A DNA stretch of 63,082 nt, the filler included, from Stramenopiles sp. TOSAG23-2 (taxonomy: Eukaryota), in NCBI GenBank assembly GCA_900128395.1. It is 56 parts of 56 records of this genome, joined end to end, with 100 filler letters (N's around TTAATTAATTAA, not from the genome) between each part and the next. Parts side by side here need not be neighbours in the genome. Positions count along the whole stretch, not along the records: positions 48,600 to 49,622 come from LT653993.1; 55 more parts are not named here. One strand, written 5' to 3'. Of this stretch, positions 1 to 63,082 are shown piece after piece (position 1 is the first letter of the stretch; every line of letters begins with the position of its first letter). Below the pieces are notes generated by a model, which worked only from the letters and a program-made list of their open reading frames with translations, was not told the origin of the DNA and did no database searches. The position numbers and the translations under genes were made by a program.

Positions 1-1
1 T

Positions 2-1037
2 TGCAGTTCCATCTAACGAGGCAACTAATAGTGCTTGTGATTGTGGCATATATTGCAAGCTTGAAAGTGGCGCTCGATGCGCAACCCAAACTCTTATTGG
101 TTTCATATCAGAAACAAGGGGGAATACTGTTGGTTCGTGTGGCAAAATAGCATATAGTCTGAATTGTTGATCTTTCATCGATCGATGCCCGCTATATGAC
201 TTTTGCCTCGTTGGTTCAGATGATTTATATATGTTTAACGAATTTAAGTATTCTTTTGTGAAATGCCACAATGAAACTCTGCCATTTTCTTCCCCGGCAT
301 GTAAGTAAATACCACCTCCCACATTATCTTTTGCAGTTGATATGCTGGAACACATTATGCCTAATGATCCTTGTTCGGTGAATGATGTAGCAGTACTTCT
401 GCGCAAGACAGCCGCACATGTTCCATGTGGTTTTTTGTGCGTTGGTAAAGTGTATATACATTTGGTTCCCGCAGAATCAGTTGATATAAATGCAGGATAA
501 TTTTCCAAAAATTTTAAATCAGTGATCGCATATAAAGCATCATTCTCGTCTGTTCTATCACTTTCATGAAGAATAAGCTCGTTTGGAATCCCACAAACAT
601 CGTACATTCCTTCTAATTTTGCATATTCGAAATCCCATATGTTAATTACCCTTAGATCGTCCATATTGGACATCGCAATGCGTGATAACGTTAATATTGA
701 GTTGAAATGATACGAAAATGCTATACACGTGATATCCACCCCATCAGCCTGTTCTTCTAAATGTATATCGATGCCAATGTCACGATAAATTACATGTTTC
801 CTTTGGTTTAAAATATAACCATCATTATTAAATTCATCACTAATGAAGCAACGTCCATCTCCAGACGACGATATGACAATTTTATCTTCTTTGCAATAGA
901 CGAGTTGCGATACAGGCATTTCATGGGGATTTAACTCTTTCAAAAAAGCACCATTTAAATAGTTAAATACTAAGATTCTCCCGGTGGGAACTACTCTGCT
1001 ATATATATGCACATATAAACTTTTCTTCCAACATAAC
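2..1037 (-). CDS. WD40-repeat protein, internal fragment (not in ORF track)
   Basis: Manual minus-strand translation gives WD40-like segments in the same frame: GRILVFNYLNGAFLKELNPHEMPVSQLVY...VISSSGDG and PIRVWVAHRAPLSSLQYMPQSQALLVASLDGT. Confidence 0.75.
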
Positions 1038-1137
1038 NNNNNNNNNNNNNNNNNNNNNNNNNNNNNNNNNNNNNNNNNNNNTTAATTAATTAANNNNNNN
1101 NNNNNNNNNNNNNNNNNNNNNNNNNNNNNNNNNNNNN
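1038..1137. other. Artificial contig spacer (44 N + TTAATTAATTAA + 44 N), occurring 55 times in the window
   Basis: The same spacer recurs every ~1.12-1.14 kb, gives stops in all six frames, and separates contigs of steadily decreasing length. Confidence 0.98.
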
Positions 1138-1204
1138 ATATCAAATATAGCCATATACCCGCCCAAATATAGCCAATTCCAAATATAGCCAGGACATATT
1201 TGGA

Positions 1205-1594
1205 TTAATTTTTACACATGGCCAATGTTAAAGGGTCAATACCTAAATAATTTGATGCAATTATAATGTGTTTGCACACTATTCCATCTAAGATATACAT
1301 ATTACAATTACAAGAAGTAACACTAATTTTGACTTTATATTTTCGAATTTCTTGATCATCACCATCACTAACTATTACAACACCATTTCCTCTTCTTGAT
1401 GTTATGATATTTCTTAAAACTGCTCTATTAGCATGTGAATCAAAAGTACGTGAATCTGTGCTACCCTCAAAATGGGTAATAGTAATATTATCTGCATTGC
1501 ATTTTTGGCTTGCTGCCACCCTTTTTTTATATATTTTATATACATCTGGTGTTACAATGTACTCTTTTTCTCTGTTATTTTTGTGTTTAATCAT
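1205..1594 (-). CDS. SWIM zinc-finger protein, possibly derived from a MULE transposase
   Basis: YKVKISVTSCNCNMYILDGIVCKHIIIA fits the SWIM CxC-x(n)-CxH pattern. Confidence 0.65.
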   Translation of the reverse strand: MIKHKNNREKEYIVTPDVYKIYKKRVAASQKCNADNITITHFEGSTDSRTFDSHANRAVLRNIITSRRGNGVVIVSDGDDQEIRKYKVKISVTSCNCNMYILDGIVCKHIIIASNYLGIDPLTLAMCKN

Positions 1595-3410
1595 GGGTAT
1601 GGTGGTGGTTTACACGTGTTGCTTTCTCTCTCCCTATTGCCAAGGAAGCGTTGAACAAGGACATGGGGTTGTGTGGAAATGCATGCCACCAAATGTCACC
1701 ACGTTGGTTAGTGTTATTTTTAGGGTTAGTTACATGTGTTTGTTAGTTTGGGTTTTCAAAAATGATGTATAACATTTATAGTTCGTATTACGAAAGTATA
1801 TATATTTGAATTTCGAATGCATTGGTGGGGGGTGAAAACGGTAAACGAGAAGAGCGTATAGAGCGTAAAATAAAAAAATTATTTTTAATAAAGCTATTGC
1901 ATTTTATACTAAAATTTGTTGACACGACATATGTGGTACTCGTACGAGCGTAAAACATTTTGTTTGCTTTTGTTCTAAATTGATGTGGAAGACTTTGTGT
2001 GTGGCAGTGGTGGATTTTCCTTCGGGATGTCACAAACCATCATCAAAAAACCAAAAATTTGTTTTTCTTCTCTTTGCACCTTTTGCCTTTACGAGACCCA
2101 TTCTTTCCTTTGGTGGTGGTATTGTTTTGTTATATATTTCCGTCTTGCCCTGCATTTTGATCATCAACACTCTCNNNNNNNNNNNNNNNNNNNNNNNNNN
2201 NNNNNNNNNNNNNNNNNNTTAATTAATTAANNNNNNNNNNNNNNNNNNNNNNNNNNNNNNNNNNNNNNNNNNNNTATTGAGAATGCGAATAGTATGGGAA
2301 TAGCATTGAACACTAATAGAAACTTTTACATATCTATTTTATTGACAAAGAATGTCAGTATTTATATTTATTGATATATATATATAGATATGAAAATTTT
2401 AAATGTAGATTTATACACACAGACTTTATTATGGTTTGTAACAAGTTGTACAAACTGTCTGGAAATTTTTAGCTTGTTTGGTAGGATTTATTATTTCCTA
2501 CCAAATGAAACAATAATTTGGAGACAGTTTGAATAACTTTTTACAATACATAACCAATTACATTTTCATAATTAACATCTAATTATACATATATTATTAT
2601 TAGTAGCAGTATATATATATCTTATAAATAACATTTGCAACTGTTCAATTTTATCTTGTATTATTTAATTTATAAACAGTTGTCTTCAATAAATGGATTT
2701 TTATTATTATATATAACATATTAATAATAAAAATCATGATATAAACAATTATCTCATAGAGTATCTAATTTAAATTAATCATATTCTATAATATATCTGT
2801 CTATGTATCTATATATATTTTTGTATATGTGTTTGTATCTGAAATATATGTTGTTTTTCTGAACGTTTATGTTTTTATGGCATTTTAGACGAGAATCCTT
2901 AAATATTATTTCATTTTGATAGGTGTCTATACTAATTACAATAAGAACAAAAATAATCCTTTGTAGACTGCCAAGCCTAAGATCCTATTTAAAAAGTGGA
3001 AAAACACTAAAAAATATGAAAAAAATAACACTATTCATAATGGATGTTGGCGTTCTGGACCAGAGGTTTTCCTTGTCAGGATACTGGCAAGGAAAATCTC
3101 TGGTGTCCAGAGTAGGAGTACTGGCTACGCCAGTACAAAGGCTATTTTAGAACAAAATATAATATATGGTTAAGTTAAATTAAATCACTTTTAGGTACTG
3201 ATTTCTTCTTTCGCAGGTACTGTTGACAGTACCCATTTAGGTTTTTAAACGCTTTAAGACGTAATGTTATTTAATGCTATTCCATTTTTTAAACGATTTA
3301 AAATCTAATTNNNNNNNNNNNNNNNNNNNNNNNNNNNNNNNNNNNNNNNNNNNNTTAATTAATTAANNNNNNNNNNNNNNNNNNNNNNNNNNNNNNNNNN
3401 NNNNNNNNNN

Positions 3411-3667
3411 AATTAGACCCCCGGACCAACATGTGAATGATCAGCAACATGGGAAGGAAAATCGCAAGCGGCGGAATTTCAAACTGAGACCTAGAAACCC
3501 TCTAACGAAAAAAAATAGCTTAAATGCGCCAAAATTGAATTAAATTCTGCAATTTCAATGCCGATTTCGCATTTGATCGCTTTCCACGTCTCCATTTTAA
3601 ATTCCGCCGCTTGCGTTTTTCCTTCTCATGTTGCTGATCACTCAGATGTTGGTCCGGGGGTCCAATT
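3411..3667. repeat. Imperfect ~80-bp inverted repeat (3411-3490 / 3588-3667), MITE or foldback-like
   Basis: GACCCCCGGACCAACATGTGAATGATCAGCAACATGGGAAGG... pairs with ...CCTTCTCATGTTGCTGATCACTCAGATGTTGGTCCGGGGGTC with scattered mismatches. Confidence 0.85.
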
Positions 3668-4547
3668 TTATCTACTTTTTGAGAAATAAGGAATTGAAAA
3701 CGATACCGAAACGTATAAAGAAGTGTAAAAAGTCTGACATATATTTCTGAAAGTTGATATAGATAAAATTTTACATTATGTGCCTTTGTGTCTAAAACCT
3801 CTCTTCCCAAATTTCCGATTATTAAAACCTTAATAATTTCAACGTTAATTAATGGTAGGTTTCCTATCAGTAGTATAAAGTGGATTTCGTACTAATCATA
3901 GGGTACCATCCATCTTAATGTTGTTTATTTTTGAACCTAGAACCTAAGCTTATAGTAAGTAATTTACTATATATTCATCGTAGTGTTGCGTGGTCCTATC
4001 AAAATTTGTAATTATCTGTTTCCTATGTAACATGTTTATTCTACTAAGTACATATAGCAGGTGATATTTTAATGCTGTGTATATGCTATTGCGATATACG
4101 TACTTAAATTATTAACATTAACTATTAAATGTAAATCTTAGAGTGATATAAAACACGTAAGTTATATCAATACTAAATATAATTAACATATATCGTATAA
4201 TTCTCTTATAATAGTTATACACTCTTCTTCTCTCGTATACACTTTATGTTCTTTTCCGTGTTCAAGTATATATATAAGTGCTTTATATTATCATGTTATC
4301 TTTTGATCGTTAAGACTGCGTCTTTATAAATTGCAATGCTATTCCTATAGTATTCCCGTTGAAACGCTACAGTTTATTCTTATAAGTACTTCATGATTGT
4401 ATTGTCAGCTGTATTCCTATATTGATATCATAGACAGGAATTAATANNNNNNNNNNNNNNNNNNNNNNNNNNNNNNNNNNNNNNNNNNNNTTAATTAATT
4501 AANNNNNNNNNNNNNNNNNNNNNNNNNNNNNNNNNNNNNNNNNNNNT

Positions 4548-5582
4548 AGGGCTGCTGATAATGGCTTGCACGAGGCCAGACTTGAACGAGCACGTTTGAA
4601 TTCATTACGAGATGAGAATATTGAAGATGTACATAGTTATTTAGGACTAGTTGATTTCGCGGCACATGAATTTGATTTGAATTTAATTCGTGAAAGTGGT
4701 AGAAGGGCGCAAGAAGCAGCATTAAGAACTACTGCAACTTTTGATATTCCAAGCACCAGTGATAGAAATAGTCTCCATACAAACACTAGTGAAGCGAAGC
4801 AAGAAATAGAACGCCAAGTTCGATTTGATAATCGATTACAGGAAACACGTTTAAGAGATCCTCCGCCTGGTATCCGACCAGCTAATGTAATGAATTTTGA
4901 AGATGCCCGTATACAAGAGAAAATAGATCCTAGGATGAATGTCTCCCCAAGCGGTAAATCATTAATTGCATCTTTATTTAATAGCAACTATAGAAATGAC
5001 AAAACAAATAATAATAATAATAATAATGTAAACCGTAAGGTACACAGCCAAGAACCAAGATTGCCGAAACCACCACCAGGTATACGTTCTGCTAGTATAA
5101 TTGAAGCCGACATGTCCAGCGATGATTTAAAGAGACTGCAGGATCTGCAACAAGATTTAGAATACAATCAAAGCACATTGTTATCAAGATATGACGATAG
5201 TGGCAACAACTTTAACGACAACAATGATAATGCCCAACAGCTTGAACGGATACACCATGAAGTGGAGTCTTTGAATAATTCCTCTTACAATAATTTTGAT
5301 AACAACAGCAGTAGCAAATACGATAGCTCATCATCATCGAAACGGGATGAGCATAAATTACCCCCACCACCACCTGGTATTCACACCGCAGCAAGTTTAA
5401 AGAATGTAAATAATAATAATGATGCAATAACACACAACCTTACAGGTCAAGTAGTTGGTACACCTCCTCGTCCTAACAGTGAATTGGAATCCTCTATGTC
5501 TGGAAGTGCTAATCTTGGAACTGACTCAATGAGACAAAATATAGCTTCTCCTACTTTGCCCCCAAGAAAAGCAACACAACAG
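4548..5582 (+). CDS. Hypothetical disordered protein fragment with three PPPGI[RH] motifs
   Basis: Frame is open across the contig and contains RLRDPPPGIRPA, RLPKPPPGIRSA and KLPPPPPGIHTA. Confidence 0.7.
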
Positions 5583-5682
5583 NNNNNNNNNNNNNNNNNN
5601 NNNNNNNNNNNNNNNNNNNNNNNNNNTTAATTAATTAANNNNNNNNNNNNNNNNNNNNNNNNNNNNNNNNNNNNNNNNNNNN

Positions 5683-6718
5683 CTTCTTGATGTGGTTTAC
5701 GTGGCCATGTGCCACCCTCCCTTGGGCCTGCGATCCAAATCAACAATACAAATGAAATGCATTGTATAAATAAAAAGCAATAACACATAAATAAATACCA
5801 ATTGATCCAAATGGCATAACTAACTTGTGGCAATGATTGTTCAATCGAATATTGCAATGCTACTAAACTCATTAAAAGTGCAGCTGTAATTTGTACACGT
5901 GGTTCTAAATCTCGAACATCAAAATGGAAATTAGCTGCACCTGTCAATACGATAAAGATCATCGGTGCAACGAATACTAATAAATAATGAAATTTACCAC
6001 GTTGAATGCTCAATGTGCACATCACCTCTTTGTATTCCATCTTCGTCGCCTCGTTGGTTAAACTTTCTACTTTGCCAGTGAAATTACGAATAATCCAACT
6101 CATTTGTGTTGTGCCAGCTAAATCACTATCGATTAAAAAATTGGTACTAGATTTTTGATCTGGAAATGCTGGTTTCCAATCCACAGTCGTTGCATCCACT
6201 ACTACCGTTTTTGCAGTGGAACGGCCAAACATGGCGTATTGCAAATGCAATGCTTGCGCATCGAATGGGAACCAACCCACATCAAAATCAACTGTAACTT
6301 TTGCTCGTATACGTTGCGAATACACGACGGTGCCATCAGGGAAAATATTGACATCTTCGTTTAATACTACTTTTTCAACTGCGTTTCTAATTTCAAACTG
6401 TGGTCTCCAAATTAAGTTTGGCTCGACTTCATAACCTTCTTTCTCATACGATTTTCCACCACCTGCAGTGCTATATCGCAATCGTGGATCGTTCCACATA
6501 CGATAGGTTTTAAAACCAATATCAAGCATTTCTTCACGTTGACTCAATGCAAATAAATACTGCAATACAATACGAAATTGTATGATCGTTGGTGTTTCTG
6601 GACGGTTCCATTTCACATAGTCTTTTAGTGGCAATTCCTGCGGTGTTGGTAAAGGACCAGTAGGTGGTGGAACTTTTTTATGTTTTGGTACTGGTTCCTC
6701 TTTTGCGGCAGTTGTCCC
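5683..6718 (-). CDS. Pentameric ligand-gated ion channel subunit, Cys-less (Pro-loop) type, partial
   Basis: WNDPRL, loop A IWRPQFEIRN, DGTVVYSQR, DFDVGWFPFDAQ with no flanking Cys, pre-M1 R, M1 YLLVFVAPMIFIV, M2 RVQITAALLMSLVALQ, M2-M3 LPQVSY, then M3. Confidence 0.92.
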
Positions 6719-6820
6719 NNNNNNNNNNNNNNNNNNNNNNNNNNNNNNNNNNNNNNNNNNNNTTAATTAATTAANNNNNNNNNNNNNNNNNNNNNNNNNN
6801 NNNNNNNNNNNNNNNNNNAG

Positions 6821-7840
6821 GTACAATTGATTCCACAAGTAGCACATAATACAGTCATGCGAGCTATGATTGGTAATAGTATTATAACTGTTTTAAAATT
6901 TCTTACCTACCTCCGGACTGGTTCACCAGCAATGCTTAGTGAAACTGTACATACATTAGTAGATACTGGTAATCAAGCTATTTTATTAGTTGGTTTAAAG
7001 GAAGCATCAAAAGGTAGTGATGAACGGCATCCATATGGTTATGGACGTAATGCATTTTTTTGGGCACTTGTCAGTGCATTAGGTTTATTTTGGGCAGGTG
7101 CAGGCGTGACGGTATATCATGGAATTGGTGAACTAATACATCCACCTGAGCATTTAGAAGTTGGATGGGAAACATGGAGTATACTTGGATTGTCGTTTGG
7201 TATTGATGGATGGGTATTATGGAAAACGATTGAAGAATTATATCGTACAAAACCAAAAAATATTTCCATGCCTGATGTAAGTATATATAATATGGTAAAT
7301 TTATGCATATGATTATGTGCAAAAAAAAAATAAACTAACATATGTATAATAAAATATATATAACTCTCTCTATATATATAGTACATACGAAAAATTACTG
7401 ATCCATTTATTATGGCAGTTTTAATGGAAGATAGTGCTGCTTGTGCAGGTGTATTAATGGCAGTAAGTGGTATTGGGATGACAAATTTAACAAATAATGT
7501 CCATTGGGATATTTTTGCATCGATAAGCATTGGTGGTTTATTAGGTTGTGTTGCAGTATATTTAGTACGTTTAAATCAACGTTTATTATTAGGATTAAGT
7601 ATTGATGATGAAATTGAAGATGATATTAATAGTATGTTACTGTCACGACCGAGTATAGAAGCTGTTCATAGTGTTCAATCGCAATGGGTTGGTCCAAGTG
7701 CATTTAATTATAAAGCAGAAGTGGATTTTGATGGGACATACCTTGCAGCACAATTGCATCGAAATTATGAACCAATGTTTATAGAAACCAAAACATTACA
7801 AGCAGATTTACCATTATTATTAGGATGGTATGCAGAAGAT
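6821..7840 (+). CDS. Cation diffusion facilitator zinc transporter (ZnT9/SLC30A9-like), partial, two exons (6821-7276, 7382-7840)
   Basis: GSPAMLSETVHTLVDTGNQ, HPYGYG and MEDSAA motifs. The ORF-track pieces join in frame across a GT-AG intron; a further GTAAGT donor lies at 7841. Confidence 0.92.
7277..7381 (+). other. Spliceosomal intron, 105 nt
   Basis: GTAAGT donor, ACTAAC branch point near 7334, TAG acceptor; removal gives MPD|YIRKITDPFIMAV in frame. Confidence 0.9.
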
Positions 7841-8603
7841 GTAAGTTCTTATANNNNNNNNNNNNNNNNNNNNNNNNNNNNNNNNNNNNNNNNNNNNTTA
7901 ATTAATTAANNNNNNNNNNNNNNNNNNNNNNNNNNNNNNNNNNNNNNNNNNNNCGTAACCCTATAGCTGTAACTCTACTTGATAGGTGATTTTCACTTGT
8001 AGTGTCGGCTCTGTCTTACACTATTAAGTACAAAAATAGTGATTATATTTTTGATAGGACTTAATATTCCAAAAATGGTATTTACAATTTATATAAAAAA
8101 GTGAATTTCCATTCTAAAATACGATATTTTGTATGATTTCATATTGGTGGTATTTATATGTAATTTTAAGAAAAGGATGAAATTGTTAAAATGACGAAGC
8201 AATTTTTACATGTATTTCGTGTTTTAAAAAATGGATATTTTTATAATTCAATGATTTCTATGAATTTTATACTTTATTTTTGTCATTTTGGTAAATTAAT
8301 AATTTATTTAAGTACAAATTTTAATGTATAAATTTGATGCTTAAAATTATGCGGGAACTTTCACTACGACGGCACTTTATGGTAAATGTCAAAAAAGTAC
8401 TTTTTATACACTAAAGGCACCTATAAGAAAAAATAATTATAAATAATCATCTGAAAAACCAAAATAACCATAATATAACCACTATTTCATCTAAAATATA
8501 GTTGAAAACAAAAAATACAATATTCAAGATAGAAATTTGTGAAAATGTCTATAATTAATAGTGCTACATTCTCGCATTTTATGCGGAACAAATACAGATG
8601 AAC

Positions 8604-8988
8604 TAGTATACATAAAAGTACAAGAGATAGACTCTCGCACTATTTGCGGAAGAACAGGATCAATTACAGATAGGTATAAAATAATTAGTATACATAAAAG
8701 TACAAGAGATAGACTCCCGCACTATTTGCGGAAGAACAGGATCAATTACAGATAGGTATAAAATAATTAGTATACATAAAAGTACAAGAGATAGACTCCC
8801 GCACTATTTGCGGAAGAACAGGATCAATTACAGATAGGTATAAAATAATTAGTATACCTAAAAGTACAAGAGAAAGACTATCGCACTATTTGCGGAAGAA
8901 CAGGATCAATTACAGATAGGTATAAAATAATTATAGTATACATAAAAGTACAAGAGATAGACACTCGCACTATTTGCGGAAGAACAGG
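8604..8988. repeat. Tandem repeat, 82-bp unit, about 4.7 copies running into the contig end
   Basis: Units start at 8604, 8686, 8768, 8850 and 8934; each contains the hairpin (C)CGCA-CTATT-TGCG(G). Confidence 0.95.
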
Positions 8989-10408
8989 NNNNNNNNNNNN
9001 NNNNNNNNNNNNNNNNNNNNNNNNNNNNNNNNTTAATTAATTAANNNNNNNNNNNNNNNNNNNNNNNNNNNNNNNNNNNNNNNNNNNNCAGGAAGTAATG
9101 GTAGGATCGCACGTGGAATTGCATCTAGGCGTGGTAGGAAAAAGAAGAAAAAAAGTGATGCAGATTTAAGTTTTAATCGTTTTTGGAAAGTTAATGGTAA
9201 GAAAGCGGGTGGGAAGTGAGAGATGTAATGATCTCTTTCGCGGTGCAAATAATGTATCTGTGTATTAATCGATATTTTTTAATTTTTACCGACCGGAATA
9301 AAATCTTGTGAAAGTTAGGTAAAATAAGCTGGGGTGTTTAAACGTTTTCAACTTTTATAAAAACGTTTAAACGAGAGAGAGATTTGAGATTTTTGGCACG
9401 TTGGCGCGTGATCTCTCTTGTAGTGTGTGGTAAATCGATACGAGTAAGGCGTGTGTTTTCGTTTAAAATTACCTCGTACATATTTAGAGATGCAACAGAT
9501 CCACAATTACCTCTTCCTATACTCTTCCTTCTCTCTGACTCTTCTAGTATCATACCAAAATTCTTGTGCTCTTCTTCTAGATTCTAAAAAAAAATCGCGA
9601 TTATTTTTTGTTCGTATTGTTTTCATCCATCAAGTATGAACATTGATAGAGACACATAATAAAACTGCACAGTATTGGTAAAACTACTCAGAAAAATCAT
9701 CAAATTTTCCGATTTTTTCAATACAGTTATTTACACACACAAGTTCAATAGAAGTTAAAATAGAAGAAGGAAAGGAGATGCGGGTGTGTGCATGACCACA
9801 TGGTGTTAGGATATTACCATAAAATCTTGTCGTATCGTCCTTATAATCGTATAGTTATATTTATTTGTTGTTTGAGTTGTATGTTTGTTGATTGCCTTTG
9901 ACAATTATAGAATTTGTATATATATATATTATAGTCAGATAAATATATTAATTTAAAAAAAAAAATAGCTAGATTAGCACTACAATTGGAGTACAAACAT
10001 CTTAATTTAATATATATATATAGAAAAGCATCTCCATAACAAATCACAACATGGCCACCAATCATACTACAAATGCATCTCATCATCAACAACAGCAACA
10101 ACTCCCATTTTGTGCGTATACANNNNNNNNNNNNNNNNNNNNNNNNNNNNNNNNNNNNNNNNNNNNTTAATTAATTAANNNNNNNNNNNNNNNNNNNNNN
10201 NNNNNNNNNNNNNNNNNNNNNNTGGTAGTGCAAGTGGTACAGCAACTGGTAGTTTCTAAAAACGCTTTTATTAATAATATTTTAATATGACATATTTATA
10301 TATTTAAAAAAACCATTTCTCATATTTTTAAATAGACAACGTTTGATCATAAATGGGGTTCAAATAAGTACATATTTAATACTATAGTTATTTGATAGGT
10401 AGACATCT

Positions 10409-10625
10409 TATAATGCTATGTGCCTGTATATAATGCTATGTGCCTGTTCTTTTTTATATGATCCTATGTGCCTCTTGTATATAATGCTATGCCTGTGCTT
10501 TTTTATATGATGCTATGTGCTTAATACATAATGCTATGTGCCTGTATTTAGTGATATGATGAAATGTGCCTGTGCTTAATATATAATGCTATGTGCCTGT
10601 ATTTAGTGATATTAATATGTGCATG
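10409..10625. repeat. Degenerate minisatellite with core TATAATGCTATGTGCCTGT
   Basis: The core recurs roughly eight times with irregular spacing. Confidence 0.85.
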
Positions 10626-11029
10626 TTTAAATTTCGGGTTTTCGAGAATCCTTCTTCAATTTAAATGTTTTATATAGAGAGGTACTTAAAAACTTCTTGT
10701 TAACAGGATTGTACTTATATCAATAAAAGTATATAGATTTTTATCTAGGACCATTTGAGATAAGCGGAAAAGATCTTGAACTTTGATAAACTGGTATTTC
10801 CATAGTAACTAGTAGTAACTAGTAAAGCCACGTGGATAATTTAAATTTTTTGTATGTATATAGTACTTAAGTACTTTTAACTTTTATACTACACTGTATT
10901 AACTATTATATACCGTAATATATATACAACCCGGGTAAGACGCGATACACGAAGAAAAACAAAAAAAAGAAAGGAAAAACAATATAATATATCAATTATT
11001 ATAACATAAAAATAAAGTATAACAACAAT

Positions 11030-11256
11030 ATGATACGTGAACCATCAATAAACAACACGCCAAAAGTTATTAATGGTATTATTGGTGGTGTTGGACCAAT
11101 GGCAGGTGTAAAGTTACATGAAAAGATTATCCAATTTACACCAACAAATGGAACAGATCAATCTCACTTGTGTGTACACCATATATCACAAAGTCAATAT
11201 ATACCTGATCGTACGACCTTCTTATTAAGCAATATGACGCTATCGAACCCCAATGA
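11030..11256 (+). CDS. Aspartate/glutamate racemase family protein, N-terminal fragment
   Basis: GIIGGVGPMAG...TPTNGTDQSH...IPDRT matches the N-terminus of PLP-independent aspartate racemases (GxxGGMGP...DQxH...IPDRT). Confidence 0.85.
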
Positions 11257-11858
11257 NNNNNNNNNNNNNNNNNNNNNNNNNNNNNNNNNNNNNNNNNNNN
11301 TTAATTAATTAANNNNNNNNNNNNNNNNNNNNNNNNNNNNNNNNNNNNNNNNNNNNCAAAACTTCATCACAGTGATGTGTCCCTGCTAATAAGTTTTAAG
11401 GCAAGATGATTTAGGATTTCTTCACTTTACAAGGAACTTTCTTCATTTACAAGGAAAGTTCTTTGTAAAGTGTGGGAAATTTCTTATTTTAAATTAACAA
11501 AATCTGAAATTCATCAATTACCATTCGCCTTAAACATTATATATTGGTTGGTTTACAAACAACTCTATACATCATTGTTTGCCTTAAGCAGAGCTATCCA
11601 GGCATTGGAAACAGGGGCCACGTGGTGAGCTGGTGAGAGCCCTGGTGAGCCTACTCATATGCTGTGGTATGATGATGGTATGTATTATGATATTCACAAT
11701 CACACCAGTTACTAGACCGTTTTTTTGGGATTGAGATTTAAGGGTTCTAGAAAATTTGGTCCTTTTGATAGGTATTTAAGCCCTATTTTACAATACATAA
11801 AAAATATACTTAACCTAGGTATCAACGAGAAATGAAACCAAGGTGTTCAAAATGTCTA

Positions 11859-12382
11859 TTTACCAGTCTTTTTAAGATCCAAAATAATATATCTATTTCC
11901 AGCATATATACATACTAATTGAAGAAATACAGACACTTTTCCAAAACACAAAAATTTTAAAAAGCTGATATTTTCTGTACTGGAAAAGATATCGAACCCA
12001 TATATATATATAAGTACCCCAGCCAATATCTAATAACATATTTGGCACAATTAGAAAAAAATCACGGACAGAATTTTTTTTATATACCATACATATGCAA
12101 AATCAGGCAGAAAATGGCAAATAAAAAGCTCCCATGATGAAAGTGTCTTAAAAATTTTAAATTCGCAAACCAGAGAAGATGGCAATGATTGGTGCATTTA
12201 CGAGAAAGGCTTTGTATGTCAACTTGTAGGAGGTGGTACAACCTTTCACGGAGCAATATAGTACAGAAAATATCAGCTTTTTAAAATTTTTGTGTTTTGG
12301 AAAAGTGTCTGTATTTCTTCAATTAGTATGTATATATGCTGGAAATAGATATATTATTTTGGATCTTAAAAAGACTGGTAAA
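11859..12382. repeat. Perfect 123-bp inverted repeat (11859-11981 / 12260-12382)
   Basis: TTTACCAGTCTTTTTAAGATCC...TTTTCTGTACT is the reverse complement of AGTACAGAAAA...GGATCTTAAAAAGACTGGTAAA; the second arm ends 8 bp from the contig end. Confidence 0.93.
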
Positions 12383-13241
12383 AAAAAAACNNNNNNNNNN
12401 NNNNNNNNNNNNNNNNNNNNNNNNNNNNNNNNNNTTAATTAATTAANNNNNNNNNNNNNNNNNNNNNNNNNNNNNNNNNNNNNNNNNNNNTGAATACATG
12501 ATGTATTTGCTTCGTAATCTTAATCTTAATATTTTTTTTTATATATATATATATATATATTATTTCCATCGTTTTATTATTATTTATTTTTAATTTGTAA
12601 AATTGTTTAAAATACGTATATCATAAAAAAGATTTTTTTAAAAGAGAGGTTTACCACTCTGTCAACACACATCTACTTTTTGACTCTCTATGCCATATAT
12701 TTTTTATATATAATTAATATAATATAAAATATATACATATAACATATATATCTCGTATAATATATATTAATATATATCATTAATATTAATATTATTATTT
12801 AAGAAATGTAAAACATATAAACTGTAAAATTATGAAGATTTACTCTATTTGAAATCTTAAGATGCAAAAATATTAATTAATGTAAGTGTCAATGTGAAAT
12901 ATATTTTGGTTCTATCACATTGCACCAATCTTGCAAATACATAATTCTAAATACAGTAAAAATAATTACTGCATATATTTCGAAATATTTATATGTGTAC
13001 ATGTATCATATACATAAAATGTATGCATATTATATAAACATGCCATGTCTATATCATACTCATATACGGTATAGATTCTTATGTTTGTTTTCTTGTTTCT
13101 ATTTGTATGTATGCGAAATCATTATGATAAATCATATTTTGTTTTACAACACATGTTTCTTTTTCTTTTTAACTTTATTCTTTTTTCTTCTTTTTTGTTT
13201 TAGTTTTTTTTTTTCATTTCTCTTCATTAACCAATTTGCTG

Positions 13242-13523
13242 TTATGATAATGACAATGTTAATTCATTACCATCACAATCAAACCCATCTTTATTACAAT
13301 AATCACCTGGGCCTACCGCATTATATGCTAGTATTCTAACATAGTAAGGTCCGTTATGGGTAAGATCTTTAATAAAATGTTGGTATGGACGTGTAGATAA
13401 AGCTGTGAAAACATACGTCCCTTTATCAGGAGACGACGATCCACTGGAAAAGTCAGGTTGGATATCCCATTCGATCCAATAGCGTGTAATAGCCGATCCA
13501 CCATCAGCATCTGTTCCATAACC
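13242..13523 (-). CDS. C-terminal fibronectin type III domain fragment (not in ORF track)
   Basis: Manual translation: GYGTDADGGSAITRYWIEWDIQPDFSS...IKDLTHNGPYYVRILAYNAVGPGDYC...LSLS*. DGGSxIxxY and YxVRxxAxNxxG are FN3 signatures. Confidence 0.85.
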   Translation of the reverse strand, partial: GYGTDADGGSAITRYWIEWDIQPDFSSGSSSPDKGTYVFTALSTRPYQHFIKDLTHNGPYYVRILAYNAVGPGDYCNKDGFDCDGNELTLSLS

Positions 13524-14757
13524 CNNNNNNNNNNNNNNNNNNNNNNNNNNNNNNNNNNNNNNNNNNNNTTAATTAATTAANNNNNNNNNNNNNNNNNNNN
13601 NNNNNNNNNNNNNNNNNNNNNNNNTTAATATAAAATTTGATTATAATTATAATAATTATAATGTTACTCTACACAATATATATATATATATATATATAAA
13701 CAAAAATAAAAGTGTAGAAAACTTCTCCAATTTTTTTGTTGTTGTATAAGGAGTTTAATTGTACTGTCGATATATTCACCAGAAAACAGAAATAATATGA
13801 AATTTGTTTTGACTCTCCACTGTCGACTCTAACTATCACACTCAATTCTATGCTATTTTATTCATATTTATTCAATAATATGTGATTGATTTATATTGTT
13901 GGTTGTTTTATGCCTTTTCCAAGTACAAATGGTAAAACATGCCTATCAAAATCCGAGACATTTTGAAACATGAAATAAAACGTATCATAATGTAAAATAT
14001 CAAACGATAAATATTGGACATCAAATATTAGACTATGGGAAGAAAAAAATATATGAACATTTTTTTATGCTACTTTTTTCCAAAATGGAGTTTACATATT
14101 TTAATACATTAAGATAGCACTACAGATGCGATGAGTGCAAGGGAAAAGGCGATAAGGTATCACAGATCACAAGGCATACGAAATTGTTGATTTAACAATT
14201 ACTATAGTATTAACAAATGCCACCTTTGTTCTTGGTATTCAGGATATTTATAATTGATAAATGGATCAAAATGGTCCAAATGGTAATTTAAATGCCATTT
14301 CATCATAACCCTAATTCTAACACGGTCGTAGAGGAGGAACTTCGAATTGAACATCGGTGCACACCCTAAGGCACACGTACAGATGAAAGATGTGTAAACA
14401 ATCGTTGGATATAGGCCAAAGGAGGATACATAATAATTTATGCAGTATTTATTCCCAACGATTACTCCGTAGTATATAGTAACAATTAGATATAATTATC
14501 GACGAACGACGAAGATTATATCACACAAACATATCCAAAAAAAAGATATCTAACATTTTTTGTTTTTTTGGATTATTAATAATAAAAAAGTACGCAATTT
14601 TGAACTATCATGGTAGAAGGGCATGGTGTAAGACGGGTATGCATCAGACATATCAAANNNNNNNNNNNNNNNNNNNNNNNNNNNNNNNNNNNNNNNNNNN
14701 NTTAATTAATTAANNNNNNNNNNNNNNNNNNNNNNNNNNNNNNNNNNNNNNNNNNNN

Positions 14758-15790
14758 ATTTATAATTTTCTTCATTCGTTCACGCTTCTCCCGTCGTTCT
14801 TCCTCCTTGATTAAATCGTCTATTGCTTTTTCCTCCGCTTTATGATTATTACTATTTACTTGCCTGCTAGCGCGTTCCTCTTTAGTTCTCCGTTCCAATT
14901 TCACTACTCGTATGCGCTCATCTTCCTTCGCTTTCATATTTTTATATGTATTTCTTAATTTTTCCTCTTTCTTTCTCTTTTCTTCCATTTTTGCTTTTCG
15001 CTCTTCCTCAGCCTCTTTCCTACGTTGCCTTTGTCGTTCTGCATTTCTGCGTTCTTTGTCTAAAATAGCATCAACTCGTTTTTTATTATTCAAATAAGCT
15101 TGTTCTTTCGCTTTCTCGATTTGCTCAGCTTTCTCCATTGCACGTCTCATCCGTTCCTCGCGTTCCTCTTTATCTTGTAATTCTTTTTGTTGCCTACGTT
15201 GTTCCGCTAATAATAATTTTTGATCATACAAACGTTTTGTTTCCATCTCTTGTTCTTTTGCTGCTTGCTGGGCTTCCCGGATCAATTTTTCAGATTGTGC
15301 TTTTTTTTCCATTGCAATACGCTTTGCCTCTAGCCTACTATCTTCCATTGCTTTTTGCCGTGCAATATCCCGCTCTTCCATCTCTTTTAAACGTGCCATT
15401 GCTAAATCTCGTTGCTCTTGCAATATCCTAGCAGTCTCCTCCTCGCTACGTTTCCGCTTTTCCCGGATTTCGGCATCTTTCCTAGCTGCCTCTTTTTTTC
15501 GCCTTCGAGCATCTGCCATTTCCTTCCGCTTCAATTCTTGGCCTTCTTGATACATTCGCTGTTGTAATTCTTTCCTTTTTTGTTCCTCGTCTTCGAAAGC
15601 TTTTGCCTTTGCCATTTCTTTAGCCCTTCGTTGCGCAGCAGCTTCGTCAATACGCCTTTTACGTTCTCGTTCACGTTTCATTTTAGCCATATGTTCCCTC
15701 TCCAACTTTTCTTTATTTTCAGCAGCAAGTTGGGCCATTTTCAATTCGTGTTGCATCATCTGTTGCAATTCTTGTTGCTGCCTTCGGCGT
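14758..15790 (-). CDS. Charged E/K/R-rich coiled-coil protein, internal fragment
   Basis: Frame is open across the contig with a trichohyalin-like composition. Confidence 0.8.
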
Positions 15791-16522
15791 NNNNNNNNNN
15801 NNNNNNNNNNNNNNNNNNNNNNNNNNNNNNNNNNTTAATTAATTAANNNNNNNNNNNNNNNNNNNNNNNNNNNNNNNNNNNNNNNNNNNNATTTTTGCCG
15901 TTTTGATAGGAAGCTTATACTTGTTAGTGATCAATTATTTCTATAGAAATCCCAAATTTCCCATCCATTTTCAATGCTATGCACCTGCTAATATAATTGA
16001 AAGAATTTTGTCATAAGGCACCACGTACCATCGACTGTTCAATGTTAAGGTGTTCAATATGAAATAATCCTTTAAACGTGATAGAGTGATGGATACTTTA
16101 CATTGAATTAAAATGTATTCAATAGTAGTATCCTGTTACCCCCGTAATAATAATTTTAAGGGCTTTGCATGCCTGCTATTTTATCTCACTATCATTCACT
16201 CCGTATGTCCTTAAATAGGCTCACTGCACTCCTATTACTAAATTACTACCAGTGGTAATGAGGAGATTTGTTGATGATAAATAATATAATAATAATAATA
16301 CAGATATAACAAAAAATGATTTCAAATTATAAAAAATTAGAATGAATGGTGAATCCATTTTAATTATCGTCGCTTTAATTCAAAATGTTCTATTTGCTAT
16401 GCTTCATCTTTGCTGATTAATTATTGTAATATATAGATATAGATTGATAGGTGCTATATACATATATATATATACATATATTCTATATATTTTGTTTATA
16501 ATACTTTTTTGCTATCAACATC

Positions 16523-16923
16523 ATGGCCATGAGTGCACAAATTATGGCAATTGCTTTTACGTATTTAATATTAAATTTATCATTTAATATATATAGTAAA
16601 TTTTTGTTTCAACATTTTCACTTTAATTTTCCCGTATTGATAATGTTGTGCCACCAGGCTGGTATATTTATGACAATTAAACTTTTAATACAATGTGGGT
16701 TTGTGAAAAAGCTAGCTTTGAAAGAAAAGAGAAAACTTTTATTTCCATGCATGATTATTGGCACGCTTTTTGGTTTAAATATAGTTGCTAATAATAGCTC
16801 GCTTGTCTATATCTCATTGACTTTGAACCAATGCATAAAAGCAACATCACCTGCTTTTGTCATGATCTTTGCATATTGTTTGGAAGAAAAAAAATACTTA
16901 CTCTAATTCATACCATGCAACCG
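16523..16923 (+). CDS. Triose-phosphate/nucleotide-sugar transporter family (TPT/SLC35E-like), N-terminal part
   Basis: NIYSKFLF..FNFPV..LCHQ and NNSSLVYISLTLNQCIKATSPAF. The stop at 16904-16906 follows an A8 run and may be a homopolymer error. Confidence 0.85.
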
Positions 16924-17025
16924 NNNNNNNNNNNNNNNNNNNNNNNNNNNNNNNNNNNNNNNNNNNNTTAATTAATTAANNNNNNNNNNNNNNNNNNNNN
17001 NNNNNNNNNNNNNNNNNNNNNNNTT

Positions 17026-18054
17026 CGTACATTGAATGCAGGTGCAAAAGGTGTAAGTGGTGAATTGATGTTTAGTACAGGTATTACCACATCTGGATCA
17101 TCTGGATCGATATCAATCGGTACTGGTACGGCATGTAATGGTAAAGGTGGTGATATAATGATCAAAGTTGGTGATGGTAACACATTAGATGGTGGACATA
17201 TATTTTTATTTGCTGGTAAAACAGAAGCTACAGAACATTCAACTGGTGGATCAATTTCAATACGAAGTGGATATAGTTTACTTCGATCTAGTGGTACCAT
17301 CCAAATTCGTACATTGAATGCAGGTACTTTGGGTGTAAGTGGTGAATTGATGTTTAGTACAGGTACTACATCATGTGGATCATCTGGATCAATATCAATC
17401 GGTACTGGTACGGCAAGTAGAGGCAAGGGCGGTGATATTACAATCAAAGTTGGTGATGGTAATACATTAGATGGTGGACATATATCTGTATTTGCAGGTA
17501 AGACCGATGCTAGAGGAGACACAGGTGCTACTGGAGGTTCCATATCTATTCGAAGTGGATTTAGTACAGAAAGTAGTAGTGGTACAATTATTATTCGTAC
17601 ATTGAATGCAGGTGCAAAAGGTGTAAGTGGTGAATTGATGTTTAGTACTGGTATTACAACATGTGGTGGATCTGGATCAATATCAATTGGTACTGGTAGT
17701 GCATGTAATGGTGATGGTGGCGACATTATGATCAAAGTTGGTGATGGTAATACATTAGATGGTGGACATGTATTTTTATTTGCTGGTAAAACAGTAGCTA
17801 CAGCAGATTCAACTGGTGGATCAATTTCAATACGAAGTGGATATAGTTTACTTAGATCAAGTGGTACCATCAATATTCGTACATTGAATGCGGGTACAAA
17901 CGGTGTCAGTGGTGAATTGATGTTTAGTACTGGTACTACATCTTGTGGTGGATCTGGATCAATATCAATTGGTACTGGTACTGCATCTAGAGGTGATGGT
18001 GGTGATATTACAATCAAAGTTGGTGATGGTAATACATTAGATGGTGGACATATA
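17026..18054 (+). CDS. Gly/Ser/Thr-rich tandem-repeat protein with 94/96-aa units (predicted beta-solenoid), internal fragment
   Basis: DNA units start at 17024, 17306, 17594 and 17876 (282, 288, 282 nt); repeating GGxIxIxxG and SGxIxIxTG strands. Confidence 0.85.
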
Positions 18055-18229
18055 GNNNNNNNNNNNNNNNNNNNNNNNNNNNNNNNNNNNNNNNNNNNNT
18101 TAATTAATTAANNNNNNNNNNNNNNNNNNNNNNNNNNNNNNNNNNNNNNNNNNNNCTAAAAAAAAAAAACCATGTTGTTGAATGTTGAAACAAAAAATAC
18201 ATAGAAAGAGATAGAACCATCAAGGAACA

Positions 18230-19187
18230 ATGACAACCATTGTAAATAATAATGATAACAATAACAACAGCAAGAAGACAGAAAATCAGAATATAAAAAC
18301 AAAAGTTCTACAAGAACCCGAAGATGATTTTCTTGATATTATTACATCAATATATAAATATCATGTATCCTATCCATCTTTAAATATACCAATGAAAATT
18401 AATTTCAATTCAAGTGGTCGAAAATTACAACCAACATTGCCACGTGATAAACGTTGTATCTTTCAATTTGCTACTCGAACAAAAACGGATTTTAAACGAA
18501 TTCATAGCCATACATTAGTCGGTTCTAGTTTTTATTTACATTCTGGATTATGTGATAAATCCAAATTAGCAATATTGATTGAAGATTATTTTTCAAAAAT
18601 ACCACAGAATAATGTTAATAATCATATTGAATCATCAACAATAGACAACACGAAGCTGAAAATAACAACAAATGTGAATAGCAACAACAGCAACAATAAA
18701 GACGAAATTTTAGATAAAACAACGAAAAAAACAGAATACCCTAATAAATTAAATAATAGACATATCTTTATACCATCACCATCGATTATGATTGATAAAA
18801 CATTTATTATAAATTCAACAATTGATCAAATAAAACAATTTTTTAACATAAAAATGATTAATAAACAAAAACAACAACAACAACAACCATGGTGTATGAA
18901 AGCATCAAATGTGAATAATAGCTTAGGTGTGAAATTTTATAAAGATTTAAATACATTAATAGACGATCTAAAATGTTTTGTAAATGAGATAGATGATACA
19001 ACATATTTAATACAACCGTATGTAAACAATGTTTTGACATATCAACGTAAGAAATGCCATGTACGTTTGAATGTTCTTATTGTTGGTGGCAATGTGAATG
19101 TATTTATCCATCGTGATTGTATTGTACATGTTGCTGCAAAGGAAATTGTTAATAATAGTACAAAACAAGATTACAATGATAGAGACG
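18230..19187 (+). CDS. Tubulin-tyrosine ligase family (ATP-grasp) protein, partial
   Basis: WCMKASNVNNSLGV...YLIQPYV..VLTYQRKKCHVRLNVLIV parallels the TTL pattern WIxKP..GxGI..VQxYI..PLL..KFDxRxYVLV. Confidence 0.75.
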
Positions 19188-19287
19188 NNNNNNNNNNNNN
19201 NNNNNNNNNNNNNNNNNNNNNNNNNNNNNNNTTAATTAATTAANNNNNNNNNNNNNNNNNNNNNNNNNNNNNNNNNNNNNNNNNNNN

Positions 19288-20259
19288 AGACGAATTTTTG
19301 GGAAGTGTGAATTTTTGAATCCAGGTGGGTCGGTAAAAGATAGGCCAGCATTAAAAATGGTAGAAACAGCAGAGAGACAAGGTTTATTAAAACCAGGATA
19401 TACATTAGTGGAAGGAACAGGTGGGAATACAGGCGTTGGATTAGCTTTGGTATGTGCTGCAAAAGGTTATAAATGTATTTTTGCTATGCCAAAGTCTATT
19501 GCCAAAGAGAAAATAAATTCTATGAAAAGATACGGTGCAAGTGTCTTGTTGTGTGACTCCGTTCCTTTTACGGATAGGAATCATTATTTTCATGTAGCTG
19601 CAAAGCTTGGTGAAAAACCAAATCATTTTTTTACGAACCAATTTGAAAATTTAAATAACGGCGATTCTCACTATCATACTACAGGACCTGAAATATATAA
19701 AGCATTGGATGGAAAAGTAAATGGATTTATATGTGCTGCTGGAACTGGTGGTACAATCAATGGTGTTTCACGATTTTTAAAATCAAGAAATAAAGATGTA
19801 GTTGTATATCTTGCTGATTGTGCTGGCAGTGGCATGTACGATTATTTAGAAAACAACAAACAAAATATGTATACGGATAATTTAATACCACAGACAAAAT
19901 TTATTAAACGCAGCGATGGCTCAAGTATCACGGAAGGAATAGGTATAGGACGATTAACTGCTAACTTTTTGAATGCTGAAATTGATGGTGCTATTAAAGT
20001 AAGTGATGTAGAAGCAGTTGAAATGGCATATCATTTACTAAGATATGATGGTGTTTACATTGGACCAAGCGCTTCGTTAAATGTTGTGGGCGCTGTAAAA
20101 TTAGCCAAAACGTTACCAGAGGGATCGAATGTGGTTACTATATTATGCGACAGTGGCGATCGTTATAAAAGCAAGCTGTTCAATCATAAATGGTTGAAAG
20201 AGAAAGAATTGGAACCGACAATTACTGGCAATAATATTGATTTTGTATCTTGTTCATAA
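19288..20259 (+). CDS. cysK: Cysteine synthase (O-acetylserine thiol-lyase family), 5'-truncated
   Basis: KCEFLNPGGSVKDR (PLP lysine), EGTGGNTG, NQFEN, GTGGT, EGIG, CDSGDRY. Confidence 0.93.
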   Translation, partial: RRIFGKCEFLNPGGSVKDRPALKMVETAERQGLLKPGYTLVEGTGGNTGVGLALVCAAKGYKCIFAMPKSIAKEKINSMKRYGASVLLCDSVPFTDRNHYFHVAAKLGEKPNHFFTNQFENLNNGDSHYHTTGPEIYKALDGKVNGFICAAGTGGTINGVSRFLKSRNKDVVVYLADCAGSGMYDYLENNKQNMYTDNLIPQTKFIKRSDGSSITEGIGIGRLTANFLNAEIDGAIKVSDVEAVEMAYHLLRYDGVYIGPSASLNVVGAVKLAKTLPEGSNVVTILCDSGDRYKSKLFNHKWLKEKELEPTITGNNIDFVSCS

Positions 20260-20492
20260 AGTATTTTACGAAGTATTATTTTTATATAATATACGAGTAA
20301 TAATAATAATAATACTTCNNNNNNNNNNNNNNNNNNNNNNNNNNNNNNNNNNNNNNNNNNNNTTAATTAATTAANNNNNNNNNNNNNNNNNNNNNNNNNN
20401 NNNNNNNNNNNNNNNNNNATATATATATATATATATGTAAGTAAAATATATTATTTGCCTCTCATCAAAATAATATTGTTGTATATATATAT

Positions 20493-21164
20493 ATGATAAT
20501 GGCTTCAACAACATCATTTGTAGAAACCAAAGAAAAATTTAATTTACAATTTGAACAAAATGATTATGTAGCAGATGTAAATGATATGGAAACAGGGCCA
20601 TTTTCAGCTACTACTATGGAAAAATATGATGTAAGGGAAGAAGGAAACTTGTCAATAAATGATGATATACCAAAAGAATTAATAGTGCATACAAATATAG
20701 AAAATTGTGAAGAAGTTAAAACATTAGATTCATTTTTCAACCCTGGTAGACCGTTAGTACTTACGTTTGGATCTTTTAGCTGACGTCCTTGGCGACAAAA
20801 AGCAAAAATTGTAACTTCAATTTATGAAAATTTTAAAAGTAAAGTTGATTTTTTAGCTGTTTATATATCAGAAGCGCATGCAACTGATGAATGGAAACTT
20901 TATACTGATGTTTGTTTTGAACAACCAAAAAAAATTGAAGAACGAGTTGAAATATGTAAAAAATTTGCCACACGATTACACGGCCGTGTAAAAATTGTTA
21001 TAGATGGAATGGATAATTTATGTCGAGATGCATTTTCTGCTTGGCCTGAAAGATTATATATTATTGGTATGAATGGTAAAATTGCGTATAAAGGTGATTT
21101 AGGACCTGATGGTTATTTACCAACTGAAGTAGAATCATGGCTTAATAAACATGTTGCATTGTAA
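20493..21164 (+). CDS. Iodothyronine deiodinase-like selenoprotein, 223 aa, Sec encoded by TGA at 20781-20783
   Basis: RPLVLTFGSFS-U-RPW, then the same frame continues DFLAVYISEAHATDEW...DGMDN...AWPERLYII...KIAYKGDLGP, all deiodinase-family motifs, ending at TAA 21162-21164. Confidence 0.92.
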
Positions 21165-21227
21165 TACTACATGTTTGAAAAAAGATGGTATATTTATATA
21201 ATGTTTCCTTCTCTTTTATTTTTCTTG

Positions 21228-21330
21228 CATATACTATATAGTAATGATTGAATCGAATACATGAAAAAAAAAATAAATTTATATATATAAGATCTATAAA
21301 ATATGTATCATTCTTGAAAGTTGTATTTAT
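21228..21330 (+). promoter_or_regulatory. Candidate type-2 SECIS element in the 3' UTR
   Basis: ATGA at 21244; helix GAATcGaATACAT / ATGTATCATTC; unpaired A-run; apical mini-helix TTTATA/TATAAA; TGAA at 21315. Folded by eye only. Confidence 0.6.
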
Positions 21331-21550
21331 AAAAAACAAATTTATACAACGTAATATAGTGCGTATATTTTTATATGTCATTTACATTAAAAATAGAAAG
21401 AGAGAGTGGAGAGAGGGGGAGGGGGAAGGAGATATAAAAAAAAGAAAAGNNNNNNNNNNNNNNNNNNNNNNNNNNNNNNNNNNNNNNNNNNNNTTAATTA
21501 ATTAANNNNNNNNNNNNNNNNNNNNNNNNNNNNNNNNNNNNNNNNNNNNT

Positions 21551-22579
21551 CCACCAACAAATGAATGTACAATAATTACAAACATAGAAGATCGCGCAGT
21601 GACCGCTGAATTTCTTCAATGGTTTACGTACGATGCTCCTCACGCTAATGTGATTGCTGGCCGTTGCACAAAATACGTAGTTCTTCATGTAATAAAAGAA
21701 CAATGTGCAAGGTATGGATGTCGGTATGTCGAGCTTCCGGGTATGAAAGAAAACTCAAATGCTGGGCGTGTTGATTTTTTTGTATCCCATGCTTGGAATG
21801 GCGATGCAGTTTGGCCTCATTTCAGGGAAAAAAATCGTGTTTGGGAAACACTTGTTAGTGCTGTTAAAGCCCACAGCGATGAAATGATAAAGTCGGGAAG
21901 ATTTTCAAATCCTCCGCGTTATTGGGTAGATATATTTGCTGTCAACCAGTTTTGGGGATCCAAATCAAATCAAGATGATCAACCGGACTGGGACAAACGC
22001 GAGGAATTGGAGAAGCAGCATGGACAAATGCAAGCTGAACAAGGTTTTGAAAGGGTTATAGAAAAATCAAAGGGCACATTTCTCATTCTTGCCAATACGC
22101 GATGGAAAACCCTCTCCAAAGACCTTACTGTGTTTTCCACGCACGTAACAGTGGAAAAGTACAACTCGTTTACACCAGCAGCCACCTCGCGAGGGTGGTG
22201 TTTGTTTGAGTTGTATACGTCCCACAAATTTAAAAAAACAATCGAAATTACTCTTTCTCCTTCCGACAAACTTGAATTCCAGCGAGCGTTACAAACGAAA
22301 GGTGCTAGCGCATTTGAAAATAATACGGTTCAAAAAATCGACATGAAATCCGCTGAAGCATGGGGTGACGATGGTAAAAAGATCAAGGCGTTGGTTAAAA
22401 AAGGTCCAGGATTTCAACGAATCAATGAAATCACTAAACACGCCTTCCGGAAATGGCTTGCAAACAGTGGTACAGACGCCTTGCGAAGATTAAGAGGGGG
22501 AAATGCTTCATTCAATGAACTGGATGCAGCAGAGGGAGGCAACAATCCATGCGGTTTCTCTGATCGGACAGTTGCTAAA
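21551..22579 (+). CDS. HET/TIR-like domain protein, fragment
   Basis: DFFVSHAW, YWVDIFAVNQ and SRGWCLFELY appear in the order seen in HET and TIR-like folds. Confidence 0.7.
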
Positions 22580-23315
22580 NNNNNNNNNNNNNNNNNNNNN
22601 NNNNNNNNNNNNNNNNNNNNNNNTTAATTAATTAANNNNNNNNNNNNNNNNNNNNNNNNNNNNNNNNNNNNNNNNNNNNTCTATGTGTCTTACCTCTTCT
22701 GGTTTTATGATAGATTTTTTCCTTTACATTTGCATTTTTTGCATTCTTCCATCAGCATTCTTCTGGCACATCACATCATTTGCTGGTTTGCTTTATATTA
22801 TTAAGGTCCCTTTCAAGCGGCAGGATAATGATATTCGTATGTTATTTGACAAATGAGAGAGAGAGAAAAGAAACTGAATCTAAATCGTGGATGATCAATG
22901 CGGAAAATTGTCAATTAACTCTCCATAGCTATTAGTATATTAATAGGTACTTTTAGTATTCCTGCAAAAAGGCTGGATGTGAGATGATGTGTTATTATGT
23001 GGGCTGGTACTACAGTACTGTACCGGTATTTTTACCTTGTCTGACTTGGTATTAATAATATTATACGTTAAAGTTAAAATGGATCCAAAAAAAGAAGGAA
23101 GAAAAATTTGTGGTGTATCCAGGGTATATTTGCATGTAAATACCATTGGTTATATATTATTATCTAAATCAATCCAAGTATTATATTATATATATATTAT
23201 CATTGCACCATTAGACTAATATAATAGACATAGAAAACATATATTCGACTAGGATAAATAAAAATATAAAGTAAGTGAGCCAAACATTAAGTTTAAGATA
23301 TTGTCTTATTCCAAC

Positions 23316-23709
23316 ATGTCAAGTACAACGTTTACACGAGGTGATGCTATTAATGTTTATTACCCCCCTGAAGATCCTTACTACCATGGAACTTACCCAG
23401 CATATTTTATAAAAGAATACAAAGGTAGCAATTGTAGCAGAGTTTTATGGGTAGGAGAATGCGAGTTTAAAAACTCAACAACAACTGTAAAAAATAAATA
23501 CATTACACTTGATGCAAAAAGAAGTAGAGCATCAGATGAATTTATCAAAGAGTATGTTATAGAGCGTCAAAGTCAAGTTGTTGATGAAGATAGTGAAAGT
23601 GATGATACAGAAGATATTGAAGATTCAGTAGTAACACCTGGAGTACAACCAAAAAGAAAAGCCTCAATGAAAGCTCGGCAAAGAATTAAACGGCAGGGTA
23701 CTATAATTA
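23316..23709 (+). CDS. Hypothetical protein N-terminus, possibly a Tudor-like domain followed by an acidic/basic tail
   Basis: FTRGDAINVYYP...TYPAYFIK...RVLWVGE; frame open to the contig end. Confidence 0.45.
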
Positions 23710-23822
23710 NNNNNNNNNNNNNNNNNNNNNNNNNNNNNNNNNNNNNNNNNNNNTTAATTAATTAANNNNNNNNNNNNNNNNNNNNNNNNNNNNNNNNNNN
23801 NNNNNNNNNAACGCGCTCTCTC

Positions 23823-24839
23823 TCATTCTTCATAACAACGATAATATGTTGTTCCACTTGATAAAATCGTATCATCATCTTTGTAAACATATGTTGTTGA
23901 ATTTTTCTCACCATTAAATATGAAATTATGACTACTTGTTGCTTTTGTTATATCAAACATTCCATCAATATCATCCCAACGGAAAATAGTGTAATTGCCA
24001 TTTGGTTTTAAATTTGAAACAGTGACAGTTCCATGAAATTTAATTGGATGTGCACCACTTCTTGTATCTGGTTCAGATGCATCATCAACTGCAAGAGACA
24101 ATGGCATACCAGGTTTGTCATCATCTAAATCAGTAATACTATATCCAAATCCATATTGTTCATAAATACATGGGAAACCTAAATAACCACCTCCACATTC
24201 ACTACAATTATGTCCATTTACACCAGCTGGTAAACTATCAAATCGACGATAATAAGAATGCGTATCTGCATCTGTACCATGAACAAGAATATCATCATCA
24301 TACCATTTACCATCGTTGGTAAAAGGATGATTTGAATAAATGCCATAAACCGGTTCGACGTGTGAATAATATCCATATGGCAATCCTGGATAAACAGGAT
24401 AACAACCTCCTTCCAACATAATCATCCATGCAATACCATTACCAGCAACTAAATGCTTTTTAATCCATGTCCTGTATGCATCTGCTTGTGGAACTGGCGT
24501 TGTTTTATAATCAAATGCATCAAATTTTAATTTTAAATTTGTTAACGCTAATTCGATATTGGTTGCTAAAATTTCATTATCATGCCCACCACCTGGATGT
24601 GTATGATCTCGAACTTGTTGTTGTGATACCCAGGCACCTTTTCCTAATGTAACATCTTGCACTGCCATTGAGCCACAATAACCACCTGCATCATCCCATT
24701 GAATTCTTGGCGAGACACCTTGAATACGCTTATATTTCATATCTGTAGGTGGTTTACAATATTTATTCATGCATGGCCACCCTTGTTTTGCTTTCAATAT
24801 AGCTTCTGTCGTATTGATAAAATTTTTTGAAGTTTTCAA
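23823..24839 (-). CDS. Hypothetical protein, possibly a C39-like cysteine peptidase plus C-terminal beta domain, 5'-truncated
   Basis: QWDDAGGYCGSMAVQ...VSQQQVR...YSHVEPVYG...D gives a Q-C-H-D order typical of C39-like papain folds. Confidence 0.55.
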   Translation of the reverse strand: MKTSKNFINTTEAILKAKQGWPCMNKYCKPPTDMKYKRIQGVSPRIQWDDAGGYCGSMAVQDVTLGKGAWVSQQQVRDHTHPGGGHDNEILATNIELALTNLKLKFDAFDYKTTPVPQADAYRTWIKKHLVAGNGIAWMIMLEGGCYPVYPGLPYGYYSHVEPVYGIYSNHPFTNDGKWYDDDILVHGTDADTHSYYRRFDSLPAGVNGHNCSECGGGYLGFPCIYEQYGFGYSITDLDDDKPGMPLSLAVDDASEPDTRSGAHPIKFHGTVTVSNLKPNGNYTIFRWDDIDGMFDITKATSSHNFIFNGEKNSTTYVYKDDDTILSSGTTYYRCYEE

Positions 24840-26273
24840 NNNNNNNNNNNNNNNNNNNNNNNNNNNNNNNNNNNNNNNNNNNNTTAATTAATTAANNNNN
24901 NNNNNNNNNNNNNNNNNNNNNNNNNNNNNNNNNNNNNNNACGGCAATGAATATTCCAATACCAGTCAAGAAGAAAAGTGAGGATGAGAAGTAAAAATATT
25001 TAGGCGCTGTATGATAATGATTACGTGTATATCAATATCAAATATAATTCGTATGTAAAGTGTAGAAAAAAGAGGGTAAAAAAAATATCATATATATTTT
25101 TATATTAAAATATACTCGTACTGGTAATATAGAGTGTGTCTAACTTTAACTTTTAAATATAATATATTATAATATTCGTATGTATATATTGACCTCTTCT
25201 GAGCAACTGCTCGCGTACATTTTCCCACTTTTTAAATATTTTCCTCCAATTTACGACTCGTACTAATCAAGTACTTCGTAAAGACTTTTGGATTCACAGG
25301 AAATGCGTAATACGATCTCGAGAATAACCCCAACTATAAATACAGTTCCATTTTATTAACAACAGACGCGGTTGAAATTACAACACTGCATTGTGTGTAC
25401 CACCATCAATCTTTCGTAACTGTTAATAGTACAATTTCCCAATACCACACAATCTTCGTCATATACATCTCATAAATATAAACTTTCATACAAATGTACT
25501 GTTTCCGCATGTGTTTTTTTGGATGCTTTTACATATGATTGAATCTCCATCATCTTCATATGTAAATAATACATGGTAAGGTGAACCTAAAGTTGGAGCG
25601 GGATACATTTAGAGCTAGTACTAACACAGCAGCATCAAAAATCGTGTGTGATGGATGATGAAAAAAGACACAAAAAAAATAAAATTTTTTTATAAAATAT
25701 AAACAATGAATAGACGACAAGAATAGAAATAATCAAGAACACATGTGAATTTAATCAAAACCTTTACTAACATATATATATATATATATGTACATGCACA
25801 TTTTTATCAAGAATAGTTATCGAATAACATTTCTTATAAAAACATTATCATATATACATATTACATATATATATATATATATATATAATATTTAATATAC
25901 ATTCCGCTTGATTAATAAAGATCGTGAAAATATATTTAATGATCATATTGAGAAATTAATAAAGGATCGNNNNNNNNNNNNNNNNNNNNNNNNNNNNNNN
26001 NNNNNNNNNNNNNTTAATTAATTAANNNNNNNNNNNNNNNNNNNNNNNNNNNNNNNNNNNNNNNNNNNNTTACAATATTTTGTTTATATATTTGATTATT
26101 GTATTTGTTTACTGTATAGATTAATATAAAGGTTAATAATTTTTTAAATATCATCATCATCAAAAAATAAAAATAAAGACGAAAAAATGAAAAAAATTAT
26201 TTTTTTTTACAAAACACACACACACACACGATGAACAAAAGCTTTTCCTTTAATTTGCGTTCTCTCCATTTAA

Positions 26274-27098
26274 TTAAGATCGACTCGATTTATTATTATC
26301 ATGTTGATCCCAAAAATTCATTTGCATTTTTGGTGGATAAATTTGTGGTTGATCCAATACTCCATTACTTAACCATGCACGATTTAAAGAAGAATTCCCA
26401 GTTGATGATTGCTTTTGATATTGTGGCCTCGTTTCTGGCACTGTATAATTATCTCTCATCATTGCTGCTAAGCCACCGTCTCCATATATAGAGGCAAAAC
26501 TACCACGTCTTACTGAAATATTATGGTTATTGTTATTATTGCTATGATTATAATTGGGATTGTTACCAGTATTGATGCTAAAATTATCATTATTATTGTT
26601 ATCAAAGTTCATCATAGAATTGCTGTACATACTCATTCCTAAAGAGCTTGGATTAGTTTGCGCCCGTTGTTGACCACCACGTATATTTGAACTAGTACCA
26701 CCATTGCCAAATCTATTACTAGTACGGCCACCAAAGCCGGAACTATCACCTTTACTACTGTTACTATTACCATTACGACTACGCTTGATACTACTGCTTT
26801 GTCCTGATGAACGTACAAAACCATTTCGTTCACTATATGTATATGTTGGCATATTGCTTCCACCAAAACTCATTTCTCTTGGTGCTAATAATGTAATGGT
26901 AGACGTTCGCAAGACTGCTTTTGCTGGTGCCATACCTCTGGAGGAGACATATGGAACATTTGGATGGTTGCCATTGTTTTGTTGATTGTAACGTTGAGTA
27001 CGTTGTGTGCTGTTGTCTGGTCCAGGGTATAGACGCGATGATACTTGGAAAATACGCCCATCTTTAGATATGCGTCTTTGATCCGCAGCAGTACTCAT
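26274..27098 (-). CDS. Low-complexity S/G/N-rich protein, C-terminal fragment
   Basis: 274-codon open frame from the contig edge to a stop followed by an AT-rich UTR. Confidence 0.7.
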   Translation of the reverse strand: MSTAADQRRISKDGRIFQVSSRLYPGPDNSTQRTQRYNQQNNGNHPNVPYVSSRGMAPAKAVLRTSTITLLAPREMSFGGSNMPTYTYSERNGFVRSSGQSSSIKRSRNGNSNSSKGDSSGFGGRTSNRFGNGGTSSNIRGGQQRAQTNPSSLGMSMYSNSMMNFDNNNNDNFSINTGNNPNYNHSNNNNNHNISVRRGSFASIYGDGGLAAMMRDNYTVPETRPQYQKQSSTGNSSLNRAWLSNGVLDQPQIYPPKMQMNFWDQHDNNKSSRS

Positions 27099-27201
27099 GN
27101 NNNNNNNNNNNNNNNNNNNNNNNNNNNNNNNNNNNNNNNNNNNTTAATTAATTAANNNNNNNNNNNNNNNNNNNNNNNNNNNNNNNNNNNNNNNNNNNNT
27201 A

Positions 27202-28083
27202 ATGGAACAATCTAGACAAGAAGCGGAGGATGCAGCAGATTCAGCACAAAGGCAACTGCGACAGGCGCAAAAACAACTTCAAATGAGCCCAAGCATACGG
27301 GGTTCACGTACATTTAAAAGCGATAGAAATACATATCGCTCACCACGCCAAACACGAGTGAATAACACCAGAAGGAGTGCAGGCAGCACAGGTAGAAGAA
27401 GAGGAAAGATTGTTGATGGTGATATTTTACCACGAATTGAAAGCCAATCTACGAAAACATCCCCAAATTTTTCATTTGATGAGTATGACGCAAATTTAGG
27501 CGGTTGGAGTTCACGTGGAAACATGACACCTCCGTCTGTCAGAAATAGTAAAGTTGGAAGAAAACCGGATTCTAATAGAAGAATCGTTGATCGTTATGCT
27601 CAAAGAGATGAGAGAGGTGTTGCTATAGATCCAACTGGTACTTATGAATATAAAAATCCTGACGAAAGGGTACTAAATACGGAAGCCGCACGTTTAGCTG
27701 CAATAAAAGTTGAAACGCAAGTAAAAGAAGACGATGAAACAAAGGACGAAGCGGAGCCGACTGTAACAAATGGTAACTCCACCGTAAATGAAGCCAAAGA
27801 CCCAATTAAAATAGCCACAGAATTGAATGAAGCTGCGGTGAAGGTACAAGCGAGAGCTAGAGGATTTTTACAACGTAATTCTCCACCCAAAAAAGGCGAA
27901 GAAGACAATACTGATGTAAATGAAGGTGACGATGGTGAGGCAAATGAAGAAGATATAAAGGAAAATGACGATGAAGAAATCGATGTCGAAGAGGAAGAAG
28001 AAGAGGAGGATGCAGAGGAGGAAGAAGAAGAGGCTGAAGAGGAGGAAGTGGAAGGAGAAGAATTAAGTGAAGATGAGGATTGA
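27202..28083 (+). CDS. IQ-motif protein with acidic tail, C-terminal fragment
   Basis: AAVKVQARARGFLQR fits IQxxxRGxxxR; poly-E/D tail. Confidence 0.75.
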   Translation: MEQSRQEAEDAADSAQRQLRQAQKQLQMSPSIRGSRTFKSDRNTYRSPRQTRVNNTRRSAGSTGRRRGKIVDGDILPRIESQSTKTSPNFSFDEYDANLGGWSSRGNMTPPSVRNSKVGRKPDSNRRIVDRYAQRDERGVAIDPTGTYEYKNPDERVLNTEAARLAAIKVETQVKEDDETKDEAEPTVTNGNSTVNEAKDPIKIATELNEAAVKVQARARGFLQRNSPPKKGEEDNTDVNEGDDGEANEEDIKENDDEEIDVEEEEEEEDAEEEEEEAEEEEVEGEELSEDED

Positions 28084-28509
28084 TGATATATATTTACTTA
28101 CTTCGTTTACTATGTAACATATATTATGACGCACATATTTATATATATCATAATATTTTAATTTATACGCATAATTTATTTGTTAATTTACTCATGATAA
28201 TTCCTACTCTTCAAAAGAATACAATAACNNNNNNNNNNNNNNNNNNNNNNNNNNNNNNNNNNNNNNNNNNNNTTAATTAATTAANNNNNNNNNNNNNNNN
28301 NNNNNNNNNNNNNNNNNNNNNNNNNNNNTATTTAACTCAAGTTACCATAAGTATAATTAATGATATGATATATATCATTATATTTATATAAAATCTAAGT
28401 TATATATATTATTAATGATATATGATATATAAAAATTTTATATAAATCTCATGTACCATAACTTATGAACGCTTCGTATCATAGATTTTAACACCATCTC
28501 ATCATTTTT

Positions 28510-28917
28510 TTAACAAATAAACGTAGTAAATATTATGCATACGAATACTATGATGTTTGCATATACTCGTTGATTATACGTTACACTTGAACCAATCGAT
28601 AGCGTGTCTTCCTCATCTTCATTTGGAGCCGGTGCCTTGGAACCTCTTCTGGTTCTCGTATTTGTAGATATGCCACTCGTATCATCTACCGTACTATCAT
28701 CCTTCTCATATGTAGTTACTATAACATATCTGTCTTCAACGGCTGGCTCTGATGTATCAACCGATAATTGTATCGTCTTACCCGTTGCATTTTCTATTTT
28801 ATTAGTAATTTCACTAGAAAATGCAGCTTCCTTCATCTTTGTTTTCATTTTTCCTACTTCAATAGCATCATCTGCTACTACGATTTCATATTTGTCAACA
28901 GAATATCTTCTTTGCAT
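28510..28917 (-). CDS. C-terminal exon or fragment of a membrane- or GPI-anchored protein
   Basis: Ser/Thr/Asp-rich linker followed by a hydrophobic terminus (IIVFVCIIFTTFIC). Confidence 0.5.
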   Translation of the reverse strand: MQRRYSVDKYEIVVADDAIEVGKMKTKMKEAAFSSEITNKIENATGKTIQLSVDTSEPAVEDRYVIVTTYEKDDSTVDDTSGISTNTRTRRGSKAPAPNEDEEDTLSIGSSVTYNQRVYANIIVFVCIIFTTFIC

Positions 28918-29465
28918 ATATAGTAATATATTACTTCTTTCACTTGTTTTTATATGTCTCTTCTTTCAATAAATTTAAATTGCAGCTGTTTCGCTTTTTT
29001 AGTATATGTACATATCTGTAAATATATATGAACTCTTCGTATAAAACTCCCGTTTATAATTACGTACGTTTTGCGTTTTGCATACGGTCGGACACTAGGA
29101 GCCTACAACAGTTCTCTGGACACCAGAGGCATTTCCAGGTCCAAATCTACGTTTTCAGTACAGAGTACCTGGTACCTGGTATTGTAACAGCTACAGTTAA
29201 TAAGAATACTATAGGCAGGCTGGTAAATTGGTAAATTAATAATTTCAATAATGATTATGATGAAATTAAAAATACCAGGTAGGTATAATCTAGGTCCTAG
29301 ACTTTTCTTTAAGGTAGGTAGTATAAATTCAATACAGGTAAAGCCAAATTGCAACATNNNNNNNNNNNNNNNNNNNNNNNNNNNNNNNNNNNNNNNNNNN
29401 NTTAATTAATTAANNNNNNNNNNNNNNNNNNNNNNNNNNNNNNNNNNNNNNNNNNNNTTTTTTTT

Positions 29466-29489
29466 CAAGCAGAAGACGGCATACGAGAT
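29466..29489 (+). other. Illumina P7 adapter sequence (assembly contamination)
   Basis: Exact CAAGCAGAAGACGGCATACGAGAT at the contig start after a T run. Confidence 0.97.
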
Positions 29490-30422
29490 AAAGCTAGCGA
29501 GAATTTAAGTCGAAGTTTGAACAGTTTCAGAACGCTTGTGCAAGTGTTCACGCTCGCGTTCGGAGAAGAGGAAGAAGAGGGAGAAGACAACATAGGGGAT
29601 ATTAGTAAAGGCTTGGAGAATCTCGACATCAGTGCGGAAGGGGCGATGAAACAACTAAATGTCCTCGTCGCCGTTATTGGTAGTCTGCTGGAAATCATAG
29701 GATCGGCGCGAAACATTGAGCGTCTGGATGACTGTGGCGCAGACCCGTTTCTCGTGTTTGAGATTGCGGATATTGTCGGGAGATTTGCGAACGATCTCGA
29801 GGTTGTTCATGTGGGCGAAATCGACGCGAGCATGAAACACATAGCCGAAAGTATGCGGAAAAGAATTGCCCAGATTGCCGGAAAATACTCAGAAAAGTAT
29901 GATATACTTCAATACGGATGGGATCGAATGGAATCAATCGTATACAATTTCAATGTTCGAATTTGGAGTACCTATGATGCAGCGTACGATCCAGAGCGGC
30001 TCGAGTGCCAGATAAATTCTGGTTTCATCTCGCTTTTATTTGAAATGGTCGCAGAGAACGTTTCCATGAAATGTGACTCTTGTTTTGATAACAAGTTTGA
30101 CTCACACATGAAGTTCTTAGAGTGGGTCGAGAAATACGCGCATTCTTTGGCGAACGACATGTCGCGCATGCTCGTTGAAGGATGGCCAGAGCGCCTCCGG
30201 GCCTTGAGCTTAGACTATATAGAAATCGAACGAATAAAAAAACAATGGGTAAATCTCACGGAAGCCGTCCAAAATGGGAAGGCATCAATCGATGATCGTG
30301 TGAAAGGTCCTTCTAAAAGCGAACCGGAATGGAAGGAAACAATCGAAATAACGAAAAAGTTACTTCCACTTTTTGAAGACCTGGACGACCCGAAGCGCTT
30401 AGATGTGTGCGTCGTTCGATAA
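29490..30422 (+). CDS. Hypothetical alpha-helical protein, 5'-truncated, on a contig with higher GC
   Basis: More than 300 open codons; no motif recognised. Confidence 0.65.
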   Translation, partial: KASENLSRSLNSFRTLVQVFTLAFGEEEEEGEDNIGDISKGLENLDISAEGAMKQLNVLVAVIGSLLEIIGSARNIERLDDCGADPFLVFEIADIVGRFANDLEVVHVGEIDASMKHIAESMRKRIAQIAGKYSEKYDILQYGWDRMESIVYNFNVRIWSTYDAAYDPERLECQINSGFISLLFEMVAENVSMKCDSCFDNKFDSHMKFLEWVEKYAHSLANDMSRMLVEGWPERLRALSLDYIEIERIKKQWVNLTEAVQNGKASIDDRVKGPSKSEPEWKETIEITKKLLPLFEDLDDPKRLDVCVVR

Positions 30423-30585
30423 TAATATTGAACGCATTCTGATTGTATATTACTATAGTATGGTACCATGGTACAGTACATAGGTNNNNNNNNNNNNNNN
30501 NNNNNNNNNNNNNNNNNNNNNNNNNNNNNTTAATTAATTAANNNNNNNNNNNNNNNNNNNNNNNNNNNNNNNNNNNNNNNNNNNN

Positions 30586-31613
30586 TTATCTAATATGAAA
30601 TCATATATTGTACGTAGATGAGGCTTCATCCAATGACCAAGTTGTATTTTCTGTATCTCTAAAACTGCAAATTTTACATTCATGCCATACAGACTCCCAT
30701 ACGCATCATCTGGTTGCAGTAGCGAATTTTGTATGATTAAATTGTGTCGTAAAGGTCCAAATTGCAATGCATGACGATCAAGAATTCCTATTGTATTTCC
30801 AGAGAAAACGCATTCATTACATGCTAGCATTCCATCTACTTGCCATCCATAGTTATCTCCAATTCGTAATCCAACATAATTTGAGTAAAATAATACATTT
30901 TTCACAGATATTGTATGCAAATGCGTGCTAAAACCTAATTCAATGCCTTGTTGACAATCCTCAACAATAACACGTTCAATACGAACCGTTTTCGGAATAT
31001 CAAAGCCATTATCAGATAATGCTATACCTTCATGATAACAACTTTCAATGTATGTATCTCGTATTGTCAAATTGCCACCGGGTCCAGTGCCACTATCAAT
31101 ACAATCATCCATTGCATTTCCAACTGCAGATTTCAAAATATTAACATTTCCACCAACTATATACATCGCATCATGATCTGAATCTTTATATTCTATTAAT
31201 AACTTATCATCATCATTATTATTAAAAAAACGCGTTGGAAAATCTGTAATAATACTATTAGAAATTGTAATTGTCGCATTGCTACATTGTAACCCACATG
31301 TAAACCCTTGAATAAGTGAAAAATTTGCATTCAATGTAGCCCCAGATGATGCTACTATTGCTTGACCTGCTCCATAAATTAATTGAGAATGGGATAGATC
31401 AACTTTTGCATCTGCATGTATTGATAATAGAGAAACCTCCTTGCGATGCCCAAGTCCAAAATTAAGATTAGAACCACCACCACCACTACTACCACTCCAT
31501 AAAAAAATGCTATGCACAGCGTATAAATAACTATTTATCCCTTCGATTACGATACCACCCCATGCTTTACTTTTACTCTGAGACATAAATATGGTTGAAA
31601 TTGCTACACCTTC
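30586..31613 (-). CDS. Right-handed parallel beta-helix (pectin-lyase-like) protein, fragment
   Basis: WGGIVI, DHDAMYIVGG, AMDDCIDSG, CYHEGIALS, CQQGIELG and NYVGLRIG repeats. Confidence 0.75.
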
Positions 31614-31891
31614 NNNNNNNNNNNNNNNNNNNNNNNNNNNNNNNNNNNNNNNNNNNNTTAATTAATTAANNNNNNNNNNNNNNNNNNNNNNNNNNNNNNN
31701 NNNNNNNNNNNNNTTACATGCGAGAGAAGCTTCGTTCAGAGAGTGTGTAAAAAATTTGTTTTGTATTTATTAATTTATGATATCTTTATAGTATGTACAT
31801 TCCCCAATATAATTACTTAATATATAAAAGACAAAAACATATTTATTTGCTAGAGAAGATATACCGATTTATAATACAAGACACTACGGAG

Positions 31892-32158
31892 TCATTGTAA
31901 TTGATCAGATGAAGTAATTGTTCCATCACCAATAGGTTGATTTACATTATATATACTCTTTTGAAATGGCAAATACATAGTGACTAACTTTGGATCAACA
32001 GCACGCATTAATTTATTTAAATTTGTAGCTTGTTCATTTAATTTTTCAATAATATTATTCATTTCTGCCATTTCCTCTGCTACCCTTCTTAACCCATTTA
32101 ATTCAGGATCATCCATGACTACTGCATTTTTTTCTACATCGTTTGTTATATCTTCCAT
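31892..32158 (-). CDS. Small helical protein, possible DASH/Dam1 complex subunit Dad3
   Basis: 88 aa; LMRAVDPKLVTMYLPFQKSIYNV resembles, from memory, the Dad3 C-terminal consensus LRxLExKxxLVxTxFKxSVYSI. Confidence 0.4.
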   Translation of the reverse strand: MEDITNDVEKNAVVMDDPELNGLRRVAEEMAEMNNIIEKLNEQATNLNKLMRAVDPKLVTMYLPFQKSIYNVNQPIGDGTITSSDQLQ

Positions 32159-32841
32159 TATATCAATATTTTTTGTTTCTTCCCAAATGAAATGCACTAT
32201 AAAACAAACACTTTTCTCTATTACAACTTACCAATTACCAAGTCCATCTATTCTTATCTAATATATTTATCAACAATATATACAATTGAAACACTATCCT
32301 TCTGATTTTTCAAAAAATATTTTTCATAATCCTATATAAAAGTATACAAAAATGGAATTTAAGTATTATAAACAATGAATTGTTGTTGAACATTTGAAAT
32401 AGAGCTAGAGCTACCACGGTGTTAGTCTAAAGCGTTGTTGTGGTGGTGTGTGAATAATTGTTGTGTGATGAAGCAACTTGATGATGATGTGAATTGATGA
32501 AGCCTGATGATGAATTGAAATTTAAAACACATACACTTTATTATACATTTTTTATTACCACCAGGTAAAATAGATAGAGACAGAGAGATATAGAACATGA
32601 ATGGAGAGAACAAGATATATAGAAATATAGCTCATTCTACAATTTTCTATATCTATATTTATATAAATAGGAACATACGTATAAAGATATATATATAAGA
32701 GAAGATGAAGAACAGCAAGAGTTTACGTGTGAAAAAAATCANNNNNNNNNNNNNNNNNNNNNNNNNNNNNNNNNNNNNNNNNNNNTTAATTAATTAANNN
32801 NNNNNNNNNNNNNNNNNNNNNNNNNNNNNNNNNNNNNNNNN

Positions 32842-33773
<932 letters not shown>

Positions 33774-33969
33774 TCAAGTTTTCGCTTTCAAATTCTTGTA
33801 TAAATATAATATATTCGTTAAATATTGTATATCATTGAATCTATAATTTGACTATCTATCTATCTATCTNNNNNNNNNNNNNNNNNNNNNNNNNNNNNNN
33901 NNNNNNNNNNNNNTTAATTAATTAANNNNNNNNNNNNNNNNNNNNNNNNNNNNNNNNNNNNNNNNNNNN

Positions 33970-34997
33970 CGCAATAATTCATGCTGAAATATGTTTAAAT
34001 GTTTCAAAACCCTCAAAAAGAAGAATGAATATGTTTATACGTGAAATATCGGAGGAACTTGCTCATGTTATGATTGTGAATCTTCAACGAGTTGATGTCT
34101 TAGATGTTTCAAAATTAGATGATGGTAGCATTGCTGTAAAAATAGAAATATTTTATCACGATACAGAAGATTCCACACTAGCATCAAGTCTTCTAGAAAA
34201 GTATATTCACGACCCAGACAGCATGTTATTTACACAAAAATGGTGTTCTAATTTAGATCCAGCAAATTGTAAATTTATAAGCGATACATACAACAGCTTG
34301 GAGCAGGCTAGTGTCAAAGATATTGAAAGTTTAGAGGAACATTTTACTGTTGTTGAAAACGCACTAAGAAAAATTACGACAAAATTGGAAAGTTTGAAAG
34401 ACGAATGTTTTAATGAAGAGCACGGATTAAAGGTAAAGATTTCCAGCTTGAAGAATAGAGAGAAGAAAGAATACGAGAACAAATACAAAATATATAAAAA
34501 CCATAAAGAAGAGGCAGAAGACGAAAAAACATTGATGATATCTAACGCTCAGCGTGCAGATCTTCTTGCACATCAAAATACAAATGCTCTCGTCTACGCG
34601 GCTGCGACAGCATTGCGTAAAATGCCTGTAATGACTCGGTGGGTATACGCTATCTTAATGACAATATTGGTAATATTTCCAATTTTTCTTACTTCCATCG
34701 TGTTTGCAGCCCCGCAGCTGGCTTCCATGAAAATACGGAATACAAACGTAGGTAGATTATTGTTTTATTCAGATGCGGCAGGACTTACTTTTCTGTTATA
34801 TTGTTTGCTATGCAATTCTCGATTTGGTAATAGAAACGTCTCTGCTAAATCGTTGAGATCTTTAGGTGCATTGTTATTATCACTAACGACGAGTTTGTTA
34901 ATATACGAATGTTTTTTTACAACCAGCTGGGAAATAGCCGAGTTGGTAATAACAGTTGTAGCAGTAATGCCTTTAAGCATGATGGTTGGTGTTATGT
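33970..34997 (+). CDS. Hypothetical membrane protein (coiled coil followed by several TM helices), fragment
   Basis: Long open frame with four hydrophobic segments in the 3' half. Confidence 0.7.
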
Positions 34998-35097
34998 NNN
35001 NNNNNNNNNNNNNNNNNNNNNNNNNNNNNNNNNNNNNNNNNTTAATTAATTAANNNNNNNNNNNNNNNNNNNNNNNNNNNNNNNNNNNNNNNNNNNN

Positions 35098-35539
35098 TTT
35101 CAACATTCCTATCAATTAGATCTTGTGAAGTTTTTTTTGTTGTTGATTCATAGTATAATTTACCTTGTTTTAATGTATCTTCCACTAACTCAAAGCCATG
35201 GTCTAAATCTTTAAAATCCTCTTGCAATCCACGCCAATGTAATAGCAATTCTTTATATTGTTTTTCTTCTTTTATTTGTGCTAATTCTGCTTCTGAATTT
35301 ACGTCATTGTTACCGGCTTCTCCCGATCCTATTTTTTTCAAAAGATCTTCCTTTGTTTTATCCCAATTTGCTTTACTAACGTCAAAATCCATTTGTATGT
35401 TCAATACAGCTTCTAACACTTGTCCACGAGTCCATTCTTTACTATTATTACTATTATTATTATCTACCTTACTCTCATTATCATTATTAGTTACATCATC
35501 GTTCACAAGGATTTGTTTCTGTTCATCCATCTCCGCCAT
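35098..35539 (-). CDS. Hypothetical coiled-coil protein, N-terminal fragment
   Basis: ATG after an AT-rich leader; frame open to the contig edge. Confidence 0.65.
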
Positions 35540-36614
35540 TGTTATAAATAATTTTATTTTGTTTTATTTATATGTCTACTATGGCCATCTACTATATATA
35601 TGTATATATATACTATTAATACTATGAGGTAATATAGTTTTACAACTTCAATTATTTTTTATAATTAGTATATGTATTATTTGTGAAGTGCTGAAAATCT
35701 AATTATAATATATTTTTTATATTAGATCACTTCTATTAGCTATTCTAAATGCTATAGTCAATCTCCTATCTTAATATCTTCAATATATTGTACTTTGTAT
35801 CCAGTTTTGAGGGCTTGATAATTTATAATAATACGACACAGCATTATACAATACAATAATTCAATGATAGTCCGTATTGATTGCCCATTATTGCACCTTT
35901 TCACTTCCTTTTCGGTTCGATCGAATAAATAATGAATGGATATATTATATAATACAAGATATACAATACCAGGTATGCTCTTTTAGGATAGATAGGTATA
36001 ATTAATATCATACTACAACAAAGATATCAAGATAACCAGGATTATCAATCTAATCACGCAGATCAACAAGTTAATAGCAAGAATATCATGGGTGATAGAC
36101 AAATCGCACAGATGTGCAAATTCATNNNNNNNNNNNNNNNNNNNNNNNNNNNNNNNNNNNNNNNNNNNNTTAATTAATTAANNNNNNNNNNNNNNNNNNN
36201 NNNNNNNNNNNNNNNNNNNNNNNNNTTTTTTTTTTGTCCATCACCATTTTTTTAGTTGAATTTTACAATTATTGATGCATTCAACAACTACACGAGACTG
36301 GGGTGATTTTGTAATTACATGCAGTTCATGTCGTCTTTTGTCTTCAATTTTTGTATTTAGACCATAAAAATTAGCAGACTTTATACAAATTGTCTGCTCA
36401 CTCAAGGCATGCTGGGCATGGATTGACATATACCTTGACAATACACAACAACACGTTTCTTACCGGCAATATCATGCAAGTTAACCTCCACATGGATACG
36501 ATGCTATCATATTGGCTGCAATAGCTCGCATTTACAGCATCAACATTGTACTAATGCGGCAATTTCATCCAAATCGTAGGATGGCAGAGTATATTCAAAC
36601 ACAAACCCAAGCCT

Positions 36615-36909
36615 CTGGTAGATTCTAATAAATGCGGACGAGGCGGACCCAAATCAATGGGACCCAAATTTTATCAAAAAATGAATTAAAAAAAAAGGAT
36701 TTTGTGATTTCATTTTTTTAAAATAAATAATTTATTTGAATACTATTTTACAAATAATAATCGGATATTTTAATTTTAAAATATCCATAATCGGCATATT
36801 TTGATCCAATTTGGGTCCCATTGAACCCTACCCTTCAACTCTAATATAATCCTATTCCTATCTATTCTAATGATTTCGTTCCGCCTCTTCCGCATTTAAT
36901 AATCGCCAG
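36615..36909. mobile_element. MITE-like element with interrupted inverted arms
   Basis: TAAATGCGGACGAGGCGGA pairs with TCCGCCTCTTCCGCATTTA, and CAATGGGACCCAAATT with AATTTGGGTCCCATTG, around an AT-rich core; the right arm has a ~45-bp insert. Confidence 0.6.
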
Positions 36910-37750
36910 CCCAGCCAGCAGGCGGCACAGCAGCGGTTCAGCTATAATAATAATCAGCAAAAAGATCTTCTTCGTTCATCAACAACAACAACAAGCAACA
37001 AATTGACCATTTAGAAAAATGAATGAAGATATCTTAAAATAAAAACATTGAAATAACAAAACAAGAAAAGCAAGTACAGGGTATACAGGAGTATAATATA
37101 ATATATATATATATATATACAACATAACGTAGACTATATAATTGACATAAAAATAAAATAACATATAAGTGTGTGTATATATATATATATATATATATCA
37201 AAACACTCATGGCGACATTAGCAACGGATAATAATCCATATGCATCGACAACNNNNNNNNNNNNNNNNNNNNNNNNNNNNNNNNNNNNNNNNNNNNTTAA
37301 TTAATTAANNNNNNNNNNNNNNNNNNNNNNNNNNNNNNNNNNNNNNNNNNNNAGGTTGCACCACCACCACCACCAACAGTGTCAAACAATTCTCAGCAAA
37401 AAGGCAAAAGATGATGCATGGGAAAGGTATATGGAAAGGAAAAGGCTTGAAGGTAAAAAAGCATGGTCAAAAGAGAGATGGTCAAAAAATTATGATCAAC
37501 TAGAAAAAGCACGTGCAAAAAGGTTAGAGGCAATGAGTGCATGAAGTATATAAAAAATGTTTTTAAAAAATCTAAAAAAATCTAATTATGACACATATAT
37601 TAATTTTATCAATATCATATCTAATATCATATATATAAATCTAATATGTTTATTTTTTATTTTTAAATATAATATTTTCGTAAAATTGATTTAAAATCCA
37701 ATTTGTGATGATAACATACCACGAATCTTTTAACATTCCTTTAAGATAAT

Positions 37751-38167
37751 TCAAGCAAAAACGCAATCATTCATCCAACTGTCGAGTTGTTCGCGACACC
37801 CTTCTGTACTAGCATCAGCGCCACTATCGGGGCTTTTTAGTTTTAATCCCATTTCATGTTGATTTAATAAATGATTAGCAATTTTATTTGCTAAAAAGCT
37901 TTTAGTTTTTGATAATAATTTATGTTTGGATTCAGCAGCATTCGATGCCCCATTCCTAACATTTTCTTCTACTTCCAATAATGATTCTAACGTAGTACCG
38001 TCAGTTAATATTTCTTTTTCTATAAAATCTTGCAACTCTTGTGTTTTCATCATCGCAGGTATATTATTATCGTTTGGTATAGACGTACTACTAATAACTA
38101 CATGAGAAGAAAGGACAACAATATTAAAAGTGATGATGAGTATTATTATTTGACAATATTTGTTCAT
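37751..38167 (-). CDS. Small secreted protein with signal peptide
   Basis: MNKYCQIIILIITFNIVVLSS hydrophobic N-terminus; complete 138-aa ORF. Confidence 0.6.
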   Translation of the reverse strand: MNKYCQIIILIITFNIVVLSSHVVISSTSIPNDNNIPAMMKTQELQDFIEKEILTDGTTLESLLEVEENVRNGASNAAESKHKLLSKTKSFLANKIANHLLNQHEMGLKLKSPDSGADASTEGCREQLDSWMNDCVFA

Positions 38168-38479
38168 GGTGTAAATATATATATATATAGTTACCTCCTA
38201 TTATATCAAACACAAGACAACAACAATAATAAAAATATTTAAAGTATGAAATACTATAATAGATTATATTTCTACATACAAATGGGATATGGGCATCTTC
38301 TATTTCAATTGTTTTTAAATTGTTTATTCACACACATGAAGAAAAGCGATTCTTCTTCTTTTCATACTTTTTTTTTTTTNNNNNNNNNNNNNNNNNNNNN
38401 NNNNNNNNNNNNNNNNNNNNNNNTTAATTAATTAANNNNNNNNNNNNNNNNNNNNNNNNNNNNNNNNNNNNNNNNNNNN

Positions 38480-39506
38480 TTGGTACAACATCAATGCCTT
38501 GATTCATTACCCAAGCAAGACTAAGCTGGGATAACGTCAATCCTTTACTTGCTGCCATATTTTCAATATTTTTAGCTACGTTAATATTGTTTTTTAAATT
38601 TTCTTCTTTCATATATGGCACAGTTGCTTTAAATGCTTTTGGTTTATCTCCATCATTAAATTGGCCAGATAAAAAGCCACGAGCAACTGGGGAATATGGT
38701 ACTATACCAATGCCTAATTCCCTGCATGTATCGACAACACCACCTGGATCTTCCAAATCACGAGCAATTAAAGACCATTCTTGTTGTACTGCACTGATTG
38801 GTTGCACAGCATGTGCCCGTCGAATAAATGATGGCGGTGCTTCGGAAAGCCCTACATATTTAATCATACCAGCATTTACTAATTTTTTGAAACCTTCCAT
38901 GACATCTTCAATTTCTTGATCTGGATACATTCTATGTAGATAATACAAATCGATTGTTTTGATACCTAACCGTTTCAATGATTTTTCACAAGATGATCGT
39001 ATTGCAGCATGCAATTGTTCTTTATTCAAGCCAGGTCGTACGCGAGAATGCTTAGTTGCAATAACCATTTTCTCCCGACCAACAGCAGCAATTGCTTTTC
39101 CCAATACAGCTTCATTATATAGTACATCACCATTTTTACCAGTTGGTACTGCATATGCTTCAGCAGTATCAAACATATTGATACCATGTGATATACAAGA
39201 TTGAATAAGACCTATACAATGATCATCACTCTTCGGCTTGCCATAAAACGCAGTCATACCCATACAGCCAAATCCTTGTGCACCACATACTAAACCTTGA
39301 TTTCCCAATTTTCTTTGCTGTGTTTGAGGTTTAAATAAATATCCTGTCCCAGATACTTTCCACGACGCATCAAAGCTTGCTTTTAAATCTGGTCTCATTT
39401 TACCAAATACATTTGTAATGTGTGTTTTAAATGCATCTTCATTTGCATATCCTTCAACAATATATAAATCTATTGGACTAAAAGAGGACATGGTGGTAGT
39501 GGTGGT
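38480..39506 (-). CDS. Aldo-keto reductase with an extra N-terminal, possibly ABM-like, domain; fragment
   Basis: GFGCMGM, FDTAEAY, IATK, SLKRLGIKTIDLYYLHR, VGLSE, QEWSL and YSPVARG. Upstream YIVEGYANEDAFKTH resembles the ABM ExYxxxxAxxxH motif. Confidence 0.92.
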
Positions 39507-39951
39507 NNNNNNNNNNNNNNNNNNNNNNNNNNNNNNNNNNNNNNNNNNNNTTAATTAATTAANNNNNNNNNNNNNNNNNNNNNNNNNNNNNNNNNNNNNN
39601 NNNNNNGGACAGACAAGTAAAAAAGACACAACAAAATGTAATAATACATGTGTGGCGATAAGCGCTGTATTTGTGTTGGAGGAGTTGTAAAATAAAATAT
39701 ATGATGTGTGTGTGTGTGTGTGTGTGTATGTGCGGAATGATGGATTAACATCATACGCGTAATGATACTTTCGTTTTTGATTGTACGTGTTAAAAATTTT
39801 ATATTCGTATTTTTTTTTTATAAAATATTACTTTTCGTAAAAAATATTAAAAATATCATATCATATTAATATTAATACGAAGCAATAAATAGATCATATA
39901 TATTCGTACTTATTTGTGCATTGCAACCACAACCTATTGTCATCCAAGACA

Positions 39952-40632
39952 ATGGTTGCTATGAATTCCACCCCTGGGGAATTCAAAACCAAAAAACTTT
40001 GGAAAACCTATGGACTGTTCACATCACTTTTCATCGATTGTGTTATTACCGGATTCAGACCTACTTGTGCTTATAGAGTATTAGCTTGCGGCGGCGATTA
40101 TTATAACTTAGATTTTATCCATCATATTATTTTATATGATATGATACCGATGGTAACACAAGTAAGAAGAAAGCATCGCAAAATGTTTTTGGTCGGATAG
40201 CACCATTTCAAGAAATGAAGTTGGAAAATACTATAAAATCCCCTTATAACGAATGGTTCATAATCCCGTCCTATCATGTACCTGAAAGTAGCATCGACGG
40301 TTACTCCAGCGTATTAAAAAAGTTGGGCATTAAAACTATGGGTTTACGGGAAACGTATGATAAAAATTTCTTCTTTCATAATGGGACTTTATGTTGTGAA
40401 TTGTCGGTGAGCAAAAACGGAAATAAAGACAATTCGATTAAAAAAACAAAGATCGAGCTTGAAAAAAAATGCATCAAGGATTTTGGCCCTAAATCTAAAT
40501 ACGATTCAATAAATCGTATATGGGATGATGATTTGCCGTTGGATAATTATATGTTTGGAATCGTGAATTATAGTACGAGTTCAAGTTACAGGCTAAAGGA
40601 GGTTGAGATTGGCATTAATTCACCCGCACATA
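39952..40632 (+). pseudogene. Two adjacent out-of-frame ORFs, possibly one disrupted gene of unknown function
   Basis: Coding-like composition is continuous across a stop and frame change near 40200-40215. Confidence 0.3.
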
Positions 40633-41360
40633 NNNNNNNNNNNNNNNNNNNNNNNNNNNNNNNNNNNNNNNNNNNNTTAATTAATTAANNNNNNNNNNNN
40701 NNNNNNNNNNNNNNNNNNNNNNNNNNNNNNNNAAAAGGCGGATAGGAAGACGAGAGACAAGAGGCGAAGAGCGAGGAAACCAACATTTCAATAAAAAATG
40801 ACTAATATAGGATATTTATTATACATACTATACTACCCTGTATAATTGATATTTTAGTCATTTCTAATTAGTATTATCTATATGTTAATGAAAGGAACCA
40901 AGAAGAATATATAATATTTTTACCCGGTATAGATGATTAAAATGGATTTATTAGTAATAAAAAATAATCACATTTACACATTTACAACTGAAAAATCATA
41001 AAATCATTAAAAACACTATATATAAAGATGGATAGATGGATAGATGGATAGATGGATAGATGGTAGATGTAGAAAGAGTGAAAGAAAAACAATATTGAAA
41101 TATTATATTCAAACCCCAGTAATTGTATTTATTATATACATGCACTGTGTATCCGTACATATATTTTATAAAAGTTCTAAGAATTATTTAGTTTTTACAT
41201 AATCATACAACGAAGTAGTAAATTACAAATTACTAAAATTGCATCTATTCATTTCGTCTAAATGGATAAATTAACCAAAGTATTTTATCAATAGAGGGTA
41301 CTTTTGAAACAATTAAACAAAACAAAGATACAATATCTAGAAAAGAAGATTACAACCATC

Positions 41361-41757
41361 ATGGCGTCCATCGCAAATCAAAACAGTAACGTCAATAAAA
41401 TGGATATACGAGGTGTGAAAATACAAGTATTACAAGATATATCCAAACGATTGAATGAATTTAATAATGCAGAACGTGTATTTTACAAAGGAAATAGTGC
41501 GATAAAATTAGCAGATAATATGTTACAAACACGTAAATTAAATAACAATAAACAAATTGTTCGAGAAAATATTAAGTTGAATGAGCAAGACCAATTATTA
41601 ATCAAGCCAAATATGAAGGCTGCAATTGGTGATCGTGTGCAAAAGGATATTACGCATTTGACATGGGAAGCTTGTTTCGATGATAAATCGAATGAGGTAT
41701 TTTATTACAATAAAAATACTAAAACATCTACATGGGACAAACCTGATGATATTTACA
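41361..41757 (+). CDS. WW-domain protein, N-terminal fragment
   Basis: WEACFDDKSNEVFYYNKNTKTSTWDKP. Confidence 0.85.
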
Positions 41758-41863
41758 NNNNNNNNNNNNNNNNNNNNNNNNNNNNNNNNNNNNNNNNNNN
41801 NTTAATTAATTAANNNNNNNNNNNNNNNNNNNNNNNNNNNNNNNNNNNNNNNNNNNNTCCACA

Positions 41864-42877
41864 CTATTCATGTAATGATAAAATATCAAACAATGCTTTC
41901 ATATGTCGTGGGCGATATTCACCTTCCCAATTTATTAATAAAGTAGAACCTTCAGATAATTGTCCTTTCACTACATTCCTTACAATTTTCTTATAATAAT
42001 CATTATTATAATTGCATAATGTTTCAAAAAGATATTTTAACCATAATAAATCAGTCGTGTCGAATCCTCTTCCAAAAATATAATCTAATGCCGCATCAAA
42101 AATTTTGTTTATCATTTCGTCAACATTATTAATATTTTCATTTTTATCATTATTTTTTGGTAATAATTTAAAAATATCTTGAAAAAAATGATTAAAATCT
42201 TTAATGGAAGATTGAAGCATACCAAATTTTGCAGATGACATACGTGGCCATTTTTTCAAATCAACGATGTCTTCTTCTTCTTGTTCTTCCATAATATTAT
42301 TATTATCAATACTTTTTTTTACGAAGGAAGATAAGGTCTCATCTTGTTCATCTGAAAAAAGAAAATATTCAAAAACAGCAAGTTGTTGATAAAAACCAAT
42401 ATTAGGATCAATTACCGGCCTTAATATCTTGACCTTTAAATATGCTTCATCTCGCTTCATTTTATGATATCTCATGAGATAAGCAATAATAATGGTTGAA
42501 GAACGTGAAATACCTTGTTGACAATGAGCTAAAACGGAGCCACCATTCATAATTATTGTATGTATAAATTCTGTCGAATCAGGGAAGTATGTACCAATAT
42601 CAGCACCAGATTCATCATTTATTCGTATATTGCAATATGTAATGTTATTGTTTTTTTCAAATACTCCTTTACTTTTAGTACAATTTACAATAGCTTTTAT
42701 ATTAAGTTTATTTAGTTCACCTAGCATTTCCAAATTATTACAAGACTCTTTGGAACCTAGATATAAATTAGGTAATATTTCATTGGCATAACCACGTAAA
42801 ACCGTTTTTATTTGTTGTACATTATTATTATTCTTCTTGGTCACTTTCGGACGATCATTATATACAATGCTTGCCAT
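41864..42877 (-). CDS. Dual-specificity protein phosphatase
   Basis: EILPNLYLGS, VLAHCQQGISRSSTIIIAYLM (HCxxGxxRS), RPVIDPNIGF. Confidence 0.95.
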   Translation of the reverse strand: MASIVYNDRPKVTKKNNNNVQQIKTVLRGYANEILPNLYLGSKESCNNLEMLGELNKLNIKAIVNCTKSKGVFEKNNNITYCNIRINDESGADIGTYFPDSTEFIHTIIMNGGSVLAHCQQGISRSSTIIIAYLMRYHKMKRDEAYLKVKILRPVIDPNIGFYQQLAVFEYFLFSDEQDETLSSFVKKSIDNNNIMEEQEEEDIVDLKKWPRMSSAKFGMLQSSIKDFNHFFQDIFKLLPKNNDKNENINNVDEMINKIFDAALDYIFGRGFDTTDLLWLKYLFETLCNYNNDYYKKIVRNVVKGQLSEGSTLLINWEGEYRPRHMKALFDILSLHE

Positions 42878-43414
42878 GATGTNNNNNNNNNNNNNNNNNN
42901 NNNNNNNNNNNNNNNNNNNNNNNNNNTTAATTAATTAANNNNNNNNNNNNNNNNNNNNNNNNNNNNNNNNNNNNNNNNNNNNTTCTATCTGTTTTCTCTT
43001 TTATAATTTGTATTGTTCTATTCTATTTGAAAAGTATCTGATACTATGCACTCTATTATTCATTCTTCTTCTACATATTATTGTTGTGCTATTCCATCAA
43101 TAATTATTATATTATTATTCATTATTTCATAGTATTATTTACATACCAGGTAATGCTATTATCATCGTAATAAATAATAATTTTCAAACCTCCTAATTCT
43201 GTGTAGATGGTATTGTACCCATAGTACTAAAAGAATGGAAAGAAAAAATACACACATACATTAACATTTTACGTATTAAATAAATATATAATAGCACAAC
43301 GAACCGTATATATTAATATTATTTACGAGAAGTATATATATTTTTATCTTTTTTTTGGTACACATCGGTTTGTAGATTTTCTTTTTCATTTATCGTATCG
43401 GTTAATGCCCTCTG

Positions 43415-43984
43415 TCATATTGTTTCGTTTTCAACTACTGTCACTACACTCTTCTTCTTGTTATTATTATTTCCAAAATAAAACATCAATAGAAAAGATA
43501 TAGCACATCCAATTGAACAACCTAAAATAATAATTGGAAATGTATCGATTCCTAATCCTACCATAATAAACGCAGCGAATGCTGGTATAGTCATATCACC
43601 AATACTTGCTCCAACTATAATAATACTCGTGCTGATTCCATCCATTTGCTTCATATATAAAGCAGCTGCATTTAATACTGCAGGGAATATGGAAGCATAA
43701 CAAAAACCATGTAAAAATGACATTATCCATAATATAAATGTATTGGTGGAAAAGATAATTAATACAATGGAGGAAAATAAACATCCAATTAAATCAATAG
43801 CTAACATTTTATTTGGTGAAAATTTTGTTGACAACGGTATAGCAATCAAACGTCCTATTGCAAGGCCACCCCAATAAATTGCAGTAACGCCTTTTCCATC
43901 TTGATCACTCCATTTTAATTTATTTGTATATGTGTATATTAATCCTCCATAAGAAGTTTCTGCACCGACATAAATGAATAAGGT
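43415..43984 (-). CDS. MFS transporter (MFSD4/fucose-permease-like), C-terminal half
   Basis: The frame extends upstream of the listed ORF as FIYVGAETSYGGLIYTY...YWGGLAIGRLIAIP, followed by ASIFP and GASIGDMTIP. Confidence 0.85.
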   Translation of the reverse strand, partial: TLFIYVGAETSYGGLIYTYTNKLKWSDQDGKGVTAIYWGGLAIGRLIAIPLSTKFSPNKMLAIDLIGCLFSSIVLIIFSTNTFILWIMSFLHGFCYASIFPAVLNAAALYMKQMDGISTSIIIVGASIGDMTIPAFAAFIMVGLGIDTFPIIILGCSIGCAISFLLMFYFGNNNNKKKSVVTVVENETI

Positions 43985-44216
43985 TGCACGGGAAAACGTA
44001 TTTTAANNNNNNNNNNNNNNNNNNNNNNNNNNNNNNNNNNNNNNNNNNNNTTAATTAATTAANNNNNNNNNNNNNNNNNNNNNNNNNNNNNNNNNNNNNN
44101 NNNNNNTCTCCAAAATTTAACGTAATACGTACTTCGTACATTTACACTCAAACAGAAAAGAGATCTCAAACCAACAACGACAACTATAATGATTAATACT
44201 CAACATCATATTTTCA

Positions 44217-45130
44217 TTATTGTGCTGGATGCGGCATTTGTGACAAAGGTGGTCCACCAGCAGTTGAATGGTATATACTTTGCAACAATAAATTAGGGAA
44301 AAAAAGTCGTGTGTGCGAATTCATCGGAATAATCATTACCAAGTTGTGCTAACGTTGGTGCTTCTTTTGCTGTTCTATGCGCTACACCTTGCCACATCGA
44401 TGCAGTAAATGCCATGCTGTACATATACATCCAACGTTGATCTGTCAATGCTGCAAGTAATGGCAAGTACATGTATCCCAATTGGTATTCACGATGACCA
44501 TATTTTGAGATTGAACTTTGATAAAGAATAGTTCCAAGTACAGCGATATTAATTGGCATTTTGTAATCTTTCAAAGCCCCTTGGAATTTGACATACAGGT
44601 ATTGCATTGCTAATCGCACTGCTAGATATGGCAGGACTTTTGAAGGTTGAATGGACATTCGTCCATTAAGCAAAACATCATAAATAATTGATTCAGCTAT
44701 GCACATAATCGGTGCAAATGTTGTATTCCAATTGTTTCTGTACGCAGAACGATAACTATATGCAACAGCTAATGCACCGCACGAACCAATTTTCACTGGT
44801 AAAGGCGTTGGGGATGTAAATAAACATGTAATTCCCCAAATAATGGCAGTTGCACTTGACAATGTATTGCCATATTGTGCAAGTTTGCCATCTGAACTTA
44901 CACCTGCACCAGATAAAATACCATCTAAACTATCTAGCAACATGAAATTCCCACCTAATTGCATGCATAACGCAATAACGTGCATAAATAAATCATATGG
45001 ATCTCTATGATCCCTTCGAAAATGATAATATGCACGTGGATATGAATTTCCTTCAGCATAATTCATAAATGGTTTCACTGGGTTTCCAAAGAATGGACCG
45101 AGTGCATGTATAAACGAACGTAATACTGGT
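44217..45130 (-). CDS. Membrane protein with Mpo1/DUF962-like His motifs, fragment; probable homopolymer frameshift near 44300
   Basis: YHFRRDHRDPYDLFMH and WQGVAHRTAKEAPTL. Removing one base from the A7 run extends FFP into NLLLQSIYH...AQ*. Confidence 0.5.
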
Positions 45131-47476
45131 NNNNNNNNNNNNNNNNNNNNNNNNNNNNNNNNNNNNNNNNNNNNTTAATTAATTAANNNNNNNNNNNNNN
45201 NNNNNNNNNNNNNNNNNNNNNNNNNNNNNNTGAATAATTGAATCTACTATTAATGAATTATTCCCTTGAAAAGATTGAAATGATTGTACTGTATAAACGT
45301 TTGAATTGAAAAGTACTTAAAAAGAATGTTCTTAAGTAAACTACTGCAGACGTTGTATAATCACGTTTGTATTACAAGATCTACTCTTCCCATGCACACC
45401 TCTTCACAAGTACACTTCCGTCTTGATATATGTATATATTCTCGTTTTATTTTTATTTATTATTTTGGATGATTTTTGGTGGTATACTACTAAGCATAAT
45501 AGCCTATCAATCGAACCTGCATTAATTATCCTGATATTACTGGAAACTTTCCTGATCGGCGCTTCAGTATTCTACTTCTTAGTATACTAATTCATGAAAG
45601 ATGTCCTGTGTGCACCGTGGACCAGCCAATTTATTCCAATGAATAATTATTTACAAAAATAACACGTAGGACAATGGGAGAAATCACTCGCTAAAACAAG
45701 ATGAAAATTCAGGCCAGCAGAGGACATTGTGGTCGTTCTATAACATCCTTGGGCACCCCTGGAATAACACGTAGGACAATGGGAGAAATCATTCGCATTC
45801 TATTAGAGATGTAATAAACATTTGAAGAGTTGAAAAGAAGCAACGCTGACTTTGCAATATTAATACTATTTCAATGCTATTTTAGATTTCACACCTTTTT
45901 CTGTGGTTTTTCTGTGGTGTAGAATTGAGGGTTTTTCCTCTGACCCGATTGATAGGAAATATGATCAAATAGAATACAAAAACTGAAGAAACAATAGAAC
46001 ATTGTATACTCCTTTTCAATGCTATGCAATGCTATTTTATAAAAAATAGCCAGGATTGGAAAAAATAAAAAATAGCAATCCAATACAAAACCTTACATCT
46101 GTACCTCTGTACCATAGAAAAAAAAAAACATTGTACCAGGTAGACTACTATGCACCTATTGGAAAAAATAAAAAATAGCAACATCTGTAGAAAAAATAAA
46201 ACATTGTACTATTGGAAAAAATAAAAAATAGCCAGTTGAATATTATCTTTGGANNNNNNNNNNNNNNNNNNNNNNNNNNNNNNNNNNNNNNNNNNNNTTA
46301 ATTAATTAANNNNNNNNNNNNNNNNNNNNNNNNNNNNNNNNNNNNNNNNNNNNCACTATTTAATATGAATGCATTTGATAGGAAGCTTACTCAATTTAAT
46401 GCTAAACGCGAAACTCATAAAAGGCCAAAAGTGCTCCCAAATCTTACAGAAGTTGAAAAGGAATCTTTTAGAGAATTGCGATCTACTGTCCAGGAATATT
46501 TAGGAAGGAGTGACTATACTTGGGTGAAACCTACACTTTGGAAAAACATTTTTGGTAGTAAAAGAGTTAGTTCGTTTACTGCGTAAGTTTGATTGTGTAT
46601 TTAGCGAGAGAAGAATTCGTATACGAAAACGGAATAATTATTTTTACGAAGTATATACTTCGTAATACGAAGCGTTCGTATTATAAAATGTTCTCTTACT
46701 CATATATATATATATATATAATATTTTAATTTTATACGCTTCGTATTTTTTTATTGGAAATTAAGTAATCCATCACAAAAACAATTTCATTTTCACACAT
46801 TTCCCATATCATTTTTACATGTGTTTTTTTTTATTTTTTTTTTTAATAAAATATATATATATGTATATTTGTGCTATAAATTATGTTTTTTTCTTCTCAA
46901 ATATTGGTTGAAATCTCTGGTCTAAGTACGTATTATTTGTATATTATACTAAAAATATTTAGCTATATAATATGGTTTTTATCCATTTAGGGCCAAAAAA
47001 GCTCATATATATATGATATATGATACACGAGTATATTTTTCAAATCAAAATAATTTAAATATAATAACGACGAACTATAAACATCATAAATATTAATTAT
47101 ACGAAGTATAAATACGAACACACACACACACACATATATATATATAATAATTAAATGCACAGCCACACATGTACGAAGTATTACGTTTTCTGCCTTGGTT
47201 TGTGACCCTTGTATTAATACACATTTAATTTGTGATATTGAATCACACGCGCACACTTCACAAAATATGCATATTATATATATATATGCATACTCCTCTA
47301 CAGATTATTAGAATGATATGCATACATTAAATATTCACTCGATGATGTGTGCCATTATCATCAGTATACAACGGCANNNNNNNNNNNNNNNNNNNNNNNN
47401 NNNNNNNNNNNNNNNNNNNNTTAATTAATTAANNNNNNNNNNNNNNNNNNNNNNNNNNNNNNNNNNNNNNNNNNNN

Positions 47477-48499
47477 ATCAAATCATTTGTGTTTTGTGGA
47501 AAAATATTTCTACTTTCAGGGGATACGCTCACTGGAAGATTACTTTGATTACCAATAGTGTCATAAGTGTATAAGTTCATTGGCACGGCAGAGCCTTTTA
47601 ATGTTACTCGATCTAATGGTCTACACTTCATTTTTGTTGTATCGTTAAGCTGGTTGTAAAAATCTTCACTAATCAACATTGAAACTCCATATTGTTTTGT
47701 CGCTGCTTCGAGTCTCGCTGCTATGAGGAAACAATCACTTCAAACCACAAGACTCCAAATATAATGCAAGAAATGGCAAAAACTGGAATATCAGCTTCAG
47801 CTGGCATAAATGCTACTCGTAGGTCGTCTAAGTAAAGAGAGCATAATATAAACGTCATAAATATGGAATGGTACGTAGTGCTGAATTCCAACACACAGTT
47901 TTTAGCACGTTGGGCAACATGTGTTTCACGTAAATTTTGAACTTGAGTTGCAAGGTTATGTATTGAATTGCTTCTTCCTAAAAATGACCCACTTCGCTTT
48001 ACTAAACTATTTCCACGCTCAATGTTTCCAGAATTTAAATCATCATGAAGATGCCCAGAAGATAATCTTCTTGTAACTTCTTTAATTTCATTATCCATGG
48101 AAATTCTAGAATCTGGAATGGATGTTGTCGAACTATGGAGTGAAAAATTACTAGACGAGGATAATCTTTTCATCGTTTTGGCTCTTTTTGGTGTAAAATT
48201 TGATGTACTACCTAACGATGTGGACAAATCAGTTATTGGTGTTGTACTTATAGTTAAATCGCTTTCATTTGGCTCATTGGATACCATAAATAATTTACCA
48301 CGCGTATTTCGTTTACGTGCATTTGGCAATGTTTTTTTTCTAGATGGCGATAATGGCGAAAAATTAGATTGCGAGCGTATTTTTGCTAATTGCTTTCTAC
48401 GAGTTTGACGAATCGAGCCTTCTAACTTGACAAGATCATTAAATCCCCCTACAGATGCTATGCGTTTTATTGCATCTACTGTAGCTTTTTTATTTTCAT
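47477..48499 (-). pseudogene. Ion-channel/class III adenylyl cyclase fusion gene with a large internal deletion (or chimeric contig)
   Basis: S1-S2-like FILCSLYLDDLRVAF..EADIPVF...WFEVIVSS* is joined out of frame at 47721-47724 to the cyclase segment IAARLEAATKQYGVSMLISEDF...LDRVTLKGS..PMNLYT. Confidence 0.75.
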
Positions 48500-48768
48500 N
48501 NNNNNNNNNNNNNNNNNNNNNNNNNNNNNNNNNNNNNNNNNNNTTAATTAATTAANNNNNNNNNNNNNNNNNNNNNNNNNNNNNNNNNNNNNNNNNNNNA
48601 GAAGAAAGGAGAAGCAGAACAAGCAAACGGCAAACAACGAAACGGAGAACGAGGGAAAAAAAAAAAAGACACTGGAGAAGAAGGAAAAAAAAAACAAGAA
48701 CGAAACGGAAAAAAACAACGCCGCGACCACGAGAAGAAGAAGAAGAGACAAACAAGCAACCCAAAAGC

Positions 48769-48775
48769 AAAAAAA
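48769..48775 (-). terminator. RNA polymerase III terminator (T7) of the tRNA gene
   Basis: TTTCTTTTTTT immediately follows the discriminator base on the minus strand. Confidence 0.75.
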
Positions 48776-48823
48776 GAAATGTCTGCTGTGGGGTTTGAAC
48801 CCACGCCTACGAATAGATCAGGG

Positions 48824-48887
48824 CTGTTTGTTTTGTTTGTTAGAGAAAATTTGCTAGGAACGGTTGTACTTGTTACAGTAGACATAC
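48824..48887 (-). other. Spliceosomal-type intron 2 of tRNA-Leu, 64 nt, at position 37/38
   Basis: GTATGT 5' end, CTCTAAC branch motif, ...AAACAG 3' end. Confidence 0.85.
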
Positions 48888-48900
48888 CCTAAACCTGACG

Positions 48901-48970
48901 CTGCATTGTGATAAGGATTTTGTTTTGTTAGAGAAAATTTGATAGGAATAGTTGTACTTGTTAGACATAC
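48901..48970 (-). other. Spliceosomal-type intron 1 of tRNA-Leu, 70 nt, at position 24/25 in the D-stem
   Basis: GTATGT 5' end, CTCTAAC branch motif, ...ATGCAG 3' end. Confidence 0.85.
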
Positions 48971-49423
48971 CCTTAGACCACTCGGCCAAACAGACGAAAA
49001 GCTCGAAAGCTTATCGAAATCTGAATAAATTTTTGCAAATTTTGTGCAGATATCAAATAATTGTAATTTTTTGTTTATATACCAACAGGCAAAATTAGCC
49101 TGCAATAGCATTAACAGCAAGGACACAGCACCGGAAAACAGAAGACAAAGTAGCTCCCCACACTCTTCTTCTTTATCGTTATTATTATTCCGCACACACA
49201 CAAAATATATACATACATTAATTGATTTAATTTCTCCACACAAACAAAACAAAACACCTCCACAAACAGAACAAACAATCAACACCTCAATCTGCTTGTC
49301 CAGGTCTGTTGGGTATTTTTTACCTCTCTGTCTCCCCACGCCGACACCGACAGCCACCCAACAAGACCAACAACCACTTGTCGTCCCCCCACCACCACCA
49401 TCACCACCACCACCCACATCAAA

Positions 49424-49622
49424 ATGGAACAACCAGAAGTTATTACACCACCCTTATCCGATGTTTCCTCCTCTGGAGATGAACGTGAAGGTGATGGTGA
49501 TAGTCGTAGTATTGGTACTGATGGTGAAATACTAATAGAACAACAACAACAACAACAACCATCCTCAAGAACATATTTATCCAAAGAAATACACGATGTA
49601 CGGGATATTTATGATGATCATA
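49424..49622 (+). CDS. Hypothetical protein N-terminus, divergent from the tRNA gene
   Basis: ATG after a CA-rich leader; MEQPEVITPPLSDVSSSGDERE... open to the contig end. Confidence 0.55.
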
Positions 49623-49723
49623 NNNNNNNNNNNNNNNNNNNNNNNNNNNNNNNNNNNNNNNNNNNNTTAATTAATTAANNNNNNNNNNNNNNNNNNNNNN
49701 NNNNNNNNNNNNNNNNNNNNNNT

Positions 49724-50745
49724 CCATTTGATGTACCAACACTTGTAAATAAAGATGATGATGATCAAGACATACAACAAGAACAACAAGAAGAAGAAAT
49801 AGAAAAAGAGAAAGAGGAAGAGGAAGAAGAACCTGTATCAAACATACATGATGAAAATATTGGTGATAATGTTGATGATGCATTAGAAGCCAAATTTGAA
49901 TTAAGCATATTACAAGCATATATTGACACAGTATGGATCAAATACGATACTGACGGTAATGGCACGATATCTGTAGATGAAACAAAGCAACTGTTATCAG
50001 ATATTACAGGTCATGAATCAATATCACATGAAGAATGTGAGCGATTTGTAAAAGCATTAGATCAGCAAGAAAAAATGAAAGATCATGAAATCAACCATGT
50101 AATTGACAAAGACGAATTTATATTTTTCGTTGATGATATGATGCAAATGTCAATAGATGATAGAAAGGAATATGCTGCACGTGGTTTGTTTCAACAAATA
50201 TTGATAGACTTTGCAAATGGTATTGTTAACCAATTCAAAAATTATCAAACAGAGAAAATGGAATTATATAAACAGTTTTCTGCATATATTTTTAATAATT
50301 ATGCTGATGATAAAACTAAATTGACAATCAAAACATGTGAAGTATTATTACAAGATATATCATCAGAGAATTCCATATCAAATGATATAGTTCAAGCATT
50401 TATCAATCAAGTAAGAAACGAAGATGAACATTTAAAGGATGATGAGGAAGAATCAGAATCAACTACATCATATGATATATCCGAAGATCAGCTACATGTA
50501 TATATTGTAAAAGTAATGTGTATGGATAATGAGAAAAAGGAAATATATGGGTCCCAAAGCTCATATCACGACTTTTTACTAAAAGTTTTCAAAGGTATTA
50601 ATGCTAAATGGAAACTTTACAAAGAAGATGATAAAGACATACAAGCACAAGAACAAGAAGAGGAAGAAGAACCTGTATCAATAGAATCAGCTACAAATGA
50701 GTCTACCATCGAAGTAAATAAAGATGATGATGATAAAGACATACA
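49724..50745 (+). CDS. EF-hand protein with repeated acidic linkers, internal fragment
   Basis: The frame is open upstream of the listed ORF and includes WIKYDTDGNGTISVDETKQLL, a canonical EF-hand loop; the VNKDDDD(Q/K)DI linker occurs at both contig ends. Confidence 0.85.
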
Positions 50746-50845
50746 NNNNNNNNNNNNNNNNNNNNNNNNNNNNNNNNNNNNNNNNNNNNTTAATTAATTA
50801 ANNNNNNNNNNNNNNNNNNNNNNNNNNNNNNNNNNNNNNNNNNNN

Positions 50846-51155
50846 CTTTGTTACACAAAGGACATACATTTCTTGTTTTTAACCACCGTTGTATACAATC
50901 AAGATGAAAAACGTGACCACAACAACCAAACGCAATAGAAAGACCCGCTTCAAATGCTGGAGAAGGATTCGCTTGATATTCAATACTAGGTCCATGCAAA
51001 GGATTTCTACAAATAGCACAAGTGTCAGTATATATATCCCAGCTCCAAAACGCTACAGCGTTCCATTTTTTAATTTGAAATGTTACTTTCTTTCCACTAC
51101 TACTGCTACTGCTACTACTAGTTTCGTCTTTACCACTTTTTGATTCTGTTGCCAT
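50846..51155 (-). CDS. RBX1: RING-box protein (RBX1/ROC1 family), divergent, 3'-truncated
   Basis: FQIKKWNAVAFWSWDI..DTCAICRN...CGHVFHLDCIQRWLKTRNVCPLCN. Confidence 0.9.
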
Positions 51156-52029
51156 ACTGTTCTTCTCTGACTCTCTCTGTCTCTCATAAATTTGTTTGTT
51201 TATATTCACTTCTTCTTGTATTATTATTCATTTTCGATTCTAATATTTATTTTGTATAGTAATATATATATATTTCAAATATATTGAACAACTAAAAACA
51301 ATGGTATGTAGGCCTATATTATTTCTATCAATTTCTGTTATTTATTAGAAGACGACGACTATTCATTTCACACATCGTGGTGCCTTGACTTGCACCACTT
51401 TTGTTTTGATGGATTTCCAGGATTTCTAAAAATGTTGGCTTTTGCGAAAGCTATATAGGATAGCTGCCGGGCTATTAGTATAACAATAAGTTATACTTGA
51501 AGACCTAAATGAGCCCCAGGTGGGCAGACCATCACTGTAAAAGTATTAGCTTCATTACTATAAGAACGTTACCACATATTACAAGCTATTACCTGCTGGC
51601 CTGATGATAATAGCCAGATTATAGCAAAGTTTTCAAAACGTTATACTTTGTTCAGCTGGTCAGCTACTAGCACTATTACATTGAAAATAATAACACGACT
51701 TACTATGTGCATATATCGATATAGATACATAAACAAAGAAAAAAAAAGAAAAACATATTATTATAGATACAAGATCAATATATATATATATAACAATAAT
51801 AAAATTTAAAGCTTATACTTTTCCTATACCTATATTTATATATATATAATATAGACATATTTACATCNNNNNNNNNNNNNNNNNNNNNNNNNNNNNNNNN
51901 NNNNNNNNNNNTTAATTAATTAANNNNNNNNNNNNNNNNNNNNNNNNNNNNNNNNNNNNNNNNNNNNAACACAATTCACCCAACCAAAAAACGACAGTAT
52001 AAATATATATAGATAGATAACAACAAAGC

Positions 52030-52989
52030 ATGGCAATGAGCCAAGGTTCTCTTCAGTGTGGACCAAGTAATGATTTGCCAAAAGCTGCACTATGGGGTTC
52101 CCGTGTTATGCTTTCATCGAAACCATGCAACGTGACTGGAACCATAAAATTAATACAATTAACTTTTGGGAAATATCCAAGAATTAATAGAGCAGTTGCC
52201 AATGATGGTGAGTTGGAACTACAAGTATTTGATGCAATACCATTGCCTGTAAATGAGCGAAGGCAGAAATTTACGCTGAGGAAAAAAGCGAGTTTTTCTA
52301 TCTCCCAGTTTAGAAATGGCCCATTCAATAAAATTTTAACATGTCCATTACGAGTTCCTGTTCCTATTCATCGAGGTCAATATGTTGCTATAGCTATTCC
52401 ACGTGATCGAGATGGTCGATTAAATATCTCAAGTCGTTCCACAAATGAAGCAGAAAAGCAAGTTATATATTATGGTAAAGATGTTTGCACACGTATAGGT
52501 AATTCCATTGCATATGTTGGTTATAAAGGTAGTGATACACGTGGTCATTCTTGTTCTGGTTTTCGTGTATCTGTAATTAGTGGTCATACCAACAGGATGC
52601 AACAACAACAAGGATTTTCCAGTAGTAATACGACTCAATCATCAACAAATAGTAATAATTCGGATAATAATGATAATGCTGGTGGTGTATATTTGTTTGG
52701 GAATATAGCTACAACTGCTGAATGGAAAACACCGTTTTGTATGCACTTAAGCCCGATGCAACGAAATGGTGCAATTAAACACGTAGAGGTGCGTTTTCAA
52801 AATGGTCCAGGCGCTGGAACAATATATGATATGGAATTGCATTTTTTTCGCAAAGCTTACTCGACTTTATGGAGATTTGTGAAAAAAGCACCGTTCAAAG
52901 ATTGTACCATAAAAGTTATGTCTCCAACTATGAGAAAAGTTATTTTTGAGAATCCAGTTGAAGTATCAAAAGATATGATAGTTGGTCTA
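52030..52989 (+). CDS. Hypothetical protein with a duplicated beta-rich domain, N-terminal fragment
   Basis: GTIKLIQLTFG..LELQVF..PVPIHRGQYVAI is echoed by GAIKHVEVRFQ..MELHFF..PVEVSKDMIVGL. Confidence 0.65.
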
Positions 52990-53303
52990 NNNNNNNNNNN
53001 NNNNNNNNNNNNNNNNNNNNNNNNNNNNNNNNNTTAATTAATTAANNNNNNNNNNNNNNNNNNNNNNNNNNNNNNNNNNNNNNNNNNNNTTCATCAGATA
53101 TATAAAATTTGCATTATGTCTCCAAACATCATTCCCAACATTTTTACACCATATAAACTACCACATCCTCTCTTTATATATATAACTTGTATCTCTAAAC
53201 TCCAACCAAAATAAATATTACATTTACATGAAACGCTAGACCCAAAGTGAATTTTCATTAAAAAATGCATATTTTTTGACACTTTTATTAAGGTTTTATA
53301 GGC

Positions 53304-53731
53304 CTATTCCATAGTAATGGTACTTTGATATGCAATTGAAACGTCGTTAGTAAAGTATCTTCCTGACACTCAGTTGTCATCAACTTACTCTTAGGTTTGG
53401 CTCTATACATGTAAAAATGAGAATCAAACCTATTTTTGTATCAATATTTTCATTGAGTTGAGATGTATTGTTTCGATTATACCCCATTTTACAATGTATT
53501 TTAAGATGCCTGAAAAGGCTATTCCATAGTAATGGTACTTTGATATGCAATTGAAACGTCGTTAGTAAAGTATCTTCCTGACACTCAGTTGTCATCAACT
53601 TACTCTTAGGTTTGGCTCTATATATGTAAAAATGAGAATCGAACCTACTTTTGTATTAATATTTTCATTGACTTGAGATATATTGTTTCAATTATACCCC
53701 ATTTTACAATGTATTTTAAGATGCCTGAAAA
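53304..53731. repeat. Tandem duplication, 215-bp unit, two copies
   Basis: CTATTCCATAGTAATGGTACTTTG...GATGCCTGAAAA starts at 53304 and 53519 with few substitutions. Confidence 0.93.
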
Positions 53732-53784
53732 AGACCTAGAATTCCAAATCGATTTTGAATCACAACAATTCTAAATGGACCTAG

Positions 53785-54111
53785 AAATCTTCATTTTGAA
53801 CATGCAACATAAAAAATTTTGATAAAATATTGTATATGTAATAAATGACGGATACGCAACGTTTCAAACTTTAATTTTGATAACTTCAATGAAAGTTTTT
53901 AACCTTTCATGATTTTCACCATTTGGATGGAAAAGTGCTCTAATACTAAATCCATGCTAACGTGCGATTTAAATCTTTTTTTCAGGACTTTTTTTTAAAA
54001 ACATAATTCTGCATGTAAACTCTCGGAGAAAAGTTAAATATATCACCTAAGATATAGAATCTGCAATATTTTATCAAAATTTTTTATGTTGCATGTTCAA
54101 AATGAAGATTT
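53785..54111. repeat. Perfect 48-bp inverted repeat (53785-53832 / 54064-54111) ending at the contig edge
   Basis: AAATCTTCATTTTGAACATGCAACATAAAAAATTTTGATAAAATATTG and its reverse complement. Confidence 0.9.
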
Positions 54112-54597
54112 NNNNNNNNNNNNNNNNNNNNNNNNNNNNNNNNNNNNNNNNNNNNTTAATTAATTAANNNNNNNNNNNNNNNNNNNNNNNNNNNNNNNNN
54201 NNNNNNNNNNNTATGTTCAATAATTGCTGCCATGATGAGGTATGATGAGTATAATGATGATATATTGTTGTTGTTTGTATTTTGGTGGTAATAATTATAA
54301 ATTTATTAATTAATATATAGGGAATTTACTTATTTAAAAAATTAAAATGATGAGAGATTATTAAATGTTTGTGTGCAAAAAAAATAAATAAAGATAAATA
54401 ATAAAAACAAAAACAATAGGTGAATGATATATTGAACAAAAAGATAATATATATCTACAACTGTATTGCTAATGTGATAAACAAATAAATTTGTGTATTT
54501 TTTTTTTTCCCCACCCTATATGCTACCTATGTACAGCCACACGTGTTTATATTTTGGATTAAATTACAAAACGGTGCAAAACGGTCTGGAAAAGTGA

Positions 54598-55025
54598 TGT
54601 TGGGAATGATTTAATCTAAGTACAACGTATATTTACATTTAACCTATACACAGGATGTAAAATCTTAGTATACGATAAAACACAACTATCAAGTTTCACA
54701 TAAAAAAAACAAAAAAAACACACACACACTTTTTTGTTTAAACATGATTTTATATAGCAATGCTGTGATAGTGCTATATATTTTATAAAAGTTCTTCCTC
54801 AACATAAACAACAATTTTTTATCTTTCAATGTTCGGGAATGATTTAATCTAAGTACAACATATATTTACATTTAACCTATATACAAGATGTAAAATCTTA
54901 GTATACAATAAAACATACCTATCAAGTTTTCACATAAAAAAAACCAAAAAAAAAACACTTTTTTTTTAACATCATTTTTTATAGCAATGCTGTGATAGTG
55001 CTAATATTTTATAAACTTCCTCAAC
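54598..55025. repeat. Diverged direct duplication of about 200 bp (period ~233 bp)
   Basis: GGGAATGATTTAATCTAAGTACAAC...GCAATGCTGTGATAGTGCTA...CTTCCTCAAC occurs twice. Confidence 0.9.
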
Positions 55026-55426
55026 TCCATCTCTTTTTCTATTATTCGCAAGCAGATGGAGTTTGATATAGATGACGCAACAATTCCATTTATGATATTG
55101 AAATTTCTATAAATGGTTTTTTGATCCATTCACAACATTTCAACTGTGATATATAAGTGGTAATAATAATTGCACGATGCAACTCAATCCTTTTCTTTTA
55201 ATAATATATACAAATTTCCACTTTATTCTCCTGNNNNNNNNNNNNNNNNNNNNNNNNNNNNNNNNNNNNNNNNNNNNTTAATTAATTAANNNNNNNNNNN
55301 NNNNNNNNNNNNNNNNNNNNNNNNNNNNNNNNNATATATATATATTTAAACACCCTCTCAACATATAAATTACTATTATTATTTATTTATTACTATTGTT
55401 ACTATTTTGTTAAATAAAGAAAGAAG

Positions 55427-56355
55427 ATGAGTTTTACATCAGATTATCAAAATATTGAACAATACAAAAATGCTTTAAAAAAACGATATAGCTATAGTCA
55501 CGAGGTTGAGGAATATTTAACAAATCAACAAACAACGAACTTTGAAAAAGTCAAAAATGAAATTGATGTATACTCAACGTCAATTAGAAGTGAATTAAAA
55601 GGCTCGTTAAAGTTTACTTTTAGTTATGAAAAGACTGTCGCTGCAAGAATTACTATCATGAAATATATTAACAAAAATATACGAGGTCAATTAAAGTTTT
55701 TCTTAGATATATGGCGACAAGCAGCAGTGCAAATAATAAAAGCTCGCCCCAAAACAACAACAATAACCAAAGAAAAAAAAGAGATAATAGCCTCAGATGT
55801 AAAAGTGGAAAATATAGCCAGGATTTCATCTGTTACGAGTGAAACGGAAGAACCACCACCAGCAGCAAAGATTGAAGCTATATATCAAAAATTATCACTA
55901 GATGTATATAGGAAAATGCTCAAGTGTGAATACGACGATGTTTATGATATTTTTAAAATAAAACAAGAAGTATTAGAAAAATGTAAATTACACCTGTCTG
56001 AATTTTACAAAGCTAATAACGGAAATCCAAATAATAACTCATTGATACATTATGAAAATATGAAAAAATTTTACAAGGAAATTCCAATTGAAAAAATTTA
56101 TGTCAACATACCTTTAGATATGACATCAATCGCTAGACGTATGAATCGACGTATAAAATGCTGGTTATATGAATCATATTTAGAAAAAAAATCAAAAGCA
56201 CATCCAATGCACAATTTTAAAACCGAAGAGATAACAGATGCATGTAAACAATTTTTAAATGGATATAAAGAGTATAGTACGACAAATTTTGGAGTGGAAG
56301 AAAATAAAAAAAAACGTAATTACGAGAGATTTCCCTTTCAATTTCTTAAGCTGGT
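55427..56355 (+). CDS. Hypothetical protein, N-terminal fragment
   Basis: More than 300 open codons from an ATG to the contig end. Confidence 0.7.
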
Positions 56356-56802
56356 NNNNNNNNNNNNNNNNNNNNNNNNNNNNNNNNNNNNNNNNNNNNT
56401 TAATTAATTAANNNNNNNNNNNNNNNNNNNNNNNNNNNNNNNNNNNNNNNNNNNNTGGTGCAATGGGAATGTAGAAGGAGAGGAGAGACGAGGTTGAATA
56501 TAGAAAGTTAAATGATACTAAGTTTATATTTTTATATGGGCATAATTATGCATGGCATCATCAGCTAATATTTTACCGTATTTATATACTAATGCTATTC
56601 GCATGCTAATGCGGCATAATAATAATCCTACCACAAAAAAAATAATAATAAATATTACGCCTTTTAGACGACAAAACAGTGATTTATAACAAGATAAACA
56701 GGTGTTAGGATAGAGAGATTGCAGATAAATGAAAGGATCATATAGTACACCAGATCAGCAATTAAAGAAAGAGAGACAATAACAAAAGAAGTCAACACGA
56801 GA

Positions 56803-57477
56803 ATGTTATCAAGTATGATTGAACAAATTAATGGAACATTCAATGAAATGGATAATCAACAAATATTTTCTGTAGTTATAGGTACATTAACATTGTATTA
56901 TATTTATTTCTATGTGTTCTTTACAACACTAAGAGCTCAATTTAGTTTTCGATATTATTATTTACGTGCGTATAGTGCATTTTTCAATTTGTATGATTTT
57001 ATATTTACAAATGGGTGTAAAAAGAAAAAGAAAGTATGGTTTAATGACCCTTCAAATGTTGCTGAAAATCGCTTAGATACACATACGCAATTGCGAATGT
57101 TAGACTCTGTTGAAAATGTATTATTCGAAGGTGGTAACATTGAAACTGATTCTTTCTTGTTCAGTAATATGAACGCAAGTAATATTGTTGAAAAATTTAA
57201 CGACCTAAATAATTCATCAAGGTGGACGTCGTTACTAGATGGAGACGATTGGTTATTTTTTCTAAAAGAAAAGCCATTGCCAGAAGATTTAAGCTTCTCA
57301 AAGATTGACTATGATGATAGTTCTTGGTCAAATATAAAAGTTCCTTTGTGTTGGGAAAGAAATGGTTTTGGGCAAACTATTTATACAAATATTGCATATC
57401 CTGAGCTAGATAAATATATATTTAAAAGGCCAATAGTTTCATATGAGAAAAATGAGACTGGGCTTTATCGTAAATAT
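56803..57477 (+). CDS. GH2 beta-galactosidase (LacZ-like) N-terminus with a membrane anchor
   Basis: WFNDPSNVAENRLDTH, LDGDDWLF, YDDSSWSNIKVPLCWE..GFGQTIYTNIAYP and NETGLYR, preceded by a hydrophobic helix. Confidence 0.9.
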
Positions 57478-58699
57478 NNNNNNNNNNNNNNNNNNNNNNN
57501 NNNNNNNNNNNNNNNNNNNNNTTAATTAATTAANNNNNNNNNNNNNNNNNNNNNNNNNNNNNNNNNNNNNNNNNNNNAATGACAGTACAAATTCACTTTA
57601 TAATACAGAGACATTTAGGGACGTTTGTACTTGAACCGCGAATGAACCAGCCCATACTCAGAAGACAACAACAGCACATTACTAGTATTAAGTATGCATT
57701 TAGTATTGTAATATGATAGGGGAAGTATTTTTATTCTACTGTATCTCAAAAAATAGCAAACGTTCACTTTTTTAATTACAATTTACCAATTACAAACCGG
57801 AAGTATAATTTTTTATTATAACATGAATAAACACAAACATTGTATGCACAACCCCCCACTCATACACCAAAATAATAATATCAATAAATATGAGCCGTGC
57901 AAGCAAAGTCAAAGGATCACGATTGAAATCATCAACTAAAAACGTCTATAACGATGTTTTAAAAAATCACTTTCTGGAGTGGCTTCGGCAAGACCAGAAT
58001 AATGCTACAGTAAAAAAAATCAAAAATGTTTTTAAATTGAACCGCAGAAACGAACATGGCTTCACCATCTGCATCAACAATTGCGCAGCATAAGAATTTT
58101 ACTAAGTTTTGTGATACACTGATGGAGACGATGAATATTGAAAAGCCAAAGAAAAAAAGCTCTCAGCGAGAGTGGAAAGTTAAGTTTCCAACAATGACAA
58201 TAGTTTAAGGTTTAAGTAAAACAAATGAGTCATTTAGGGATATTATGTAATTTATACTTACTACACTACAATATCCTATCAAAACAATGATTTACACTAT
58301 GGTAAAAATGTGCTGTAGGTTTGTACAAAATATTATGTTATACTTAGTGATAGGCAAAATGCACAAAAACACTATGAAAACATCATCCCGACAATTTAAA
58401 TGTTGTTTTTGGCACTACAAAACTTACGAAATAACCAATGGTATTTCCATGTTAAATACATAGTCCATTAGTTGGTCTCCAATGTCGCTTATATTAAAAT
58501 TAAATGCATATTTAACTTTAAAAGACATATCATAAACATTCTTTTATATATATATACTTATATATAACACATATATATTATGCACAAATACGTAAAAACN
58601 NNNNNNNNNNNNNNNNNNNNNNNNNNNNNNNNNNNNNNNNNNNTTAATTAATTAANNNNNNNNNNNNNNNNNNNNNNNNNNNNNNNNNNNNNNNNNNNN

Positions 58700-59720
58700 G
58701 AAATCATACTTTACAACGTTTGATCATGCAATGAATGTAACGAAAAAAACATTAAAAGAGATGGAAGAAAAACATATAAATGAATTAAATGATGTAGAAA
58801 TAAAATTGAAAGAAGCGTTAAAAAATGGTGGGGGGGGGTGGTGGATTTGGTGGTAGAACTGGAGGTAGCCATTTAATGGCTGCAGCGTTATTGTACAAAA
58901 AGAAACAAGCGCTAGGTCAGTTAATAGAAGATAAACCAAGTCCATTAAAAGGATTAAAAAGATTGCGCAAAGCAACTATGAAAATGTCTGGTACAATAAA
59001 ATTAGGATTGTCATTGAGGAAGACTAAGGAAGCGCAAGCCTTGCATGAAAGATCTGCAAATGGATTGTTTGATAAGAAAATGAAGAAGAAAATTATAGAA
59101 GAGGAAGACGAAGAGGAGGAGGAAGAGGAGGAAGATGACGATGATATGAAAAGGAAGCGTAGAGCAGTATTGCATGGAAATAAATTTTCAGGGGTAGATA
59201 GAAATTTGGAAAAATTATACAATGATTTAACGGGCAATGTCGGAAAATCACCTGATTTGACTAGATTTGATGACAGTGAAGATAACACAGAGTGGGTTAA
59301 ATTATCCGGGGCGACAATAGATATTGCTCATTTCAGCGCTATGGCTATCCCTAACGTTGACTTAACTCATGTATTATCCAGGGGTCAACGTATTCGAATA
59401 GGTCCAAAACGTTTTACGATTAACCAGGAAGGTGATTTTTATCCATCATGTATACCATTAAATGAAATATGGAAAAGTCCAGCTGCTGAAAATTTACCTG
59501 TGTACATAGATAAAAAAGCTTGCCATTCGAAATATGATGATGATTCTGATATGGAACCAGATGAAGATGAAGAGTGGAGATTAGTACCAGCTACTGGTAA
59601 TGTTAATTCCGGTGAAGCAGTTGTTTTCACTAGTGCAGATGTACGTGGTATAATACATCGTGGCTCAAAAGTAAAAATTGGAAGACATTTATTACAAGTA
59701 GGTCACTACGGTACATTTTC
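58700..59720 (+). CDS. Hypothetical protein (coiled coil, acidic tract, repeated beta module); probable G-run frameshift near 58830
   Basis: DLTHVLSRGQRIRIG and DVRGIIHRGSKVKIG are repeats; the upstream coiled-coil frame joins if one G of the G9 run is removed. Confidence 0.7.
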
Positions 59721-60187
59721 NNNNNNNNNNNNNNNNNNNNNNNNNNNNNNNNNNNNNNNNNNNNTTAATTAATTAANNNNNNNNNNNNNNNNNNNNNNNN
59801 NNNNNNNNNNNNNNNNNNNNTGCACCATGCACCACCAAACACTTCTCGTAATATTTGTTTTAAATATTAATATGCCTAGGCCATGTATATTATATTTTGC
59901 AAACCTAATGCTATTTTCATGTTCTTGCATAGGGTTTTTCTGTCAATTACTATGGACACAGCATTAATAACATCATCGAAGTATTGTATATATAATACCT
60001 GGCTTACGACAAAATATAAAAACATATATATATATGTGTGCATATATATATATGTTCTGCATATTTTCTTTCTTTGTTTACAATACATATGTACCGCATG
60101 TTTTATGTTTACGTTGTTCCATTTCATAGAAGTCATATAACTATTTATACATTTCATATAGTAAATTACAACAACACAATATAAAAG

Positions 60188-60841
60188 ATGTGTCGGTTTT
60201 TCATATACAAAGGGGAATTGATTTATTTAGGTGATATATTGACACGCCCAGAACATTCATTACTTACGCAAGCGCGGAGAGCTGTTACATATACCCCTGG
60301 AGCTAATGAAAGTGTTAATTATTGCCCAGAAAAACATGTGAAAAGAAATCATGCTGTTAATGCAGATGGATTTGGTGTTGGTTACTTTAATACAGAAATT
60401 AGAGCGGAAGGTGCATTATTTAAAAGTACAACACCGGCCTGGTCAAATAATGTAAGTAAATTCTATCCCCCCATACACCCATAGCTAAACAAGAAATATC
60501 CTTTCTCTAACTCACCATTGTTTCATACACTATATAAACTATACAGAATTTAATAGAATTAAGTGAAGTTACGTTATGCAATGTGTGTTTTGCTCATATA
60601 CGTGCTGCATCGTTAGGGATGCCCTTAAGCGAATTCAACTGCCATCCCTTTCGCATGGGAAAATTCATGTGGATGCATAATGGAGGGATTGCGCATTACA
60701 ATAGTGTTAAACGATCTTTGCTTGCTGCCTTACCACCAAATGTATATAAAAATATCCAAGGAACAACTGATTCAGAAGTAGCATTTGGTATTTTCATGTC
60801 ACAATTTCCTGATCAAGGGATTCATGGACCTGGTTCGCAAT
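60188..60841 (+). CDS. Class II glutamine amidotransferase (DUG3/EgtC-like), partial, two exons (60188-60451, 60547-60841)
   Basis: N-terminal MCR, NADGFGVG, PAWSN, FAHIRAAS, NCHPF, MHNG and GTTDSE. Confidence 0.93.
60452..60546 (+). other. Spliceosomal intron, 95 nt
   Basis: GTAAGT donor, CTCTAAC at 60505, CAG acceptor; removal restores the frame. Confidence 0.9.
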
Positions 60842-61329
60842 NNNNNNNNNNNNNNNNNNNNNNNNNNNNNNNNNNNNNNNNNNNNTTAATTAATTAANNN
60901 NNNNNNNNNNNNNNNNNNNNNNNNNNNNNNNNNNNNNNNNNAACTGCTACGAGTAGTTGATACCATCTATTTACCTTCATTGGTTTTCTCTATTATTGGG
61001 AATATCAACACATTAGTGTGAGATAGATTATTTCAGTTATTATATTCTTTTGAAGAGTAGGAATTATCATGAGTAAAATTAAAACAATAAATTATGCGTA
61101 AATTAAATATATTGGTTTAGTTATATCTTTCATTTAATTATTATTTCTGGTAATTATACATATATATATCGAATATAACAGTATGAGTAAATAAAATCTT
61201 TAACCTTATAAATAATAGAATAGATTATATAAATACTCGTATTAAAAAATTACTTCTCGTGTATATTTATATTTTCCTATGCATACATAATACATTTATT
61301 TTAAGTACAGCACTACACATGCATTATTT

Positions 61330-61507
61330 TTACGAAATGGGCTTCAGATTTTTTGGTGAATTACGACGTCTAATATGATTTTTATATTGTTGAAAATTAT
61401 TTGTTTCTATGTGACGAATCTTAGATGGTGATGCCATGGATTGAGATCCTAATGATGGTACTGATTTACTTATACCTAATTTATTATTATTTCTTTGTTT
61501 TCTATTT

Positions 61508-61544
<37 letters not shown>

Positions 61545-61830
61545 GTACAAAATTATTCTCCAATGTTTGTTGTTCTTCCTGTTGCAAATGATTCCTTTCC
61601 ATTGCTTCTTGCTCTTCACGTTGTTGTCTTTCATTTTCTAACATCCTTTCAGCATCTTTCCGTGTTTCCATTAATACTTTATGAAAGTTGTTAATACTTT
61701 GTCCAAAATCTTTTAAACTTTCATCAAATTTTTGCATTCGTTCACCAACTAATTTGTCTAATTCGTTGGATACTAATTTTGATAATTCCTCGATATCAAC
61801 ATTTCCATCACCATTTAACTCTTCATCCAT
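61330..61830 (-). CDS. Coiled-coil, poly-Asn protein, terminal exon
   Basis: 166-aa ORF preceded by an AT-rich stretch ending in AACAG, a likely acceptor. Confidence 0.6.
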
Positions 61831-62414
61831 GCTGTTATATTGTATTGTTAATAAGAATCAATATGTATCTATATATGTATCTATATATCTATCTACATAT
61901 ATTTATATTCAATCTCTATCACATCGTACATCCATTATACATTAATAGACGACAGCTCAAGANNNNNNNNNNNNNNNNNNNNNNNNNNNNNNNNNNNNNN
62001 NNNNNNTTAATTAATTAANNNNNNNNNNNNNNNNNNNNNNNNNNNNNNNNNNNNNNNNNNNNCATAATTATGTGGATTACGAATCACGCCTAGAGGATAA
62101 TACGTAAAGACTCGGTGTGAAGAGTTCATATGCAATCAAGTACGATTTTGGTACCTAAAAATTTAAGTGATTTCTATAGAAATAATTGATCACTATAACA
62201 AGTAAAAATATATACAGTAATATGTAGAATGGATGATGGAAAAACTACAAAAATAATATAATTTACGAACCGTAAAATTTATATAAACACTATCTAATAA
62301 ATTAAATTAAAACACTTTTAATAAAATAATTATTTTGAATGTGTTCATAAAAAAAAACAGAGCACATCTAATCATACAAAGACTGTCAATACAATTTTTT
62401 ATTCACAAAGACAA

Positions 62415-63082
62415 TCAAAGTAATGCTTCATCTACTGGAGATGAAGATAACCGCGACCTTTCATCTTCCTCTTCCGCTGGTGGCATTGGCGGCTCTTTTG
62501 GCACAACTGAGATTGCTAATATTTCCGAAACAGCATCTTCAACGATTTTTTCCTGTGGAGGGGGTGGTGGTGGTGGTGCACTCGTGGCACGTGTACGAAG
62601 TTGGCGCTTTTTCATTTCATATCTTAACGTTTCGTTTATATTTGACAATCTTCTGCTCTCTCGATTGACATTCATTATGGTTTTTTGATGTTTCATTACA
62701 GCTGCATCCTTGAGTTTTAATTGTCCTTCTAATCGAACTTTCGCATTTCTTAAACTGCGTATCAAGGCATCTTTAATTTGTGTATCTACCCCATAAATTT
62801 TTTTTTCTGTATCAGCCATTGTGGCACGGTCTTCTAAAATTTGTTTCACAACTTTATGCTTGTCATGTGTCACTGTGGCGATCTTCTTCAACTTTATAAT
62901 TTTTTCTAATTTACCAGGATTTGTATTTAAAATGCGTAGTTCCATTTCATGTTGTTTTGTTACGTCTTCTATTTCCCCTTTTTTATGTTTATGATGTTTC
63001 TCATACGTGTCAAAACTAGTCACGAAGCTCTCAATTAAAAAACCAGTTAAAACTGGTACAAACATCATTGTCATGATATTTA
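62415..63082 (-). CDS. C-terminal fragment, possibly the last TM helix and coiled-coil tail of a voltage-gated or two-pore channel
   Basis: MMFVPVLTGFLIESF resembles S6 ends (xxxFILESF); a coiled coil and poly-Pro follow. Confidence 0.45.
   Translation of the reverse strand, partial: NIMTMMFVPVLTGFLIESFVTSFDTYEKHHKHKKGEIEDVTKQHEMELRILNTNPGKLEKIIKLKKIATVTHDKHKVVKQILEDRATMADTEKKIYGVDTQIKDALIRSLRNAKVRLEGQLKLKDAAVMKHQKTIMNVNRESRRLSNINETLRYEMKKRQLRTRATSAPPPPPPPQEKIVEDAVSEILAISVVPKEPPMPPAEEEDERSRLSSSPVDEALL

What the first reader, a model, noticed from the sequence alone, without database searches (positions are those of the whole stretch)
48780..48995. tRNA-Leu(UAG) gene interrupted by two spliceosomal-type (GT-AG) introns
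Seen in sequence: removing 48970-48901 and 48887-48824 exactly at GT...AG boundaries gives an 82-nt tRNA-Leu(UAG) with every stem paired, intact A and B boxes and a T7 Pol III terminator. Both inserts have GTATGT donors, a CTCTAAC branch motif and CAG acceptors, the same signals as the mRNA introns in this window (7277-7381 and 60452-60546, the latter also with CTCTAAC). Established: eukaryotic nuclear tRNA introns are normally removed by the TSEN endonuclease, mostly at 37/38, and carry no splice-site consensus. Spliceosomal introns are known in some fungal U6 snRNA, snoRNA and rRNA genes, but I know of no described case in tRNA genes. Inference: this organism may mature tRNAs with the spliceosome. 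The D-stem intron (24/25) would prevent the cloverleaf folding that TSEN recognises, and no bulge-helix-bulge motif is evident by eye. Standard tRNA finders would probably miss this gene.
Basis: partly seen in the sequence, partly recalled or inferred. Interest (0 to 1): 0.96.

Follow-up and report, generated by a model that had tools for sequence, protein, structure and literature searches.

The report
Leucine tRNA gene with two mRNA-style introns
A leucine tRNA gene of an uncultured marine microbe is cut in two places by sister copies of a short insert that carries every signal of an ordinary messenger-RNA intron; if the cell's mRNA-splicing machine removes them this would be, as far as I could find, the first such tRNA, but no spliced RNA has been seen yet.

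Summary
On the minus strand, 48995-48780, removing 48970-48901 (70 nt, tRNA position 24/25) and 48887-48824 (64 nt, position 37/38) gives an 82-nt tRNA-Leu(UAG) with every stem paired. Standard finders miss or miscall the gene.

- **Signals.** The inserts are sister copies, 37 of 40 core bases identical. Both start GTATGT, carry CTCTAAC 27 or 16 nt before the end, and end CAG. Of 215,320 same-length windows in this assembly, only 2 show all three signals.
- **BHB motif.** Neither insert forms the bulge-helix-bulge motif used by tRNA endonucleases: 2 of 4 central pairs each.
- **Outside support.** A marine-metagenome DNA contig carries the same interrupted gene. One metatranscriptome contig spans it exactly but unspliced.
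- **Not shown.** No spliced RNA, no other copies and no orthologues were found.
- **Correction.** The window is 56 unlinked ~1-kb contigs, not one locus. The cited mRNA introns start GTAAGT, not GTATGT.

Best reading, about 0.45: a working tRNA gene whose introns, at least the D-stem one, are removed by the spliceosome. Main rival, about 0.33: a disabled copy. No paper describing spliceosomal introns in tRNA genes turned up.

The parts
48780..48995 (-). Whole interrupted tRNA-Leu(UAG) gene (216 nt, 82 nt after removing both inserts)
   Evidence: ARAGORN calls tRNA-Leu(tag) on the in-silico spliced sequence. Not found by ARAGORN default or the Rfam tRNA model.
48971..48995 (-). Exon 1 (25 nt): acceptor 5' strand, D stem 5' strand, D loop with A box, and two of the three D-stem 3' bases. 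Ends ...AAGG.
48901..48970 (-). Insert/intron 1 (70 nt) at tRNA position 24/25 inside the D stem. It starts GTATGT, has CTCTAAC at 48933-48927 with the branch A 27 nt from the 3' end, ends CAG, and has an internal T4 run.
   Evidence: No BHB: central helix 2/4.
48888..48900 (-). Exon 2 (13-nt micro-exon): last D-stem base, position 26, anticodon stem 5' strand and loop up to G37. Anticodon TAG at 48891-48889.
48824..48887 (-). Insert/intron 2 (64 nt) at the canonical position 37/38. It starts GTATGT, has CTCTAAC at 48845-48839 with the branch A 16 nt from the 3' end, and ends CAG. It is a paralogue of intron 1 (37/40 identical core).
   Evidence: With intron 1 removed, ARAGORN accepts it as a canonical-position intron. 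BHB central helix 2/4, and position 32 against intron -3 is a U-C mismatch.
48780..48823 (-). Exon 3 (44 nt): C38, anticodon stem 3' strand, long variable arm, T arm with B box (48801-48791), acceptor 3' strand and discriminator A.
48769..48775 (-). T7 run 4 nt after the discriminator (Pol III terminator-like)
49073..49081 (-). TATATAAAC box, 78-86 nt upstream of the tRNA 5' end and 33-40 nt upstream of the 5' end of the RNA-library contig
   Evidence: Its role is inferred.
48781..49041 (-). Extent of the 261-nt metatranscriptome contig (run X15) that matches exactly and contains both inserts unspliced
   Evidence: table 8, record 7. The contig's strand is not informative.
49278..49622 (+). 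Divergent neighbouring protein-coding gene. RNA contigs begin at 49278-49285 and the ATG is at 49424. The ORF runs off the contig.
   Evidence: (X15, X16, X17)

Best explanation
This is a working nuclear tRNA-Leu(UAG) gene of an AT-rich, apparently intron-poor marine eukaryote.

It has acquired two sister copies of a short U2-type (GT-AG, CTAAC-branch) spliceosomal intron. One sits in the D stem (24/25) and one at 37/38. Each follows an AGG in the tRNA.

Proposed maturation, all inferred: the precursor is transcribed through both inserts. The spliceosome removes at least the D-stem intron by the usual lariat pathway, because that intron blocks the cloverleaf and offers no endonuclease motif. 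The 37/38 intron goes the same way, or is afterwards cut by TSEN. Ordinary end-processing and CCA addition follow.

Proposed origin, also inferred: one intron was copied into the second AGG|C site of the same abundant RNA by reverse splicing and reverse transcription. This is the route long proposed for the introns of U6 and other snRNA genes.

Shown here: the anatomy, the signals, the paralogy, the lack of a BHB motif, and the presence of the interrupted gene in independent DNA and in an RNA library.

Not shown: any excision event.
For: 1. Exact removal at the GT...AG boundaries restores a flawless class-II tRNA-Leu: 7-bp acceptor stem, 3-bp D stem, 5-bp anticodon stem, 5-bp T stem, long variable arm, discriminator A, A and B boxes and a T7 run. 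ARAGORN's single-intron alternative, Val(aac) with a 126-nt intron, has mismatched D and anticodon stems.

2. All three spliceosomal signals sit at boundaries dictated by the tRNA: about 1e-6 by composition, and 2 of 215,320 real windows. The distance from 5' splice site to branch is 42 and 47 nt, with tails of 27 and 16 nt. CTAAC is also the branch motif of the 2 ORF-restoring mRNA introns of this assembly.

3. Likeness between the two inserts starts at the shared AGG|GTATGTCTA (12-nt exact repeat) and ends at CAG. The core is 37/40 identical, with indels elsewhere. So the duplicated unit is the intron itself, as expected if it is excised as a unit.

4. The tRNA has four AGG sites, three of them AGG|C. 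Two of those three carry an intron.

5. No BHB motif at either insert: central helix 2/4 in both registers (geometry taken from PMC4090602, passage read). The cloverleaf-constrained fold of the precursor is -24.4 kcal/mol against an MFE of -40.2.

6. Independent DNA: a 710-nt contig of marine metagenome run X1 covers 48762-49154 with no gap. All 5 listed differences lie at 49053-49084. None is listed in the 216-nt gene (0/216 against 5/177, Fisher p=0.018).

7. An RNA-library contig (X15, 261 nt, no differences) covers 48781-49041. It runs from the tRNA 3' end to 46 nt upstream, and its 5' end lies 33-40 nt downstream of a TATATAAAC box.
Against: - No spliced product, junction or lariat was seen. 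The one RNA-library contig over the gene bridges all four junctions unspliced at depth 2.1. It could come from DNA in that library, and it was seen in only 1 of the 3 RNA runs laid.
- Only one gene shows this. No other tRNA gene lies in the 56 contigs. No further copy of the intron was found in the window or in the public collections scanned.
- The donor is GTATGT, while the 2 solid mRNA introns (plus a duplicated intron-like pair) use GTAAGT. Their branch-to-acceptor distances are 36-43 nt, not 16 or 27.
- Exon 2 is a 13-nt micro-exon between two introns, which is awkward for spliceosome assembly (recalled knowledge).
- Each intron has a T4 run that some Pol III enzymes read as a terminator (the rule is recalled).
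- Intron 2 is at the canonical TSEN position.
- The conservation argument from X1 is weak. The 5 differences cluster within 32 nt and may be one event. The X1 contig also leaves the window's sequence downstream of 48762, so it may be another locus.
- An intron-less Leu(UAG)-like gene with other flanks exists in the same metagenome. It could be this organism's working copy.
Confidence: 0.45

Rival explanations
1. Disabled gene copy. A mobile or transposing spliceosomal-type intron landed twice in a tRNA-Leu gene. The transcript is never correctly matured, because Pol III transcripts are poor spliceosome substrates. Another, intron-less Leu(UAG) gene does the work.
For: - Only unspliced sequence was seen in the RNA library.
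- An intron-less Leu(UAG)-like gene is present in the same metagenome (record 3).
- The 13-nt micro-exon and the T4 runs inside both introns are awkward for expression.
- The precursor's best fold is not a cloverleaf.
- No second example was found anywhere searched.
Against: - The exons show no defect at all, although the two intron copies have had time to diverge: 3 substitutions in 40 nt plus several indels. My rough estimate, not a tool result, is that about 57 constrained exon sites would stay unhit by chance only about 12% of the time.
- All splice signals are kept in both copies.
- The gene carries no listed difference in a second DNA source, while its upstream flank does.
- The intron-less gene differs at 6 of 62 aligned exon bases and has unrelated flanks, so it may belong to another organism.
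Confidence: 0.33
2. Protein-endonuclease (TSEN-type) splicing at both sites, as in the multi-intron nuclear tRNA genes of Cyanidioschyzon merolae and of nucleomorphs. On this reading the GT/CTAAC/AG signals are only a relic of the insert's origin.
For: - Intron 2 is exactly at 37/38, and ARAGORN accepts it as a canonical intron once intron 1 is removed.
- The anticodon plus G37 (TAGG) can pair with CCTA inside intron 2, as in ordinary eukaryotic pre-tRNAs.
- Eukaryotes with ectopic and multiple tRNA introns are known (PMC4090602, passage read; PMC3728597, abstract start in the listing).
Against: - No BHB at either insert: central helix 2/4, and U32 against C(-3) is a mismatch at the anticodon-intron pair position.
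- The D-stem intron prevents the mature-domain fold that eukaryotic TSEN measures from (mechanism recalled).
- It leaves unexplained why all three spliceosomal signals are intact in both diverged copies.
Confidence: 0.12
3. Artefact or DNA-level removal: an assembly or amplification chimera, or germline-only sequences deleted from the DNA (ciliate-type IES) before expression.
For: The assembly is extremely fragmented, with contigs of about 1 kb. An Illumina-adapter-like string starts one contig.
Against: - The same interrupted gene stands in an independent metagenome DNA contig and in an RNA-library contig.
- The boundaries share only a single G, not TA or longer pointers.
- Long ORFs read with the standard code.
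- No DNA contig with the inserts removed and the same flanks was seen. The one joined form has unlike flanks and 6 exon differences.
Confidence: 0.05

Closest known systems
mRNA-type (spliceosomal) introns in structural RNA genes: U6 snRNA of Schizosaccharomyces pombe and other fungi, U2/U5/U1 snRNA of Rhodotorula hasegawae, and rRNA genes of some fungi (review PMC5855946, passages read)
   Same: A GT...branch...AG intron inside a highly structured, abundant non-coding RNA gene. For U6 the transcript is a Pol III product. The origin is proposed to be reverse splicing into an abundant RNA. Here the repeated AGG| target and a copied unit equal to the intron fit that idea.
   Different: The host is a tRNA, which that review does not list among such hosts. 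There are two sister introns in one 82-nt gene with a 13-nt exon between them. tRNAs have their own dedicated splicing pathway, and one of the two sites coincides with it. Splicing is proven for S. pombe U6 and unproven here.
Ectopic and multiple tRNA introns of Cyanidioschyzon merolae nuclear genes and of cryptophyte and chlorarachniophyte nucleomorphs (PMC4090602, passage read; PMC3728597, seen only as a search listing)
   Same: A nuclear tRNA gene with more than one intron, one of them at a non-canonical position in the D arm.
   Different: Those introns are mostly short and, in C. merolae, are defined by BHB motifs recognised by the splicing endonuclease. Here no BHB exists, the inserts are 64-70 nt, and they carry spliceosomal consensus signals.
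tRNA-intron transposition in Thermoproteales archaea (Fujishima et al. 2010, recalled; cited in earlier scan notes and in PMC4090602's topic list; not read here)
   Same: Sequence-related introns at different positions of tRNA genes, implying that an intron was copied to a new site.
   Different: Those are archaeal, BHB-dependent and have no splice-site consensus. Here the organism is a eukaryote and the signals are spliceosomal.
Introners / introner-like elements, multi-copy families of near-identical spliceosomal introns (PMC11282704 and PMC11146597, seen as search listings only)
   Same: Near-identical introns at different sites, implying recent intron gain by copying.
   Different: Only two copies are known here, both in one gene. 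No terminal inverted repeats or target-site duplication beyond the pre-existing AGG. No further copies in 56 kb of the assembly or in the collections scanned.

Membership tests
tRNA-Leu (class II) gene | Cloverleaf with 7/3/5/5-bp stems, long variable arm, anticodon in a 7-nt loop after U33, discriminator A73 | tested here: met
   ARAGORN on the in-silico spliced sequence: tRNA-Leu(tag), 82 nt. Met only after both inserts are removed.
tRNA-Leu (class II) gene | Internal Pol III promoter (A box, B box) and downstream T run | tested here: met
   TGGCCGAGTGG, GGTTCAAACCC and a T7 run. The box consensus is recalled. The inserts stretch the A-to-B distance by 134 nt.
tRNA-Leu (class II) gene | Recognised by standard models (Rfam RF00005, ARAGORN default) | tested here: not met
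   0 tRNA hits. ARAGORN -i miscalls it as Val(aac) with a 126-nt intron. This is expected for a doubly interrupted gene.
U2-type spliceosomal (GT-AG) intron | 5' splice site GTRNGT at the exact exon boundary | tested here: met
   GTATGT in both. The boundary can slide by 1 nt.
U2-type spliceosomal (GT-AG) intron | Branch motif (CTAAC type) 10-50 nt upstream of a YAG acceptor, with 5'ss-to-branch distance long enough | tested here: met
   CTCTAAC, with the branch A 27 and 16 nt from CAG and 5'ss-to-branch 42 and 47 nt.
U2-type spliceosomal (GT-AG) intron | Signals match the host's own mRNA introns | tested here: inconclusive
   Only 2 ORF-restoring mRNA introns (7277-7381, 60452-60546) plus one duplicated intron-like pair. 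All have CTAAC but GTAAGT donors and 36-43-nt tails. They lie on other contigs.
U2-type spliceosomal (GT-AG) intron | Excised by the spliceosome as a lariat, with exons joined | tested here: inconclusive
   Logan contigs of 3 RNA runs were laid. One contig spans the gene unspliced and no joint was seen in RNA. Contigs cannot show absence.
TSEN / BHB-type tRNA intron | Position 37/38 (eukaryotic canonical) | tested here: inconclusive
   Intron 2 meets it. Intron 1 (24/25) does not.
TSEN / BHB-type tRNA intron | Bulge-helix-bulge: 4-bp helix flanked by two 3-nt bulges carrying the splice sites | tested here: not met
   Central helix 2/4 for both introns in both possible registers. Definition from PMC4090602.
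TSEN / BHB-type tRNA intron | Anticodon-intron pair (position 32 with intron -3) for the canonical intron | tested here: not met
   U against C. The requirement itself is recalled from the yeast and Xenopus literature.
Introner-like / transposon-derived intron family | Many near-identical copies across the genome | tested here: inconclusive
   2 copies, both in this gene. None elsewhere in about 56 kb. 0 related hits in JGI metagenome contigs (11 of 11 hits unrelated) and in IMG/VR. The rest of the genome is not available.
Introner-like / transposon-derived intron family | Terminal inverted repeats and target-site duplication | tested here: not met
   No inverted repeat joins the intron ends. 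The only shared flank is AGG, which the tRNA needs anyway.

The most novel reading that the evidence does not exclude
A lineage of marine eukaryotes matures a nuclear tRNA with the spliceosome. Two sister GT-AG introns spread by reverse splicing into AGG|C sites of the tRNA itself and are removed as lariats. They may be removed from a TATA-driven precursor with a 46-nt leader rather than from a classical Pol III tRNA transcript. This would join two intron systems that are regarded as completely separate.
Probability: 0.4. Interest if true: 0.95.

Novelty: new variant of a known kind. Interest (0 to 1): 0.8.

Why it matters
Textbooks and current reviews treat spliceosomal introns and tRNA introns as unrelated systems with separate machineries (PMC12530127, introduction passages read). 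The known non-coding hosts of spliceosomal introns are snRNA and rRNA genes (PMC5855946).

A tRNA that depends on the spliceosome would be a new kind of substrate. It would mean that tRNA gene catalogues built with current finders can miss essential genes in uncultured eukaryotes.

It would also give a very clean natural example of intron gain. The donor and the copy sit 83 nt apart in the same small RNA, so the target site (AGG|C) and the copied unit can be read directly.

The question is directly testable with junction and lariat reads.

Tried and rejected
1. Whole genome: none is held. The assembly-wide scan for other split tRNAs, an intron-less Leu(UAG) gene, and TSEN, RtcB or Trl1 could not be done.

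2. Orthologues in JGI metagenome contigs: an exon-anchored pattern allowing any 24/25 insert gave 0 hits.

3. Intron family in JGI metagenome contigs: 11 loci. All 11 are unrelated on inspection, with other sequence between and around the motifs and GC of 0.29-0.49.

4. IMG/VR scans:
   - D-arm junction pattern: 0 hits.
   - Branch-region pattern: 0 hits.
   - 5'-region pattern: 7 hits, all one conserved phage coding region and unrelated.

5. Other copies in the window: none beyond the two. No other tRNA-like B box with a gene around it.

6. Spliced RNA: no joint appears in the three RNA runs laid (X15, X16, X17, contigs only). This is no evidence of absence, because mature tRNAs are rarely captured and contigs drop rare forms.
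   - X16 and X17 do not cover the gene at all.
   - X15 has no cover over 49042-49284. This fits RNA rather than DNA carry-over, but a gap in contig cover proves nothing.

7. The 145-nt 'skip' in DNA run X1 is a different, intron-less Leu(UAG)-like gene: unlike flanks and 6 of 62 exon bases different. It is not an intron-less allele of this locus.

8. Taxonomic placement: an ESM Atlas look-up of one enzyme gave only bacterial-labelled cysteine-synthase clusters and was uninformative. The organism was left unnamed.

9. Earlier scan notes: nothing on this genome or sequence.

10. The loose pattern GTANGT...CTAAC...YAG is not enriched in the window as a whole: 9 found against 9.1 expected in shuffles. 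The argument therefore rests on the boundaries being fixed by the tRNA, not on motif counts.

11. Spliced-leader idea for the 215-nt duplicated unit at 53304-53730: the neighbour gene's RNA contigs start without extra leader letters. Not pursued.

12. Supplements of papers were not consulted.
Full report
**What the window is**

The 63-kb window is not one stretch of chromosome. It consists of 56 contigs of about 1.02-1.04 kb, joined by N44-TTAATTAATTAA-N44 linkers and sorted by length. The finding lies on the contig 48600-49622. Everything else in the window belongs to the same fragmented assembly but is not physically linked to it. Overall GC is about 29%. Other contigs encode ordinary eukaryote-type proteins: tubulin-tyrosine ligase family, aldo-keto reductase and dual-specificity phosphatase. 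No whole genome is held.

**The observation**

- Exon 1: 48995-48971.
- Insert 1: 48970-48901, 70 nt.
- Exon 2: 48900-48888, 13 nt, with the anticodon TAG.
- Insert 2: 48887-48824, 64 nt.
- Exon 3: 48823-48780.

ARAGORN finds nothing in the window by default. Rfam finds no tRNA at the gathering threshold or at E up to 10. With its intron option, ARAGORN miscalls the locus as tRNA-Val(aac) with one 126-nt intron. That structure has mismatches in the D and anticodon stems and an unstructured extra region.

After both inserts are removed in silico, ARAGORN returns an 82-nt tRNA-Leu(tag). Every stem is paired (one G-U), and it has a long variable arm and discriminator A. The A box, the B box and a T7 run four bases after the gene are present.

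Insert 1 lies between positions 24 and 25, inside the D stem. Insert 2 lies between 37 and 38, the canonical eukaryotic tRNA-intron site. With only insert 1 removed, ARAGORN already accepts the gene as Leu(tag) with a canonical-position intron.

**Are the splice signals more than chance?**

Both inserts start GTATGT and end CAG. Both contain CTCTAAC, with the presumed branch A 27 nt (insert 1) and 16 nt (insert 2) from the 3' end. The distance from donor to branch is 42 and 47 nt.

The tRNA fixes the boundaries, to within a 1-nt slide allowed by G|G...G|. The relevant question is therefore how often an arbitrary 64- or 70-nt segment of this genome shows all three signals at its ends.
- By base composition: about 1e-6.
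- Empirically: 2 of 215,320 windows in the real contigs. I take these to be the two inserts themselves, although the script printed only the count.

The looser motif pattern without fixed ends is not enriched in the window: 9 found against 9.1 in shuffles. So the signal is in the coincidence with the tRNA boundaries.

The two inserts are paralogues. A 40-nt core is 37/40 identical, with a 5-nt indel after the donor and a rearranged 3' tail. The coincidence therefore counts once, not twice.

**Comparison with the assembly's mRNA introns**

A search for GT...AG segments whose removal joins long open frames gave two solid introns, 7277-7381 and 60452-60546. Both give uninterrupted frames across the junction. 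It also gave a duplicated intron-like segment on another contig.
- All have CTAAC, and one has CTCTAAC.
- Their donors are GTAAGT, and CTAAC lies 36-43 nt from the acceptor.

Two introns in about 56 kb suggests an intron-poor genome, the kind in which strict GTAWGT / CTAAC signals are usual (the last clause is recalled knowledge).

**Anatomy that bears on mechanism**

1. Likeness between the two inserts begins at AGG|GTATGTCTA, a 12-nt exact direct repeat whose first three bases are exon. It ends at CAG. The exon sequences beyond AGG are unrelated. The copied unit is thus the intron itself and not a block of the gene.
2. The spliced tRNA has four AGG sites, three of them followed by C. Two of those three carry an intron.
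3. No inverted repeat joins the intron ends, and there is no target-site duplication beyond the AGG that the tRNA needs anyway. A cut-and-paste DNA element is therefore unlikely.
4. Neither insert can form the bulge-helix-bulge motif. In the register defined by the splice sites, the central 4-bp helix has 2 of 4 pairs for both inserts and for both possible 1-nt registers. Position 32 faces a C at intron -3. The motif geometry was checked against PMC4090602.
5. The precursor's minimum-energy fold (-40.2 kcal/mol) is not a cloverleaf. Forcing the mature helices costs about 16 kcal/mol.
6. Awkward points for any expression route: each intron holds a T4 run, and the middle exon is only 13 nt.

**Outside evidence**

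The contig's words occur in 20 public marine or seawater runs from 13 studies, 6 of them metatranscriptomes. Four runs were laid, all as Logan contigs.
- **DNA run X1, 710-nt contig.** It covers 48762-49154 without a gap, so both inserts stand in a second DNA data set. Its 5 listed differences all lie at 49053-49084, upstream of the gene. None is listed within the gene (0/216 against 5/177, p=0.018). The five are clustered and may be one event. The contig also departs from the window's sequence below 48762, so it may be a second locus or a structural variant.
- **DNA run X1, a second contig.** This is an intron-less Leu(UAG)-like gene with unrelated flanks and 6 of 62 exon bases different. It cannot be assigned to this organism.
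- **RNA run X15, 261-nt contig.** It is identical to 48781-49041. It runs from the last paired base of the acceptor stem to 46 nt upstream of the tRNA, through both inserts, unspliced, at depth 2.1.
- **RNA runs X16 and X17.** They cover only the divergent neighbour gene. Its RNA contigs begin at 49278-49285 in three studies (ATG at 49424).

The 5' end of the X15 contig lies 33-40 nt downstream of a TATATAAAC box (49081-49073). This suggests, but does not show, a TATA-directed start with an unusually long leader. An RNA-library contig can stem from carried-over DNA, and contigs cannot define RNA ends. I therefore take this only as a hint that the interrupted gene is transcribed. No spliced form was seen, which with this kind of data says little.

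**Searches for relatives**

All were negative.
- JGI metagenome contigs: 0 hits for an exon-anchored pattern allowing any insert at 24/25.
- JGI metagenome contigs: 11 hits for an intron pattern, all 11 unrelated.
- IMG/VR: 0, 0 and 7 hits. The 7 are a phage coding region.
- No further copy lies in the window, and there is no other tRNA gene among the 56 contigs.

**Literature**
- The phrase 'spliceosomal introns in tRNA' occurs in 0 papers of the library.
- None of the titles and abstract starts listed by searches combining tRNA genes with spliceosomal / mRNA-type introns, GT-AG, branch point, introner, reverse splicing or intron transposition described such a case.
- The U6 review lists spliceosomal introns in U6, U2, U5 and U1 snRNA genes and in rRNA genes, with reverse splicing as the suspected origin. 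It does not mention tRNA (PMC5855946, passages).
- Multiple and ectopic tRNA introns in C. merolae and nucleomorphs are described as depending on BHB motifs (PMC4090602, passages).
- Subscription-only papers and supplements were not searchable.

**Weighing**

The sequence facts are hard to explain unless the inserts are, or very recently were, real spliceosomal introns:
- signals at tRNA-fixed boundaries;
- a copied unit equal to the intron;
- an AGG| target at both sites;
- no BHB motif;
- donor-to-branch spacing in the workable range.

Whether the gene still works is open.
- **For function:** flawless exons despite measurable divergence of the two intron copies, retained signals in both copies, no listed change in the gene in a second DNA source, and a likely transcript.
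- **Against function:** only unspliced sequence in RNA data, a single example, the micro-exon, the internal T4 runs, and a possible intron-less substitute gene.

My estimates:
- Working gene with spliceosomal removal of at least the D-stem intron: 0.45.
- Disabled copy: 0.33.
- Endonuclease-type removal at both sites: 0.12.
- Artefact or DNA-level removal: 0.05.
- The remainder is unassigned.

**Verdict**

If splicing is shown, this extends spliceosomal introns to a new class of host RNA and links two intron systems thought to be separate. The test, junction and lariat reads in raw RNA data or tRNA-seq, is simple and decisive.

Noticed in passing
whole window (e.g. 1038-1137, 48500-48599, 49623-49722): The window is a chain of 56 contigs of about 1 kb joined by N44-TTAATTAATTAA-N44 linkers and sorted by length. 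Neighbouring genes in window coordinates are not neighbours in the genome.
   Followed up: yes
29458-29490: One contig starts with a T run followed by a string that looks like an Illumina adapter (recalled from memory as the P7 flow-cell sequence). This suggests untrimmed adapter in the assembly.
   Followed up: no
53304-53730 (minus strand): An approximately 215-nt unit occurs twice in tandem. Each copy ends in the same 85-nt GTAAGT...CTAAC...TAG intron-like segment preceded by a short conserved stretch. Its nature is unclear: duplicated exon-intron, or a small RNA gene. A spliced-leader role is not supported by the neighbour gene's RNA contigs.
   Followed up: partly
48762 and below, compared with run X1: The metagenome DNA contig that carries the interrupted tRNA gene leaves the window's sequence 18 nt after the gene and continues with unrelated sequence. 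The window's own downstream stretch (48600-48694) is present in the same run on another contig. It may be a second gene copy, a structural variant, or a misjoin at the T/C-rich low-complexity tract.
   Followed up: no
run X1, record 3, aligned to 48785-48824 and 48970-48991: An intron-less tRNA-Leu(UAG)-like gene with different flanks and 6 of 62 exon bases different is present in the same marine metagenome. Its owner organism is unknown.
   Followed up: partly
49278-49622 (+): A divergent neighbour gene. RNA contigs from three studies begin at 49278-49285, the ATG is at 49424, and the N-terminus is acidic and Q-rich. Its leader has CAC/CCA-type repeats where contigs break or vary (2-nt insertion at 49257, and a replaced segment in one RNA contig).
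   Followed up: partly
48875-48885 versus 48779-48789: The 5' part of intron 2 is 10/11 complementary to the 3' strand of the acceptor stem plus the discriminator, because it mimics the tRNA's own 5' end. It could compete with acceptor-stem formation in the precursor. At this threshold 12 inverted pairs were found in 401 nt, so it may be chance.
   Followed up: no
48854-49453 (minus strand): A 199-codon stop-free frame runs through the upstream region, exon 1, intron 1, exon 2 and the start of intron 2. It is low-complexity and was taken as chance, not as a gene.
   Followed up: no

What the first reader, a model, noticed from the sequence alone, without database searches (positions are those of the whole stretch)
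48824..48970. The two tRNA introns are near-copies: a mobile, introner-like family inserted after AGG
Intron 1 (GTATGTCT-----AACAAGTACAACTATTCCTATCAAATTTTCTCTAACAAA) and intron 2 (GTATGTCTACTGTAACAAGTACAACCGTTCCTAGCAAATTTTCTCTAACAAA) differ by 3 substitutions and a 5-nt indel over this span, and diverge only after the branch point. Both sit in an AGG|C context, 13 nt apart, while the exon sequence between them is unique tRNA sequence. No terminal inverted repeats or target-site duplications are visible. Inference: recent intron gain by reverse splicing or introner-like spread, leaving a 13-nt micro-exon that carries the anticodon.
Basis: partly seen in the sequence, partly recalled or inferred. 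Interest (0 to 1): 0.85.

Follow-up and report, generated by a model that had tools for sequence, protein, structure and literature searches.

The report
tRNA gene split by twin mRNA-type introns
A leucine tRNA gene of an uncultured marine protist is interrupted by two near-identical introns that look like messenger-RNA (spliceosomal) introns, not tRNA introns, so it may be a tRNA that needs the spliceosome and may preserve a trace of an intron copying itself.

Summary
On the minus strand of a 1,023-nt contig (window 48600-49622) lies a tRNA-Leu(UAG) gene in three exons (25, 13 and 44 nt) separated by introns of 70 and 64 nt. Removing both gives an 82-nt cloverleaf.

The introns are paralogues: 3 substitutions and one 5-nt indel from GTATGTC to CTAACAAA. 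Both start GTATGT, carry TCTCTAAC 16-27 nt before a final CAG, and sit at AGG|C. Intron 2 is at the canonical tRNA position 37/38. Intron 1 splits the D-stem.

- Neither intron has a bulge-helix-bulge motif.
- The locus is not an assembly artefact. An independent DNA contig and a contig from an RNA library each carry both introns without a difference.
- No spliced RNA was seen.
- No further intron copy was found in any searchable collection, so the "mobile introner family" reading is unsupported.

My best reading (about 0.45) is that these are spliceosome-removed introns, with the second copy made by intragenic intron duplication, most simply by reverse splicing. The main rivals are a transcribed pseudogene and endonuclease-type splicing. 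Seven searches of the paper library found no report of a spliceosomal-type intron in a tRNA gene.

The parts
49074..49081 (-). TATATAAA box upstream of the tRNA gene, 79-86 nt before the mature 5' end
   Evidence: Located by script. The RNA-library contig of run X15 begins at 49041, 33 nt downstream of the box. Contig ends are only a weak hint of a transcript start.
48996..49041 (-). 46-nt stretch upstream of the tRNA present in the RNA-library contig (possible long 5' leader)
   Evidence: X15 record 10 covers 48781-49041 with 0 differences and 0 gaps.
48971..48995 (-). Exon 1 (25 nt): acceptor 5' strand, D-arm up to the second G of the 3' D-stem strand; contains an A-box-like motif
   Evidence: The A-box consensus is recalled, not tested.
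48901..48970 (-). Intron 1 (70 nt), in the D-stem between tRNA positions 24/25 (or 23/24, a 1-nt G ambiguity). Starts GTATGT, has CTAAC at 48931-48927 (branch-like A 27 nt from the 3' end), ends CAG; contains a T4 run at 48937-48934
   Evidence: No BHB. Unstructured on its own, -1.1 kcal/mol.
48888..48900 (-). Exon 2 (13 nt): tRNA positions 25-37, i.e. the last D-stem base, position 26, the anticodon-stem 5' strand and the anticodon loop through UAG and G37
   Evidence: ARAGORN cloverleaf of the product with both introns removed.
48824..48887 (-). Intron 2 (64 nt), at the canonical tRNA intron position 37/38. Starts GTATGT, has CTAAC at 48843-48839 (branch-like A 16 nt from the 3' end), ends CAG; contains a T4 run at 48849-48846
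   Evidence: ARAGORN accepts it as a standard-position intron once intron 1 is removed. H helix 2/4, B helix 1/4.
48780..48823 (-). Exon 3 (44 nt): position 38, anticodon-stem 3' strand, long variable arm, T-arm with a B-box-like motif, acceptor 3' strand, discriminator A. Holds a third, unoccupied AGG|C site at 48806|48805
48769..48779 (-). TTTC followed by T7, directly after the discriminator base: a Pol III terminator-like run

Best explanation
This is a real nuclear tRNA-Leu(UAG) gene of an uncultured, AT-rich marine protist, possibly a stramenopile. Its coding sequence is split by two paralogous introns of the mRNA (U2-spliceosomal) type.

Proposed working:
1. The gene is transcribed. Internal A and B boxes and a T7 terminator suggest Pol III. 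A TATA box about 33 nt before the start of the RNA contig is compatible with this.
2. The precursor of at least 216 nt carries both introns.
3. The spliceosome removes them one after the other, because a 13-nt middle exon leaves too little room for two spliceosomes at once. It would use AGG|GUAUGU as 5' splice site, UCUCUAAC as branch site and CAG as 3' splice site.
4. The usual end-processing then gives an 82-nt tRNA.

Intron 1 at least cannot be handled by the tRNA endonuclease. It lies in the D-stem and has no bulge-helix-bulge.

Origin: one intron was copied precisely, with no flanking sequence, into a second AGG|C site of the same gene. This most simply happened by reverse splicing of the excised intron into a tRNA transcript, followed by reverse transcription and recombination. 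A DNA-level double template switch on the TAGG and G|C microhomologies cannot be excluded.

Shown: anatomy, paralogy, splice-signal content, absence of BHB, presence of the unspliced form in a DNA and an RNA library.

Inferred: that splicing happens at all, that the spliceosome does it, which polymerase transcribes the gene, and the route of duplication.
For: 1. Removing both introns gives a complete 82-nt tRNA-Leu(UAG) cloverleaf with discriminator A, and a T7 run follows at once.
2. Both introns start GTATGT, carry CTAAC 16 and 27 nt before the 3' end, and end CAG. For a sequence of intron 2's composition the three signals together have a chance of about 3.5e-7.
3. The host's own mRNA introns use the same grammar:
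   - 7277-7381 splits a Cation_efflux domain (profile 3-134 and 129-197): GTAAGT...AACTAAC...TAG.
   - 60452-60546, in a GATase-like gene: GTAAGT...TTTCTCTAAC...CAG.
   - A third candidate: GTAAGT...TTACTAAC...TAG.
   - CTAAC occurs only 0.43 times per kb per strand in the window.
4. All 3 substitutions and both indels between the copies fall outside GTATGTC, CAAATTTTCTCTAACAAA and CAG.
5. No BHB. The central 4-bp helix has 2 of 4 pairs at both introns, and none of the 8 strict BHB-like pairs among 24,205 tested lies at a real boundary. Position 32 faces C at intron position -3, so there is no A-I pair (direct reading). The introns are unstructured, -1.1 and -1.9 kcal/mol.
6. The locus is not an artefact. 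X1 DNA record 2 covers 48762-49154 with 0 differences inside the gene. X15 RNA-library record 10 is exactly 48781-49041 with 0 differences, while the intergenic stretch 49055-49264 has no cover in that run.
7. Two of the three AGGC sites of the mature sequence are occupied.
8. Precedent: spliceosomal introns occur in the Pol III-transcribed U6 gene and in U1, U2, U5 and rRNA genes, attributed to reverse splicing (PMC5855946, passages read).
Against: - No spliced RNA was seen, so splicing is unproven.
- Intron 2 sits exactly at the canonical tRNA-intron position 37/38. For a random spliceosomal insertion that is about 1 chance in 81, and it suggests an endonuclease-type history or function.
- Intron 1 scores 9 of 12 on a loose BHB count (outer helix 4/4, inner 3/4). 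Only 182 of 24,205 pairs (0.75%) reach this.
- The 5' site is GTATGT, whereas the 3 host mRNA introns seen have GTAAGT.
- There is no pyrimidine tract.
- Both introns contain TTTT, which in some eukaryotes stops Pol III.
- Because the two introns are paralogues, their signals count as one observation.
- A review notes that D-arm insertions in eukaryotic tRNA genes are usually taken for pseudogenes (PMC4090602, passage read).
- Only 3 host introns were available for comparison, one of them not verified by homology.
- No relatives and no whole genome could be examined.
Confidence: 0.45

Rival explanations
1. Transcribed pseudogene. A tRNA-Leu(UAG) gene that already had an intron at 37/38 was crippled when that intron was duplicated into the D-stem. 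The precursor is made but never matures, and other genes supply tRNA-Leu(UAG).
For: - Only the unspliced form was seen in the RNA library.
- D-arm insertions in eukaryotic tRNA genes are generally regarded as pseudogenes (PMC4090602).
- Intron 1 disrupts the D-stem and has no BHB.
- An intron-less tRNA-Leu(UAG) gene exists in the same metagenome (X1 record 3), though probably from another organism.
Against: - The exons give a complete cloverleaf with intact promoter-like boxes and terminator, although the intron copies have since diverged by 3 substitutions and 2 indels.
- All of those changes avoid the splice signals.
- Gene and introns are identical (0 differences in 216 nt) in a contig whose upstream flank has 7 differences and whose downstream flank is different.
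- Mature tRNAs are not expected in such libraries, so absence of a spliced contig says little.
Confidence: 0.25
2. Both introns, or at least intron 2, are removed by the tRNA splicing endonuclease and ligase, as in the multi-intron tRNA genes of Cyanidioschyzon and nucleomorphs. The spliceosome-like motifs are a relic of the intron's origin, not its present mechanism.
For: - Intron 2 is exactly at 37/38, and ARAGORN accepts it as a standard intron once intron 1 is gone.
- The eukaryotic endonuclease measures from the tRNA body and needs little sequence (PMC4090602).
- Intron 1 has outer helix 4/4 and inner helix 3/4 in BHB register, top 0.75% of pairs.
- Eukaryotes with D-arm tRNA introns that are really excised are known (PMC4090602).
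Against: - The central 4-bp helix that defines the BHB has 2 of 4 pairs, one of them G-U, at both introns.
- The A-I pair is U opposite C.
- With intron 1 in place the D-stem cannot form, so the ruler mechanism has no proper tRNA body.
- This reading leaves the chance of 3.5e-7 for the signal triple, and its conservation in both copies, unexplained.
Confidence: 0.18
3. One reading: the two introns are members of a mobile, introner-like family that is spreading through the genome (tRNA, snRNA, mRNA targets) and inserts after AGG.
For: - The copies are near-identical with precise boundaries, at AGG|C sites.
- Marine protists are where introners are known (recalled; listings).
- The whole genome could not be searched.
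Against: - No third copy was found.
- In the window, an exact 12-mer and an exact 17-mer occur only at the two introns.
- A 22-nt core (21 specified bases) gave 1 chance hit in JGI metagenome contigs, although a 97%-identical Dim1 protein carries 'jgi' among its sources.
- IMG/VR gave 4 and 3 chance hits, and GTDB genomes 1.
- There are no TIRs or TSDs.
- These were exact-pattern scans, so diverged copies would be missed.
Confidence: 0.08
4. Assembly artefact: the second intron copy was created by mis-assembly of a short, low-coverage contig.
For: - The contig is only 1,023 nt in a highly fragmented assembly.
- Its downstream flank (below 48762) is not joined to the gene in run X1.
Against: Two contigs from two other runs of two different studies (X1 DNA, X15 RNA library) each span exon 1 to exon 3 with both introns and 0 differences. 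X1 may be related to the source sample, but its flanks differ.
Confidence: 0.02

Closest known systems
mRNA-type (spliceosomal) introns in non-coding RNA genes: U6 snRNA of Schizosaccharomyces pombe and Rhodotorula hasegawae, U1/U2/U5 snRNA genes, some rRNA genes (PMC5855946, passages read)
   Same: Spliceosomal-looking GT...AG introns sit inside a structured, highly conserved non-coding RNA, in the U6 case a Pol III transcript. They are explained by reverse splicing, and several introns can occur in one small gene.
   Different: The host here is a tRNA, which is not part of the spliceosome, so 'proximity to the active site' does not explain the insertion. The two introns are paralogues of each other. 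One lies at the canonical tRNA-intron site. Splicing is not demonstrated.
Multi-intron and ectopic-intron tRNA genes of Cyanidioschyzon merolae and of cryptophyte and chlorarachniophyte nucleomorphs (PMC4090602 passages; PMC3728597 listing only)
   Same: A eukaryotic tRNA gene with two introns, one in the D-arm and one in the anticodon loop.
   Different: Those introns are short (3-69 nt, figure recalled for C. merolae) and depend on BHB motifs or unknown endonuclease recognition. Here the BHB is absent, the introns carry GTATGT/CTAAC/CAG, and they are copies of each other.
Introners / introner-like elements of marine algae and fungi (recalled; papers listed, not read for this point)
   Same: Near-identical spliceosomal introns created recently, in a marine protist.
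   Different: Introners are families of tens to thousands of copies in protein-coding genes, many with TIR and TSD. Here there are two copies, in one tRNA gene, with no TIR or TSD and no third copy found.
Canonical 37/38 intron of yeast tRNA-Leu(UAG) genes (recalled, not tested)
   Same: The same isoacceptor and the same position for intron 2.
   Different: Yeast introns are shorter, pair with the anticodon region and are cut by the Sen complex. Intron 2 here lacks the A-I pair and has spliceosomal signals.

Membership tests
U2-type spliceosomal (mRNA-type) intron | GT...AG termini with an extended 5' splice site able to pair with U1 (GTAWGT) | tested here: met
   Both introns begin GTATGT after AGG and end CAG. 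The U1 sequence of this organism is unknown; pairing is judged from the universal U1 5' end (recalled).
U2-type spliceosomal (mRNA-type) intron | Branch-site motif at a suitable distance upstream of the 3' splice site, of the kind used by the host's own mRNA introns | tested here: met
   TCTCTAAC lies 27 nt (intron 1) and 16 nt (intron 2) before the 3' end. Host introns 7277-7381, 60452-60546 and 53388-53304 have AACTAAC, TCTCTAAC and TTACTAAC. There are only 3 host introns, and only the first is fully supported by a split Pfam domain.
U2-type spliceosomal (mRNA-type) intron | Excision by the spliceosome as a lariat, giving precisely joined exons | not testable with these tools
   Only Logan contigs of 4 runs could be laid. 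They show the unspliced form and no joined form from this gene.
Endonuclease-type tRNA intron, canonical eukaryotic | Position between nucleotides 37 and 38 | tested here: inconclusive
   Intron 2: met. Intron 1: not met, because it splits the 3' strand of the D-stem.
Endonuclease-type tRNA intron, canonical eukaryotic | Anticodon-intron (A-I) pair between position 32 and intron position -3, with the 3' splice site in a bulge | tested here: not met
   Position 32 (U) faces C. Only the two middle pairs of the 4-bp helix can form (and direct reading). The importance of the A-I pair is from the PMC4090602 figure legend and recall.
Endonuclease-type tRNA intron, ectopic (BHB-dependent) | Bulge-helix-bulge: two 3-nt bulges holding the splice sites, separated by a 4-bp helix, flanked by helices | tested here: not met
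   intron 1 has H 2/4, A 4/4, B 3/4; intron 2 has H 2/4, A 4/4, B 1/4. Eight strict motifs were found among 24,205 pairs, none at a real boundary.
Introner / introner-like element family | Many near-identical copies in unrelated genes of the same genome | tested here: inconclusive
   No third copy in the other 55 contigs or in three public collections searched by exact core patterns. The genome itself is not held.
Introner / introner-like element family | Terminal inverted repeats and target-site duplication (DNA-transposon type) | tested here: not met
   No TIR or TSD at either intron (and direct reading).
Functional cytosolic tRNA-Leu(UAG) gene | Class II cloverleaf with long variable arm, anticodon UAG and discriminator A after intron removal | tested here: met
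   ARAGORN: tRNA-Leu(tag), 82 nt, all stems paired.
Functional cytosolic tRNA-Leu(UAG) gene | Expression and maturation | tested here: inconclusive
   The unspliced precursor region is a contig in one RNA library (X15, depth 2.1), while neighbouring intergenic DNA is uncovered. No mature form was seen.

The most novel reading that the evidence does not exclude
A tRNA whose maturation depends on the spliceosome. Two mRNA-type introns in a Pol III-type tRNA gene would be excised as lariats, and the second intron would be a natural footprint of a spliceosomal intron reverse-splicing into a new AGG|C site of the same small RNA and being fixed in the genome. That would blur the textbook division between spliceosomal and tRNA introns. 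It would also give one of the cleanest natural examples of spliceosomal intron transposition.
Probability: 0.4. Interest if true: 0.9.

Novelty: new variant of a known kind. Interest (0 to 1): 0.68.

Why it matters
Nuclear introns are taught as separate classes tied to RNA type: spliceosomal introns in Pol II transcripts (with rare snRNA and rRNA cases), and endonuclease introns in tRNAs.

A tRNA gene carrying spliceosomal-type introns would extend the known snRNA exceptions to the most abundant Pol III RNA class. It would also show that an abundant structured RNA can be a target of intron insertion.

The exact duplication of one intron into a second AGG|C site, with nothing else copied, is the signature expected of reverse-splicing-mediated intron gain. 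That process is much discussed but rarely caught in nature.

Practically, standard tRNA finders miss or miscall such genes. In default mode ARAGORN found none, and in long-intron mode it gave a false tRNA-Val. Rfam found none. Isoacceptors may therefore be wrongly scored as absent in protist genomes.

An earlier unchecked note of this scan (e1-4091646) reports a similar-looking intron in a tRNA-Ala gene of an Ostreococcus-like alga, so the phenomenon may be wider among marine picoeukaryotes.

Tried and rejected
- **tRNA and RNA-family finders.** ARAGORN in default mode and Rfam at gathering thresholds found nothing in the window. ARAGORN with long introns calls a tRNA-Val(AAC) with a 126-nt intron over the same span. 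I rejected this because its anticodon arm is built from intron 1 sequence.
- **Pattern scans for more intron copies or orthologues.**
  - JGI metagenome contigs: 1 hit (L001), unrelated beyond the pattern.
  - IMG/VR: 4 hits with the intron core and 3 with the exon 2/intron 2 junction.
  - GTDB genomes: 1 hit (a Sporosarcina chromosome).
  - None of these extends beyond the pattern.
- **Spliced form.** None of the contigs of RNA runs X15, X16 and X17 joins the exons. Contigs of such libraries would not be expected to hold a mature tRNA, so I count this neither for nor against splicing. X16 and X17 cover only the neighbouring mRNA.
- **The joint 48824>48970 in X1.** It looked like an intron-less allele. 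It has 11 other letters in place of exon 2 and 5 differences in 40 nt of exon 3, so it is another tRNA-Leu(UAG) gene and not a presence/absence polymorphism.
- **Runs listed but not laid.** The remaining 20 of 24 rows are not used as evidence of habitat or distribution.
- **Exon 1 / intron 1 helix.** A 7-bp helix between the end of exon 1 and an intron-1-specific segment looked interesting. Shuffled introns reach 7 bp in 2,441 of 5,000 trials; the 6-bp helix of intron 2 is reached in 4,381 of 5,000. Dropped.
- **Tandem-duplication and unequal-crossover models.** They predict a duplicated exon 2 or a lost one, and neither is seen (direct reading).
- **Taxonomic placement.**
  - The protein Atlas gave no lineage.
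  - Dim1 homologues: the best named hits are oomycetes at 56-65% identity, but identities are flat at about 60-66% across eukaryotes. 'Stramenopile' is therefore only a suggestion.
  - A diplonemid idea was raised and not pursued; nothing supports it.
- **Earlier findings of this scan.** By place and by sequence: nothing.
- (wrong frame and a malformed reference; a search term that was too short) returned errors. I corrected the first and rephrased the second.

Full report
**What the window is.** The 63,082-base window is not one locus. It is 56 contigs of 1,020-1,037 nt joined by N44-TTAATTAATTAA-N44 spacers. The finding lies in the contig at 48600-49622, and only that kilobase is true context. 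Pfam hits on other contigs include a Cys-loop channel, WD40, EF-hand, tubulin-tyrosine ligase, Dim1 rRNA dimethylase, Rbx1 RING and iodothyronine deiodinase. These show a eukaryote, about 30% G+C. Dim1 has unnamed relatives at 97% and 82-83% identity from metagenome and other environmental sources. The best named hits are oomycetes at 56-65%, but identities are flat at about 60-66% across eukaryotes, so 'stramenopile' is only a suggestion. The contig, or parts of it, is held by 20 of 24 listed public runs from 13 studies, labelled marine or seawater metagenomes. I laid four of them.

**The observation.** Exon and intron coordinates on the minus strand are as listed in the observation check and in the parts.
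- With both introns removed, ARAGORN finds an 82-nt class II tRNA-Leu(UAG) with every stem paired and discriminator A.
- With only intron 1 removed, it finds the same tRNA with a 64-nt intron at the standard place.
- A TTTC-T7 run follows the gene directly.
- Intron 2 lies between tRNA positions 37 and 38. Intron 1 lies inside the 3' strand of the D-stem (24/25, or 23/24 given a one-G ambiguity).
The tails then differ, and intron 1 has about 11-14 extra bases before CAG.
- Both introns lie at AGG|C. The mature sequence has three AGGC sites and two are occupied.
- There is no TIR or TSD.

**Is it real DNA?** Yes.
- In run X1 (DNA), a 710-nt contig matches 48762-49154 with 0 differences inside the gene and both introns. 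It has 7 differences further upstream, five of them listed at 49053-49084, and a different sequence beyond 48762.
- In run X15 (a metatranscriptome of another study), a 261-nt contig is exactly 48781-49041 with 0 differences and 0 gaps.
- Two independent assemblies therefore carry both introns.
- The differing downstream flank in X1 suggests a second gene copy, a strain difference, or a chimeric join in the A-rich run after the terminator. It does not touch the gene.

**Is it transcribed?** In X15 the covered parts of the contig are the tRNA gene with 46 nt upstream, a short gapped low-complexity match at 48656-48689, and the neighbouring mRNA (49285-49526, also seen in X16 and X17). The intergenic 49055-49264 is uncovered. 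That pattern looks like RNA and not contaminating DNA, but depth is about 2 and part of the gap was masked as repeat.
- The contig starts 33 nt downstream of a TATATAAA box (49081-49074) and stops one base short of the mature 3' end. Contig ends prove nothing, so I treat this as a hint.
- It reads through both intronic TTTT runs.
- No contig joins the exons. Mature tRNAs are not expected in such libraries, so this leaves splicing open.

**What kind of introns?** Both begin GTATGT, carry TCTCTAAC 27 and 16 nt before the 3' end, and end CAG.
- For a sequence of intron 2's composition, the chance of the three signals together is about 3.5e-7. Because the introns are paralogues this counts once.
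- The host's own mRNA introns use the same grammar:
  - 7277-7381 splits a Cation_efflux domain cleanly (profile 3-134 before, 129-197 after): GTAAGT...AACTAAC...TAG.
  - 60452-60546 lies in a glutamine-amidotransferase-like gene: GTAAGT...TTTCTCTAAC...CAG. Its downstream exon hits GATase_6 and GATase_4; its upstream exon alone has no hit.
  - A third candidate in a 215-nt tandem repeat reads GTAAGT...TTACTAAC...TAG.
- CTAAC occurs 0.43 times per kb per strand in the window, so its presence in the right place in each intron is not chance.
- The tRNA introns differ from these three at 5' site position +4 (T, not A) and are shorter (64-70 versus 85-105 nt).

**Tests for an endonuclease-type intron.**
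- I scored every possible pair of cut sites in the precursor for the bulge-helix-bulge register.
  - Intron 1: central helix 2/4, outer 4/4, inner 3/4.
  - Intron 2: central helix 2/4, outer 4/4 (the anticodon stem itself), inner 1/4.
- Eight strict motifs exist among 24,205 pairs, none at a real boundary.
- Intron 1's total of 9/12 is reached by 182 of 24,205 pairs (0.75%). I report this as the best point for the endonuclease rival, but the defining 4-bp helix is not there.
- Position 32 faces C at intron position -3, so the A-I pair is absent.
- The introns alone are unstructured, at -1.1 and -1.9 kcal/mol.
- A 7-bp helix between the end of exon 1 and intron 1 is no better than shuffles (2,441 of 5,000).
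- With intron 1 present the D-stem cannot close, so the 'ruler' recognition described for eukaryotic endonucleases (PMC4090602, passage read) lacks its reference body.

**Best explanation.** This is a real tRNA-Leu(UAG) gene with two paralogous mRNA-type introns.
- I think the spliceosome removes at least intron 1, probably both, one after the other, since 13 nt between a 3' and a 5' splice site leaves no room for two complexes (inference).
- The precedent is the spliceosomal intron in the Pol III-transcribed U6 gene, and those in U1, U2, U5 and rRNA genes, usually ascribed to reverse splicing (PMC5855946, passages read).
- Continued catalytic activity of post-splicing spliceosomes has been proposed as a route to intron transposition (PMC11146597, passages read).
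- The strongest point against this reading is that intron 2 sits exactly at 37/38. That either reflects an endonuclease-type history or follows from AGG|C being the only such site in the accessible anticodon loop.
- My confidence is about 0.45.

**Origin of the second copy.** Exactly one intron, with no flanking base, occurs twice, at sites sharing T(A)AGG|C.
- Tandem duplication or unequal crossing-over would duplicate or delete exon 2, and neither is seen.
- Reverse splicing into a second AGG|C site of a tRNA transcript, followed by reverse transcription and recombination, predicts this structure directly.
- A double template switch at the microhomologies, filtered by selection for spliceability, predicts it too.
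- Polarity (which copy is older) is unknown.
- The divergence (3 of 47 positions plus two indels) means the event is not very recent.

**The 'mobile family' claim.** I found no third copy.
- In the window, the exact cores occur only at the two introns. The 12-mer gave 30 matches at up to 2 mismatches (8.0 expected by chance): 2 exact and 28 inexact, many in AAC-type repeats. The 17-mer gave 4 matches at up to 3 mismatches, 2 of them exact.
- A 22-nt core gave one unrelated hit in JGI metagenome contigs.
- IMG/VR and GTDB gave 4, 3 and 1 hits that do not extend beyond the pattern.
- These are exact-pattern scans and the genome itself is not held. A low-copy or diverged family is therefore not excluded, but nothing supports one.

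**Rivals.**
- A transcribed pseudogene (0.25) fits the unspliced RNA and the review's remark that D-arm insertions are usually pseudogenes. It fits less well with the intact cloverleaf and with all inter-copy changes avoiding the splice signals.
- Endonuclease splicing (0.18) fits the position of intron 2 and the loose helices around intron 1. It fails the BHB and A-I tests and leaves the signals unexplained.
- Assembly artefact (0.02) is close to excluded.

**Novelty.** Seven searches of the open-access library found no paper describing a spliceosomal-type intron in a tRNA gene. The library lacks most subscription journals, and supplements were closed. One earlier, unchecked AI note of this scan (e1-4091646) reports an mRNA-type intron in a tRNA-Ala gene of an Ostreococcus-like alga. 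I did not test it.

I file this finding as a new variant of a known kind: spliceosomal introns in non-coding RNA genes, with a new host class and with an internal duplication. Interest is 0.68. The anatomy is solid and surprising, but splicing and its mechanism are still inferred.

Noticed in passing
whole window; spacers e.g. 48500-48599: The window is a chain of 56 contigs of 1,020-1,037 nt, in descending length, joined by N44-TTAATTAATTAA-N44 linkers. Neighbouring 'genes' across a linker are not neighbours in the genome.
   Followed up: yes
window 53304-53731 (minus strand read): A 215-nt tandem repeat (2.0 copies, 96% matches). Each unit holds an 85-nt intron-like segment with textbook signals (GTAAGT, TTACTAAC, TAG) after a short open frame. 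It may be a repeated exon-intron unit or a small RNA gene array; it is unexplained.
   Followed up: partly
window 7277-7381 (+) and 60452-60546 (+): Two mRNA introns of the host: one splitting a cation-efflux gene (Pfam domain continues across it), one in a glutamine-amidotransferase-like gene. Both read GTAAGT...CTAAC...YAG. Many contigs are open for their full ~1 kb, so the genome seems intron-poor with strong splice signals.
   Followed up: partly
window 49278-49622 (+): A divergently oriented protein gene starts at ATG 49425 (MEQPEVITPP..., then a poly-Q run). RNA-library contigs from three runs of three studies begin at 49278-49285. One X15 contig replaces 49327-49429 by 51 other letters, probably a length variant of the proline/histidine-rich low-complexity 5' region.
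   Followed up: no
window 48785-48824 and 48970-48991, run X1 record 3: The same metagenome holds an intron-less tRNA-Leu(UAG) gene with a different anticodon stem and 5 differences in 40 nt of exon 3. It is probably from another organism and shows what the uninterrupted gene looks like.
   Followed up: partly
window 48762 (downstream of the tRNA terminator): In run X1 the contig holding the tRNA gene continues beyond 48762 with 312 nt unlike the window, while the window's purine-rich flank (48600-48694) is a separate X1 contig. This points to two gene copies, strain variation, or a chimeric join at the A-run in one assembly.
   Followed up: no
window 48806|48805 (minus strand, variable arm): A third AGG|C site in the tRNA (GTAGG|CG) is unoccupied. 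If intron insertion targets AGG|C, relatives might carry a third intron here.
   Followed up: no
window 20784-21161 (+) and 5684-6718 (-): An iodothyronine-deiodinase-like ORF and an uninterrupted Cys-loop ligand-gated channel ORF (ligand-binding plus membrane domains) in a protist-like genome. Both are unusual outside animals.
   Followed up: no
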